Shown here piece after piece: positions 1-32,000 of a stretch of DNA of 32,000 nucleotides. A program made the translations under genes and the position numbers. How positions within the stretch are numbered: position 1 is the first letter of the stretch; the number at the start of each line of letters is the position of its first letter. This stretch comes from Opitutales bacterium. Its GTDB lineage: Bacteria > Verrucomicrobiota > Verrucomicrobiia > Opitutales > UBA9783. Below the pieces are notes generated by a model. The model had not been told where the DNA came from. It did not search any database and saw only the letters and a list, made by a program, of their open reading frames with translations. The stretch is from contig JAKSVZ010000007.1 of assembly GCA_024407725.1 (NCBI GenBank), positions 10,192-42,191 of the forward strand. The letters are read 5' to 3'.

Positions 1-869
1 CTACCGTTCATGCGTTCATCATAGACGCCATCCGTAAAACGTTAACCGACCATCAAAGCTCCAGCGTAAGCATTCAAAGCGTACCGACGCCCTCAAAACC
101 CAACGCACCGGAGCCCTTGGTCAACGCTAAGTCCCAACCGATAACGCGCCCAACCCAACCGACACCCTCAGTGGACATTGCTCGGTGGGTTTCAAACCCC
201 GTACCGAAAAACCCAATCCAATCGCTTGGATCGGTTTCAACCCCCCTGAGGGCTCAACCAACTCCTACGGTTCAACCACCCGCTTCTGAACCCCCTGTAT
301 TTCCTCTGAAGCTGATTACCGTATGGCAAAACCGCTATGCTTTCTTCGACGAAAGCCCGATTTTGGTCATTCTGGATTGCAAAGGTGCTCAAATGCGCAT
401 TTGGTACGAAGGCATCGTGCGCCTTTTGAAAAAAGAGCAAGTTGGCCCCCTACAAACCTTATTATACCCATACGTATTTTCGCTGGACGGCCCGCAAGCA
501 ATGGCCTTTGCAGAAGCGATTGATTACCTAAATCTCCGAAAAGTTTGTCTCGCAAAAGCGTTACCAACCGGTCAATTTCAAATCGATGCCATCCCTCAAT
601 GGCTCCCCTTGGAACAAATCCAATTGTTCGTCCATCAAACCTCGCACGCGCTCATCGAATGGGGACAAATGCAATCCATCGAACGACAATTGAATTCTTT
701 ACTGTTGAAGTTGGTGCAGCAGCAAAAATTTTCAGAAGTGACAACCGCCGAACAGGTTAAATCCATCTGCGAAGAGCTTAAAACCTGCTCGAATTACGTT
801 ACTACCCCCAATGGCTCTTCCATTTGGAATCGACTTTCTCCGCAAGAGCTTATGAAAAGCAAAGCGTAA
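1..869 (+). CDS. mutL: DNA mismatch repair protein MutL, C-terminal part (5' end outside window)
   Basis: The frame is open from the window edge to the stop at 867-869. The translation ...FPLKLITVWQNRYAFFDESPILVILDCKGAQMRIWYEGI... matches the layout of the MutL C-terminal dimerisation domain. The ATG at 117 is internal. Confidence 0.7.
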   Translation, partial: TVHAFIIDAIRKTLTDHQSSSVSIQSVPTPSKPNAPEPLVNAKSQPITRPTQPTPSVDIARWVSNPVPKNPIQSLGSVSTPLRAQPTPTVQPPASEPPVFPLKLITVWQNRYAFFDESPILVILDCKGAQMRIWYEGIVRLLKKEQVGPLQTLLYPYVFSLDGPQAMAFAEAIDYLNLRKVCLAKALPTGQFQIDAIPQWLPLEQIQLFVHQTSHALIEWGQMQSIERQLNSLLLKLVQQQKFSEVTTAEQVKSICEELKTCSNYVTTPNGSSIWNRLSPQELMKSKA

Positions 870-890
870 GCACTGTTGCTTTAACCTAAA

Positions 891-2714
891 TTACTGCTTA
901 AATTCTGGGATATAGCGGCGTATAAAGGGAAGCACTTCCGCATCTGATTGAAGCGCTTGAGCCTGTTGTAAACAATCCAAGGACGAAAATTGCCCCAATG
1001 CTTCCTGTTTGAAGATACCAATCAAGGGGTTAGCCGTTAAGGTTACTTGTTCGGCATTGAAAACCAAATCCTCATGCAACTTTTCCCCTGGGCGCGGCCC
1101 TGTAAATACAATTTGAACATCAGTTCCAACGGTTAAATGATTGAGCTCAATCATCCGTTTAGCCACCTCCACTATTTTAACCGGTTGCCCCATATCCAAA
1201 ACATAAATAACCCCGCTTGCTTTTTTGAAAGTAAAGGCTTCCAAAATCAAGCTTACCGCCTCCGGTATGGTCATAAAAAACCGCGTCATATCCGGATGAG
1301 TAACCGTTAAAGGTCCCCCGCGCGCCAATTGCTCACGAAAGGTTTGCAACACACTCCCAGAAGAACCCAAAACATTGCCGAAACGCACCGCCACAAATTG
1401 AGTTGAATGGCTCACATGCTGCATTCCCATACACATCAACTCACAAAGGCGCTTACTGGCCCCCATAAAATTGTAAGGCTTAATGGCCTTATCGGTCGAA
1501 ATAAGTACAAAATGCTTCACTCCCAATTCGCATGCATAGCGCGCAAGCAATCCCGTACCGACCACATTGTTTTTAATCGCTACTAACGGCTGATCTTCCA
1601 ACAAAGGTACATGTTTATAAGCAGCCGCATGGAAAATAATATCCGGTCGGTAATGCGTTAAACATTGCTTCAAATCCGCTTCGTGCGTAATGTTTAACAA
1701 AACCGGTTCGCATGCATGCCCATTGCGCAATAAATCCTGCTGGATTTTGAACAAATTAAATTCCGAATGATCGATTAAAATCAATTGTTTGGGTGAACGT
1801 TCGCTAATTTGACGGGATAATTCACTGCCAATAGAACCGCCCGCGCCCGTAACACAAACAACCTGCCCTTCAAGCTCACGCTGAATACCGCTCAAATCCA
1901 ATTTAATAGGATCGCGAACCAAAAAATCCTCTACATCCAATTCGTGCAATTGGGTCGCATGAACTTCCCCTTTTAAAAAATTATCTGCCGAAGGAATATT
2001 AAAAATCTTCAAACGCAGAGCTTTCGCGCGCTCCACCAATTCTAAAAAGCGTTTTTGGGGTATTACTCCCGTAAAAATTACACCCTGAATGTTATATTTT
2101 TCGACCAAATCCTGCAATAGATCAGGCGAACCACAAACCGGCACTGAATGTAATTCCTTACCGAAGTACTTAGGGTTATCATCCAGTACAATGATCGGCT
2201 TAATTTTAAGGAAGGAGCGTTCCTTCAATTCTGCAATTAAATGCGACGTAGACTCATTGATACCAATCAATGCGACCCGAGTAACAAAGGGGGTTTTCGA
2301 TTCAGAATCAATTTCGACAAAATGTGCATGAATCAACCGTACGAATGCACGAACAAAGAACACAAAGAGAATTGAGAATAATAGATCCGATAAAATGACC
2401 TCGCGCTGTGGAATCCAATACGGGACTTGATAATACCGAAAGCACAACTCTCCAAAAGCAATGGTGGTTAGGCACGCAATGATTTTGGCCAAATCGGGAA
2501 AGCGAAAATAAGCGAATAAATTGCGGAATTCTCCCGCTGCGTATAATACGGCTACTTTTATCGATACAATCCACAAAGCACCCGTCCACATAATGGGCTG
2601 GATGTACCGCGGGAGCATGAAACAATATTTTATGTGATAAGCCAGCAGGAAACTACCCAACAAACACAGGTAGTACCCGCTGATCTTAATACATAAATTC
2701 AATAAATCTCTCAT
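891..2714 (-). CDS. Polysaccharide biosynthesis protein, CapD/PglF/WbpM-like membrane-anchored NDP-sugar 4,6-dehydratase
   Basis: 607 aa ORF. Hydrophobic N-terminal helices are followed by a Rossmann motif VTGAGGSIGSEL and HAAAYKHVP, typical of the Polysacc_synt_2 family. Confidence 0.8.
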   Translation of the reverse strand: MRDLLNLCIKISGYYLCLLGSFLLAYHIKYCFMLPRYIQPIMWTGALWIVSIKVAVLYAAGEFRNLFAYFRFPDLAKIIACLTTIAFGELCFRYYQVPYWIPQREVILSDLLFSILFVFFVRAFVRLIHAHFVEIDSESKTPFVTRVALIGINESTSHLIAELKERSFLKIKPIIVLDDNPKYFGKELHSVPVCGSPDLLQDLVEKYNIQGVIFTGVIPQKRFLELVERAKALRLKIFNIPSADNFLKGEVHATQLHELDVEDFLVRDPIKLDLSGIQRELEGQVVCVTGAGGSIGSELSRQISERSPKQLILIDHSEFNLFKIQQDLLRNGHACEPVLLNITHEADLKQCLTHYRPDIIFHAAAYKHVPLLEDQPLVAIKNNVVGTGLLARYACELGVKHFVLISTDKAIKPYNFMGASKRLCELMCMGMQHVSHSTQFVAVRFGNVLGSSGSVLQTFREQLARGGPLTVTHPDMTRFFMTIPEAVSLILEAFTFKKASGVIYVLDMGQPVKIVEVAKRMIELNHLTVGTDVQIVFTGPRPGEKLHEDLVFNAEQVTLTANPLIGIFKQEALGQFSSLDCLQQAQALQSDAEVLPFIRRYIPEFKQ

Positions 2715-2729
2715 TTAAGAGAGGAATGA

Positions 2730-4397
2730 TTAAGCATCCTTATGATAAACCTGATCAAAGGCATCGCTTAAGCTGGTCAATTCTTGTCCTGCCGGTATAG
2801 CATTCAAGGATTTAACCTCTTCAGAGAAGCGCGAATCATCGTACTTCAACGCCTTGGTCGACAAGCAAATACGACGCTCTTTCTTATCAATTTTAATGAT
2901 ACGAGCCTCGATTTCGTCTCCAACTTTATAGGTTTCCTTTAAGTTCTTACCTTGCAGATCTTCCATTTGAGCCATCGGGATGAATCCATCGATTCCTCCT
3001 TCAAAGCCTACAAACACACCACGTTCGATAACCTTAACAATCTTATTTTTAACGACTTTACCTACGTGATATAAGGTTTCAATGTCTTCCCATGGATCCT
3101 TGGTTAGCTGCTTAACGCCCAAAGAAATTTGATGCTTTTCGGTGTCCACGTCTAATACAACCGCTTCTACCTCATCGCCTTCCTTAAATAGATCACTGGG
3201 CTTATTAACTTTATGAGTCCAATCCATTTGGGATACGTGGATCATTCCATCAATCCCTTCTGCAAGCTTAACAAACACACCAAAGGGGGTTAAATTACAA
3301 ACCGTACCCTTTACACGAGCTCCCTTAGGATAATCATATTGAACGGTATCCCAAGGATTTTGGGTCAATTGACGCAAGCTGAGCAATAACGTTTGGGTAT
3401 CTTTATTAACCTCCACAACTTTAGCATCCACCTCATCCCCTTCGTGAAGCATTTCACTTGCCTTATGGAAGCGCTTGGTCCAAGATAACTCGCTCACCTT
3501 AATAAATCCTTCAAGACCCTCTGCAACCTTAACATAAGCGCCACGATCCAATACGGTAGAAACCGTTCCGTGAACCGTCATGCCAACAGGGAATTGTTGA
3601 TCCATATGTTCCCATGGGTTCTTCTGAAGCTGCTTCATACCAACCGAAATCCGTTCTTGTTCCAAATCGACTTCGATTACCATAACCTCAACCTCATCAC
3701 CCACTTTGAGCTTATCACTAGGACGAGCAATGCGCTCCCAAGAAATGTTGGTGATATGCAGGAATCCATCGATACCGTCGAGGTCAATAAAGGCTCCGAA
3801 ATCGGTAACGTTCTTCACGATTCCCTTGCAAACACAACCCACAGTCAGTTTGCTTAACGCTTCCTGACGCTTTTGTTTCCGATGGTCTTCAATCAATTCC
3901 CTACGTGAAACAACAATGTTCTTATGCGCGCGATTGATCTTGATAATTTTTACATCTACCGTTTGACCGATATACTGCTCTAAATTCTTAGGAGCTACCA
4001 CGTCCACATGAGAAGCTGGGCAAAAAGCATCAACACCGATATAGATAACCAAACCGCCATTGATTTTGGATTTGACCACTCCAGCTAACTCAGTGCCTTC
4101 GGAACATTTCTCCAAAATAATCTCCCAGTTCTTCTGTTGCTGCGCTCGGCTGTAAGATACCACCGGACGTCCATCGACTGATTCTACGCGATCCACATAA
4201 ACCTCAATCGAATCCCCAACCTTCATATCGTCCAACTGTAAAAATTCACTCGTTGGCACCAAGCACTCTGATTTTGCGCCGATATCTACGGTTACTCCAT
4301 CCTCGCGGATGCCGGTAATTGTTCCCGGAACAATACTATTGGCCTTTAACCGTTTAAAGGTGTCTGCATTCAACAGACGATCCATTACTTCTGACAT
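2730..4397 (-). CDS. rpsA: 30S ribosomal protein S1
   Basis: 555 aa ORF made of six tandem S1 OB-fold repeats with a recurring pattern (G..v.G.V......G.FV.l..gidG..h.S). Confidence 0.95.
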   Translation of the reverse strand: MSEVMDRLLNADTFKRLKANSIVPGTITGIREDGVTVDIGAKSECLVPTSEFLQLDDMKVGDSIEVYVDRVESVDGRPVVSYSRAQQQKNWEIILEKCSEGTELAGVVKSKINGGLVIYIGVDAFCPASHVDVVAPKNLEQYIGQTVDVKIIKINRAHKNIVVSRRELIEDHRKQKRQEALSKLTVGCVCKGIVKNVTDFGAFIDLDGIDGFLHITNISWERIARPSDKLKVGDEVEVMVIEVDLEQERISVGMKQLQKNPWEHMDQQFPVGMTVHGTVSTVLDRGAYVKVAEGLEGFIKVSELSWTKRFHKASEMLHEGDEVDAKVVEVNKDTQTLLLSLRQLTQNPWDTVQYDYPKGARVKGTVCNLTPFGVFVKLAEGIDGMIHVSQMDWTHKVNKPSDLFKEGDEVEAVVLDVDTEKHQISLGVKQLTKDPWEDIETLYHVGKVVKNKIVKVIERGVFVGFEGGIDGFIPMAQMEDLQGKNLKETYKVGDEIEARIIKIDKKERRICLSTKALKYDDSRFSEEVKSLNAIPAGQELTSLSDAFDQVYHKDA

Positions 4398-4493
4398 ATT
4401 ATTAAATCCTCACAAAAGAATTGAATCATTAATTCTTTTACCTTTAAACTTTGAGGAAAGTTCAAAGTAATAGCAAGTAATTTTATCGTAAAT

Positions 4494-5426
4494 ATGAACG
4501 AGGCTCTAAAAAACATTCTAAAATCAATCCCTTTCGTACGTAATACTCTTAATAATTATCAGCTATCCCATAACAAAAACGGAATTGCATCCTATCGCAT
4601 CACTAAGCGCAAAATTCAGCGGTTTATTGACTTGCTTAACAACGATTACCCTCAGGTACACATTAATTTATTATGTATAGGAGCACGAGGTGGATGGAAT
4701 AATTGCTCAATCGCCGTCCAAAATATATGGGGAGCATTAGCTAATTTTAACAACAAAACCACCTACGGCATTGAACCCGAACCATCGGAAGCCGAAAGGT
4801 TACTAAAAAGCGGTGAGTTCGATAAAATTTACCCTTATGCTATCTACAATCATACGGGACCGGCAACCTTGTATATAACCAACTGGATAGGATGCTCTGG
4901 GATCACAGAACCCAACACAGAATTTCTCAACCAGTACCATTCCGAATGGGCCGATTGGTGGACAACAACAAAAACTGCATCGGTTCAGGTCAAGGCTCCA
5001 CAAGATATCCTTGAAGACATTCCCTATGATTACTGTAATAGCGGACTTATGGGGCCTGAATATGAGATATTCAGCGCTATGCATGACTCCTTCTTTCAGC
5101 GTTCAACCTGCATTCAATTACTCACGCACGCCATTCCTTTTTACAAAAATCAACATACCTTTGGAGACATTTTTAACTTCTTTAAGGACAAGCATTTTAT
5201 ACCTATTTCTATCGTAAAAAACCCATTATTTTCAGATCTAGAAGTCCATCATACGTTAACCTTTGTAAAATCCCCAACCGAGATCAAAACGTTGGATCAG
5301 CTACTCAAGCACTGCCTCATCGGGATGATGCTACAAAAGCCCTATTATGTAAGCTATTTGCTCAATAAATTCCGTTCATTGTTCCCGAACGAACAAGCTT
5401 ATCGGAAAATTTGGCGTTATGTATAA
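4494..5426 (+). CDS. FkbM-family (Methyltransf_21-like) methyltransferase, putative
   Basis: 310 aa ORF. The pattern LLCIGARGGWN...GIEPEPSEAERL...YPYAIYNHTGPATLYIT resembles the FkbM-type SAM methyltransferase layout. The assignment rests on motif resemblance only. Confidence 0.5.
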   Translation: MNEALKNILKSIPFVRNTLNNYQLSHNKNGIASYRITKRKIQRFIDLLNNDYPQVHINLLCIGARGGWNNCSIAVQNIWGALANFNNKTTYGIEPEPSEAERLLKSGEFDKIYPYAIYNHTGPATLYITNWIGCSGITEPNTEFLNQYHSEWADWWTTTKTASVQVKAPQDILEDIPYDYCNSGLMGPEYEIFSAMHDSFFQRSTCIQLLTHAIPFYKNQHTFGDIFNFFKDKHFIPISIVKNPLFSDLEVHHTLTFVKSPTEIKTLDQLLKHCLIGMMLQKPYYVSYLLNKFRSLFPNEQAYRKIWRYV

Positions 5427-5456
5427 TTTAAAAGCAGCAAAAATGCTAACAAAAAT

Positions 5457-5533
<77 letters not shown>

Positions 5534-5569
5534 ATGCTTGAAATTAGTTAATAACTAAGGTAAATAACC

Positions 5570-6211
5570 TTATCTGTCAACGTTTTTTCGCAACTTATTG
5601 AGCTCTTTTTGCTTATAGGCAACGAATTGCTCATAGGTACCAAGAGAATGCCGATAAAAGCATTTATGTACCCAACACGTTACTAACGCACACGCGATCC
5701 CAATAAGACTACCGCCGATACAAGCCAAGCAAAAGCCGCCAGCACCGATTGAAATCAAGGTTCCCCAAGAACCGCTTTTAATGGCCAACAGCAGGTCTTG
5801 CAAATTTGCCTGTTCAATAAAAGCTATACGGAACGGCAACCAACCACATAACCACTTACCCGTATAGAACTCCAGCGGGTACATAAATCCGATAGTCAAT
5901 GGGTTAGAAATCAACTGTAACGCAATTAAAACCAGCAAATTCGCGCGACACAGGAGCGCCAACAGAATCGCACAAGGAATTTGAATCCCCATCACTGGCC
6001 ACCAGGTCAAAATCCAACCGGCGTAATACGCATTACGCATGGATGGATAAGCAAACGACCATAGATAGGGAACGAAAAATAACGAACCAAATTTTCTAAA
6101 GATGAAATATTTCCGCAACGTGGCACGCGATGGGCAATAGCGCAAAAACTTCTTGATCCGCTGCCAACGCTTATTCCTTAAAACTTCCCACTCTTGCTTG
6201 AAAGGCTCCAT
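5570..6211 (-). CDS. DUF2062-family membrane protein
   Basis: 213 aa polytopic ORF. The segment WWPVMGIQIPCAILLALLCRANLLVLIALQLISNPLTIGFMYPLEFYTG matches the characteristic DUF2062 core (..r.N......q..sNPlT..p.y). Confidence 0.65.
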   Translation of the reverse strand: MEPFKQEWEVLRNKRWQRIKKFLRYCPSRATLRKYFIFRKFGSLFFVPYLWSFAYPSMRNAYYAGWILTWWPVMGIQIPCAILLALLCRANLLVLIALQLISNPLTIGFMYPLEFYTGKWLCGWLPFRIAFIEQANLQDLLLAIKSGSWGTLISIGAGGFCLACIGGSLIGIACALVTCWVHKCFYRHSLGTYEQFVAYKQKELNKLRKNVDR

Positions 6212-6223
6212 CAGTCCTTACCT

Positions 6224-6298
6224 TGGAGGCACGGGTCGGAATCGGACCGACGTATAGAAGTTTTGCAGACTCCTGCCTTACCACTTGGCTACCGTGCC
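6224..6298 (-). tRNA. tRNA-Cys (anticodon GCA)
   Basis: Reverse complement GGCACGG-TA-GCCA..AGGC-A-GGAGT-CTGCAAA-ACTTC-...-GTCGG-TCCGATT-CCGAC-CCGTGCC-T-CCA. It has the U73 discriminator typical of tRNA-Cys. The T-loop reads TCC instead of the usual TTC. Confidence 0.8.
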
Positions 6299-6354
6299 AT
6301 TGACAGGTACTATCACAAAAAACCAACTTGTGCGCAACCTATTTTTATAAAAAT

Positions 6355-6377
6355 GGGTAAGTTTAAAAAACTTACCC
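6355..6377 (-). terminator. Rho-independent terminator downstream of eno
   Basis: Perfect 9 bp stem GGGTAAGTT/AACTTACCC with a 5 nt loop. On the minus strand it is followed by ATTTTTAT. It lies about 37 nt after the eno stop. Confidence 0.65.
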
Positions 6378-6413
6378 AACAATCATCGTAATAAAACCGA
6401 ATAAACGGCGGGG

Positions 6414-8587
<2,174 letters not shown>

Positions 8588-8631
8588 GCACTTATTATGA
8601 TGGTTTTAAGTGCAAAATGCAAACGATGATG

Positions 8632-9772
8632 CTAATGCTCAGCGGCGACCAACTCCTCAAAGGTATCACGATGAGGATACGCATCTAGAATCTTAAACGC
8701 ACGCAGGTTTTCGACACAACGCGCTTCGTATGCATCATAATTTTCTTTAGTTAACCGATGACGATCATGCTCAATACACCACGCCATATAACGGTTGATG
8801 TCGGGATGATAATGGGCTTCATCGCAATAATTCGCTAAATTGCCAACAAAATGGCAATCATGCCAACCGTAGATTTTAACATTTGGAATATCAGCACAAA
8901 CGGTAACTAGGTGGCGCCATAAGGAAAATAAGGCATCGCAATACTGAACTAACGACATTCTCTTTCCACAATCCATTGTGCACACCCTACTATAGGTAGT
9001 CCATGCATTAGGTGTTAATAAGATATAAAACTTGACCAATGGATTTTCTCGGATGACACGCAATATAGTGTTGTTGATTCGTTGATTCGTTGATTCGTTG
9101 AGTCGTTGAATAAGTATTCAACTTATAAACACTTTGTAAATATTGACAGTGTTTTGCAAAATACCCAAAACTTTGAGAGCAATAAGGAAACCAACTATGA
9201 ACCTCATTTAAATTATTCCATGTCCAAAAATGGCTATTATGTTGGGATACGAACCTATGAGTAATGCAGTAAAATGCAGCCAACGAACATATGGTTTTTA
9301 GATTAAATAAACACAAGTAAGGATGGTTAATATAAGGCTTTGCTGCTTCTAATGAAGAGTCTATGCCTGAATCAAGTAAAGATCGAAATGCGTCTATTTC
9401 TACAAAACAATGTTTTACTTTTTCGGTTGCCAAACCTTTTCTTAACCACATCAACTTCATTTGTAGACTTTGTCCCCCATTGCACAACTTCAGCATGCCT
9501 TTAGCCCCAACTGCTTTAACTAAATCGCTACCTTTGAAGTTCATCGTGTGCGAAGAACCTACCAAAATACTGTCGTAATCATTGCTTCTTTTGAAGTAGG
9601 TTTCAATTTGACCTAGATTGATTAAGGGTTGACTACCAAACCACAAATTCTTGTTCCACCGCGTCTCATGAAAAATATGATACGGATCTATGAGATACAC
9701 CATCAACGGCCCTATTGTCCAAAATAGGAGCGTGAAGATAAAAAAATACAGGATGTTGCGGCGAGAAGACAT
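8632..9772 (-). pseudogene. Membrane-anchored SGNH/GDSL-like protein split by a frameshift into two overlapping ORFs (9008-9772 and 8632-9063)
   Basis: The N-terminal ORF has a TM anchor and ILVGSSHT (block I-like). The C-terminal ORF carries CDEAHYHPD (DxxH block V-like). Both frames are open across 9011-9117, where an 8 bp tandem repeat lies. One extra repeat unit fuses the frames, as worked out by hand in the findings. Confidence 0.6.
9073..9110. repeat. 8 bp tandem repeat (GTTGATTC)x3, followed by GTTGAGTC and a partial GTTGAA
   Basis: Read directly: gttgattc gttgattc gttgattc gttgagtc gttgaa. The unit length is not a multiple of 3, and the repeat lies inside the coding overlap of the split gene. 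Confidence 0.9.
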
Positions 9773-9787
9773 AAGACCTATTCAAAG

Positions 9788-10216
9788 TTAATCCAATTCA
9801 GGATCCATCTGAATAAACCATATCGGTTCTTTGGATTTACACCATAAACGTTGTTCTTTAAAAACTTTCGCAGGAATTCGAGTACATGCTTCACTCAAGT
9901 TATTAACTGCATAGCGCCTGCCACTTTTCGACAAACGGAATGACTTTAAAGATTCCATAAGCTTATCCTGAACCGACTGAGGGGCTTCATCTGCAGGAAT
10001 TTGGAAAATCCAACAAGCCTTTGTAGCCATACCCTCATCCGACGATGATCCGACAACAACAAATTGCTTTTTAATCGGTTTTTGCTTAACTGCCTCTCGC
10101 TCATCAGCTTTATCTTCAGCAGCCGATTGAATTTCATCCAAAAGCTCACTCACAACCCCACTTTCTAGGTCTGAATGCCTTAAAATACGCTTAACCACTT
10201 CCAAATCTACTTTCAT
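9788..10216 (-). CDS. Hypothetical protein (142 aa), no recognised family
   Basis: Clean ORF packed tightly between the two SGNH-like genes on the same strand. It has an acidic N-terminal half. I recognise no motif. Confidence 0.45.
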   Translation of the reverse strand: MKVDLEVVKRILRHSDLESGVVSELLDEIQSAAEDKADEREAVKQKPIKKQFVVVGSSSDEGMATKACWIFQIPADEAPQSVQDKLMESLKSFRLSKSGRRYAVNNLSEACTRIPAKVFKEQRLWCKSKEPIWFIQMDPELD

Positions 10217-10246
10217 CCAACCCTCCTGCTTAAAAATTGCACCTTT

Positions 10247-11476
10247 TTATATAGATATTTTTTTAGCTTCTCCAAACCATTGTTGATGAATAATACTAGC
10301 AATTCGCTGATTACCCGTTACCGAATGATGCCCGTATTTATCGACATAAAGACTTTGCAATTCAACATCATCTAAGGATTTCCAATAAGCATATAAATCT
10401 AAATAAGGTAAATTCAATTCAGCACAAATACTATCAAAAGCTGCACGATACAAAGCATGATTATCTTGCATATAACGAACATGCGTATAGGCAGGTAACA
10501 TTACACAATAAGGACGCCGACCTTTCTCCTGACATACATCTATAAAACGCTTTAATAGCGCACGCAATAGATCCTGTTGTGTTTCGTATAAGCCTTGCAG
10601 GTAATCATTTTTCTGCTGAAACGTTTTCAACAAATAAGGTTCGGCTTCCTGCAAAAAATGGTTAATGGCCATTGACCGATCTTGTTTACTGTCTGTTTTA
10701 ACACGCGTTGAAGCCAATAAGCACTTTAGCAAATCTCCATCTTTTATAACATATCCTAAAGCCGTTTTAGGCGCTTTTTTTAATTGGGTAAAAAAATAAG
10801 GAGCATTGCCATCCTGTTGCCGGAAAAAATCCTGATAGCGCTCCAAATGTAAAAAATCATTCGGAGATTGAAGAGGACTTTTTACCAATTTTAATGCACC
10901 ATCCGATAAAATGAAACGAGGCTTAACCGCTAAAACATTTCCTGGATTCGCATAATGCAACCAAACACTAAGAATTCGCTCAATAGTCCATGGAGTCAGA
11001 ATCATGACAACCGCACGAACCGATTCTGACAAATTTGTTGATTCCAAACGCAACAAAGCCTGATCCAAACCATAATTACCAACCCCATAATTAGTAACAT
11101 ACGATTGAGTAAACTGAGATAAATGATACTGGATCGTTTCCGTATCATTCACCTCACGGCACATACAAAAAGAATCACCAAAAGTTGCTATATAAGAATA
11201 CGCTGGAGCACCTGAAAAAGTACGACTCCCCTGATCATCAATCGAGTAAGTCGTGTTCCCTTGAAGCCCTATGTACGAACCTGTATTATCTCGATGATTC
11301 TTAACGGGATTTGGCTTCCACCCCAACTGCACATCGAACGTTTTGTATTTATTAACAATCGCTGCAGTTACTTTGGGACATGCTTGTAAAAACAAACCTG
11401 ATTTCAGAAGGAAAAAACGTACAACTCCTTCTAGGATCGCGCCAATTAACACAACACATCCTAAAAAAAACAACAT
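10247..11476 (-). CDS. Membrane-anchored SGNH/GDSL-like hydrolase or acyltransferase, putative
   Basis: 409 aa ORF with an N-terminal TM helix, ATFGDSFC (GDS block I) and a C-terminal DKYGHHSVTGNQRIA (block V-like). Family-level call only. Confidence 0.5.
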   Translation of the reverse strand: MLFFLGCVVLIGAILEGVVRFFLLKSGLFLQACPKVTAAIVNKYKTFDVQLGWKPNPVKNHRDNTGSYIGLQGNTTYSIDDQGSRTFSGAPAYSYIATFGDSFCMCREVNDTETIQYHLSQFTQSYVTNYGVGNYGLDQALLRLESTNLSESVRAVVMILTPWTIERILSVWLHYANPGNVLAVKPRFILSDGALKLVKSPLQSPNDFLHLERYQDFFRQQDGNAPYFFTQLKKAPKTALGYVIKDGDLLKCLLASTRVKTDSKQDRSMAINHFLQEAEPYLLKTFQQKNDYLQGLYETQQDLLRALLKRFIDVCQEKGRRPYCVMLPAYTHVRYMQDNHALYRAAFDSICAELNLPYLDLYAYWKSLDDVELQSLYVDKYGHHSVTGNQRIASIIHQQWFGEAKKISI

Positions 11477-11488
11477 ATGAAATCCTTA

Positions 11489-11575
11489 TGGTACCTGGAG
11501 AGGGGGTCGAACCCTCATTCTCGTGAAAGAACCGGATTTTGAGTCCGGCGCGTCTGCCAATTCCGCCATCCAGGC
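11489..11575 (-). tRNA. tRNA-Leu (anticodon CAA), long variable arm
   Basis: Reverse complement GCCTGGA-TG-GCGG...CCGGA-CTCAAAA-TCCGG-(variable arm)-GAGGG-TTCGACC-CCCTC-TCCAGGT-A-CCA. Confidence 0.9.
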
Positions 11576-11677
11576 AAAAACAAAAACAAAATTATGTTTC
11601 AAAAAAACGATAAAAAGTACAAGTTATTTTATATAAAAATCTTATTAAAATGCTTCATTACCTAGAAAAAACTTTGC

Positions 11678-12889
11678 TTAACTATGAATATGATGCTGAT
11701 AAAATGCCTTCCATTGACCCGAGCGAATTGCCTGACGGATAGCTTCCATCCAACGCATCATAAAACGGGCATTATGAATCGTTAGCAACAATCCTCCTGT
11801 GCTTTCCCTCGCTTTAAACAAATGGTGCACATAAGAACGCGTAAAGCGACGGCATGTATAGCAATCACATGCGCTATCTATTGGATTCACATCTTCTGCA
11901 TAACAGGCATTTTTTAAATTAATATGCTCTTTTGCAACTGCTTCTTCAGGACGGGCGATAAGCGCACACCCATGCCGTGCTATACGCGTAGGATGTACAC
12001 AATCGAAAGTATCCACGCCTGAATTAACCCCTTCTAGCAAATCGCGCAATCCACCAATACCTAACAGATGCGTTGGACGATCAACCGGAACCTGTTGCAT
12101 AATATAATCGACCAAACCGTACATCTCCTGTTTTTCTACTCCCAAACTTCCCCCAATCGCTTGACCAAAAAACGGATGACTTTTAATAAAATCAATGCTT
12201 TCCGTGCGCAAATCCTCATAAATTCCTCCTTGGATAATTCCGTACATACGCTGACGATCATCAAAGTGATCTAAAAACTGCTTTAAACTGCGCTCTTCCC
12301 AACGATGGCTCAATTGGGTAGAAGCAACAATTTCGCTACGTGTTCTATGAGTAGGAGCACATTCATCCAACGGCAAAATAAAATCAGCCCCTAAAGCTTG
12401 TTGAATCTCAACCGAACGCTCCGGAGTCAACATACACATCCTCCCATTCACATAAGAACGGAACATGGCTCCATCTTCTGTTATTTTTAACAAGGTACGA
12501 ATGGCATTTGGACGGCTCTTACCTTTGATTTCATCAATAACACCCCCATAACCCATGCTAAAGATTTGGAATCCGCCTGAATCGGTTAACATAGGGCCAT
12601 CCCAACCCGTAAACGCATGCAATCCACCGTTCAACTTAACAATATCCGGCCCTGGCTGTAACCAAAGATGATAGGTATTCCCTAAAACAATTTGGGCACC
12701 AACTGCTTTTATTTGCTCCATGGTAGCCCCTTTAATGGCTCCATGGGTTCCACAAAAAACAAAATTAGGGGTTTCAACCACTCCATGCGGGGTTTCGATA
12801 ATACCGCAATGCGCACGGCCATAATCAGCCTGCGCCGTTACGCGATAAGCAAAGGTTTTGGAAAATTCATCATCTGACAACGTTTCCAT
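11678..12889 (-). CDS. tgt: Queuine tRNA-ribosyltransferase
   Basis: 403 aa ORF with ...LTDSGGFQIFS... and the zinc motif CDCYTCRRFTRSYVHHL, both typical of Tgt. Confidence 0.93.
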   Translation of the reverse strand: METLSDDEFSKTFAYRVTAQADYGRAHCGIIETPHGVVETPNFVFCGTHGAIKGATMEQIKAVGAQIVLGNTYHLWLQPGPDIVKLNGGLHAFTGWDGPMLTDSGGFQIFSMGYGGVIDEIKGKSRPNAIRTLLKITEDGAMFRSYVNGRMCMLTPERSVEIQQALGADFILPLDECAPTHRTRSEIVASTQLSHRWEERSLKQFLDHFDDRQRMYGIIQGGIYEDLRTESIDFIKSHPFFGQAIGGSLGVEKQEMYGLVDYIMQQVPVDRPTHLLGIGGLRDLLEGVNSGVDTFDCVHPTRIARHGCALIARPEEAVAKEHINLKNACYAEDVNPIDSACDCYTCRRFTRSYVHHLFKARESTGGLLLTIHNARFMMRWMEAIRQAIRSGQWKAFYQHHIHS

Positions 12890-12941
12890 ACTAACCTGTA
12901 TACCTTTACCGATCCCTTATACTTACGATCAAGAACCTAGT

Positions 12942-14150
12942 TTATTGTTCCTTAATACTCTCTTCAGGTATATTCTCTGCTGAATTTTGCGGCTTTTGTA
13001 GCAATGCAAGGACAAACAAAAACAAAAATGCCACTTCTGATTGCATATAATGCAGAATATAAGTCGTATTAAGCGTTTTGGATATACAAGCAATCAGGAT
13101 AGCGAGCATATCTAAAAGAATAAACACCTGCTTTTTATGTTCCTTAGAGAACAAACGAACATGCTTCAACTGTACAACAACAGCGCATACAAACCCAATC
13201 CATAGCAAATTATAAACGCTATTTAGGATAAAAGAGGCATAGGTTTTTAGAGGAGCTTTAAAAAAAATTAACGAACCATTGCAGCAAAACGGAGCAAAAA
13301 TCGGGTTCAGTAAGCGCTGATATAAAGGTACCATGGGGATATAAGAACCATTATATATTTTCTGATCCCAACATGTTGCATACCAATACAAAACAGAAAC
13401 GATCTTTGTGATTAAAGGATAACAAGCTCCTATCAACACTATCCATAGCCATCGCAATCTAAATCTAAAGAAGCAATAAAAGCATAAGGTAACTAACGCA
13501 CAAACATAACACGATTTATGCACTACGCATAAGGCTACTAAAGCGATAATATTGAACACAAAATTCTGAAAGTGAGTCGTTAAAGCCCAACACACACCAA
13601 TAAGTACTAATAGCACGTAGCTCATAGGCAGCGGGCAACCACATTCGATCAATAAATATGGATTACATAGAGACAACAGACTGATCCATTTGAGTCCATC
13701 ACTCGCATGCAATAGGTGCAATAGATGCATAATTAAAACCATTGCGCCCATAATCGCTAATCCATGCATAAGTGAACAAAAGAATAAACCTTCAATATAA
13801 TACCGGTACCCCCATAACTTACAAACACTCGCATCAATCCAACGTGGGATATACGTATCAAAGGCTATACTACAACGCCTACTACCACCATTGTGATCAT
13901 ATTTCGGGCTATAAGAATAAATATAATAGTTGCTCCAATCAGGATTAAGGATACGTAGTTTATAGCTAACCGCATTTCTTTGTAACCAACAAGCGCTTGT
14001 GGTATAAGTTGCTACGCCAAACAATAGGATGCTGTTGATGAGCACAACGTACCGAAAGGGCTTCCAAGCCTTAACTGCCGGTAAGGCATAAAATTTACCA
14101 ACGCACCAAAAAAAGCACACCGCCGGTAAGAAGAACAAGAAATACCGCAT
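12942..14150 (-). CDS. Polytopic integral membrane protein, Cys-rich, unknown function
   Basis: 402 aa ORF that is hydrophobic almost throughout (10 or more predicted helices by eye). I recognise no catalytic motif. An O-antigen-polymerase or GT-C type protein is possible but unsupported. Confidence 0.55.
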   Translation of the reverse strand: MRYFLFFLPAVCFFWCVGKFYALPAVKAWKPFRYVVLINSILLFGVATYTTSACWLQRNAVSYKLRILNPDWSNYYIYSYSPKYDHNGGSRRCSIAFDTYIPRWIDASVCKLWGYRYYIEGLFFCSLMHGLAIMGAMVLIMHLLHLLHASDGLKWISLLSLCNPYLLIECGCPLPMSYVLLVLIGVCWALTTHFQNFVFNIIALVALCVVHKSCYVCALVTLCFYCFFRFRLRWLWIVLIGACYPLITKIVSVLYWYATCWDQKIYNGSYIPMVPLYQRLLNPIFAPFCCNGSLIFFKAPLKTYASFILNSVYNLLWIGFVCAVVVQLKHVRLFSKEHKKQVFILLDMLAILIACISKTLNTTYILHYMQSEVAFLFLFVLALLQKPQNSAENIPEESIKEQ

Positions 14151-14156
14151 AAGTTG

Positions 14157-16604
14157 CTAAGATTGCATTTCTTCCGGTCCTTGAGCGACCTTACAGAGTC
14201 TAACCAATTGATCGTTGGGCTCTAGGCTAATCAACCGCACTCCTTGTGTGGTTCGACCGATCTTACGCACATCTTTGATAGGGCAACGAACTGCCTGACC
14301 GGATTGGGTAAAGAGCATCATTTCATCTGCATCCTCCACTACAATCGCCCCTGCAACCTCAACCTGCTTACCCTCTTTACCTTTAATCGCGATGATTCCC
14401 TTCCCTCCTCTGTGTTGTACTCGGTAATCCGAAAAGTCGGAACGCTTTCCTTGACCATTGATGCCAGCAATCAATAACGAACAGCTTGGGTTCACAATGC
14501 ACAACGCTTGTACGACATCCTGTTCATCCAAGTCAATCCCGATAACGCCTCGGGTATCTCGACTTAACTGTCGGCATTCTGATTCATGGAAGCGAATCGA
14601 TAGCCCTTTGCGGGTAATCAGCATCAATTCGTTCTGTCCATTGGTTAAATCCGCTCCTACGATCAAGTCATCCTCATCCACATTCATGCCAATCAAACCG
14701 GACGAACGGTAATTTTGGTAATCGGACAAAGCAGATTTTTTAATAATTCCATTTCGGGTTACCATCACCAACGAATGGACATCGTCAAAGGACTGGAAGC
14801 ATAAAGTCGCAGCCACTACCTCGTCGGATTTTAAATTCAAAACGTTGATCAATGCACGCCCCTTAGAAGTACGTGAGCCCTCAGGAATATCGTATAGTTT
14901 CTTAATATACACGCGGCCATTCTGCATCACGAACATAATAAAATCGTGTGCATTAGCGGTAAATGAATGCTCAATAAAATCCTCTTCGTACTGGCCAGCA
15001 CTCAATACTCCTTTGCCACCTCGCTTTTGGGAACGGAAGGCTTCCATGTCGGTCCGTTTAATAAATCCTTTATGGGATAACGTAACGCAGCAACCAACAT
15101 TCGGAATCATATCTTCCATCCGGAATTCTGCCTCATCAGGGATAATGCGCGTTTTTCGATCGATGCCGTATTTTTCGCGTTCCTGTAAAAATTCTTCTTT
15201 TAATACCGACAACAACTTGGTATCGCTCGACAAAATCAAACGCAGCTCTTCAGCGGTTTTTAGCAACGCTTCGTATTCTCCATCAATTTTTTCGCGCTCC
15301 ATTCCGGTTAATTGATACAAGCGCAAATCCAAAATGGCAGTCGCTTGCGTAACCGACAACTGGTATTTCTTAATCAAGGCTGACTGTGCTTCTTCACGAG
15401 AGCCTGACCCACGAATGATTTTTACAAAATCATCCAAATGATCGATGGCGATCTTGTAACCCTCTAGGATATGCAGCCGTTCTTCCGCTTTTTGCAAACG
15501 GAATTGGGTACGTCGGGATACAACTTCTCGACGATGCTCCAAATAGCATTCGAGCATCTCCTTGATGTTCATTTGCTTAGGTCGTTGCTGATCCAAAGCT
15601 AACAAAATGACACCAAAAGAGGATTCTAACGGGGTTAATTTGTACAGTTTATTGAGCACCACGCGCGCAATTTCCCCTCGCTTTAGTTCAATAACAATGC
15701 GGGTTTGCTCATCGGATTCATCCCGTAAATCACTGATTTCGGTTAAAATCTTTAGGTGCACCAACTCCGCAATTTTGGTAACTAAAGTGGCGCGATTAAC
15801 CGCGTAAGGAATTTCAGTGATAATAATTTGGTCTTTTCCATTATCATTTTCCTCAATATGAGCCTCTCCGCGGATATGGATAATACCACGTCCGGTGCGC
15901 AAATAACTCGAAATGCCACTCAATCCAACCACCGTACCGCCTGTTGGGAAATCGGGTCCCTTGATAACCCCCATTAAATCGTCAACAGTGGCGTTTTGGT
16001 TATCGATCAACAAAACCAACGCATCCATCAATTCGCGAAGGTTGTGCGGAGGAATATTGGTGGTAATACCCACTGCAATTCCGGTTGATCCATTAAGAAG
16101 CAAATTGGGTAAAGCAGAAGGTAATACGGTTGGTTCTACCGTACTTTCCTTATAGTTCGGAATAAAATCAACGGTATTCTCATCGATATCCTTCAGAAGC
16201 TCTTCAGCAACATCCTTCAAGCGGCATTCGGTGTAACGATACGCAGCAGCCAAATCCCCATCGATCGAGCCAAAATTCCCCTGTGGGTCGATCAACGGAT
16301 GATTCATCACCCAATCCTGACCTAAACGCACCAAGGCATCATAAACCGAACTATCGCCATGCGGGTGGTAGTTTTTGAGCACTTCTCCGACAACACCTGC
16401 GCATTTATCGAACGGCCGGTTGTGTACCAATCCCTCACGGAACATAGCATAAAGGATACGCCGATGAACCGGTTTAAACCCATCGCGTACATCGGGTAAT
16501 GCACGGCTTACGATAACGGACATCGAATAGTCGATATAAGCCGACTTCATGATGTCATTAACATTCGTATCAATTAAAAACTCTTTGTCTGTACTCATGT
16601 GCAA
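14157..16604 (-). CDS. gyrA: DNA gyrase subunit A
   Basis: 815 aa ORF with SRALPDVRDGFKPVHRRILYAM and the active-site AAYRYTE region. Confidence 0.97.
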   Translation of the reverse strand: MHMSTDKEFLIDTNVNDIMKSAYIDYSMSVIVSRALPDVRDGFKPVHRRILYAMFREGLVHNRPFDKCAGVVGEVLKNYHPHGDSSVYDALVRLGQDWVMNHPLIDPQGNFGSIDGDLAAAYRYTECRLKDVAEELLKDIDENTVDFIPNYKESTVEPTVLPSALPNLLLNGSTGIAVGITTNIPPHNLRELMDALVLLIDNQNATVDDLMGVIKGPDFPTGGTVVGLSGISSYLRTGRGIIHIRGEAHIEENDNGKDQIIITEIPYAVNRATLVTKIAELVHLKILTEISDLRDESDEQTRIVIELKRGEIARVVLNKLYKLTPLESSFGVILLALDQQRPKQMNIKEMLECYLEHRREVVSRRTQFRLQKAEERLHILEGYKIAIDHLDDFVKIIRGSGSREEAQSALIKKYQLSVTQATAILDLRLYQLTGMEREKIDGEYEALLKTAEELRLILSSDTKLLSVLKEEFLQEREKYGIDRKTRIIPDEAEFRMEDMIPNVGCCVTLSHKGFIKRTDMEAFRSQKRGGKGVLSAGQYEEDFIEHSFTANAHDFIMFVMQNGRVYIKKLYDIPEGSRTSKGRALINVLNLKSDEVVAATLCFQSFDDVHSLVMVTRNGIIKKSALSDYQNYRSSGLIGMNVDEDDLIVGADLTNGQNELMLITRKGLSIRFHESECRQLSRDTRGVIGIDLDEQDVVQALCIVNPSCSLLIAGINGQGKRSDFSDYRVQHRGGKGIIAIKGKEGKQVEVAGAIVVEDADEMMLFTQSGQAVRCPIKDVRKIGRTTQGVRLISLEPNDQLVRLCKVAQGPEEMQS

Positions 16605-16637
16605 TGCGTTAAATGGCTTCGTTCTCTGTCTTCCCTA

Positions 16638-19262
<2,625 letters not shown>

Positions 19263-19332
19263 TTAAGCATATGGAAGACAGTCAACACAGATTATTTTAT
19301 AATCCGGATACTTGTTAAGCATATGGAACACA
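19263..19332. repeat. Two copies of an 18 bp direct repeat TTAAGCATATGGAA(G/C)ACA, 52 bp apart, in the gyrB/paralog divergent intergenic region
   Basis: 19263-19280 and 19315-19332 are identical at 17 of 18 positions, and each copy contains the palindrome CATATG. The first copy overlaps a candidate -35 (AAGACA-17-TATAAT, with the -10 at 19298-19303). Confidence 0.6.
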
Positions 19333-19401
19333 AAATCCATAAGTATTACTCCCCTTTCAACTCAACTATTAACTCATAATCTCTGAATCGATCTCTTAAC
19401 C

Positions 19402-20439
19402 ATGGGCATTGAAACTAATCCACAAGCAATCCATTCTCAGATAGAATTAACTCAACCTAATGAGAATGTTAATGATAACTCAATCTCTGTATCTCAACAG
19501 GCAATTGTTAAAAATATAAACCTAGCAACCAAATCGTTGGCTAATATGCACGAGGCTGGGAAAGCACACTCCGTAAGCATCACCGATAAAACACAAGGGA
19601 AAGGTATTTTGGGGCGCATCAACCAAGTTTTCCAAAATATCGTACATAACCTTAAGCATTTATTCTCCACCCAAAGCGGCATCGTAAAATCCCTCAATCA
19701 GAGCGTCACCGATCTAACTAACGCAACCGACCAAATCATGTATTCCTATAAAGATATTTCAAAAGACCAACAGCAAACGTTGGTGAACAATCTTGCAAAT
19801 ACCTTTGTAAAAACCGCTAATACCCTACAGCAAATCATCGGAACCGATCTTCCATTAAACGACATAGCTGAGTATTGTAATGACCTTGTTTGGAGTAATA
19901 ATGAACCCGATCCTGAGAAAGAAGCCTTAACTCAAGCATTAAATTTAGCAAACAAACCCGTAAATAAAGCAATTGTCGATTGCTTATGCTCAATGACCCG
20001 TCTTCAGCTTGCAATTGATTTGGCTGCTCGTTCAGAAACAAGGTCATCAAGCGCAATAGATAACAATGTACAGAACCAATCAGTTGAAAAACAGCAACCC
20101 ATCAGCTTCAAATTTGAAAGCGACGAAGAATCATTTATCGATGACATAGATTACCATCCCCTAACCGACCGAGAGCTAGAAGCCTCAATCCAAACAGGGA
20201 TGAAAACTCTGCGTACTTACATGCCAAAATTTCAACCGAATGCTGCTATAAGCGATATATTAACCCAAGACGAAAGTAGTCCAGAAGAGATCTGCCAACA
20301 ATTATCCATCGATACGAACTCATTAAATCCGGATCAAGTCAAAGACGTGAACAATCAAATCGAAGAATTACAACACAATCTTGGGATACAAGCCTTACGC
20401 AACGATCCAGACGTAATACAGTTGGATAAAGACGAATAA
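19402..20439 (+). CDS. Hypothetical Asn/Gln-rich protein, paralog 1 of a tandem pair (no signal peptide or TM)
   Basis: 345 aa ORF. Its N-terminal ~95 aa align with the next ORF (e.g. SLANMHEAGKAHSV.. vs SLANMHEADKTRLV..). Shared central (NKAIVDCL/NKAITDCL) and C-terminal (QQLSIDTNSL/QQLGINTSSL) blocks are also present. Confidence 0.7.
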   Translation: MGIETNPQAIHSQIELTQPNENVNDNSISVSQQAIVKNINLATKSLANMHEAGKAHSVSITDKTQGKGILGRINQVFQNIVHNLKHLFSTQSGIVKSLNQSVTDLTNATDQIMYSYKDISKDQQQTLVNNLANTFVKTANTLQQIIGTDLPLNDIAEYCNDLVWSNNEPDPEKEALTQALNLANKPVNKAIVDCLCSMTRLQLAIDLAARSETRSSSAIDNNVQNQSVEKQQPISFKFESDEESFIDDIDYHPLTDRELEASIQTGMKTLRTYMPKFQPNAAISDILTQDESSPEEICQQLSIDTNSLNPDQVKDVNNQIEELQHNLGIQALRNDPDVIQLDKDE

Positions 20440-20504
20440 TACTCAACATTGTAGGATTCTACCGCATCCCATTGAACCATAAACACTCCCTATAACCTAA
20501 CACC

Positions 20505-21959
20505 ATGGCCATCCAAAATAATTCTCAAGTAAGCAATCCCCAGATTGAACAATTCAACCAACCCAATGCAAACGTTGGTAATAATTCCATCGCTATCGCT
20601 AACAATGCAATTATTAAAAACGTAAATTCATTAACGACGCAATCGTTGGCTAACATGCACGAAGCAGATAAAACACGCTTGGTAACGCTTACCCATAATA
20701 CAGAAGGCAAGAGCTTTTTCGGACGTATTCAACAAATCGCCATTAATATCGCGCACAACATTAAACATTTAGTATTTAAGGATTTTCAAGCGAGCGCTAT
20801 ACATGTGCTCAACAACAGCACCGCCGAACTGACTTTAATGGGGGAACAAATCCTACGTTCAAATATAGAGTTTTCACAATTGGAAAAAAAGGATTTGAAT
20901 AAAACTCTAATCAAGACCGCTAACCAAACCTATAATACCTTAAAGCAAATCATAGGTTTTCAAGATGGAGATTTTAAATGGGTAGGAGGAACTCTATTCA
21001 AATCTAATTTCGTTATTAACAACAACAATCACTTAACCTCAAAATTAAACGAGCCACTTAACAAAGCAATTACTGATTGCTTAAGTGCTTTAGACGGTCT
21101 CCAACAGGTGATTAACAGAGAGCATAGCAAAGCAACAAACGCTTCAAACTCTACCAATAATAACGTTCAAAACACCCCCATTGAGCAACCTAAGGCAGCT
21201 GAACCCGAAGCGATCAAAGAAGAACCCGCTCCATCCAATCTTCAAAATCCTGAACCTCAGTTGAAAAATGATTCTGAAGTAAAACAGCCTGTTCACTCAG
21301 AACCTATCCAAAACGAACCTATTCCTCAATCGGACGATTCATTCGAGGGAATGATTGATACGCTTTATAAACACATACCATCCGGTACGATCGAGTCTAA
21401 AGAAGCATTAATTTCGTTATTAACCAAGAGCAGTGATTTAGAAGGAACCCTCCAACAACTGGGGATTAATACCTCCTCATTACCTGACAATCTCATGGAT
21501 GATTTACAAAATGAAATAATTTTGCAAAGTATTATCGCTAGCTCCCAAGCATCTTCTTCCGAAGAACAACCCGTTCAGCCTTCAAATCCATCTACAAACG
21601 GGGTAGCTTCACCTATTGAAAACCCAAATCTTCCAGTGGAAGACTCAAGTTCGCCAGTAGTAGAAAACAAGTCCTCAAACAACAATTCATCAGGGAAAGT
21701 CACCAATAATAAGGGGAAAACCGGAACGAATCCGTCAGTGAATAAATCCAAAAAGGCAAAGAAGAAAACCCCTAGTTATTTAAAATCAACCCAAGCAACT
21801 CGTAATAAAGTTTCGACTAAAAAGACCCATGCAAGCGAAAAAGCATTTGCAAAAGTCTCGGAATTCAACATCGACAGAAGCAAGTTAGACCGCAAAGGAG
21901 GCCTAACCCACGATGAGCCTTATCAAGCACCCAATGCAAATCCTTTTGAGAGGAAGTAA
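20505..21959 (+). CDS. Hypothetical Asn/Gln/Pro-rich protein, paralog 2, with a Lys-rich C-terminal tail
   Basis: 484 aa ORF homologous to 19402-20439. It also has a Pro/Glu-rich low-complexity insert and a basic tail (..NKSKKAKKKTPSYLKSTQATRNKVSTKKTH..). Confidence 0.7.
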   Translation: MAIQNNSQVSNPQIEQFNQPNANVGNNSIAIANNAIIKNVNSLTTQSLANMHEADKTRLVTLTHNTEGKSFFGRIQQIAINIAHNIKHLVFKDFQASAIHVLNNSTAELTLMGEQILRSNIEFSQLEKKDLNKTLIKTANQTYNTLKQIIGFQDGDFKWVGGTLFKSNFVINNNNHLTSKLNEPLNKAITDCLSALDGLQQVINREHSKATNASNSTNNNVQNTPIEQPKAAEPEAIKEEPAPSNLQNPEPQLKNDSEVKQPVHSEPIQNEPIPQSDDSFEGMIDTLYKHIPSGTIESKEALISLLTKSSDLEGTLQQLGINTSSLPDNLMDDLQNEIILQSIIASSQASSSEEQPVQPSNPSTNGVASPIENPNLPVEDSSSPVVENKSSNNNSSGKVTNNKGKTGTNPSVNKSKKAKKKTPSYLKSTQATRNKVSTKKTHASEKAFAKVSEFNIDRSKLDRKGGLTHDEPYQAPNANPFERK

Positions 21960-21965
21960 GAATCG

Positions 21966-22538
21966 TCAATGTTTGTTAAGGGACAGCAGATCGTCCGTTT
22001 TGGCCTTCAACAGCTGTTCTACCTTAGCAATATAAGCATCCGTCAGGGTTTGCACCTCTTTTTCTAGGCGCTTAACATCATCTTCCGTGCACGTGCCGTT
22101 GCTTTTGGCTGCTTTAACCACCTTAAGCGCTTCCTGACGGCAATTGCGTACTGACACCCTACCTTCTTCCGCTATTTTATTGGCCACTTTCACCAATTCT
22201 TCTCGGCGTTCACGGCTTAAATCGGGAAGGGGGCAAAATACGCATTCGCCCAAAATACTCGCGTTAATACCCAAATTCGCCAACAAAATAGCCTTTTCGA
22301 TGGGTTTTAAGTTGGTTTTGTCCCACGGTTGTACGCGCAACGAACGAGCATCGGGAGTTGTAATACTCGCAATATCTTTCAGGCGCATCATCGACCCATA
22401 AACCTCGACATTAATCGCCTCCAACATCTGCGGATCCGCTTTGCCGGTATGCAGCGTCCCCATTTGATGTTGCGTATGCTCAATGGCTTTTTGCATCGCT
22501 GCTTCTGCGCTTTTCCCAATCGGTGAACTATTTGACAT
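21966..22538 (-). CDS. frr: Ribosome recycling factor
   Basis: 190 aa ORF with ...LRVQPWDKTNLKPIEKAILLANLGIN...RVSVRNCRQEA..., typical of RRF. Confidence 0.93.
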   Translation of the reverse strand: MSNSSPIGKSAEAAMQKAIEHTQHQMGTLHTGKADPQMLEAINVEVYGSMMRLKDIASITTPDARSLRVQPWDKTNLKPIEKAILLANLGINASILGECVFCPLPDLSRERREELVKVANKIAEEGRVSVRNCRQEALKVVKAAKSNGTCTEDDVKRLEKEVQTLTDAYIAKVEQLLKAKTDDLLSLNKH

Positions 22539-22562
22539 AAAATTTCTCAGTAGATGTTAGAA

Positions 22563-23270
22563 TTATAAAGATTTTTTATCGCCAATCCAAGTCCCTATTA
22601 TTTGTCCACGCACTGCTTTAACAATGGCGTCCGGTTTACCTGCATTAAAGATAAACATAGGCAATTTTTGCTCTTGGCATAAAGCAAACGCACACGCATC
22701 CATTACCCCATACCGGCCTTCCAGAACCTCATCATAGGTCAAATGGTCAAAGCGCTTAGCATTCGGGAATTGATCCGGTGGGTTATCATAAACCCCATCA
22801 ACCGTAGTAGCTTTTAACAGCGCATCTGCATGAATTTCTAATGCCCGTAAAGCCGCCGCCGTATCCGTTGAAAAGAACGCATGTCCGGTACCTCCCGACA
22901 AAATCACAACGCGTCCCTGTTCTAGTTGCTTCTGAATTTGAACCGGACAAAAGGGGTTGATAGGGCCTCCGGTTAAAAAGGTGCCATACAGAACCGTTGG
23001 GATTCCCTCTGATTGCAAAAACGACTGTAAAAACAACGCATTCGTGCAGGTAGCCGACATACCAATTGCATCCGCTTGCGCACGATCCAAACGGTAGGTA
23101 TTACGCCCTCCACGAAAGATATTACCTCCCCCAATAACAATGGCGATTTGCAAGCCATCTTGGAGCAAGGTTTTCAATTGATTCGCAATACTTTGAAGCT
23201 TATCGACGGACCATAAAACCTCGCCATCGCGAAAAAACCCACCACTTAATTTTAATAAAATACGTTTCAT
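22563..23270 (-). CDS. pyrH: Uridylate (UMP) kinase
   Basis: The conserved sequence starts at MKRILLKLSGG (ATG at 23270). The longer ORF-track start (23351) would overlap prmC by 77 nt and adds non-conserved residues. Confidence 0.9.
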   Translation of the reverse strand: MKRILLKLSGGFFRDGEVLWSVDKLQSIANQLKTLLQDGLQIAIVIGGGNIFRGGRNTYRLDRAQADAIGMSATCTNALFLQSFLQSEGIPTVLYGTFLTGGPINPFCPVQIQKQLEQGRVVILSGGTGHAFFSTDTAAALRALEIHADALLKATTVDGVYDNPPDQFPNAKRFDHLTYDEVLEGRYGVMDACAFALCQEQKLPMFIFNAGKPDAIVKAVRGQIIGTWIGDKKSL

Positions 23271-23274
23271 TGAC

Positions 23275-24126
23275 TTATGAATTTGTCCACAACCAAAAAT
23301 AACGTTGGCGATGCGACAAATCAAGTGTTGATTGCATTTTTTTATACCCACAAGAACGCGCGCATGCTTCCAACGCCTGATGTTGGTCTAATCCCGTTTC
23401 CATTACCATAACCCCCTCAGGATTTAAATGGTCATGACCTCCTTGAATAATCTGCTTTAAATCCGACAGCCCATTGTCCGAAGCCACTAAAGCCTGTCGG
23501 GGTTCAAATTGTTTTACTTCCGGCTGAGCACAGTCCCAATCAGCATCCGATAGGTAAGGCGGATTTGCGACGATACAATCAAACGAACCCTCAACCTTCT
23601 CAAACCAGTTGCTCGCGATAAACTCCATCCGATCGTGGACTCCATTTGCCTGAGCATTCTTGCGCGCTACTTCCAATGCTGGTTGCGAACGATCCAATGC
23701 CACCACCTGCGCTTGCGGAAAAAACGCCGCCAGCACAATTGCAAGCGCACCGCTTCCCGTCCCACAATCCAAAATTCTTTGCGGCAACCGATTGTTATCC
23801 TTAAAATACTGCCTTAATTGATAGAGTAACTCTTCTGTTTCTGGCCGCGGAATCAATACACGTGCATCCACTTGCAACGGATAACCGAAAAAATTAACAT
23901 TGCCTAAAATATACTGCAACGGCTCACGCTTTGCCCGCCGACCACTATAATAACGTAACTGATTCAGTTGGTCATCTGTTAACAGGCGCTGTAAATCTAA
24001 AAATAAATCAAGCCGTTTGCAACGAAGGGTAAATGCCATCAAACATTCTGCATCCGTACGGGGATTATCAATCCCATGTCGCTCAAAGTAATCGGTTAAC
24101 TTTTGTAGCGCATCCCCTAAGTGCAT
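23275..24126 (-). CDS. prmC: Release factor glutamine N5-methyltransferase (HemK/PrmC)
   Basis: 283 aa ORF with the SAM motif LDCGTGSGALAI and the catalytic NPPY (IVANPPYL). Confidence 0.88.
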   Translation of the reverse strand: MHLGDALQKLTDYFERHGIDNPRTDAECLMAFTLRCKRLDLFLDLQRLLTDDQLNQLRYYSGRRAKREPLQYILGNVNFFGYPLQVDARVLIPRPETEELLYQLRQYFKDNNRLPQRILDCGTGSGALAIVLAAFFPQAQVVALDRSQPALEVARKNAQANGVHDRMEFIASNWFEKVEGSFDCIVANPPYLSDADWDCAQPEVKQFEPRQALVASDNGLSDLKQIIQGGHDHLNPEGVMVMETGLDQHQALEACARSCGYKKMQSTLDLSHRQRYFWLWTNS

Positions 24127-24191
24127 CGCCCAACATTAATCCTTCAAACCGCCAGCCTTTAACGGCTCCTTAAGGTCGGTCGAACGTTCGA

Positions 24192-24428
24192 TTAACGAAC
24201 TATTTTTTCAACCAAACCCGCTTTCAACGCCTTGACGGATACCCAAACATGCCGAACTTGACCGTTAGGTAGAGCAATTTTTACGCGTTGTAGATTGGGT
24301 TTAAAAATACGACGGACTTTTTTGGTAACGTGCGTACCGATACCACCACTCTTTTTCGATTGACCTTTACGGCTAATGCATGAACCTACAACCCGCTTTT
24401 TACCTGTAATGTAACAAATACGTACCAT
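24192..24428 (-). CDS. rpmB: 50S ribosomal protein L28
   Basis: 78 aa basic ORF. MVRICYITGKK...PNLQRVKI...VSVKALKAG matches L28. Confidence 0.9.
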   Translation of the reverse strand: MVRICYITGKKRVVGSCISRKGQSKKSGGIGTHVTKKVRRIFKPNLQRVKIALPNGQVRHVWVSVKALKAGLVEKIVR

Positions 24429-24625
24429 AACCGATTTTTCCTTTTAAACCTCTAAATCCTTGAAGGGATACAAACAGCTTATGAATAAACAAACAAGCTT
24501 TTTCTTTGCAAGTTCAAAATAACCCATCTTTTTCTGTCCTATAAAATAAATATACAAATAAATCTACTGACCTCTGTCTTTTTACCTTGATTTTTGTACA
24601 CATTTATCCAAATAGTAATGGGAGT

Positions 24626-24701
<76 letters not shown>

Positions 24702-24703
24702 AT

Positions 24704-24778
24704 GCCGGCTTAGCTCAGTGGTAGAGCTCCCGATTTGTAATCGGATGGTCGTCAGTTCAAGTCTGACAGTCGGCTCCA
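24704..24778 (+). tRNA. tRNA-Thr (anticodon UGU)
   Basis: GCCGGCT-TA-GCTC-AGTGGT-AGAGC-T-CCCGA-TTTGTAA-TCGGA-TGGTC-GTCAG-TTCAAGT-CTGAC-AGTCGGC-T-CCA. It starts 2 nt after the CCA of tRNA-Lys. Confidence 0.92.
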
Positions 24779-24881
24779 GTTATTTCCCTAAGCTATCTTT
24801 TCCCGTGGTTTTCGAACTGTCTCCTGTAAGTTTATGCTTGAGGTACGTCTTAAAACTCCTCTAAACTGTTTTTGTAAAAGT

Positions 24882-24965
24882 GCTCAGGTGGTGGAATGGT
24901 AGACACACACGTTTGAGGTGCGTGTGCTGAAAGGCGTGGGGGTTCGAGTCCCCTCTTGAGCACCA
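24882..24965 (+). tRNA. tRNA-Leu (anticodon GAG), long variable arm
   Basis: GCTCAGG-TG-GTGG..-CACGT-TTGAGGT-GCGTG-(variable arm)-GGGGG-TTCGAGT-CCCCT-CTTGAGC-A-CCA. Confidence 0.9.
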
Positions 24966-24974
24966 ATTTTAGTT

Positions 24975-26234
24975 ATGTTAGATATTCACTATTTTCGTAC
25001 GTCCTTTGACGAAGTTTGCCGTCGATTGGCCACCAAACATTTTACGTGCGATTTACAACAAGTTGCCCAATTGGATAAGGCACGCGTAGAACAACAGCAA
25101 GCATTTGAAGCCTCAAAAGCCGAACTGAATGCCTTAAGTAAAAACCTAGGTAAATTGGACCCAAAATCCCCTGCATTGGCCCAAGCTCGGTAGCAAGCAA
25201 CCGCCCTTTCTAAAGTTACCAAAGAAAAAGAAGCCGCGTATAAGCAGGCCGAACAAGCATTTAAAGAAACTTGGCTCAGCATTCCGAACGTACCAGCTCC
25301 ATCCGTTCCCGTCGGCAAAAGCGATAAGGATAACGTTGAGCTGTATCAATGGCATCCACAAAACGAGGATTTTTCCCACGCCTGCCCTCATTACGATCTG
25401 CCCAATTTCGAACAAAAAATCGACTTTTCGCGCGGTTCTAAAGTCATGGGTGCTGGCTTTCCGTTTTATGTCGGCGAACTCGCCTATTTGGTACGCGCGT
25501 TAATTGCATTCTTTTTGGATTCTGCCCGCAAAAACGGTTATTTGGAAATCCTACCGCCCCTATTGGTTAACGCCGACAGCGCATTGGCAACCGGTCAGCT
25601 GCCCGATAAAGAAAACATGATGTATCGCACGGACGAAGGCTATTTAATTCCAACCGCCGAAGTTCCCATCACGAATTTTTACCGCAATGAAATTTTCACC
25701 GAAGCAGATTTGCCCATCAAACGTTGCGCTTATTCCGCCTGTTTCCGCCGTGAAGCTGGCAGTTGGGGTAAAGATGTACGGGGATTAAACCGACTGCATC
25801 AGTTCGACAAAGTAGAATTGGTTCAATGGGTTTTGCCACAGGAAAGCACCCAAGCGTTGTTAACATTAAGGTCCCACGCAGAAGATTTGCTTAAACAATT
25901 GGAAATCCCCTACCGCGTGCTAGCCATTTGCACCGGAGATATGGGCTTCCCCCATGCCGAACAATACGATTTGGAGGTCTGGGCAGCCGGACAACAACGT
26001 TGGTTGGAAGTATCCAGCTGCAGCTGCTTTACCGATTTTCAGGCAAGGCGCGCCAACATCCGTTACAAAACGAGCTCGGGCAACCTAGAATTTGTTCATA
26101 CCCTGAATGGCTCTGGACTCGCTATTCCACGCGTATTAGCAGCTATTCTTGAAAACAATCACCGCGGCAATGGCGAAATTAGTATTCCATCGGTTTTACA
26201 CAAATGGTTACCGATGACTAAAATCCATTTTTAA
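24975..26234 (+). pseudogene. serS: Seryl-tRNA synthetase reading frame interrupted by one in-frame TAG at 25191-25193
   Basis: ORFs 24975-25193 and 25446-26234 are in the same frame. The stretch between them translates without further stops to QATALSKVTKEKEAAYKQAEQAFKETWLSIPNVPAPSVPVGKSDKDN..., the canonical SerRS arm/core junction. The total is 420 codons, a normal SerRS length. Confidence 0.85.
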
Positions 26235-26299
26235 GCACAATCCCTTATAAAAAGCGAAAAAATTTGACGAAATAATCGAAATACTTTTCTATAAAAACT

Positions 26300-27142
26300 A
26301 TGAAGCTTTTTAAACAATTATTGTTCATCAGTTCTAGCGTGGTAACATTTCCATTGTATGCTGGAGAAGCAGCATCAACAGCCGAAGGTATACAAAATCC
26401 ACCCGTAGCTGAAGCTGCAAAAAATGCAAACGAAGCGAAAGCTCCTCTTTCTCAAGAACAGAAATTACTCCATTTCAAGACACTTGGATGGATGCAATTC
26501 ATGCAAAGCGGCCTCAAAAACCTAGATATGCAAGGTCAAGAAGCTGAAGCATTCATGGCTGGAATTAAATCCGCCTTGAATAATGAAAAAGCTCCCTGTG
26601 ATTTAGGCGCCAGCATGGATGATTTACAAAAATTTATGCAAGAACGCTTTTCAGAAAACGAGAAAAAACGTCAGGCAGAAATCAAAACAACCGCTGCCAA
26701 AAACCGTGCTGCTGGTGAAGCTTGGCTCAAGGATGTCCTTTCCAAAGATTCATCCATTAAAAAGACCCTTTCCGGCTTAGCCTATAAAATTAAGCGCAGC
26801 GGAAATAAAGCACGTGTAGCCGACGAAGATAAGGTTGAAATCCTATACGTAGGTAAGCGCATTGATGGTAGCGTTTTCGACCGTTCGGATAACAAAAAAC
26901 CTGTAACTTTGAACATCAAGAACGTTATTGCTGGTATCAAAGAAGGGTTAGCGTTGATCGGTGAAGGCGGAGAAATCGTACTCTACACACCGGATAATTT
27001 AGCCTACGGAGAATATGATATCCCCGATATCCCAGCAGGTTCCACCTTGGTATTTGAAATCAAATTGCAGAAGGTTATCAAACCGGTTCAAGAAGAAACC
27101 GCAACTCCAGCTGCTAAATCAGAAGCGCAAAAGCCAAACTAA
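26300..27142 (+). CDS. mip: Mip-type FKBP peptidyl-prolyl cis-trans isomerase with signal peptide
   Basis: 280 aa ORF with an N-terminal signal-like MKLFKQLLFISSSVVTFPLYA, a helical FKBP_N-like region, and a C-terminal FKBP domain (..YVGKRIDGSVFD...GIKEGLALIGEGGEIVLYTP..AYGE...IPAGSTLVFEIKL). Confidence 0.88.
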   Translation: MKLFKQLLFISSSVVTFPLYAGEAASTAEGIQNPPVAEAAKNANEAKAPLSQEQKLLHFKTLGWMQFMQSGLKNLDMQGQEAEAFMAGIKSALNNEKAPCDLGASMDDLQKFMQERFSENEKKRQAEIKTTAAKNRAAGEAWLKDVLSKDSSIKKTLSGLAYKIKRSGNKARVADEDKVEILYVGKRIDGSVFDRSDNKKPVTLNIKNVIAGIKEGLALIGEGGEIVLYTPDNLAYGEYDIPDIPAGSTLVFEIKLQKVIKPVQEETATPAAKSEAQKPN

Positions 27143-27150
27143 TTGGCTTT
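27130..27150. terminator. Bidirectional hairpin T1 overlapping the mip stop codon
   Basis: Stem AAAGCCAA/TTGGCTTT with a 5 nt loop that contains the TAA stop. A-run and T-run flanks make it usable from both strands, although the U-tracts are short. Confidence 0.55.
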
Positions 27151-27156
27151 GCGTTT

Positions 27157-27260
27157 AGGCTTGACTCAACAAGCACTTGTTCGGTAAAATGTCCATGACC
27201 ATTTATGGAGCAAGATATAATGTTTTGATTGTAAGCATAAGCTCCATCATAGTCAAGCCT
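27157..27260. repeat. Convergent-promoter cassette U1 (IR AGGCTTGACT / AGTCAAGCCT, 84 nt spacer)
   Basis: Perfect 10 bp inverted repeat. Plus strand: TTGACT(27161-66)-18-TAAAAT(27185-90). Minus strand: TTGACT(27256-51)-17-TACAAT(27233-28). Confidence 0.75.
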
Positions 27261-27474
27261 TTTGCTTACACCCCCTTTTTTTAAACTATCATTCAAGCCT
27301 TTCCATGGGAGTTAGTCCAAATAGGATGGTCATGGCATCCTAAAGCACGCCAACATCCTCCTTGGGTACCCCATCCGGTAGTATTTTTAGGATTTTTTCT
27401 GAGTTTTCCGAAGAGGAACTAGGTTAAATTTTCAACCCAAAACAATAAACAAAACACCCATTCGCGCCTTTTTA

Positions 27475-27573
27475 GCTTGACAAAATTGCTGCTGGTGGTG
27501 TATTAATATGTTGTACTCTTCACCATTGGCAAATGATTTCATGAATATGAATAGAGACTTTTACAGGTCTAAG
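27475..27573. repeat. Decayed cassette U2a (GCTTGAC / GTCTAAG, 85 nt spacer)
   Basis: Plus strand: TTGACA(27477-82)-18-TATTAA. Minus strand: TTAGAC(27572-67)-17-CATATT. The right arm has a 1 nt insertion relative to GTCAAG, but the family spacing is retained. Confidence 0.5.
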
Positions 27574-27724
27574 AATTCATGCGTTTTGCAAGTAGCAGGT
27601 ACTTAAACCATCTAATAATGCCATATAGTATAAGATTATATCACATCCTATTAGGGTATCTTTATAATCGGCATTCATATAAAACAAGCATTACTCATCA
27701 GCTTCTATCAATCCAACCAGTGAT

Positions 27725-27753
27725 ATTGTAATAAATTCATGACTAAGCGTCAA
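27725..27753 (-). promoter_or_regulatory. Orphan near-consensus sigma-70-type promoter (right-arm-like CGTCAAGG)
   Basis: The minus strand reads TTGACG-cttagtcatgaatttat(17)-TACAAT. No recognisable left arm is present 85 nt upstream. Confidence 0.5.
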
Positions 27754-27893
27754 GGTTTATTACAAAGGCCCAAGCAAATACCGATAATTGCTCAAAAGGT
27801 AAGCAATAAACGCTAATCTCTTTATACAAGCTTGTACTTTATCCAATTTACGATAAGTGGGCGCCGCGGAATATTGACAAGGCATGCTATCTC

Positions 27894-27978
27894 GGTATTT
27901 TGAAGAATTTCAGAAGGTTATCTGACCGGTTCAAGAAGAAACCGCAATCCAATTAAAGCTGAAGAACAAAAGCCGAAT
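27894..27978 (+). pseudogene. Remnant copy of the mip 3' end
   Basis: 27911-27947 matches mip 27068-27104 at 35 of 37 positions by hand alignment. One of the two changes creates an in-frame TGA. The flanks align more loosely (ggtattt.gaa... upstream, caaaagcc downstream). Confidence 0.7.
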
Positions 27979-27991
27979 TCATTCGGCTTTT
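27968..27991. terminator. Bidirectional hairpin T3, homologous to T1
   Basis: Stem AAAAGCCGA/TCGGCTTTT with a 6 nt loop. It sits in the same position relative to the mip remnant and cassette U3 as T1 does relative to mip and U1. Confidence 0.6.
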
Positions 27992-27995
27992 CCTT

Positions 27996-28100
27996 AAAGC
28001 TTGACAATGAGTGGGATTCTTGATAAAAGTATGATCCCCATTTAGTCGCAATGACCCAATAAATGAATTTTATATTTAAACTCAACAAAGGTCAAGCTTT
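27996..28100. repeat. Convergent-promoter cassette U3 (IR AAAGCTTGAC / GTCAAGCTTT, 85 nt spacer)
   Basis: Perfect 10 bp inverted repeat. Plus strand: TTGACA(28001-06)-17-TAAAAG(28024-29), preceded by TGa (extended -10). Minus strand: TTGACC(28095-90)-17-TAAAAT(28072-67). Confidence 0.75.
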
Positions 28101-28228
28101 TACTGCGTAGAGTCATAACACAAATACCTTACTGAGTCATGAAACAAAATAATACGGTATAATTAAGGTATTCAAATTGGTTCTCGTCAGTATTTTGCAT
28201 CAAAAAATCCATTGGCTGTGCTTTTAAA

Positions 28229-28325
28229 CCTTAACAGCTAGCGGTAGAGTTAAAATTACTTTGACTCATCAAGAACTGCATGTGTATAAGTTGATTTTAC
28301 GCCTGAAGCTTACCAGAGGCAAGCT
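28229..28325. repeat. Probable decayed cassette U3b (CCTTAAC / G-CAAGC, about 83 nt spacer)
   Basis: The right end AGGCAAGCTTT equals the U3 right arm minus one T. On the minus strand it still gives TTGCCT-17-TAAAAT (28322-28294). The left end aaaCCTTAACa resembles the left arm with G->A. Confidence 0.35.
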
Positions 28326-28382
28326 TTATTTGATTCCATAAATAAAAAAGCGGAGATACACAAACAAGGATTAAAACCTTCG

Positions 28383-28408
28383 AAAAGCCGCATTAAATCG
28401 CGGTTTTT
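28383..28408. terminator. Bidirectional hairpin T4, homologous to T1 and T3
   Basis: AAAAGCCGC-attaaatc-GCGGTTTTT forms a 9 bp stem including one G:U pair, followed by a 5 U run on the plus strand. Confidence 0.55.
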
Positions 28409-28421
28409 GAAGCATTTTTAA

Positions 28422-28521
28422 ACTTGACGAATGGGGAAAAGTTCTATATAATAGAAAAATTCTATTCCTCTTAGATCATATAGCACAAAAATTATATATA
28501 ATATCCTACTGAAAGTCAAGT
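28422..28521. repeat. Convergent-promoter cassette U4 (IR ACTTGAC / GTCAAGT, 86 nt spacer)
   Basis: Plus strand: TTGACG(28424-29)-17-TATAAT(28447-52). Minus strand: TTGACT(28519-14)-17-TATAAT(28496-91). Both -10 boxes are consensus. The cassette ends 20 nt from the stop codon of the sigma-54 activator gene. Confidence 0.75.
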
Positions 28522-28540
28522 CTGATTTAATAGCCTAAGC

Positions 28541-29839
28541 CTATAAAAGATGGTACTTTTGGAGTTTACGATAAAGTGTGCGCCGTGGGATATTCAGCAA
28601 ACGAGCCACCTCGGATTTATTGCCATTGGTTTTTTGAAGCATTTGACGCAACATAGACGCCTCATCTTGCGAAAATCCTATTGATACTTCGGGAGCTAAG
28701 AATTTTGCATCCAAATCCGATAAAGTAATGGGATTACCTGCATGCATAATCACTGCATTTTCAGCAAAATTGCGCAATTCGCGGACATTGCCAGGCCACA
28801 GATAATCTTCCAACACACCGGCAACTTCGGGCGACAGAACAGGAGCTTTTAAATGGTTTTCGCGCGCAAAAACTTTTAAGTAGTGCTGAACCAAAGGAAC
28901 GATATCCTCCCGACGCTCTCTTAAAGATGGTACGTGGATTTCAACCACATTGAGTCGATAATACAAATCCTGACGAAAACGCCCCTGTTCCACCTCGGTT
29001 TTTAGATTCCGATTGGTGGCACATACCAAGCGTACATCTAGGTAAATCGGCTGAGTTCCTCCTACGCGCTCAATGGTTTTTGTCTCCAAAAAGCGCAACA
29101 GTTTGATTTGAGTCGGCAAATCGATTTCGCCAATTTCATCCAAAAACAAGGTACCATTTTGTGCCGTTTCGAACAAACCGATACGGCGTTGCAAAGCGCC
29201 TGTAAAAGCACCGCGCTCATAACCAAACAGACCTGATTCCAACAAATTCACTGGTAAAGCCGCGCAGTGGATGGGCACAAATTTTTCAGCAGCGCGCGTA
29301 CTCAGTTGATGCAATTGCTGTGCTACCAATTCCTTACCGGTTCCGGTTTCGCCGGTAATCAACACGGTTGTTTTGGTCGGAGCTACCAATTGAATTTGCT
29401 GCATCAATCGATTGAACGCAGGAGACGAACCCAGCATGTTCGGATTTGCCTCTAACGATGCAGCCGGTTTTTCAGGATTATAACGCTCGGTCATCGCACG
29501 CTCAACCATGGCTTCCAGTTGCTCCAACTGAATGGGTTTACTGATAAAATCATAAGCCCCATGTTTCATAGCCTCCACAGCCACCTCAATGGTCCCATAA
29601 GCCGTCATCAGGATGCAGATTGGATGATTGGGTAATTGCAGCGTTTTATCGATTACGCTCATTCCGCTCGCCTGCCCCATGCGCAAATCCGTAATAACCA
29701 CCGCAAAACGTTCGGTATCCAGCAACCGAAAGGCTTCTTCGGGCGACGATGCGGTAAACACATCAAACTTGTCCTCAAACGCCTGCGCTAAGCCATCGCG
29801 CGTATGTTTTTCGTCATCAACAATCAGTAAGCGTTCCAT
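28541..29839 (-). CDS. Sigma-54-dependent response regulator (NtrC/AtoC/CtcC type: REC + AAA+ + Fis-type HTH)
   Basis: REC domain (LIVDDE...VITDLRM), AAA+ domain with Walker A GETGTGKE and the sigma-54 contact loop ERGAFTGA, and a C-terminal HTH (NKSEVARLLNIPRRTLYRKL). The start is chosen at MERLLIVDDE (29839), which removes the overlap with plsC. Confidence 0.9.
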   Translation of the reverse strand: MERLLIVDDEKHTRDGLAQAFEDKFDVFTASSPEEAFRLLDTERFAVVITDLRMGQASGMSVIDKTLQLPNHPICILMTAYGTIEVAVEAMKHGAYDFISKPIQLEQLEAMVERAMTERYNPEKPAASLEANPNMLGSSPAFNRLMQQIQLVAPTKTTVLITGETGTGKELVAQQLHQLSTRAAEKFVPIHCAALPVNLLESGLFGYERGAFTGALQRRIGLFETAQNGTLFLDEIGEIDLPTQIKLLRFLETKTIERVGGTQPIYLDVRLVCATNRNLKTEVEQGRFRQDLYYRLNVVEIHVPSLRERREDIVPLVQHYLKVFARENHLKAPVLSPEVAGVLEDYLWPGNVRELRNFAENAVIMHAGNPITLSDLDAKFLAPEVSIGFSQDEASMLRQMLQKTNGNKSEVARLLNIPRRTLYRKLQKYHLL

Positions 29840-29843
29840 TGTT

Positions 29844-30485
29844 TTAGGCTTCTTTTGGATTTTTGATTGCACCAATCGCTTGCATCACCCGATCGCTCAT
29901 TGCCTGCAACGGATCCGCGCTGGTTTGGCACTCTTTAAAATCCACATCCGGCATTAAAGGTTTTCCAAAAACAATCTGTAAACGCGGTTTAAAATTTGGC
30001 AAAACCTTTCCTTTTGGCCACGCTTGGAAGGAGCCAAAAATGCGCACAGGAACCACCGGTACATGCGCTTTCATCACGAACAACCCAATTCCCTTTTTCC
30101 CCCGTTGCAATTCACCGGTTACCGAGCGCGTACCTTCTGGGAACATAATAACCACTTGATCTCGGTTCAACAAATCAAGCACTTGGCGGATGGTTTGGAA
30201 ATCATTTCCTTTGTCGCGATCAACGCCCAACATACATAAGCGTTTAAAAAGCCAACCAATCCCATTTTTAAATAACGTACGCCGCGCAAATGAATAAATC
30301 GGCTCACGAACCCTGCAATTGCTTACAATCATCGGAGGATCCCAATAGCTCACATGATTGCCTGCCAAAATAACCCCGCCGCTCTGTGGAATGTTTTCAA
30401 GTCCGTACACCGTTCCCCGATACAACACCCTAAAGGCAACGCGAAATAAAAAGCAAGCGGTTCGATACCAAATATTTGATTTCAC
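29844..30485 (-). CDS. plsC: 1-acyl-sn-glycerol-3-phosphate acyltransferase
   Basis: 213 aa ORF with the HX4D motif (GNHVSYWD) and FPEGTRS, typical of the PlsC family. Confidence 0.85.
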   Translation of the reverse strand: MKSNIWYRTACFLFRVAFRVLYRGTVYGLENIPQSGGVILAGNHVSYWDPPMIVSNCRVREPIYSFARRTLFKNGIGWLFKRLCMLGVDRDKGNDFQTIRQVLDLLNRDQVVIMFPEGTRSVTGELQRGKKGIGLFVMKAHVPVVPVRIFGSFQAWPKGKVLPNFKPRLQIVFGKPLMPDVDFKECQTSADPLQAMSDRVMQAIGAIKNPKEA

Positions 30486-30527
30486 AGATAAAATCGTATA
30501 CCCTTTTGAAAAAAGGATAAAGGATAA

Positions 30528-30995
30528 ATGTTAGACGAACGCTCTTGGTTAACCACGCTACAAACGCACGTTCAATCGTTACCTGAACGTCCATCGTGGA
30601 ATGCTTATTTTATGTCCGCCGCCATCCTTTTATCCGCTCGGTCAACCTGCGAACGGCTCCATGTCGGATGCGTTTTAGTATCCGAAAACGGCAATCGTAT
30701 CATTTCATCCGGATACAACGGCCATTTGTCGGGCTTACCCCATCAAAGCTGCGTTATCAACGACCATGAACAGTTAACGGTTCATGCTGAACAAAACGCT
30801 ATTGCAGGCGCGGCTAAGTGCGGTATATCCACCCAAAATGCCATTGCGTACGTTACCCACTATCCCTGCATCCATTGCGCAAAAATCCTACTTGCAGCTG
30901 GGATTAAACAGTGCTACTTCCATGAGGATTACAAAAACGACCCCTTAGTAGCTCAGTTATTTCAAAACGCTTCTATCGGCCTAGAACAATTTTAA
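30528..30995 (+). CDS. dCMP deaminase / ComEB-family cytidine-deoxycytidylate deaminase
   Basis: 155 aa ORF with the zinc-binding motifs HAEQNAI and PCIHCAKIL. Confidence 0.85.
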   Translation: MLDERSWLTTLQTHVQSLPERPSWNAYFMSAAILLSARSTCERLHVGCVLVSENGNRIISSGYNGHLSGLPHQSCVINDHEQLTVHAEQNAIAGAAKCGISTQNAIAYVTHYPCIHCAKILLAAGIKQCYFHEDYKNDPLVAQLFQNASIGLEQF

Positions 30996-30999
30996 CCTA

Positions 31000-31554
31000 A
31001 TGGATATTCAAGCGCTATTTAAACAAACCCCGCCCATTGGACTTATCCTGCTGTCCAATTTTCCGCAAAGCTCTTCTTGGGCGCGCAAGGTAGCCATTAT
31101 CATCCGTTATAGCAAAAAGGGGCATCCCATCGGCTTATGCATCAACGACCCTCTGCATTTAACCCTAGAGGACTTTGACGCCTCCGCACAAAGCAATTTA
31201 GCCTCCGTTCCAGTTTATCAAGGCGGTCCCATACATCCCAATAAGCTTATCCTAACGGGCATTGTTCTGGATCCCAAGCAACACAAACTCCATTGGCGTT
31301 TCGATTGCGACCCCATCAACTTACCCCCTTCCGAATCCGCTTCCATTAACTACAAAGCATTTCGCGGGTATATCGATTGGAGCGAAGGACAGCTTACCGA
31401 TGAAATTCAGAAAAAATTGTGGTTACCCATCCCCCTCACCTTTCAATCGATCCTTGAGGTCGATAATCCCAAATTGTGGGATACCCTCATGCTCAAATTC
31501 TACCCATTTCTCCTAAAAAACCCCGATTCTCCCGAAAACCCATCACTCAATTAA
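31000..31554 (+). CDS. YqgE/AlgH family protein (UPF0301/DUF179)
   Basis: 184 aa ORF. The pattern LLSNFPQSSSWARKVAIIIRYSKKGHPIGLCINDP...VYQGGPIHPNKL...GYIDWSEGQL is typical of the family. Confidence 0.7.
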   Translation: MDIQALFKQTPPIGLILLSNFPQSSSWARKVAIIIRYSKKGHPIGLCINDPLHLTLEDFDASAQSNLASVPVYQGGPIHPNKLILTGIVLDPKQHKLHWRFDCDPINLPPSESASINYKAFRGYIDWSEGQLTDEIQKKLWLPIPLTFQSILEVDNPKLWDTLMLKFYPFLLKNPDSPENPSLN

Positions 31555-31654
31555 CGGAATAACCTTGCGCTCCTCATCCCTTTATTTTTGGATAAAGAAG
31601 AAGTAAGTTTTAGCCTACTTTGATAGTTGGTTCATCAGGACTTACGGACGAAGT

Positions 31655-31729
31655 GCGAGCGTAGCTCAGAGGTAGAGCGTCACCTTCCCAAGGTGGACGT
31701 CGTGGGTTCGAACCCCATCGCTCGCTCCA
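31655..31729 (+). tRNA. tRNA-Gly (anticodon CCC)
   Basis: GCGAGCG-TA-GCTC-AGAGGT-AGAGC-G-TCACC-TTCCCAA-GGTGG-ACGTC-GTGGG-TTCGAAC-CCCAT-CGCTCGC-T-CCA. Confidence 0.92.
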
Positions 31730-31850
31730 AAACGCCCCCATTTCAATGGGATAATCCCTACAAAAATATTGAAAATACTACCTAGAAAATTTCCTTTAAA
31801 AAATATCGGAAAATACAAAATCCAAAACAAACTTACTTTTCCCTTCTAAG

Positions 31851-31949
31851 GCTTGACAAACAAGTAAATTGATGGTAAATTATAAATACTCTAGGATTTA
31901 CAAGACTCAATTATATATATTTTAATTGTAAATACTCCTCTAGTCAAGC
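31851..31949. repeat. Convergent-promoter cassette U5 (IR GCTTGAC / GTCAAGC, 85 nt spacer), dispersed copy
   Basis: Plus strand: TTGACA(31853-58)-17-TAAATT. Minus strand: TTGACT(31947-42)-17-TAAAAT(31924-19). It lies 3.3 kb from the main array and 120 nt after tRNA-Gly. Confidence 0.7.
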
Positions 31950-32000
31950 TTTTAAGCATTGTGGCAATCAACAGCCTCAAGCAATAATCGCTATTAAAAC

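Follow-up and report, generated by a model that had tools for sequence, protein, structure and literature searches.

An octanucleotide repeat as a probable phase-variation switch in a DltD-like SGNH-fold gene of gut Opitutia

Introduction

Contingency loci built on simple sequence repeats (SSRs) are textbook features of host-adapted pathogens such as Haemophilus, Neisseria, Campylobacter, and Helicobacter, and the lic, lgt, and lex genes are examples of glycan-modifying genes whose phase variation is SSR-driven. The classic repeat units measure 1, 2, 4, 5, or 7 nt, while units of 8 nt are rare. To our knowledge, such loci have hardly been documented for uncultured commensals, and we found no description of any in Verrucomicrobiota in the literature searched. 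Among the closest described systems, the O-acetyltransferase gene oafA of Haemophilus influenzae carries a tetranucleotide repeat within its ORF, according to the part of PMC9558356 that cites Fox et al. (2005), and capsule and LOS genes of Campylobacter undergo poly-G phase variation (PMC8437040). An octanucleotide SSR, 5'-GCATCATC, precedes hmw1A and hmw2A in H. influenzae biogroup aegyptius (PMC3309571), and octanucleotide tracts have been accepted as a criterion for phase variation in surveys of hsd genes (PMC7383803).

The locus described here resembles oafA, the lic, lgt, and lex genes, and the Campylobacter genes in having a non-triplet repeat within the coding sequence for an enzyme that putatively decorates surface glycans, where the number of units toggles the reading frame. 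It also shares with them a tract length that differs between strains and the presence of several paralogues per genome bearing the switch. Unlike these genes, it belongs to an uncharacterised SGNH/DltD-like family rather than to the AT3 or glycosyltransferase families, its unit is 8 nt long, and its host is an uncultured Opitutia commensal. The 8-nt unit and the strain-to-strain variation in copy number recall the hmw1A/hmw2A repeat; however, that repeat lies in a promoter and modulates transcription, whereas the present one is translated (RINESTNQ for every three units) and would act by frameshift.

Enzymes with an SGNH-like fold are found paired with MBOAT proteins in several systems, namely DltB/DltD in the D-alanylation of teichoic acids, AlgI/AlgJ/AlgX in the O-acetylation of alginate, and PatA/PatB in the O-acetylation of peptidoglycan. 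Like the DltD-, AlgX-, and PatB-type partners, the protein considered here is anchored in the membrane at its N-terminus and continues as an SGNH-like domain of about 350–390 aa with a conserved Ser and an Asp-x-x-His motif; as in the MBOAT-paired systems, three related loci have an MBOAT gene immediately upstream, and distant relatives give weak Pfam ALGX matches. Unlike DltD and AlgX/AlgJ, the family shows no significant sequence match to these proteins or to any Pfam, NCBIfam, or PDB model. No dltA- or dltC-like neighbours, and no dlt or alg operon, were found at any family member examined. We therefore liken the family to DltD in its working without counting it as a member, because there is no dltABCD operon, the neighbours are housekeeping, MBOAT, or glycosyltransferase genes, and the host is a verrucomicrobium.

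Results

The window, by which we mean the whole 32-kb stretch of DNA analysed, comes from an uncultured gut Opitutia bacterium (Verrucomicrobiota) and not, as had been tentatively supposed, from a Chlamydiae-like organism. The original prediction placed a period-8 tandem repeat at the frameshift junction of two overlapping minus-strand ORFs, and both the repeat and the ORFs are indeed present (Table 1), the downstream ORF spanning 8632–9063 and encoding 143 aa. Tandem Repeats Finder (TRF) reports 4.6 copies with 96% matches and the consensus GTTGATTC, and the three-unit pattern was matched in 0 of 100 dinucleotide-preserving shuffles. Read on the forward strand, the array consists of GTTGATTC three times, then GTTGAGTC, then GTTGA; on the coding strand it reads t-CAACGAC, TCAACGAA three times, and TCAAC, so that three perfect units stand between one variant and one partial unit. 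It is the sole SSR of at least 20 nt in the window, which contains no long homopolymers.

Table 1. Features of the split gene and its upstream neighbours in the window
Feature	Coordinates	Strand	Remarks
Octanucleotide simple sequence repeat	9073..9109	minus	period 8 (TRF); proposed slippage site
5' ORF, putative OFF-state product, 254 aa	9008..9772	minus	ends in an out-of-frame tail of ~20 aa past the repeat
3' part of the split gene, +1 frame	8632..9072	minus	encodes NNTILRVIRENPLVKFY... and runs to a conserved block at the C-terminus (N300, D320-x-x-H323)
Interval with both frames open, repeat inside	9011..9117	minus	
142-aa ORF upstream of the split gene	9788..10216	minus	no family match
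409-aa ORF, context only	10247..11476	minus	weak sub-threshold GDSL/SGNH matches

The positions of the stop codons confirm that both frames are open over the tabulated interval and nowhere else, since the upstream frame stops at 9008–9010 and the downstream frame is closed by a TGA at 9118–9120. Adding one unit in silico creates the junction ...STNQRINNTILRVIRENPLVKF... and a single ORF of 382 aa (about 385 aa had been predicted), and removing two units yields a single ORF of 374 aa. The remaining changes between −3 and +3 units leave the product truncated, and the frame arithmetic of the original prediction was thus correct: the 3' part is translated only after a gain of one unit or a loss of two. 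The repeat unit, which lies within the coding sequence, is not divisible by three, and unit number alone switches the in silico product between truncated and full-length forms, here and likewise at the related loci L002, L003, and L013. The short tract of the window, which has three perfect units and an interruption, may slip at a low rate. As it stands, the 254-aa 5' ORF contains an N-terminal transmembrane helix, a DP motif (D29, P30), a GSS(74)HT nucleophile motif, and a variable middle domain.

Homologues of 381–396 aa (P0003–P0007) align with 100% of the fused product, which establishes the two ORFs as parts of a single gene, interrupted at the repeat. The coherent fold expected of such a product was also obtained. 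AlphaFold2 (AF2), run on a 140-sequence alignment, modelled the fused protein as one confident domain (pLDDT 93.3, pTM 0.92), with values of 89–94 in the blocks around the junction and no dip at the junction itself; an earlier run on a 17-sequence alignment (pLDDT 58.6) was set aside in favour of this one. In the model, a helix at residues 2–28 precedes an SGNH-like domain, in which strands 68–72, 93–97, 121–125, 250–255, and 301–305 alternate with helices in the flavodoxin-like alpha/beta/alpha arrangement of SGNH/GDSL proteins, with its five parallel strands. Such proteins made up almost all of the top 50 Foldseek matches in the PDB, with weak E-values (best 6.5e-3) and query-normalised TM scores of 0.26–0.36, while target-normalised TM scores for small SGNH enzymes reached 0.5–0.6. 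The DltD structures 3bma, 6o93, and 6pfx were among the best of these weak matches and aligned over nearly the full length (354–406 columns), in keeping with the membrane-anchored, SGNH-type protein originally proposed.

Sequence conservation points in the same direction as the model. Residues D29, P30, G72, S74, N300, D320, and H323 are invariant or nearly so in 140 superfamily members, and all are kept in the fused product. They include the GxS of SGNH block I and the Asp-x-x-His of block V, whose residues G72, S74, D320, and H323 are invariant or reach at least 90% conservation (n=140). Scans of Pfam and NCBIfam assigned no family to the fused protein or to 17 close homologues, and the fused protein gave no significant match to a curated SGNH/GDSL clan model. 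For 49 distant homologues these scans gave sub-threshold matches only, to ALGX in 3/49 and to DUF1574 in 2/49, and profile searches of PDB sequences returned chance matches only. On the strength of the structural model, the fused product is probably a membrane-anchored, extracytoplasmic SGNH-fold enzyme with a DltD-like architecture.

The TCAACGAN repeat recurs at the matching codon position in paralogues of the split gene and in its orthologues from other assemblies, in 3 to 12 units. The syntenic orthologue L002 carries 11.9 copies of TCAACGAG, as against 4.6 units in the window; L003 has 3.9 copies of TCAACGAG, L013 has 3.6 copies of TCAACGAT, L005 retains three degenerate units, and L004 holds a 9-bp derivative of the unit that remains in frame. 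Loci differ in the eighth base of the unit, but it is constant within each assembled array for which DNA was read, a pattern that recurrent expansion and contraction would be expected to produce. Changing the count by one or two units restores an ORF of 374–402 aa at four loci (the window, L002, L003, and L013), and none of them has a lesion other than the repeat frameshift.

A paralogous locus, distinct from the window allele, covers all three reading phases. Different samples contribute tracts of 27, 43, and 59 nt to the cluster of P0016 (90% identity), and these correspond to OFF, OFF, and ON forms. The 27-nt tract leads to the tail ...RFNDSTIQRF/IENFSI-stop; the 43-nt tract leads to ...RFNDSTIQRFNDSTI/Y-stop, which is OFF in the other frame (P0298 being otherwise identical to P0016); and the 59-nt tract reads ...RFNESTNQRINDSTIQRFND/LLKIFRFNPEVKFY... 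through to an ON product of 394 aa. All three tails derive from a single right flank, each read in a different frame. P0300, which alone combines an 8-mer tract with the ON state, is documented only as a protein sequence. The original prediction had named an identical unit number in all related strains as a result that would speak against it; copy number was found to differ, both at the orthologous site and within the P0016 cluster, this polymorphism applying to these loci and not to the identical window allele. The closest paralogue of the window allele, P0292, likewise exceeds it by one unit. An ON version of the exact window allele was not found in a collection of 5.8 billion proteins. A scan of JGI metagenomes returned two N-terminal fragments only (L011 and L012), and a scan of viral contigs returned nothing. 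A third orthologous repeat count was sought through close GyrB relatives, in which L017 ends ~100 nt before the repeat and L019 at the start of the gene.

The neighbourhood of the split gene differs from the surface-glycan cluster that had been envisaged, which was overstated: the gene is a solitary one with housekeeping genes around it. The ORFs scanned included no FkbM methyltransferase and no obvious large membrane protein that might serve as a partner, such as an MBOAT. The CapD-like gene is real (891–2714) but lies 6 kb away, behind the genes for ribosomal protein S1, a DUF2062 protein, enolase, and Usp. Of the supposed second SGNH-like neighbour, the 409-aa ORF exists, but its GDSL match stays below threshold (E 2e-4). 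L005 and L017 have this ORF and L002 lacks it, and at an hhalign probability of 0.2% it shows no detectable relationship to the split gene and is not regarded as a paralogue. The 142-aa ORF keeps its position in L002, L005, L017, and L019 and is therefore treated as context, possibly co-transcribed; it is not homologous to the 155-aa ORF that precedes the paralogues in L007 and L016. A 484-aa ORF at 20505–21959 was considered as an MBOAT and ruled out, being unrelated to the MBOAT of L014, and none of the window ORFs matches MBOAT.

The glycan context comes from relatives adjoining MBOAT and glycosyltransferase genes and not on the window itself. An MBOAT gene (Pfam E 1e-36) lies directly upstream in L003, L014, and L020/L021, with L020/L021 located within a polysaccharide biosynthesis cluster, and GT2 or GT4 genes flank L014, L015, L016, and L022. 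No MBOAT adjoins the family gene in the window, L002, L004, L007, L013, or L016. The family comprises roughly 2,000 representative clusters, and at least seven of its paralogues bear locus tags beginning with MJ218_ and probably belong to the MAG that yielded the window. Three of these tags, MJ218_03930, MJ218_03935, and MJ218_03945, lie on one 6.7-kb contig.

Discussion

The core of the original prediction, a candidate for slipped-strand phase variation, is supported by the reading frames, the full-length homologues, the fold, and the variation in tract length. The window gene is probably a contingency locus that is OFF in this assembly, most likely as one state of a reversible switch. The main competing explanation is that the gene has been irreversibly inactivated, the repeat having caused the frameshift in a young, decaying pseudogene of a redundant multigene family. 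Decay does occur in this family: at the same chromosomal site in a sister lineage (UBA3869-like), the syntenic orthologue L005/L017 is plainly a dead pseudogene, in which an internal stop follows GVLKL, part of the sequence is deleted, and the repeat has degenerated. The closest paralogue, P0292 (MJ218_03945), which shares the middle domain of the window allele and whose tract is one unit longer and in frame across the repeat, is frameshifted a second time, at an A-run. Given the number of MJ218_ paralogues, losing a single copy would also cost little, and the window array has only three perfect units. Furthermore, each of the four perfect 8-mer arrays for which DNA was read (window, L002, L003, and L013) is in the OFF state. 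This last count is unremarkable, however, because random phase predicts that two-thirds of copies will be OFF (p about 0.2).

Several observations stand against irreversible inactivation. Four independent loci that carry the repeat show no lesion apart from the frameshift, every conserved catalytic residue is kept, and one allele, that of the P0016 cluster, is found in three phases across samples, ON included. Across the last 82 C-terminal codons, dN/dS against nine relatives is 0.05–0.08 (dS 0.7–1.2), and the same range holds between two OFF copies that both carry the repeat. These ratios show strong purifying selection on the codons past the frameshift. Irreversible inactivation is an unlikely account of the split, although it remains the most serious competitor of the reversible switch.

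A mistake of assembly or sequencing, in which the true tract is in frame and the consensus miscounts its units, is far less probable still. In favour of such a mistake, the window was taken from a metagenome assembly, its gene for the essential seryl-tRNA synthetase has an in-frame TAG where relatives have CAG, homopolymers interrupt some members of the family on other contigs, and contigs L017 and L019 break at or just before the family gene. However, the tract of 37 nt fits well within a single short read, and a miscount of 8 nt would be atypical of base-calling errors. Frameshifts at the matching repeat occur in four loci from independent assemblies with differing unit counts, and the identical 254-aa product is recorded on two contigs, though these records may not be independent. 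Programmed recoding, by which ribosomal frameshifting or transcriptional slippage would yield the full-length protein from the present DNA, fits the two open frames across the repeat and the conservation of the repeat in the family, but is rejected as the least probable reading because different loci need shifts in opposite directions (+1/−2 nt in the window, L003, and L013; −1/+2 nt in L002), while the varying length of the DNA tract itself explains the ON and OFF forms and we know of no recoding signal for this unit.

Positions 8632–9772 of the minus strand constitute a single gene of about 380 codons. Under the favoured explanation of a reversible switch, units of (TCAACGAN)n would be gained or lost at replication, bringing the catalytic C-terminal third, with its DxxH motif, in or out of frame. 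The present tract would represent the OFF state, in which the 254-aa stub retains the transmembrane helix and the Ser motif and lacks the Asp and His, and one extra unit, or two fewer, would turn the gene ON. The most likely role of the ON product would be to O-acylate a surface polysaccharide, working as the transferase or esterase alongside an MBOAT acyl-donor protein. Both the reversible switching of the window allele within its population and the biochemical activity and glycan target of the fused product are what we infer from these comparisons.

A wider and more tentative possibility is that gut and rumen Opitutia employ a combinatorial code of surface acylation, in which at least seven DltD-like paralogues per genome, several of them independently switched by repeats and maybe sharing an MBOAT donor, are coupled to allele replacement. 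In this family, the catalytic parts at the N- and C-terminus are well preserved, at 67% and 87% identity, and the middle domain is hypervariable (21–30%). The middle domain is presumably the part that confers acceptor specificity, and the conserved termini could serve as recombination handles for swapping middle cassettes. Exchange of these cassettes is suggested by orthologous sites that hold unalignable middles while the flanking genes are 86–90% identical.

Metagenome data by themselves thus provide a consistent case of an SSR switch in gut and rumen Opitutia, in a gene family and a phylum that are both new to this mechanism. For annotators, the findings carry a warning that "split" or "truncated" members of this family may be switch states and not junk. 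If confirmed, the locus would offer a concrete marker for following phase states in metagenomic reads, and commensals would be seen to diversify the acylation of their surface glycans stochastically, presumably against phage or host immunity.

An octanucleotide repeat at the junction of two reading frames

The tandem repeat and the two overlapping minus-strand ORFs on which the original prediction of slipped-strand phase variation was built were both recovered, and its frame arithmetic held. The tract has a period of 8, 4.6 copies and 96% matches according to Tandem Repeats Finder. It is the sole simple sequence repeat of at least 20 nt in the whole 32 kb window, in which no long homopolymers were found, and its three-unit pattern had no match in 100 dinucleotide-preserving shuffles. 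Because of the stop that ends the upstream frame and the stop that closes the downstream frame, both frames are open together exactly over 9011-9117, and the repeat falls inside this interval. When the sequence was edited in silico, the addition of one unit generated a 382-aa ORF (...STNQRINNTILRVIRENPLVKF...) and the loss of two units generated one of 374 aa; every other change from -3 to +3 units remained truncated.

Features of the split gene, its homologous loci (L, on contigs of other assemblies) and homologous proteins (P); asterisks mark stops and slashes the point where the ends diverge
Feature	Position or context	Repeat, tract or stop	Gene or product
Octanucleotide repeat	window 9073-9109	+ strand reads GTTGATTC x3, GTTGAGTC, GTTGA (read directly)	
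5' ORF	window 9008-9772, minus	stop TAA 9008-9010	254 aa
3' ORF	window 8632-9063, minus	frame shut upstream by TGA 9118-9120	143 aa
L002	syntenic with window	11.9 perfect copies of TCAACGAG, equivalent gene position	split, 264 + 111 aa
L003	paralogue immediately 3' of MBOAT gene	3.9 copies of TCAACGAG	split
L013	paralogue following ACP/KAS genes	3.6 copies of TCAACGAT	split
L004	6655-6698; L013 orthologue in MAG UBA3869	9-bp unit CTCAACGAG, 4-5 copies	intact
L005	6001-7087; UBA3869 syntenic orthologue of window gene	three degenerate units	internal stop, deletion; dead
L014, L015	paralogues	decayed remnants only, LNDLSTQ.LNES	intact
L007, L016	paralogues	no repeat	intact
P0016, P0297, P0304	L013 allele cluster	tract 27 nt	ends ...ADVRFNDSTIQRF/IENFSI*
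P0298	L013 allele cluster	tract 43 nt, +2 units vs P0016	ends ...RFNDSTIQRFNDSTI/Y*
P0300	L013 allele cluster	tract 59 nt, +4 units vs P0016	...RFNESTNQRINDSTIQRFND/LLKIFRFNPEVKFY..., full 394 aa

A membrane-anchored SGNH-like protein family

The proposal that both ORFs belong to one membrane-anchored SGNH-type protein was borne out by full-length homologues and by a single-domain model with a transmembrane helix. Using the fused product (both ORFs joined in silico) as the query, a search of 5.8 billion proteins recovered a small family, in which the full-length members P0003-P0007 (381-396 aa) aligned at 100% query coverage and 55-57% identity, unbroken through the junction. A library-wide profile search delineated a wider superfamily of ~2,000 representative clusters of 350-400 aa. 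AlphaFold2, based on a 140-sequence alignment (a 17-sequence run gave a poor model that was set aside), predicted one domain for the fused protein with high confidence (mean pLDDT 93.3, pTM 0.92; junction blocks 89-94), with an N-terminal transmembrane helix at residues 2-28 and five parallel strands alternating with helices. The Foldseek matches of this model in the PDB were almost exclusively SGNH/GDSL proteins, and DltD (3bma, 6o93, 6pfx) was among the top-ranked, with nearly full-length alignment; the scores were weak (E 6.5e-3 or worse, query-normalised TM 0.26-0.36). Additionally, the fused window product keeps all residues conserved in the superfamily (G72-x-S74, D320-x-x-H323, D29-P30 and N300), which match the expectation for an SGNH enzyme. 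Since no significant Pfam, NCBIfam or PDB sequence model was found for the family, it is regarded as uncharacterised, with a predicted SGNH-like fold and motifs and a DltD-like architecture; sub-threshold ALGX matches occurred in 3 of 49 distant relatives. Membership of the split gene in the DltD family was ruled out: the architecture is shared, whereas a dlt operon and a sequence match are lacking.

Variation of the repeat across loci

A comparison of unit number across strains, as originally suggested, gave 4.6 units in the window against 11.9 in L002, a contig of 90 kb on which the flanking genes (TGT, 142-aa ORF, Usp, enolase and DUF2062) are syntenic with those of the window at 86-90% DNA identity. 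Because gaining or losing one or two units is enough to restore a 374-402-aa ORF in the window, L002, L003 and L013, the repeat frameshift is the sole lesion at these four loci. The 9-bp array of L004 encodes LNELNELNELN, a variant that cannot shift the frame and is effectively "locked ON". L005 and L017 (15747-16310), both UBA3869-like, have a stop after GVLKL, lack part of the middle domain and retain three degenerate repeat units, and this syntenic orthologue is a dead pseudogene. The eighth base of the unit is A in the window, G in L002 and L003, and T in L013, and is constant within every array read at the DNA level, a pattern that fits what would be expected if arrays contract and re-expand repeatedly. 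In the loci fetched, ~200 kb in all, the pattern of three units was confined to this gene family.

Products in the 90%-identity cluster of P0016, the L013 allele, come from different samples, are 91-94% mutually identical and differ at their ends; P0298 matches P0016 exactly across the 214 residues that precede the differing end. Because the three kinds of tail are exactly those obtained by reading the L013 right flank in its three frames, one allele lineage occurs in all three phases, ON included. The nearest relative of the window allele itself, P0292 (MJ218_03945, Opitutales bacterium), has an almost identical middle domain and a tract one unit longer that is in frame through the repeat; it bears a second frameshift a few codons further on, at an A-run.

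Identity along the family alignment is mosaic, averaging 67% over residues 25-100, 87% over 286-378 and 21-30% over the middle (101-285). The gene middles at window 9113-9472 and L002 5301-5680 are unalignable despite their conserved flanks, which points to replacement of the allele or to cassettes swapped between paralogues.

Selection and alternative explanations

The 82 C-terminal codons past the frameshift were compared between the window and nine relatives, giving dN/dS of 0.05-0.08 at dS 0.7-1.2. Because these low values extend to truncated (OFF) copies bearing the repeat, the out-of-frame part has been kept coding with the repeat in place, a result that fits reversible switching better than pseudogenes of long standing. 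A young, irreversible pseudogene is possible, if rather improbable, for the window copy: its array has three perfect units only, the gene family is redundant, the sister-lineage orthologue is dead, P0292 carries a second lesion, and the four perfect arrays known from DNA sequence are all OFF.

An assembly artefact at the window repeat is unlikely, as the tract spans 37 nt and the 8-nt step recurs in independent assemblies, although the window's seryl-tRNA synthetase gene (~24975-26234, plus strand) does carry an in-frame TAG at 25191-25193. The closest two relatives (L018, L017) have CAG (Gln) there (AQAR*QATAL in the window vs AQARQQATTL). The gene is essential, and its nonsense codon may reflect an error in the consensus, a minority variant or suppression. 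Recoding into a full-length protein is likewise unlikely, since opposite shifts would be needed at different loci.

The independent assemblies L017 (ends 16310) and L019 (ends 11538) break at the family-gene start or ~100 nt before the repeat, as would fit an assembly graph made ambiguous by the N-terminus that paralogues share or by heterogeneity of the repeat. In P0292, P0013, P0311/P0310 and P0306/P0307 the breaks fall outside the repeat, in some cases within an A- or T-run (after VIRE, after NVK, in VKFFLIL); these breaks may be contig-specific assembly errors, or further lesions or switches. Proteins tagged MJ218_ (P0011, P0012, P0013, P0292, P0330, P0335) belong to a single Opitutales MAG, probably the one that supplied the window, in which seven or more paralogues are encoded; MJ218_03930, _03935 and _03945 lie together on a 6.7-kb contig, apparently in tandem.

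Host and genomic neighbourhood

The host had tentatively been taken as Chlamydiae-like, which is wrong at the phylum level given the Verrucomicrobiota placement of the relatives. Named family relatives belong to Opitutales and Puniceicoccales or carry the name "Verrucomicrobia bacterium UBA3869", and among GyrB relatives the named ones come from Verrucomicrobia and Opitutia (67-70% identity; metagenomic relatives up to 95-96%); Opitutales is placed in Verrucomicrobiota, a PVC-group phylum. Going by sample names (yak rumen RGIG, TONG22), the material may come from the ruminant gut.

The window gene order is gyrB, gyrA, 402-aa ORF, TGT, tRNA-Leu, 409-aa ORF, 142-aa ORF and the split gene, followed by Usp, enolase, DUF2062 and ribosomal protein S1. 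The 402-aa ORF had no family match, and GDSL matches of the 409-aa ORF were sub-threshold. The original case for a surface-glycan neighbourhood is weak: the CapD-like gene is present but 6 kb further on, beyond housekeeping genes, and neither the FkbM neighbour nor an MBOAT gene was found among the window ORFs scanned. The 409-aa gene (10247-11476, minus strand) adjoins tRNA-Leu, occurs in L005 and L017, and is missing from otherwise syntenic L002, which has a 117-aa opposite-strand ORF there (4050-4403), an indel between close relatives. One paralogue site (L003 2883-6120, L007 5397-9021) lies directly upstream of phage-like genes (T4-type large terminase, Mu-type portal), and in L007 and L016 the family gene comes after dnaA and a 155-aa ORF.

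Relatives are more informative. An MBOAT gene lies directly upstream of the family member in L003, L014 and the more distant Puniceicoccales locus L020/L021, where the pair sits within a polysaccharide cluster (UDP-glucose dehydrogenase, epimerase, GT4, methyltransferases); L014, L015, L016 and L022 are flanked by GT2 or GT4 genes. DltB/DltD, AlgI/AlgJ/AlgX and PatA/PatB each combine an MBOAT protein with an SGNH-like partner anchored in the membrane. Because the pairing in relatives mirrors these systems, we infer that the split-gene protein would transfer or trim an acyl group on an extracytoplasmic glycan.

Comparison with known systems

The proposed mechanism is that of a classic slipped-strand contingency locus. 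Octanucleotide repeat units are known and rare. The closest functional analogue is oafA of H. influenzae, cited in PMC9558356 as an O-acetyltransferase switched by a tetranucleotide repeat, whereas the unit here is 8 nt. The hmw octanucleotide repeat GCATCATC lies in a promoter (PMC3309571), whereas that of the split gene is translated; octanucleotide units also count under survey criteria (PMC7383803). No case of SSR phase variation in Verrucomicrobia or Akkermansia was found described in the literature searched. The finding is solid and useful, if mechanistically unsurprising: the mechanism itself is known, and what is new is the gene family, the phylum, the unusual translated 8-nt unit and the multigene-family setting.

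Follow-up and report, generated by a model that had tools for sequence, protein, structure and literature searches.

The 1.4-kb spacer on which mip (plus strand) and the gene for a sigma54 response regulator (minus strand) converge in an uncultured Opitutales MAG appears to be built from conserved, locally multiplied face-to-face promoter cassettes that would yield short convergent RNAs. We hold this reading, which rests on sequence anatomy and on comparison with relatives, at a probability of about 0.55, and the minus-strand small RNAs proposed by the initial annotation of this DNA would form one half of the cassettes' output. The window, by which we mean the whole 32-kb stretch analysed, has a chromosomal housekeeping context, and an independent Logan assembly matches it over 6162 nt without difference, the entire spacer included. 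The spacer contains the ~98-bp cassette in three intact copies and at least two decayed ones. Its anatomy, the counts, the conservation of hexamers and spacing, and the duplication are direct observations on the DNA.

Predicted promoter units in the mip/regulator spacer and at a second locus

26300-27142, plus strand: mip, FKBP_N + FKBP_C peptidyl-prolyl isomerase
27159-27258: U1, intact face-to-face unit; P+ TTGACT-18-TAAAAT at 27161-27190, P- TTGACT-17-TACAAT at 27256-27228
27475-27575: U2a, decayed unit; left half GCTTGACA, poor -10 TATTAA
27725-27753, minus strand: U2b, intact leftward promoter TTGACG-17-TACAAT
27999-28097: U3, intact unit; P+ TTGACA-17-TAAAAG (weak -10), P- TTGACC-17-TAAAAT at 28095-28067
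28261-28290, plus strand: extra half-site TTGACT-18-TATAAG, 88% identical over 17 nt to the U1 left half
28422-28521: U4, intact unit with both -10 boxes perfect; P+ TTGACG-17-TATAAT at 28424-28452, P- TTGACT-17-TATAAT at 28519-28491
28541-29875, minus strand: sigma54-dependent response regulator (Response_reg, Sigma54_activat, HTH_8), convergent with mip
31851-31949: U5, fourth intact unit, outside the spacer; P+ TTGACA-17-TAAATT, P- TTGACT-17-TAAAAT; 120 nt downstream of tRNA-Gly(CCC)

Read on the other strand, the motif GUCAAGC, initially taken for a box in the RNA, is GCTTGAC and supplies the -35 hexamer of a plus-strand promoter that faces the minus-strand one; in every unit a -10-like hexamer stands 16-18 bp downstream of it. 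Since the opposing -35 thus comes with its own -10, each unit is a ~98-bp face-to-face sigma70-type promoter pair. The layout on each strand is aaaGC-TTGACn, 16-18 bp and TAnAAT; within a cassette, 94-96 bp lie between the starts of the -35 boxes and 37-40 bp between the -10 boxes, which places the predicted start sites of the facing promoters ~25 bp apart with overlapping 5' transcript ends. All left boxes have the downstream hexamer at 16-18 bp, in the form TAnAAT in six of eight and as TAAAAG in U3 and TAAATT in U5. Information content over 13 half-sites peaks only at the -35, the -10 and the upstream aaaGC. Few of the units are independent, U1, U3 and U4 being paralogues and the relatives adding about three haplotypes.

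Both strands of U1, U4 and U5 and the minus strand of U3 match the sigma70-type consensus at 10-11 of 12 positions, and they are read as promoters on the assumption that this specificity applies in the organism. The minus-strand promoters described at the outset are therein confirmed, with predicted starts near 27221 (U1), 28060 (U3) and 28484 (U4), while their description as the more consistent set does not hold: both strands carry equally good promoters, and plus-strand RNAs are therefore predicted equally strongly. The plus-strand start of U1 is predicted at ~27197, and the plus-strand promoter of U4 is aimed at the regulator gene, 20 nt off. Among the incomplete copies, the right box of U2a is disrupted by a 1-nt insertion (GTCTAAG), the left partner of U2b would be expected at ~27655 where the TTGAC box is no longer present, and the half-site at 28261-28290 is without a canonical partner.

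The arrangement is much more frequent than chance would give. The two-sided pattern CTTGAC-N70-100-GTCAAG occurs four times against 0.03 expected, and GCTTGAC alone eight times against 2.8 expected. Nine TTGAC sites have a -10 box at 16-18 bp, all of them in the mip/regulator spacer or in U5, and eight of the nine are promoters of the units; none of the remaining 52 TTGAC sites of the window has such a box at that distance.

These observations bear on the proposal of a small RNA family, in which each minus-strand RNA, ~95-105 nt long, would start at a strong promoter, continue through a freely varying body and a conserved GUCAAGC stretch left single-stranded for recognition, and stop at a homologous terminator hairpin, and the plus-strand hexamers would be incidental. 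The promoter-to-hairpin geometry on which that proposal was built is present in U1, U3, U4 and the unit of the L001 type found in related genomes. Yet an RNA motif does not predict the -10-like hexamer that follows every left box, most often as TAnAAT, and the minus-strand promoter itself uses the mirror image of this box as its -35. The predicted RNAs fold into hairpins at both ends joined by an open linker, with z = -4.5 for L001 and -2.5 for U1; U3 (z = -1.0) and U4 (z = -1.8) are unremarkable. The internal GGGAU...AUCCC stem attributed to the U3 RNA is present (GGGAT...ATCCC in the DNA). In the single-unit layout of relatives the RNA would end at the same terminator as the regulator mRNA, in the manner of known 3'-UTR small RNAs. 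We consider a small RNA family unlikely overall, a judgement to which the hairpins contribute further.

Hairpins beside the units

27130-27150, extendable to 27123-27156: T1, A-run / GC stem / T-run hairpin AAAGCCAA/TTGGCTTT, usable from either strand, read as the mip terminator
27230-27284, plus strand: hairpin TGTAAGCA...TGCTTACA followed by CCCCCTTTTTTT, with the right -35 box of U1 in its loop
27968-27990 (element 27965-27993): T3, AAAAGCCGA/TCGGCTTTT, duplicated copy of the mip terminator
28383-28408, extendable to 28378-28412: T4, third hairpin, AAAAGCCGC/GCGGTTTTT, a rearranged further copy

The three related hairpins of the initial annotation, T1, T3 and T4, lie where it placed them, and the compensatory changes reported for their stems can be recovered: two stem pairs are altered on both sides across the three with pairing retained. 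Counted from the loop and tabulated by hand, the first pair is A-T in T1 and T3 and C-G in T4, and the second is A-T in T1 and G-C in T3 and T4. Their likeness is of a different origin, however, than membership of a family. T3 matches T1 plus spacer at 74% identity and differs from it by one compensatory pair; the two resemble each other because of local duplication and not as independent family members. The left arm and loop of T4 are 83% identical to T3, and its right side continues into 14 nt (28404-28417) that recur exactly in the regulator coding sequence at 28631-28644. Nor is a hairpin a constant part of the repeated module, as had been supposed, since it is missing from U5 and from the unit that follows tRNA-Gly in the relative L130, an absence that also tells against a small RNA family.

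On the plus-strand RNA the homologous hairpins fold at -11.7 to -16.9 kcal/mol with A and T runs flanking, and T1 reaches -16.9 kcal/mol as plus-strand RNA against -14.3 as minus-strand RNA. The plus-strand RNA is the better fold for five of the six homologous hairpins, and every G.U wobble, including that of T4, is formed on the plus strand only. For these candidate terminators, wobble pairs and folding energies favour the plus strand, the strand opposite to the proposed small RNAs, and on the minus strand T1 and T4 would terminate only weakly. The A and T runs on both sides would make the hairpins usable from either strand. None of T1, T3 and T4 was called by a strict, simple terminator scan, as their T runs largely pair with the A runs in the stem extension.

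The left arm of T1 consists of the last mip codons, and its loop contains the stop codon (27140-27142). Any leftward RNA that terminated at T1 would therefore be antisense to the final codons of mip, as described for the first RNA. On our reading T1 is primarily the terminator of mip and T3 its duplicated copy. The hairpin at 27230-27284 is likely the terminator of a predicted ~87-nt rightward RNA from U1. In 100-nt sliding windows across the spacer, z-scores of -2.5 or below occur only over the terminator hairpins and the right ends of U1 and U3, and no further structured RNA is indicated there.

Local multiplication of the spacer

27823-27910: remnant of the sigma54 regulator 3' end and downstream flank; nearest to the real gene end of L003 (42/49)
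27906-27967, plus strand: mip pseudo-copy, last ~60 nt, 93% identical over 42 nt, with in-frame TGA

The regulator remnant and the mip remnant meet at the microhomology GGTATTT(T)GAA, and T3 belongs to the same duplicated block of regulator 3' remnant, mip 3' pseudo-end and hairpin. The copy-B flanks were gene ends once under coding constraint in the source allele. The ancestral layout, kept in close relatives, would have been one cassette between the regulator stop codon and a single two-way terminator overlapping the mip stop, from which a block of mip 3' end, terminator, cassette and regulator 3' end was probably multiplied by illegitimate recombination at short homologies. It is this multiplication of the block that would make T1, T3 and T4 resemble a family.

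The bodies of the units differ more than their surroundings. U3 and U1 bodies are 55% identical against 49 +/- 3% for shuffles and cannot be aligned, while the flanks are 74-93% identical, which prompted the idea of hypervariable or swapped bodies. This idea was dropped, as the bodies are ~95% conserved among L001-type genomes and U1 can be aligned with the decayed unit of L003.

A history of this kind could also have left material without present function, whereby a strong promoter beside a terminator was copied, partly inverted, by slippage or illegitimate recombination, and the pairs are young or harmless. The spacer is rich in junctions, gene-end remnants and decayed half-sites, both units of L003 have lost their boxes, and phage and metagenome hits often contain inverted promoter duplicates and whole-unit palindromes. 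Against this, units at the same position in the window and in the L001-type genomes keep all four hexamers and their spacing where the bodies have diverged to the shuffled level, and the same geometry occurs at two separate loci. Leftovers of duplication are in our estimation an unlikely explanation.

Distribution among relatives

Close Opitutales relatives have a single unit within a mip/regulator spacer of 136-190 bp. In L001, L130-L133, L005 and L006 the cassette occupies the same spacer position with d = 96; its hexamers are intact and its body cannot be aligned with that of U1, and the -10 of L005 is TAACAT. The second locus, following tRNA-Gly(CCC), has a unit in both the window (U5) and L130, in neither case with a hairpin beside it. 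Related modules beyond the three first described therefore exist, both within the window and at the same spacer in related genomes. In L003, the -35 boxes of both units have been lost without visible consequence, and the cassette is therefore dispensable. Conservation of TTGACA-18-TATACT upstream of infC in L001, L003 and L130 provides indirect support, at the level of sequence, for the use of consensus-type promoters within the clade. A distant relative (mip 51% identical) has ordinary terminators, another neighbouring gene and no unit, and a protein-guided scan of JGI metagenomes for the Opitutales lineage of the window found nothing.

Alternative identities of the units

Several established classes of element were compared with the units. 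With Rfam 15, only tRNAs reach the gathering score in the window, and the best match in the spacer has an E-value of 0.55, far below gathering. Neither Pfam nor PHROG gave a match to the 41-60-aa ORFs of the spacer. A small-protein gene or type I toxin was rejected, as the leaderless-looking ORF of U1 is not conserved: its L003 homologue is interrupted, and its counterparts in L001 and L005 differ by non-conservative changes. Pattern scans of viral and metagenome sequences returned mostly promoter-dense, phage-like regions with widely spread spacings; these matches were rejected as family members and serve as background for geometry only.

The boxes may alternatively be protein sites, with aaaGCTTGAC...GTCAAGCttt acting as binding or crossover sites for a recombinase, the transposase of a miniature element, an integron-type system or a regulator, and the likeness to promoters secondary. 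The units do end in inverted repeats of 7-11 bp set a constant distance apart, the boxes are one base from the integron core sites RYYYAAC/GTTRRRY, rearrangements cluster near the boxes, and both L003 units decayed together. An integron attC site was rejected nonetheless, as the single strand forms no long imperfect attC hairpin and only the terminal 7-10 nt pair (z of -1.4 to -1.5 for U4 and U5). A miniature inverted-repeat transposable element was likewise rejected: flanking direct repeats, that is, target-site duplications, are absent, and the bodies are unrelated, at shuffle-level identity, where a miniature transposon would have copies alike along their length. The junctions of the duplication coincide with microhomologies at gene ends and are outside the boxes, and conserved -10 hexamers at 17 bp would be left unexplained. 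We regard protein sites as highly improbable.

Predicted transcripts and significance

From the conserved face-to-face cassettes, short RNAs are plausible on the basis of their sequence, and we infer promoter activity, RNA ends and any regulatory effect from the same arrangement. Each cassette would fire both ways from its closely set start sites. The leftward promoter would produce an RNA of ~95-105 nt ending at the hairpin, which is the RNA first proposed for this spacer, and in the ancestral layout this RNA would be co-linear with the regulator 3' untranslated region. The rightward RNAs would have different fates: that of U1 would end at its own terminator after ~87 nt, that of U3 would end at T4 after ~375 nt, and those of U4 and of the relatives' cassette would run antisense into the regulator gene. 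With overlapping polymerase footprints and complementary 5' ends, mutual interference between the two promoters is expected.

To our knowledge, no function has been established anywhere for a promoter pair with nothing to transcribe. More speculatively, and in our estimation distinctly unlikely, the ~98-bp pair may be a self-contained module of two mutually exclusive strong promoters at a fixed distance. Such a module would express no gene; it would yield RNAs complementary over ~25 bp, or keep gene ends blocked by bound polymerase, and it would spread and multiply through recombination in a narrow clade of Opitutales. Among exact two-sided matches in metagenomes, centres of 34-38 bp are in excess (16/37), which would hint at analogues of the module in phages and other bacteria.

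Active units would constitute a compact, reused arrangement in which near-consensus promoters, with only ~37 bp between them, face each other where two convergent genes meet, one encoding a sigma54 activator. They would further offer a natural system for promoter occlusion and collision, for 3'-end antisense control of a regulator and for the birth of 3'-UTR small RNAs. For the scanning of genomes, the locus teaches that the opposite strand should be checked for promoter elements before a terminator-proximal 'RNA box' is called a motif.

Comparison with known systems

Our literature searches on face-to-face and convergent promoters returned no description of the arrangement seen here, and several known systems share parts of it. 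Face-to-face promoters form the switches of phage 186 (pR/pL) and P2 (Pe/Pc), and the Ecl18kI restriction-modification promoters and the biotin operon are further systems of this type. In common with these, the units have convergent promoters with starts tens of bp apart and overlapping 5' ends, and mutual interference is predicted. The difference is that in the switches each promoter transcribes a gene past the other and the flanking genes diverge, whereas here the flanking genes converge, so neither promoter of a unit has a gene to express. Exact two-sided matches are numerous in viral contigs (69 loci), and divergent flanking genes are the most frequent layout of the viral hits (13, versus 3 convergent). 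No operator or repressor is evident at the units.

Bidirectional intrinsic terminators occur between convergent genes, and T1 and its orthologues resemble them in being one hairpin, with A run and T run, between such genes; this likeness accounts for the hairpins alone and not for the units, and the hairpin is plus-biased. The small RNAs DapZ and MicL derive from 3' UTRs, with their own promoter and the terminator shared with the mRNA. The relatives' unit and U4 are alike in geometry only, their leftward promoter lying just past the regulator stop, in the same direction and toward the same hairpin, but the units are without a conserved seed or body and have an opposing promoter within the same 98 bp.

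SdsR/RyeA of E. coli is a mutually cis-encoded small RNA pair (PMC6610125). The likeness is one of short non-coding RNAs from opposite strands of one intergenic spot with their own promoters, and U1 has a predicted promoter and terminator on each strand. The units differ from this pair in a predicted overlap of only the first ~25 nt and in their repetition at several loci with unrelated bodies, and they have no sequence or Rfam relationship to it.

The closest resemblance in the order of parts is to the PeSL cassettes (promoter-early stem-loops) of T4-type phages, which consist of a stem-loop terminator (A3-4G3-loop-C3T3-4), an AT-rich stretch and a TTGACA-N17-TATAAT-like promoter (PMC2839356, PMC4122927). 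PeSLs are repeated, with recombination between copies leading to insertions, deletions and duplications, and are found in phage hyperplastic regions where they drive a small downstream ORF with a ribosome-binding site (PMC2839356, PMC4122927). A hairpin and the left half of a unit have the same order of parts, and T1/U1, T3/U3 and T4/U4 are direct repeats at rearrangement junctions. In contrast to PeSLs, the units reside in a housekeeping stretch of a bacterial chromosome, have no ORF, and place a second promoter facing the first at a fixed distance. The locus would present terminator-plus-promoter modules that drive local duplication in a bacterial chromosome, resembling the PeSL of T4-type phages.

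Predicted promoter units of the mip/regulator spacer

The 1398 bp between mip and a convergent response regulator gene (27143-28540) are non-coding, and the remainder of the 32-kb window carries tightly packed housekeeping genes. An independent Logan contig matches the window over 6162 nt at 100% identity and covers the whole spacer, so the structure described here is not the assembly accident of one pipeline. Among the neighbouring genes, serS (24975-26234, plus strand) reads TAG in frame at codon 73 (25191-25193), a position occupied by CAG (Gln) in five relatives, and is otherwise intact (93% identity with the SerRS of the relative L003 across 419 aa); either the MAG contains a base error or strain variant here, or an essential gene carries a nonsense codon.

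Genes, further units and partial units of the region
26300-27142, plus strand: mip, with FKBP_N and FKBP_C domains
27475-27575: decayed unit, right box broken by a 1-nt insertion
27753-27725, minus strand: lone good leftward promoter
28261-28290: lone half-site resembling the left half of unit U1
28541-29875, minus strand: sigma54-dependent response regulator gene, convergent with mip
31851-31949, both strands: U5, a fourth intact unit, 120 nt past tRNA-Gly(CCC), with no adjacent hairpin

The pattern CTTGAC-N70-100-GTCAAG is found four times in the window, far more often than the 0.03 occurrences expected by chance, marking three units beside hairpins in the spacer (U1, U3 and U4) and U5. The initial annotation had read the spacer units as minus-strand sRNAs with a promoter, a conserved GUCAAGC box and a terminal hairpin. 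The three minus-strand promoters are present in the sequence, as is the GGGAT/ATCCC stem inside U3. The supposed RNA box reads GCTTGAC on the plus strand and is itself a promoter element, with a -10-like hexamer 16-18 bp on in every unit, and the right end, which is the annotated minus-strand promoter, mirrors the left. Nor does the hairpin belong to the repeated module, as U5 lacks an adjoining one.

Plus-strand -10-like hexamer following GCTTGAC
U1: TAAAAT
U3: TAAAAG
U4: TATAAT
U5: TAAATT
Unit of relative L001: TAAAAT
Unit of relative L005: TAACAT

Of the 61 TTGAC sites in the window, nine have a suitably spaced -10 box and the other 52 have none; all nine fall within the spacer or U5, and eight are unit promoters. 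The information content of 13 half-sites is high at TTGAC, TAnAAT and a short aaaGC directly upstream alone, with none in the promoter spacers or the unit centre. Because the box and -10 geometry is mirrored and the information is confined to promoter elements, each unit is predicted to hold two near-consensus sigma70-type promoters that face each other. Their -35 boxes begin 94-96 bp from one another, and 37-40 bp lie between the two -10 boxes. This places the predicted start sites ~25 bp apart, so the first ~25 nt of the two RNAs would be complementary. The usual polymerase footprint extends from -55 to +20, and on this basis two polymerases could not sit on one unit together.

Hairpins and the duplication behind their likeness

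The three hairpins beside U1, U3 and U4 (T1, T3 and T4) were found as annotated, T1 overlapping the end of mip, and the compensatory stem changes were confirmed at two pairs: the first from the loop is A-T in T1 and T3 and C-G in T4, and the second is A-T in T1 and G-C in T3 and T4. T1 is the mip terminator; its left arm consists of the last mip codons and its loop holds the stop codon, an arrangement kept in relatives. A strict terminator scan called none of the three. The A/T runs on both sides make minus-strand use possible, as had been proposed, but the G.U wobbles in six homologous hairpins all lie on the plus strand and become mismatches on the minus strand, and the plus-strand RNA folds better in five of the six (e.g., -11.7 versus -6.0 kcal/mol in L131). 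In a sliding-window scan, the plus strand likewise has the lower z-scores in windows centred on T3 and T4.

The likeness of the hairpins traces to copied gene ends. The mip 3' end (27063-27104) recurs at 27906-27947 with 93% identity and a stop codon in frame; directly to the left, 27823-27910 copy the regulator 3' end and its downstream flank, and the two remnants join at short homology (GGTATTTGAA / GGTTTTTTGAA). Such remnants are what a tandem duplication, or the insertion of a second allele, leaves behind when it spans the stretch between the 3' ends of mip and the regulator gene. The regulator remnant has its best match (42/49) in the true gene end of L003, and the L003 spacer can be aligned with U1, so the left copy appears to be the resident allele. 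T4 and T3 agree at 15 of 18 nt, and on the right side of T4, between it and U4, a 14-nt stretch (28404-28417, TTTTTGAAGCATTT) is identical to regulator coding sequence at 28631-28644, marking a further rearrangement. This repeat and the 27823-27910 remnant end at one regulator coordinate, which suggests repeated template switching at one spot. The covariation is real and the terminator hairpin is maintained, but among paralogous copies, not independent members of an RNA family.

Conservation among relatives

Close relatives were considered by the identity of their mip protein to that of the window. Exactly one unit occurs in each of L001 and L130-L133 (83%), where it lies inside a 187-bp mip/regulator spacer, and of L005 and L006 (89-91%), whose contigs end before any regulator gene. 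In these single-unit relatives the -35 distance is 96, all four hexamers are consensus-like, with a weaker plus-strand -10 (TAACAT) in L005 and L006, and the unit body is ~95% conserved, though not alignable with U1, U3 or U4. The DNA of mip and the regulator is only 86-91% identical between these genomes; an unconstrained spacer would therefore be expected near saturation, and the persistence of the hexamers and their spacing indicates that both are under constraint. L003 (mip 91%) shows that this constraint can lapse: its spacer, 136 bp long, is homologous to U1 but carries decayed forms of the two -35 boxes (CTTAAC, TAAGTC) and a different hairpin. A distant relative (mip 51%) has no unit, separate ordinary terminators and a different neighbour gene. 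No regulator gene was called in L131 because of an N run within that gene (3510-3597, GCA_003521725.1), not gene loss.

The tRNA-Gly spacer of L130 holds a unit with both boxes (12074-12173), a possible counterpart of U5, followed by a second tRNA-Gly(GCC), and the L003 unit there has lost its right box. In both genomes the same ~22 nt follow each tRNA-Gly gene (CCC, GCC). L001 (4400-4500, versus L130 11915-12365) has a single tRNA-Gly gene whose downstream flank is that of the second gene, either through a deletion between repeats or through a collapsed assembly. GGCTTGACG lies 44 nt before tRNA-Gly(GCC) in a shared upstream aaaca context (L130 12255-12300; L003 14328-14375), with only a poor -10 (CATTGT at 18 bp), and is retained in L003 despite the decay of the unit boxes. 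At 27293-27300, 40 bp beyond the right box of U1, TTCAAGCC is a degenerate copy of that box and its flank.

Only 51 nt of the window remain past U5. The Logan contig L002 stops exactly at the tRNA-Gly(CCC) 3' end (31728), and the L005 and L006 contigs stop ~140 nt past their unit; these independent breaks suggest strain variation or repeats.

A possible mechanism

In one-unit genomes the mip-stop-codon hairpin is the sole strong hairpin between the convergent genes, and the regulator transcript would thus probably run across the unit to it. The leftward promoter, just past the regulator stop codon, would yield the annotated RNA of ~95-105 nt, co-linear with the end of the regulator 3' UTR and predicted to form a 5' hairpin, an open linker and a 3' hairpin. 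The rightward promoter is directed into the regulator gene; that of U4 lies 20 nt from the regulator stop codon with no intervening terminator. The U1 rightward RNA has its own hairpin and T run (27230-27284) and a predicted length of about 87 nt. We favour a short convergent RNA pair whose promoters interfere with each other, possibly combined with an antisense effect on the regulator.

Relation to known systems

The observation behind the initial annotation is confirmed and its interpretation holds in part; the main correction is that its box is an opposite-strand promoter element and its hairpin family stems from duplication of a gene terminator. This leaves a putative face-to-face promoter cassette of conserved, fixed geometry, located at gene ends, multiplied here and confined to a narrow clade. 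Exact two-sided patterns were found at 69 loci of viral contigs, with centres spread over 20-50 bp; most of these lie between genes that diverge, as in 186/P2-type switches. The patterns were also found at 37 metagenome loci, 16 of them with centres of 34-38 bp and many in promoter-dense, phage-like early regions. These loci show a recurring geometry without being homologous to the Opitutales units. Additionally, eight freshwater metagenome contigs (L135, L138, L139, L144, L152, L154, L156 and L165) carry related pairs of consensus promoters that face each other; the outer flanks of this family are AT-rich and conserved, and its centre is a poly-C/poly-G hairpin whose length varies (34-48 bp). 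It could be a length-variable element. The Opitutales cassette relates to face-to-face promoters, cis-encoded RNA pairs and terminator-promoter cassettes; among the last, the promoter-early stem-loop (PeSL) cassette of T4-type phages (PMC2839356, PMC4122927) has the same order of parts as the Opitutales locus, where the rightward promoter directly follows the terminator.

Follow-up and report, generated by a model that had tools for sequence, protein, structure and literature searches.

Face-to-face promoters belong to the genetic switches of coliphages 186 (pR/pL) and P2 (Pe/Pc), and in such switches, as in the Ecl18kI restriction-modification system, the two promoters have a gene each to serve, with an operator for a repressor placed between them or overlapping them. 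The Ecl18kI promoters are the face-to-face promoters of a divergent gene pair (PMC2760811). In Bacillus subtilis, helD/pps has been described as a convergent dual-promoter 'rifampicin alarm' (Sudzinova et al., NAR 2026, PMC12802891). Two facing housekeeping-sigma promoters are located there in an intergenic region, just after the terminator of the upstream gene, the Panti-helD RNA is ~90 nt long, and of its two terminators the more distal one probably ends transcription of the upstream gene as well (PMC12802891). Regulation proceeds via promoter-promoter interference and not via the RNA sequence; a distance of 39 bp separates the helD start sites, and a 17-bp shortening abolishes regulation (PMC12802891).

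Here we analyze a set of ~100-bp cassettes in a 32-kb stretch of DNA (the window) from an uncultured horse-gut Opitutales MAG (Verrucomicrobiota). A first-pass annotation had considered their layout undescribed. Promoters paired in convergent or face-to-face orientation have precedents, however, in helD/pps of B. subtilis (PMC12802891) and in Ecl18kI (PMC2760811), and the cassettes, with a putative promoter on each strand, are a local, duplicated variant of such arrangements that differs in geometry and in the absence of a driven gene. A pair of promoters that recurs in a genome independently of any gene is not known to have been described previously.

Results

The pattern GCTTGAC-N(80-90)-GTCAAGC matches three times in the window (27159-27258, 27999-28097, and 31851-31949), compared with an expectation of 0.00 derived from 100 dinucleotide shuffles. 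Shortening the arms to CTTGAC-N85/86-GTCAAG yields four matches (27160, 28000, 28423, and 31852), the one gained corresponding to 28423-28520. Four arm pairs against 0 expected in shuffled sequence confirm that cassettes bounded by GCTTGAC/GTCAAGC at a fixed spacing, as initially annotated, are real. No further unit with 85-86-nt spacing is found elsewhere in the 32 kb when up to two mismatches are allowed. The gaps between the 6-mers of the four window cassettes are 86, 85, 86, and 85 nt; the earlier values of 84-86 nt were off by 1-2 nt, owing only to the way in which the arms were delimited. Intact copies span 85-87 nt, and indels occur in decayed copies.

Cassettes U1-U4 are located between convergent genes, in the 1.4-kb spacer that separates an FKBP (mip) gene from a sigma-54 activator gene. 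This spacer had been thought to lack a credible ORF, and its four ORFs of 41-60 aa indeed return no match in a Pfam search (E ≤ 0.1). A terminator-like hairpin of the mip gene (27126-27153) folds on both strands (-12.9 kcal/mol on the plus and -13.7 kcal/mol on the minus strand; z = -3.8 and -4.3) and ends 3 nt 5' of U1 (27157-27260; arms AGGCTTGACT / AGTCAAGCCT, 10/10). U1 has its -35 and -10 boxes at 27161-27166 and 27185-27190 on the plus strand, and at 27256-27251 and 27233-27228 on the minus strand; its right part shares 71% identity with the decayed cassette of a relative, L116. Two degenerate units follow. U2a (27475-27573) could be confirmed as a decayed cassette: its left arm (GCTTGACA) is intact and leads via an 18-nt spacer to TATTAA, and its right arm has degenerated to GTCTAAG. 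U2b (27640-27755), which we assign only tentatively, reads ATCACA-17-TATAAT on the plus strand and TTGACG-17-TACAAT on the minus strand and is ~17 nt longer than the intact units.

The center of the spacer contains relics of a tandem duplication. A minus-strand remnant of the activator 3' end (27823-27895) shares 73% identity over 74 nt with positions 28542-28614 and 83% with L116 positions 10966-11018, and a plus-strand remnant of the mip 3' end (27906-27950) retains 93% identity over 42 nt. Segments 27063-27165 and 27906-28005 are 80% identical over 104 nt, and a copied terminator-like hairpin, a product of the same duplication (27968-27991; -11.8 kcal/mol on the plus and -13.2 kcal/mol on the minus strand; z = -4.8 and -4.0), is found directly 5' of U3. 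U3 (27996-28100; arms AAAGCTTGAC / GTCAAGCTTT, 10/10) contains a plus-strand -35 at 28001-28006 with the -10 TAAAAG at 28024-28029 and a minus-strand -35 at 28095-28090 with its -10 at 28072-28067. The decayed U3b (28229-28325), previously only probable, is confirmed as CCTTAAC...GGCAAGC with an arm gap of ~82 nt; its plus-strand spacer is short by ~3 nt, and the minus strand retains TTGCCT-17-TAAAAT.

Another terminator-like hairpin (28383-28410; plus-strand T5 run) is positioned directly 5' of U4; its plus-strand fold has -11.9 kcal/mol (z = -2.4), and its minus-strand fold is weak. U4 (28420-28523; arms ACTTGAC / GTCAAGT) ends ~20 nt from the activator stop codon and matches 11/12 promoter consensus positions on each strand (plus strand, -35 at 28424-28429 and TATAAT at 28447-28452; minus strand, -35 at 28519-28514 and TATAAT at 28496-28491); its right part can be aligned with the L116 cassette. 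U5 (31849-31951; locus 'Gly-A') is located ~120 nt downstream of tRNA-Gly(CCC), with a -35 at 31853-31858 and the -10 TAAATT at 31876-31881 on the plus strand, and with boxes at 31947-31942 and 31924-31919 on the minus strand; lineage L137 has a decayed orthologue. Terminator-like hairpins thus adjoin the left arm of U1, U3, and U4, but not of U5 or L118b, and these separate hairpins have the makeup of intrinsic terminators (short GC-rich hairpin, 3-8-nt loop, T-run).

All eight -35/-10 hexamer pairs listed in the first-pass annotation are found as given. They are TTGACT-18-TAAAAT, TTGACA-17-TAAAAG, TTGACG-17-TATAAT, and TTGACA-17-TAAATT on the plus strand, and TTGACT-17-TACAAT, TTGACC-17-TAAAAT, TTGACT-17-TATAAT, and TTGACT-17-TAAAAT on the minus strand. 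We find -10-like hexamers to be enriched at 17 ± 1 bp: they are located 16-18 bp from TTGAC, with a peak at 17, in 10 of 12 half-cassettes (four window cassettes and two cassettes from a relative, representing fewer than six independent examples, as U1, U3, and U4 are paralogous), compared with 2.4 on average and no more than 8 in any of 20,000 interior shuffles, and with a rate of 0.25 at other offsets in the same cassettes. The window contains 17 promoter matches of at least 10/12 positions, 10 of which map to the cassette spacers. As an outside control we used genome-collection matches to GCTTGAC-N84-86-GTCAAGCYTTT (Collinsella, Streptococcus, and others); among the matches listed, >100 unrelated arm-matched sequences, two (L014 and L036) have -10-like hexamers on both arms.

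The interiors themselves show in-register identities of 29-48% between cassettes, near the 32% of random sequence and in agreement with the initial impression that they share no alignable sequence. Apart from the -35 and the -10, information is confined to a few bases that precede the arm. The arm consensus aaRGCTTGAC combines a short A-rich segment with the -35 hexamer TTGACN that comes directly after it, and the -10 box 17 ± 1 bp inside each arm has the consensus TAnAAT. The two -10 boxes had been reported to be always 37-38 bp apart; the measured range is 37-40 bp. At the sequence level, both strands are compatible with a housekeeping-sigma promoter, the arm providing the -35 and the hexamer 17 ± 1 bp further in the -10. 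TTGAC-type -35 boxes are credible in this Opitutales clade: TTGACA-18-TATACT 5' of infC is invariant in four lineages, AGGCTTGAC is located upstream of tRNA-Gly(GCC), as is AGGCTTGACG in three lineages and AGACTTGACG in a fourth, and GTTGACA is found upstream of tRNA-Met.

The conserved arm reaches 2-4 nt past the -35 hexamer, and the infC promoter does not have that GC; something other than sigma contact may be read in this extension. In the mip-locus cassettes, the plus-strand -10 is located within a hairpin. Part of the mip-locus interior may be terminator, not promoter DNA, because the hairpin becomes perfect in lineages without arms (16 bp in L116 and 25 bp in L137).

In relatives, the mip/activator spacer measures 136-187 nt and contains a single cassette. 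The 1.4-kb spacer of the window is the product of a tandem duplication in which a single ancestral cassette was copied along with the 3' ends of mip and the activator gene and with the terminator hairpins, and the five or six spacer copies have their source in tandem segmental duplication, not mobility. The idea of a dispersed cassette family thus gives way to that of a local tandem array. Cassettes occupy only two intergenic loci in the ~50 kb of non-redundant syntenic clade sequence sampled, the second being located beside tRNA genes, after tRNA-Gly, 3.3 kb from the mip/activator locus. A metagenome scan with a stricter palindromic promoter pattern, able to catch only about half of the known copies, returned eight matches, 0 of them from Opitutales, and gave no sign of a widespread family. 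The inter-cassette spacers have no match in the window or in related loci (blastn, tblastx).

Terminal inverted repeats, a size of ~100 bp, an intergenic location, and the presence of cassettes at two loci would suit a promoter-carrying miniature inverted-repeat transposable element, a possibility raised at the outset. The cassettes share the first three of these features, as well as promoter elements, with the Correia elements of Neisseria. Correia copies, however, have their whole sequence in common, are flanked by target duplications, and number in the hundreds, and their promoters, which arise close to or at the termini of the element, drive transcription of neighboring genes. The cassettes, known from two loci in the clade sequence sampled, differ from them: interior sequence is not common to the copies, target-site duplications or direct repeats are absent from the flanks, the mip-locus copies derive from a segmental duplication that includes gene fragments, and their positions are orthologous across lineages. 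No transposase or other recombinase domain was found among the window ORFs ≥100 aa scanned (gyrA, gyrB, and RRF were identified by synteny), no similarity to plasmids or phages was found, and walking the contigs of relatives (L139 lineage) added ~17 kb of sequence and no new cassette. A mobile origin is therefore highly improbable.

Positional orthologues in related lineages have the same arms and geometry and different interiors. Between the window and the L118 lineage, the -35s, the -10s, and the spacing are held at the mip/activator locus, whereas the interiors have drifted; likewise, U1, U3, and U4 retain both -35s, both -10s, and the 85-86-nt spacing at interior identities of 36-43%. The notion of a conserved geometry without a conserved interior is supported by these comparisons, the spacing being held at 85-87 nt while the interiors drift. 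Of four lineages, two (L116 and L137) have orthologues that are decayed or deleted, with indels in the decayed arms, which indicates that the cassette is dispensable, as judged from these losses.

Escherichia coli promoter islands are AT-rich regions in which strong promoter-like sites are present without genes to serve; the sites are irregular and overlapping, and the islands are tied to horizontally acquired DNA (PMC3661553, PMC7054387). With this described phenomenon in mind, the cassettes could represent promoter-like DNA without a dedicated role, a transient, locally copied ancestral palindrome that binds polymerase unproductively or is inert. The AT-rich non-coding spacer is dense in strong promoter-like matches with no genes served, the array has grown by duplication, three window copies have decayed, and so have, or have been deleted, the orthologues in the L116 and L137 lineages. 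The cassettes differ from promoter islands in having one promoter per strand, a fixed palindromic geometry, and a housekeeping neighborhood, and elements kept amid drifting interiors, as among U1, U3, and U4 and in the comparison with L118, need purifying selection in those lineages. We therefore regard a lack of any dedicated role as rather unlikely.

We also considered that the arms pair in read-through RNA or in single-stranded DNA, forming a long-range stem over an 85-nt structured loop that could act as a terminator, an insulator, or a recombination site of the attC kind. The inverted repeat of 7-10 bp is longer than a -35 hexamer, the cassettes are located at gene 3' ends, a T-run is present 3' of the right arm in 5/6 cassettes, and whole-cassette folds are closed by the arm stem (z from -1.6 to -4.3). 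Two arm changes are symmetrical, as arm pairing would also allow (A...T for G...C in U4, and CTTAA...TTAAG in L116, where TTGAC has become TTAAC on both arms), but those in U3b, L137 Gly-A, and L139 do not preserve pairing. U1, U4, and U5 have no second paired box to extend the stem, and only U3 has a short second stem; the interiors have no structure in common, and the cassettes have no Rfam match. In Rfam 15, tRNAs alone reach the gathering score in the window, and at permissive thresholds nothing better than E = 0.5 is found in 27000-28700.

Integron attC sites consist of RYYYAAC/GTTRRRY boxes and an inner L''/L' paired box around a variable interior, measure 57-141 bp, and occur in arrays. 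The cassettes resemble them in their 7-bp inverted core GCTTGAC/GTCAAGC, variable interior, size, and array arrangement. They differ in having GAC/GTC in place of AAC/GTT, in lacking the inner paired box in U1, U4, and U5, and in having no gene cassettes between units; no integrase is found among the window ORFs scanned, and -10 boxes are not an attC feature. Because paired arms leave unexplained why -10-like hexamers are found 17 ± 1 bp inside on both strands, this explanation appears unlikely.

Three related candidates were rejected. Outside the arms and -10 boxes, the two halves of a cassette are not reverse complements of each other, which rules out a decayed long palindrome. The cassette is not itself an intrinsic terminator, as its arms are 85 nt apart and terminator-like sites are not called within it. 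ARAGORN finds no tRNA in the cassettes, excluding a tRNA relic.

Invariant arms, inverted at a fixed distance, could also be half-sites at which a regulatory protein binds and spans ~90 bp of DNA by looping or bridging, and one candidate is the sigma-54 activator adjoining the main locus, a response regulator with a Fis-type HTH domain. Enhancer-binding proteins, however, use closely spaced inverted repeats as binding sites, the second locus is 3.3 kb away beside tRNA genes, and there is no sigma-54 promoter near the cassettes: TGGCAC-N5-TTGC matches number 18 in comparison with ~28 expected (shuffle mean), with none in or beside the spacers. Half-sites would also leave the -10 enrichment unaccounted for, and we consider them quite improbable. 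A UAS for the adjacent activator was likewise rejected, as no sigma-54 promoter (GG-N10-GC) is present in or next to the spacers.

Discussion

The motif, geometry, conservation, and origin of the cassettes are established here. As to their role, we see roughly even chances that the two convergent housekeeping-sigma promoters, face to face, act as a transcription-interference module. Each cassette would consist of two near-consensus sigma-70-type promoters pointing at each other. With the -10 boxes 37-40 bp apart, standard promoter geometry would place the start sites ~25-28 bp from each other, and both RNAs would overlap there. This distance would be too short for two side-by-side open complexes, so that only one polymerase could occupy a cassette at a time and each promoter would occlude or interfere with its partner. 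The leftward RNA would cross the left arm, run into the bidirectional terminator hairpin before U1, U3, and U4, and measure ~90-100 nt, and the rightward RNA would exit the cassette. With a single cassette, as in the ancestral state, the rightward RNA would oppose the gene for the sigma-54 response regulator as an antisense transcript, and its counterpart at the tRNA-Gly locus would head towards tRNA-Gly(GCC) and an ABC transporter operon, which are located downstream of the cassette in L118. Predicted long rightward RNAs have unremarkable folds (z = -1.4 and -2.8). Mutual interference between promoters that admit one polymerase per cassette would thus allow promoter competition to set the level of outgoing or antisense transcription.

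Like helD/pps, the cassettes have two facing, here putative, housekeeping-sigma-type promoters. A hairpin is found beside the left arm of U1, U3, and U4. Convergent promoters with 16-20-bp -35/-10 gaps within 45-100 bp of each other, as in helD/pps, are present in the cassettes as sequence matches. The 39 bp between the helD starts give room for both promoters, whereas the distance predicted for the cassettes would not. helD/pps drives a downstream gene and the mip/activator cassettes have none; a co-oriented gene within 300 bp is missing for U1-U4 and is found only at the L118 tRNA-Gly locus. The -35 regions of the cassettes, unlike those of helD/pps, form a perfect 7-10-bp inverted repeat. 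The rifampicin response, in which sub-inhibitory doses induce the sense promoter, and unequal promoter kinetics are traits of helD/pps, to which the cassettes are likened from their sequence alone.

With Ecl18kI and the phage switches, the cassettes would share overlapping convergent starts, two sigma-70 promoters tens of base pairs apart, and mutual interference. They differ in having neighbors in convergent or co-directional orientation, in lacking a conserved center that resembles an operator, and in recurring as a unit. In an unrelated metagenomic transketolase/GntR divergent pair, GCTTGACA arms are found 90 nt apart around a central palindromic operator.

The cassettes at the mip/activator locus have no downstream gene to drive. 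It is conceivable, as a minor possibility, that the cassette is a self-contained palindromic two-promoter unit that serves no gene and is selected for its geometry, working as a switch or barrier at gene ends with one polymerase at a time. Such a unit could fire antisense transcription into either neighbor or stop read-through, and it could multiply by local duplication.

If both promoters of the interference module are active, the cassettes would represent a natural case in which selection keeps a promoter arrangement rather than any product, because the interiors drift, the spacing is held within 2 nt, loss of the arms goes with loss of the length, and the predicted starts are at a set distance. 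The ~25-28 bp predicted here fall into the range where the helD study found polymerases to be mutually exclusive (PMC12802891), and the cassette would therefore test a different interference regime from that of helD/pps. Should the promoters be inactive, the locus would be a clean example of promoter-like DNA arising, duplicating, and decaying between convergent genes. If the promoters of the proposed module are active, it would offer an initial look at how promoters are organized, and antisense control exerted, in gut Verrucomicrobiota that have not been cultured.

RESULTS

Inverted Arms at Fixed Spacing Exceed Chance

Matches to GCTTGAC-N(80-90)-GTCAAGC occur three times in the window (27159-27258, 27999-28097, and 31851-31949), with none expected from 100 dinucleotide shuffles. 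Six-nucleotide arms (CTTGAC/GTCAAG) add a fourth match at 28423-28520 (4 versus 0 expected), and the gaps between them are 86, 85, 86, and 85 nt. The corresponding ∼100-bp cassettes are U1 (27157-27260), U3 (27996-28100), and U4 (28420-28523) in the mip/sigma-54 activator spacer and U5 (31849-31951) at a second locus; U4 matches 11 of 12 consensus positions on each strand. The excess over chance that the first-pass annotation set as a check is borne out, and its eight -35/-10 pairs are all found as written. The decayed cassettes U2a (27475-27573) and U3b (28229-28325), the latter having lost ∼3 nt from one spacer, agree with its description, and a further decayed unit may lie at ∼27640-27755. 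No other unit with cassette spacing was found in the 32 kb by a scan tolerating two mismatches. The mip/activator spacer had been described as lacking a credible ORF; the only ORFs in it are four short ones (41-60 aa), and Pfam matches none of them. The informative positions are RGCTTGAC, TAAAAT, and a brief run rich in A, and the interiors compared in register are 29-48% identical (32% expected at random).

-10 Boxes Are Positionally Enriched

A relative, L118 (mip 83% identical), contributes two intact cassettes located by their arms alone, giving a test set of six cassettes or 12 half-cassettes. Scoring xAxxxT hexamers with at least four positions matching TATAAT at spacers of 16-18, we find a -10-like hexamer in 10/12 half-cassettes, with a peak at 17. 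Interior shuffles yield a mean of 2.4 and a maximum of 8 (20,000 trials), and the rate at other offsets in the same cassettes is 0.25. The predicted enrichment at 17 ± 1 bp is thus recovered. Among more than 100 unrelated matches listed from an outside control of arm- and spacing-matched sequences in other genomes, only L014 and L036 carry -10-like hexamers on both sides. Seventeen promoter-like sites in the window score at least 10/12, 10 of them in cassette spacers. Two caveats apply to reading the cassettes as promoter pairs: symmetrical arm changes in U4 and in the relative L116 are also compatible with pairing between the arms, and the inverted repeat is longer than a -35 hexamer.

A sigma-70-type reading of the arms is reasonable because the clade has promoter-like sites at infC, tRNA-Gly(GCC), and tRNA-Met. 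The spacer between infC and its divergent neighbor is 92% conserved in four lineages, with TTGACA-18-TATACT toward infC invariant; ∼35 nt upstream of tRNA-Gly(GCC) we find AGGCTTGACG in three lineages and AGACTTGACG in the fourth; and tRNA-Met is preceded by GTTGACA.

In the regions preceding tRNA genes, a shared TTGCGAAA motif stands 8-9 nt ahead of the TTGAC box (window ∼5575-5600, upstream of tRNA-Met; L118 12240-12256; L116 14323-14339), replaced by the variant TTGCGCAC at tRNA-Cys. The tRNA-Gly(GCC) region has CATTGT at 18 nt rather than a TATAAT-like -10. This layout may represent a second promoter type in the clade.

The mip/activator Array Arose by Duplication

In relatives the mip/activator spacer is short and holds one cassette (136 nt in L116, 187 nt in L118, and 176 nt in L137), compared with 1,399 nt in the window. 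Self-alignment reveals two duplicated blocks: the mip 3′ end with terminator and left arm (27063-27165) has a second copy at 27906-28005 (80% identity), and the activator 3′ end (28542-28614) has one at 27823-27895 (73% identity). With both 3′ ends repeated, the entire convergent junction has been tandemly duplicated in the window. A copy of a terminator-like hairpin precedes each of U1, U3, and U4, and earlier duplications therefore copied the terminator along with the cassette. The right parts of both U1 (71%) and U4 align with the single L116 cassette; together with the duplicated blocks, this identifies the cassettes within the spacer as paralogues. The proposed family is accordingly scaled back: several related units are real, as local paralogues plus a second nearby locus. 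As the three intact copies are paralogous, what they retain is informative. Their interiors have drifted to 36-43% identity and the spacers between them have changed freely in length, yet U1, U3, and U4 each retain both arms, both -10 boxes (six in total), and the 85-86-nt length. The segment at 27290-27400, between U1 and U2a, is visibly GC-richer than its surroundings and matches nothing in the window or related loci.

Cassettes Are Intact or Decayed in Different Lineages

U5 lies ∼120 nt past tRNA-Gly(CCC). Alignment of this tRNA-Gly spacer across lineages defines two cassette positions. Gly-A is intact in the window, decayed in L137 (GTTTGAC...ATCAATC, 12-nt deletion), and missing from L118 and L116. 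L118 and L139 have an intact Gly-B, which is decayed in L137 and largely deleted in L116. The mip-locus cassette is decayed in L116 (arms CTTAAC...TTAAG) and in L137, where GAC is gone from the left arm. At the left-centre of the former cassette, L116 has a perfect 16-bp hairpin (10873-10907, z = -8.5) and L137 a perfect 25-bp hairpin flanked by A and T runs (1135-1190, z = -10.5); L118 and U1, whose arms are intact, carry imperfect versions. Part of the mip-locus cassette interior thus looks like a terminator, a further caveat to the promoter reading, and in L116 and L137 a two-way terminator seems to have taken the place of the putative promoter pair or to have outlasted it. No more cassettes were found in ∼17 kb rightward in L139 or L137, or at the loci of more distant relatives.

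Genomic Neighborhood

The window contains housekeeping genes. Pfam domains comprise the MutL C-terminal domain, ribosomal protein S1, enolase, TGT, an amino-acid-kinase-family protein, PrmC, the SerRS class II core domain, mip, a sigma-54 response regulator, an acyltransferase, a deaminase, and an AlgH-like protein; gyrA, gyrB, and the ribosome recycling factor (RRF) gene were assigned by synteny with relatives, and there are seven tRNA genes. No recombinase, transposase, or reverse-transcriptase domain was detected among the window ORFs scanned. The FKBP (mip) protein is identical to that of the Opitutales bacterium MAG GCA_024500545.1, and the contig also occurs in a horse-gut sequencing run.

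The serS gene (24975-26234) contains an in-frame stop at codon 73 (25191-25193), where relatives have Gln (AQAR*QATAL versus AKARQQATTL), in an otherwise intact frame of 419 codons. An error of assembly or sequencing, a nonsense mutation at strain level, or read-through of the stop codon may account for it. Between gyrB and the RRF gene (19402-21959), two ORFs of 345 and 484 aa lack a Pfam match; L118 carries two unannotated genes there and L116 carries none, making it a variable insertion within an otherwise syntenic block. In L119 (GCA_003521725.1, 2796-4353) the gene calls between mip and the acyltransferase gene include no sigma-54 activator, yet 173 nt of this DNA still align to the activator 3′ end at 78.6%; the activator may be a pseudogene or missed by gene calling.

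DISCUSSION

The promoter reading of the first-pass annotation holds at the level of sequence, in -35/-10 geometry and -10 enrichment, and we give about even weight to the cassettes being face-to-face promoter pairs; a specific interference role is less certain. From standard promoter geometry the two predicted starts would lie ∼25-28 bp apart, within reach of each other's open complex, so that mutual exclusion or interference is expected of the paired promoters. Leftward transcription would end after ∼90-100 nt at the neighboring hairpin, and rightward transcripts would exit the cassette. At the ancestral mip locus these would be antisense to the response regulator, and at Gly-B they would run toward tRNA-Gly(GCC) and an ABC transporter operon.

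Contrary to the earlier view that this layout is undescribed, face-to-face promoters are known from helD/pps in B. subtilis (PMC12802891) and from the divergent gene pair of Ecl18kI (PMC2760811). The former is the closest described system: convergent sigma-A promoters follow an upstream terminator, the antisense RNA is ∼90 nt, and regulation is by interference (PMC12802891), and the cassettes resemble it in placement, with a terminator-like hairpin left of U1, U3, and U4, and would share the short RNA and the interference. However, helD/pps drives a gene, its arms lack an extended inverted repeat, and its start sites are 39 bp apart, regulation being lost on 17-bp shortening (PMC12802891), as against the predicted ∼25-28 bp. 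Promoter islands are likewise dense in gene-less promoters (PMC3661553) but, unlike the cassettes, have no fixed geometry. Read as a MITE, an attC site, an Rfam RNA, an intrinsic terminator, or a sigma-54 enhancer, the cassettes in each case lack one or more of the defining features tested.

Our metagenome scan also returned a divergent transketolase/GntR-type regulator pair on unrelated contigs of 56-58% GC (L128 1593-1698, L130 3947-4052, L133 8453-8558, and L134 2250-2355). Facing GCTTGACA -35 boxes 90 nt apart flank the palindrome GGTTAACCAATTAATGGTTAA, forming a face-to-face promoter pair with a central operator. Orthologous arm-matched units in Candidatus Poribacteria (L036 2301-2400 and L071 1608-1707) combine TTGACA-18-TATAAT with TTGACG-17-AATCAT on the opposite side, a layout resembling helD; an 863-aa gene lies ∼85 nt downstream of the L036 unit.

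The cassettes are a real, non-random sequence architecture conserved within the clade and, on present sampling, confined to two neighboring spacers. Given the lineage pattern of intact and decayed copies, the cassette is ancient within the genus-level group: some lineages have retained it, others have lost it, and in sister lineages it is dispensable. With no constraint on the interiors, what matters should be transcription itself or the binding of polymerase, not the RNA sequence.
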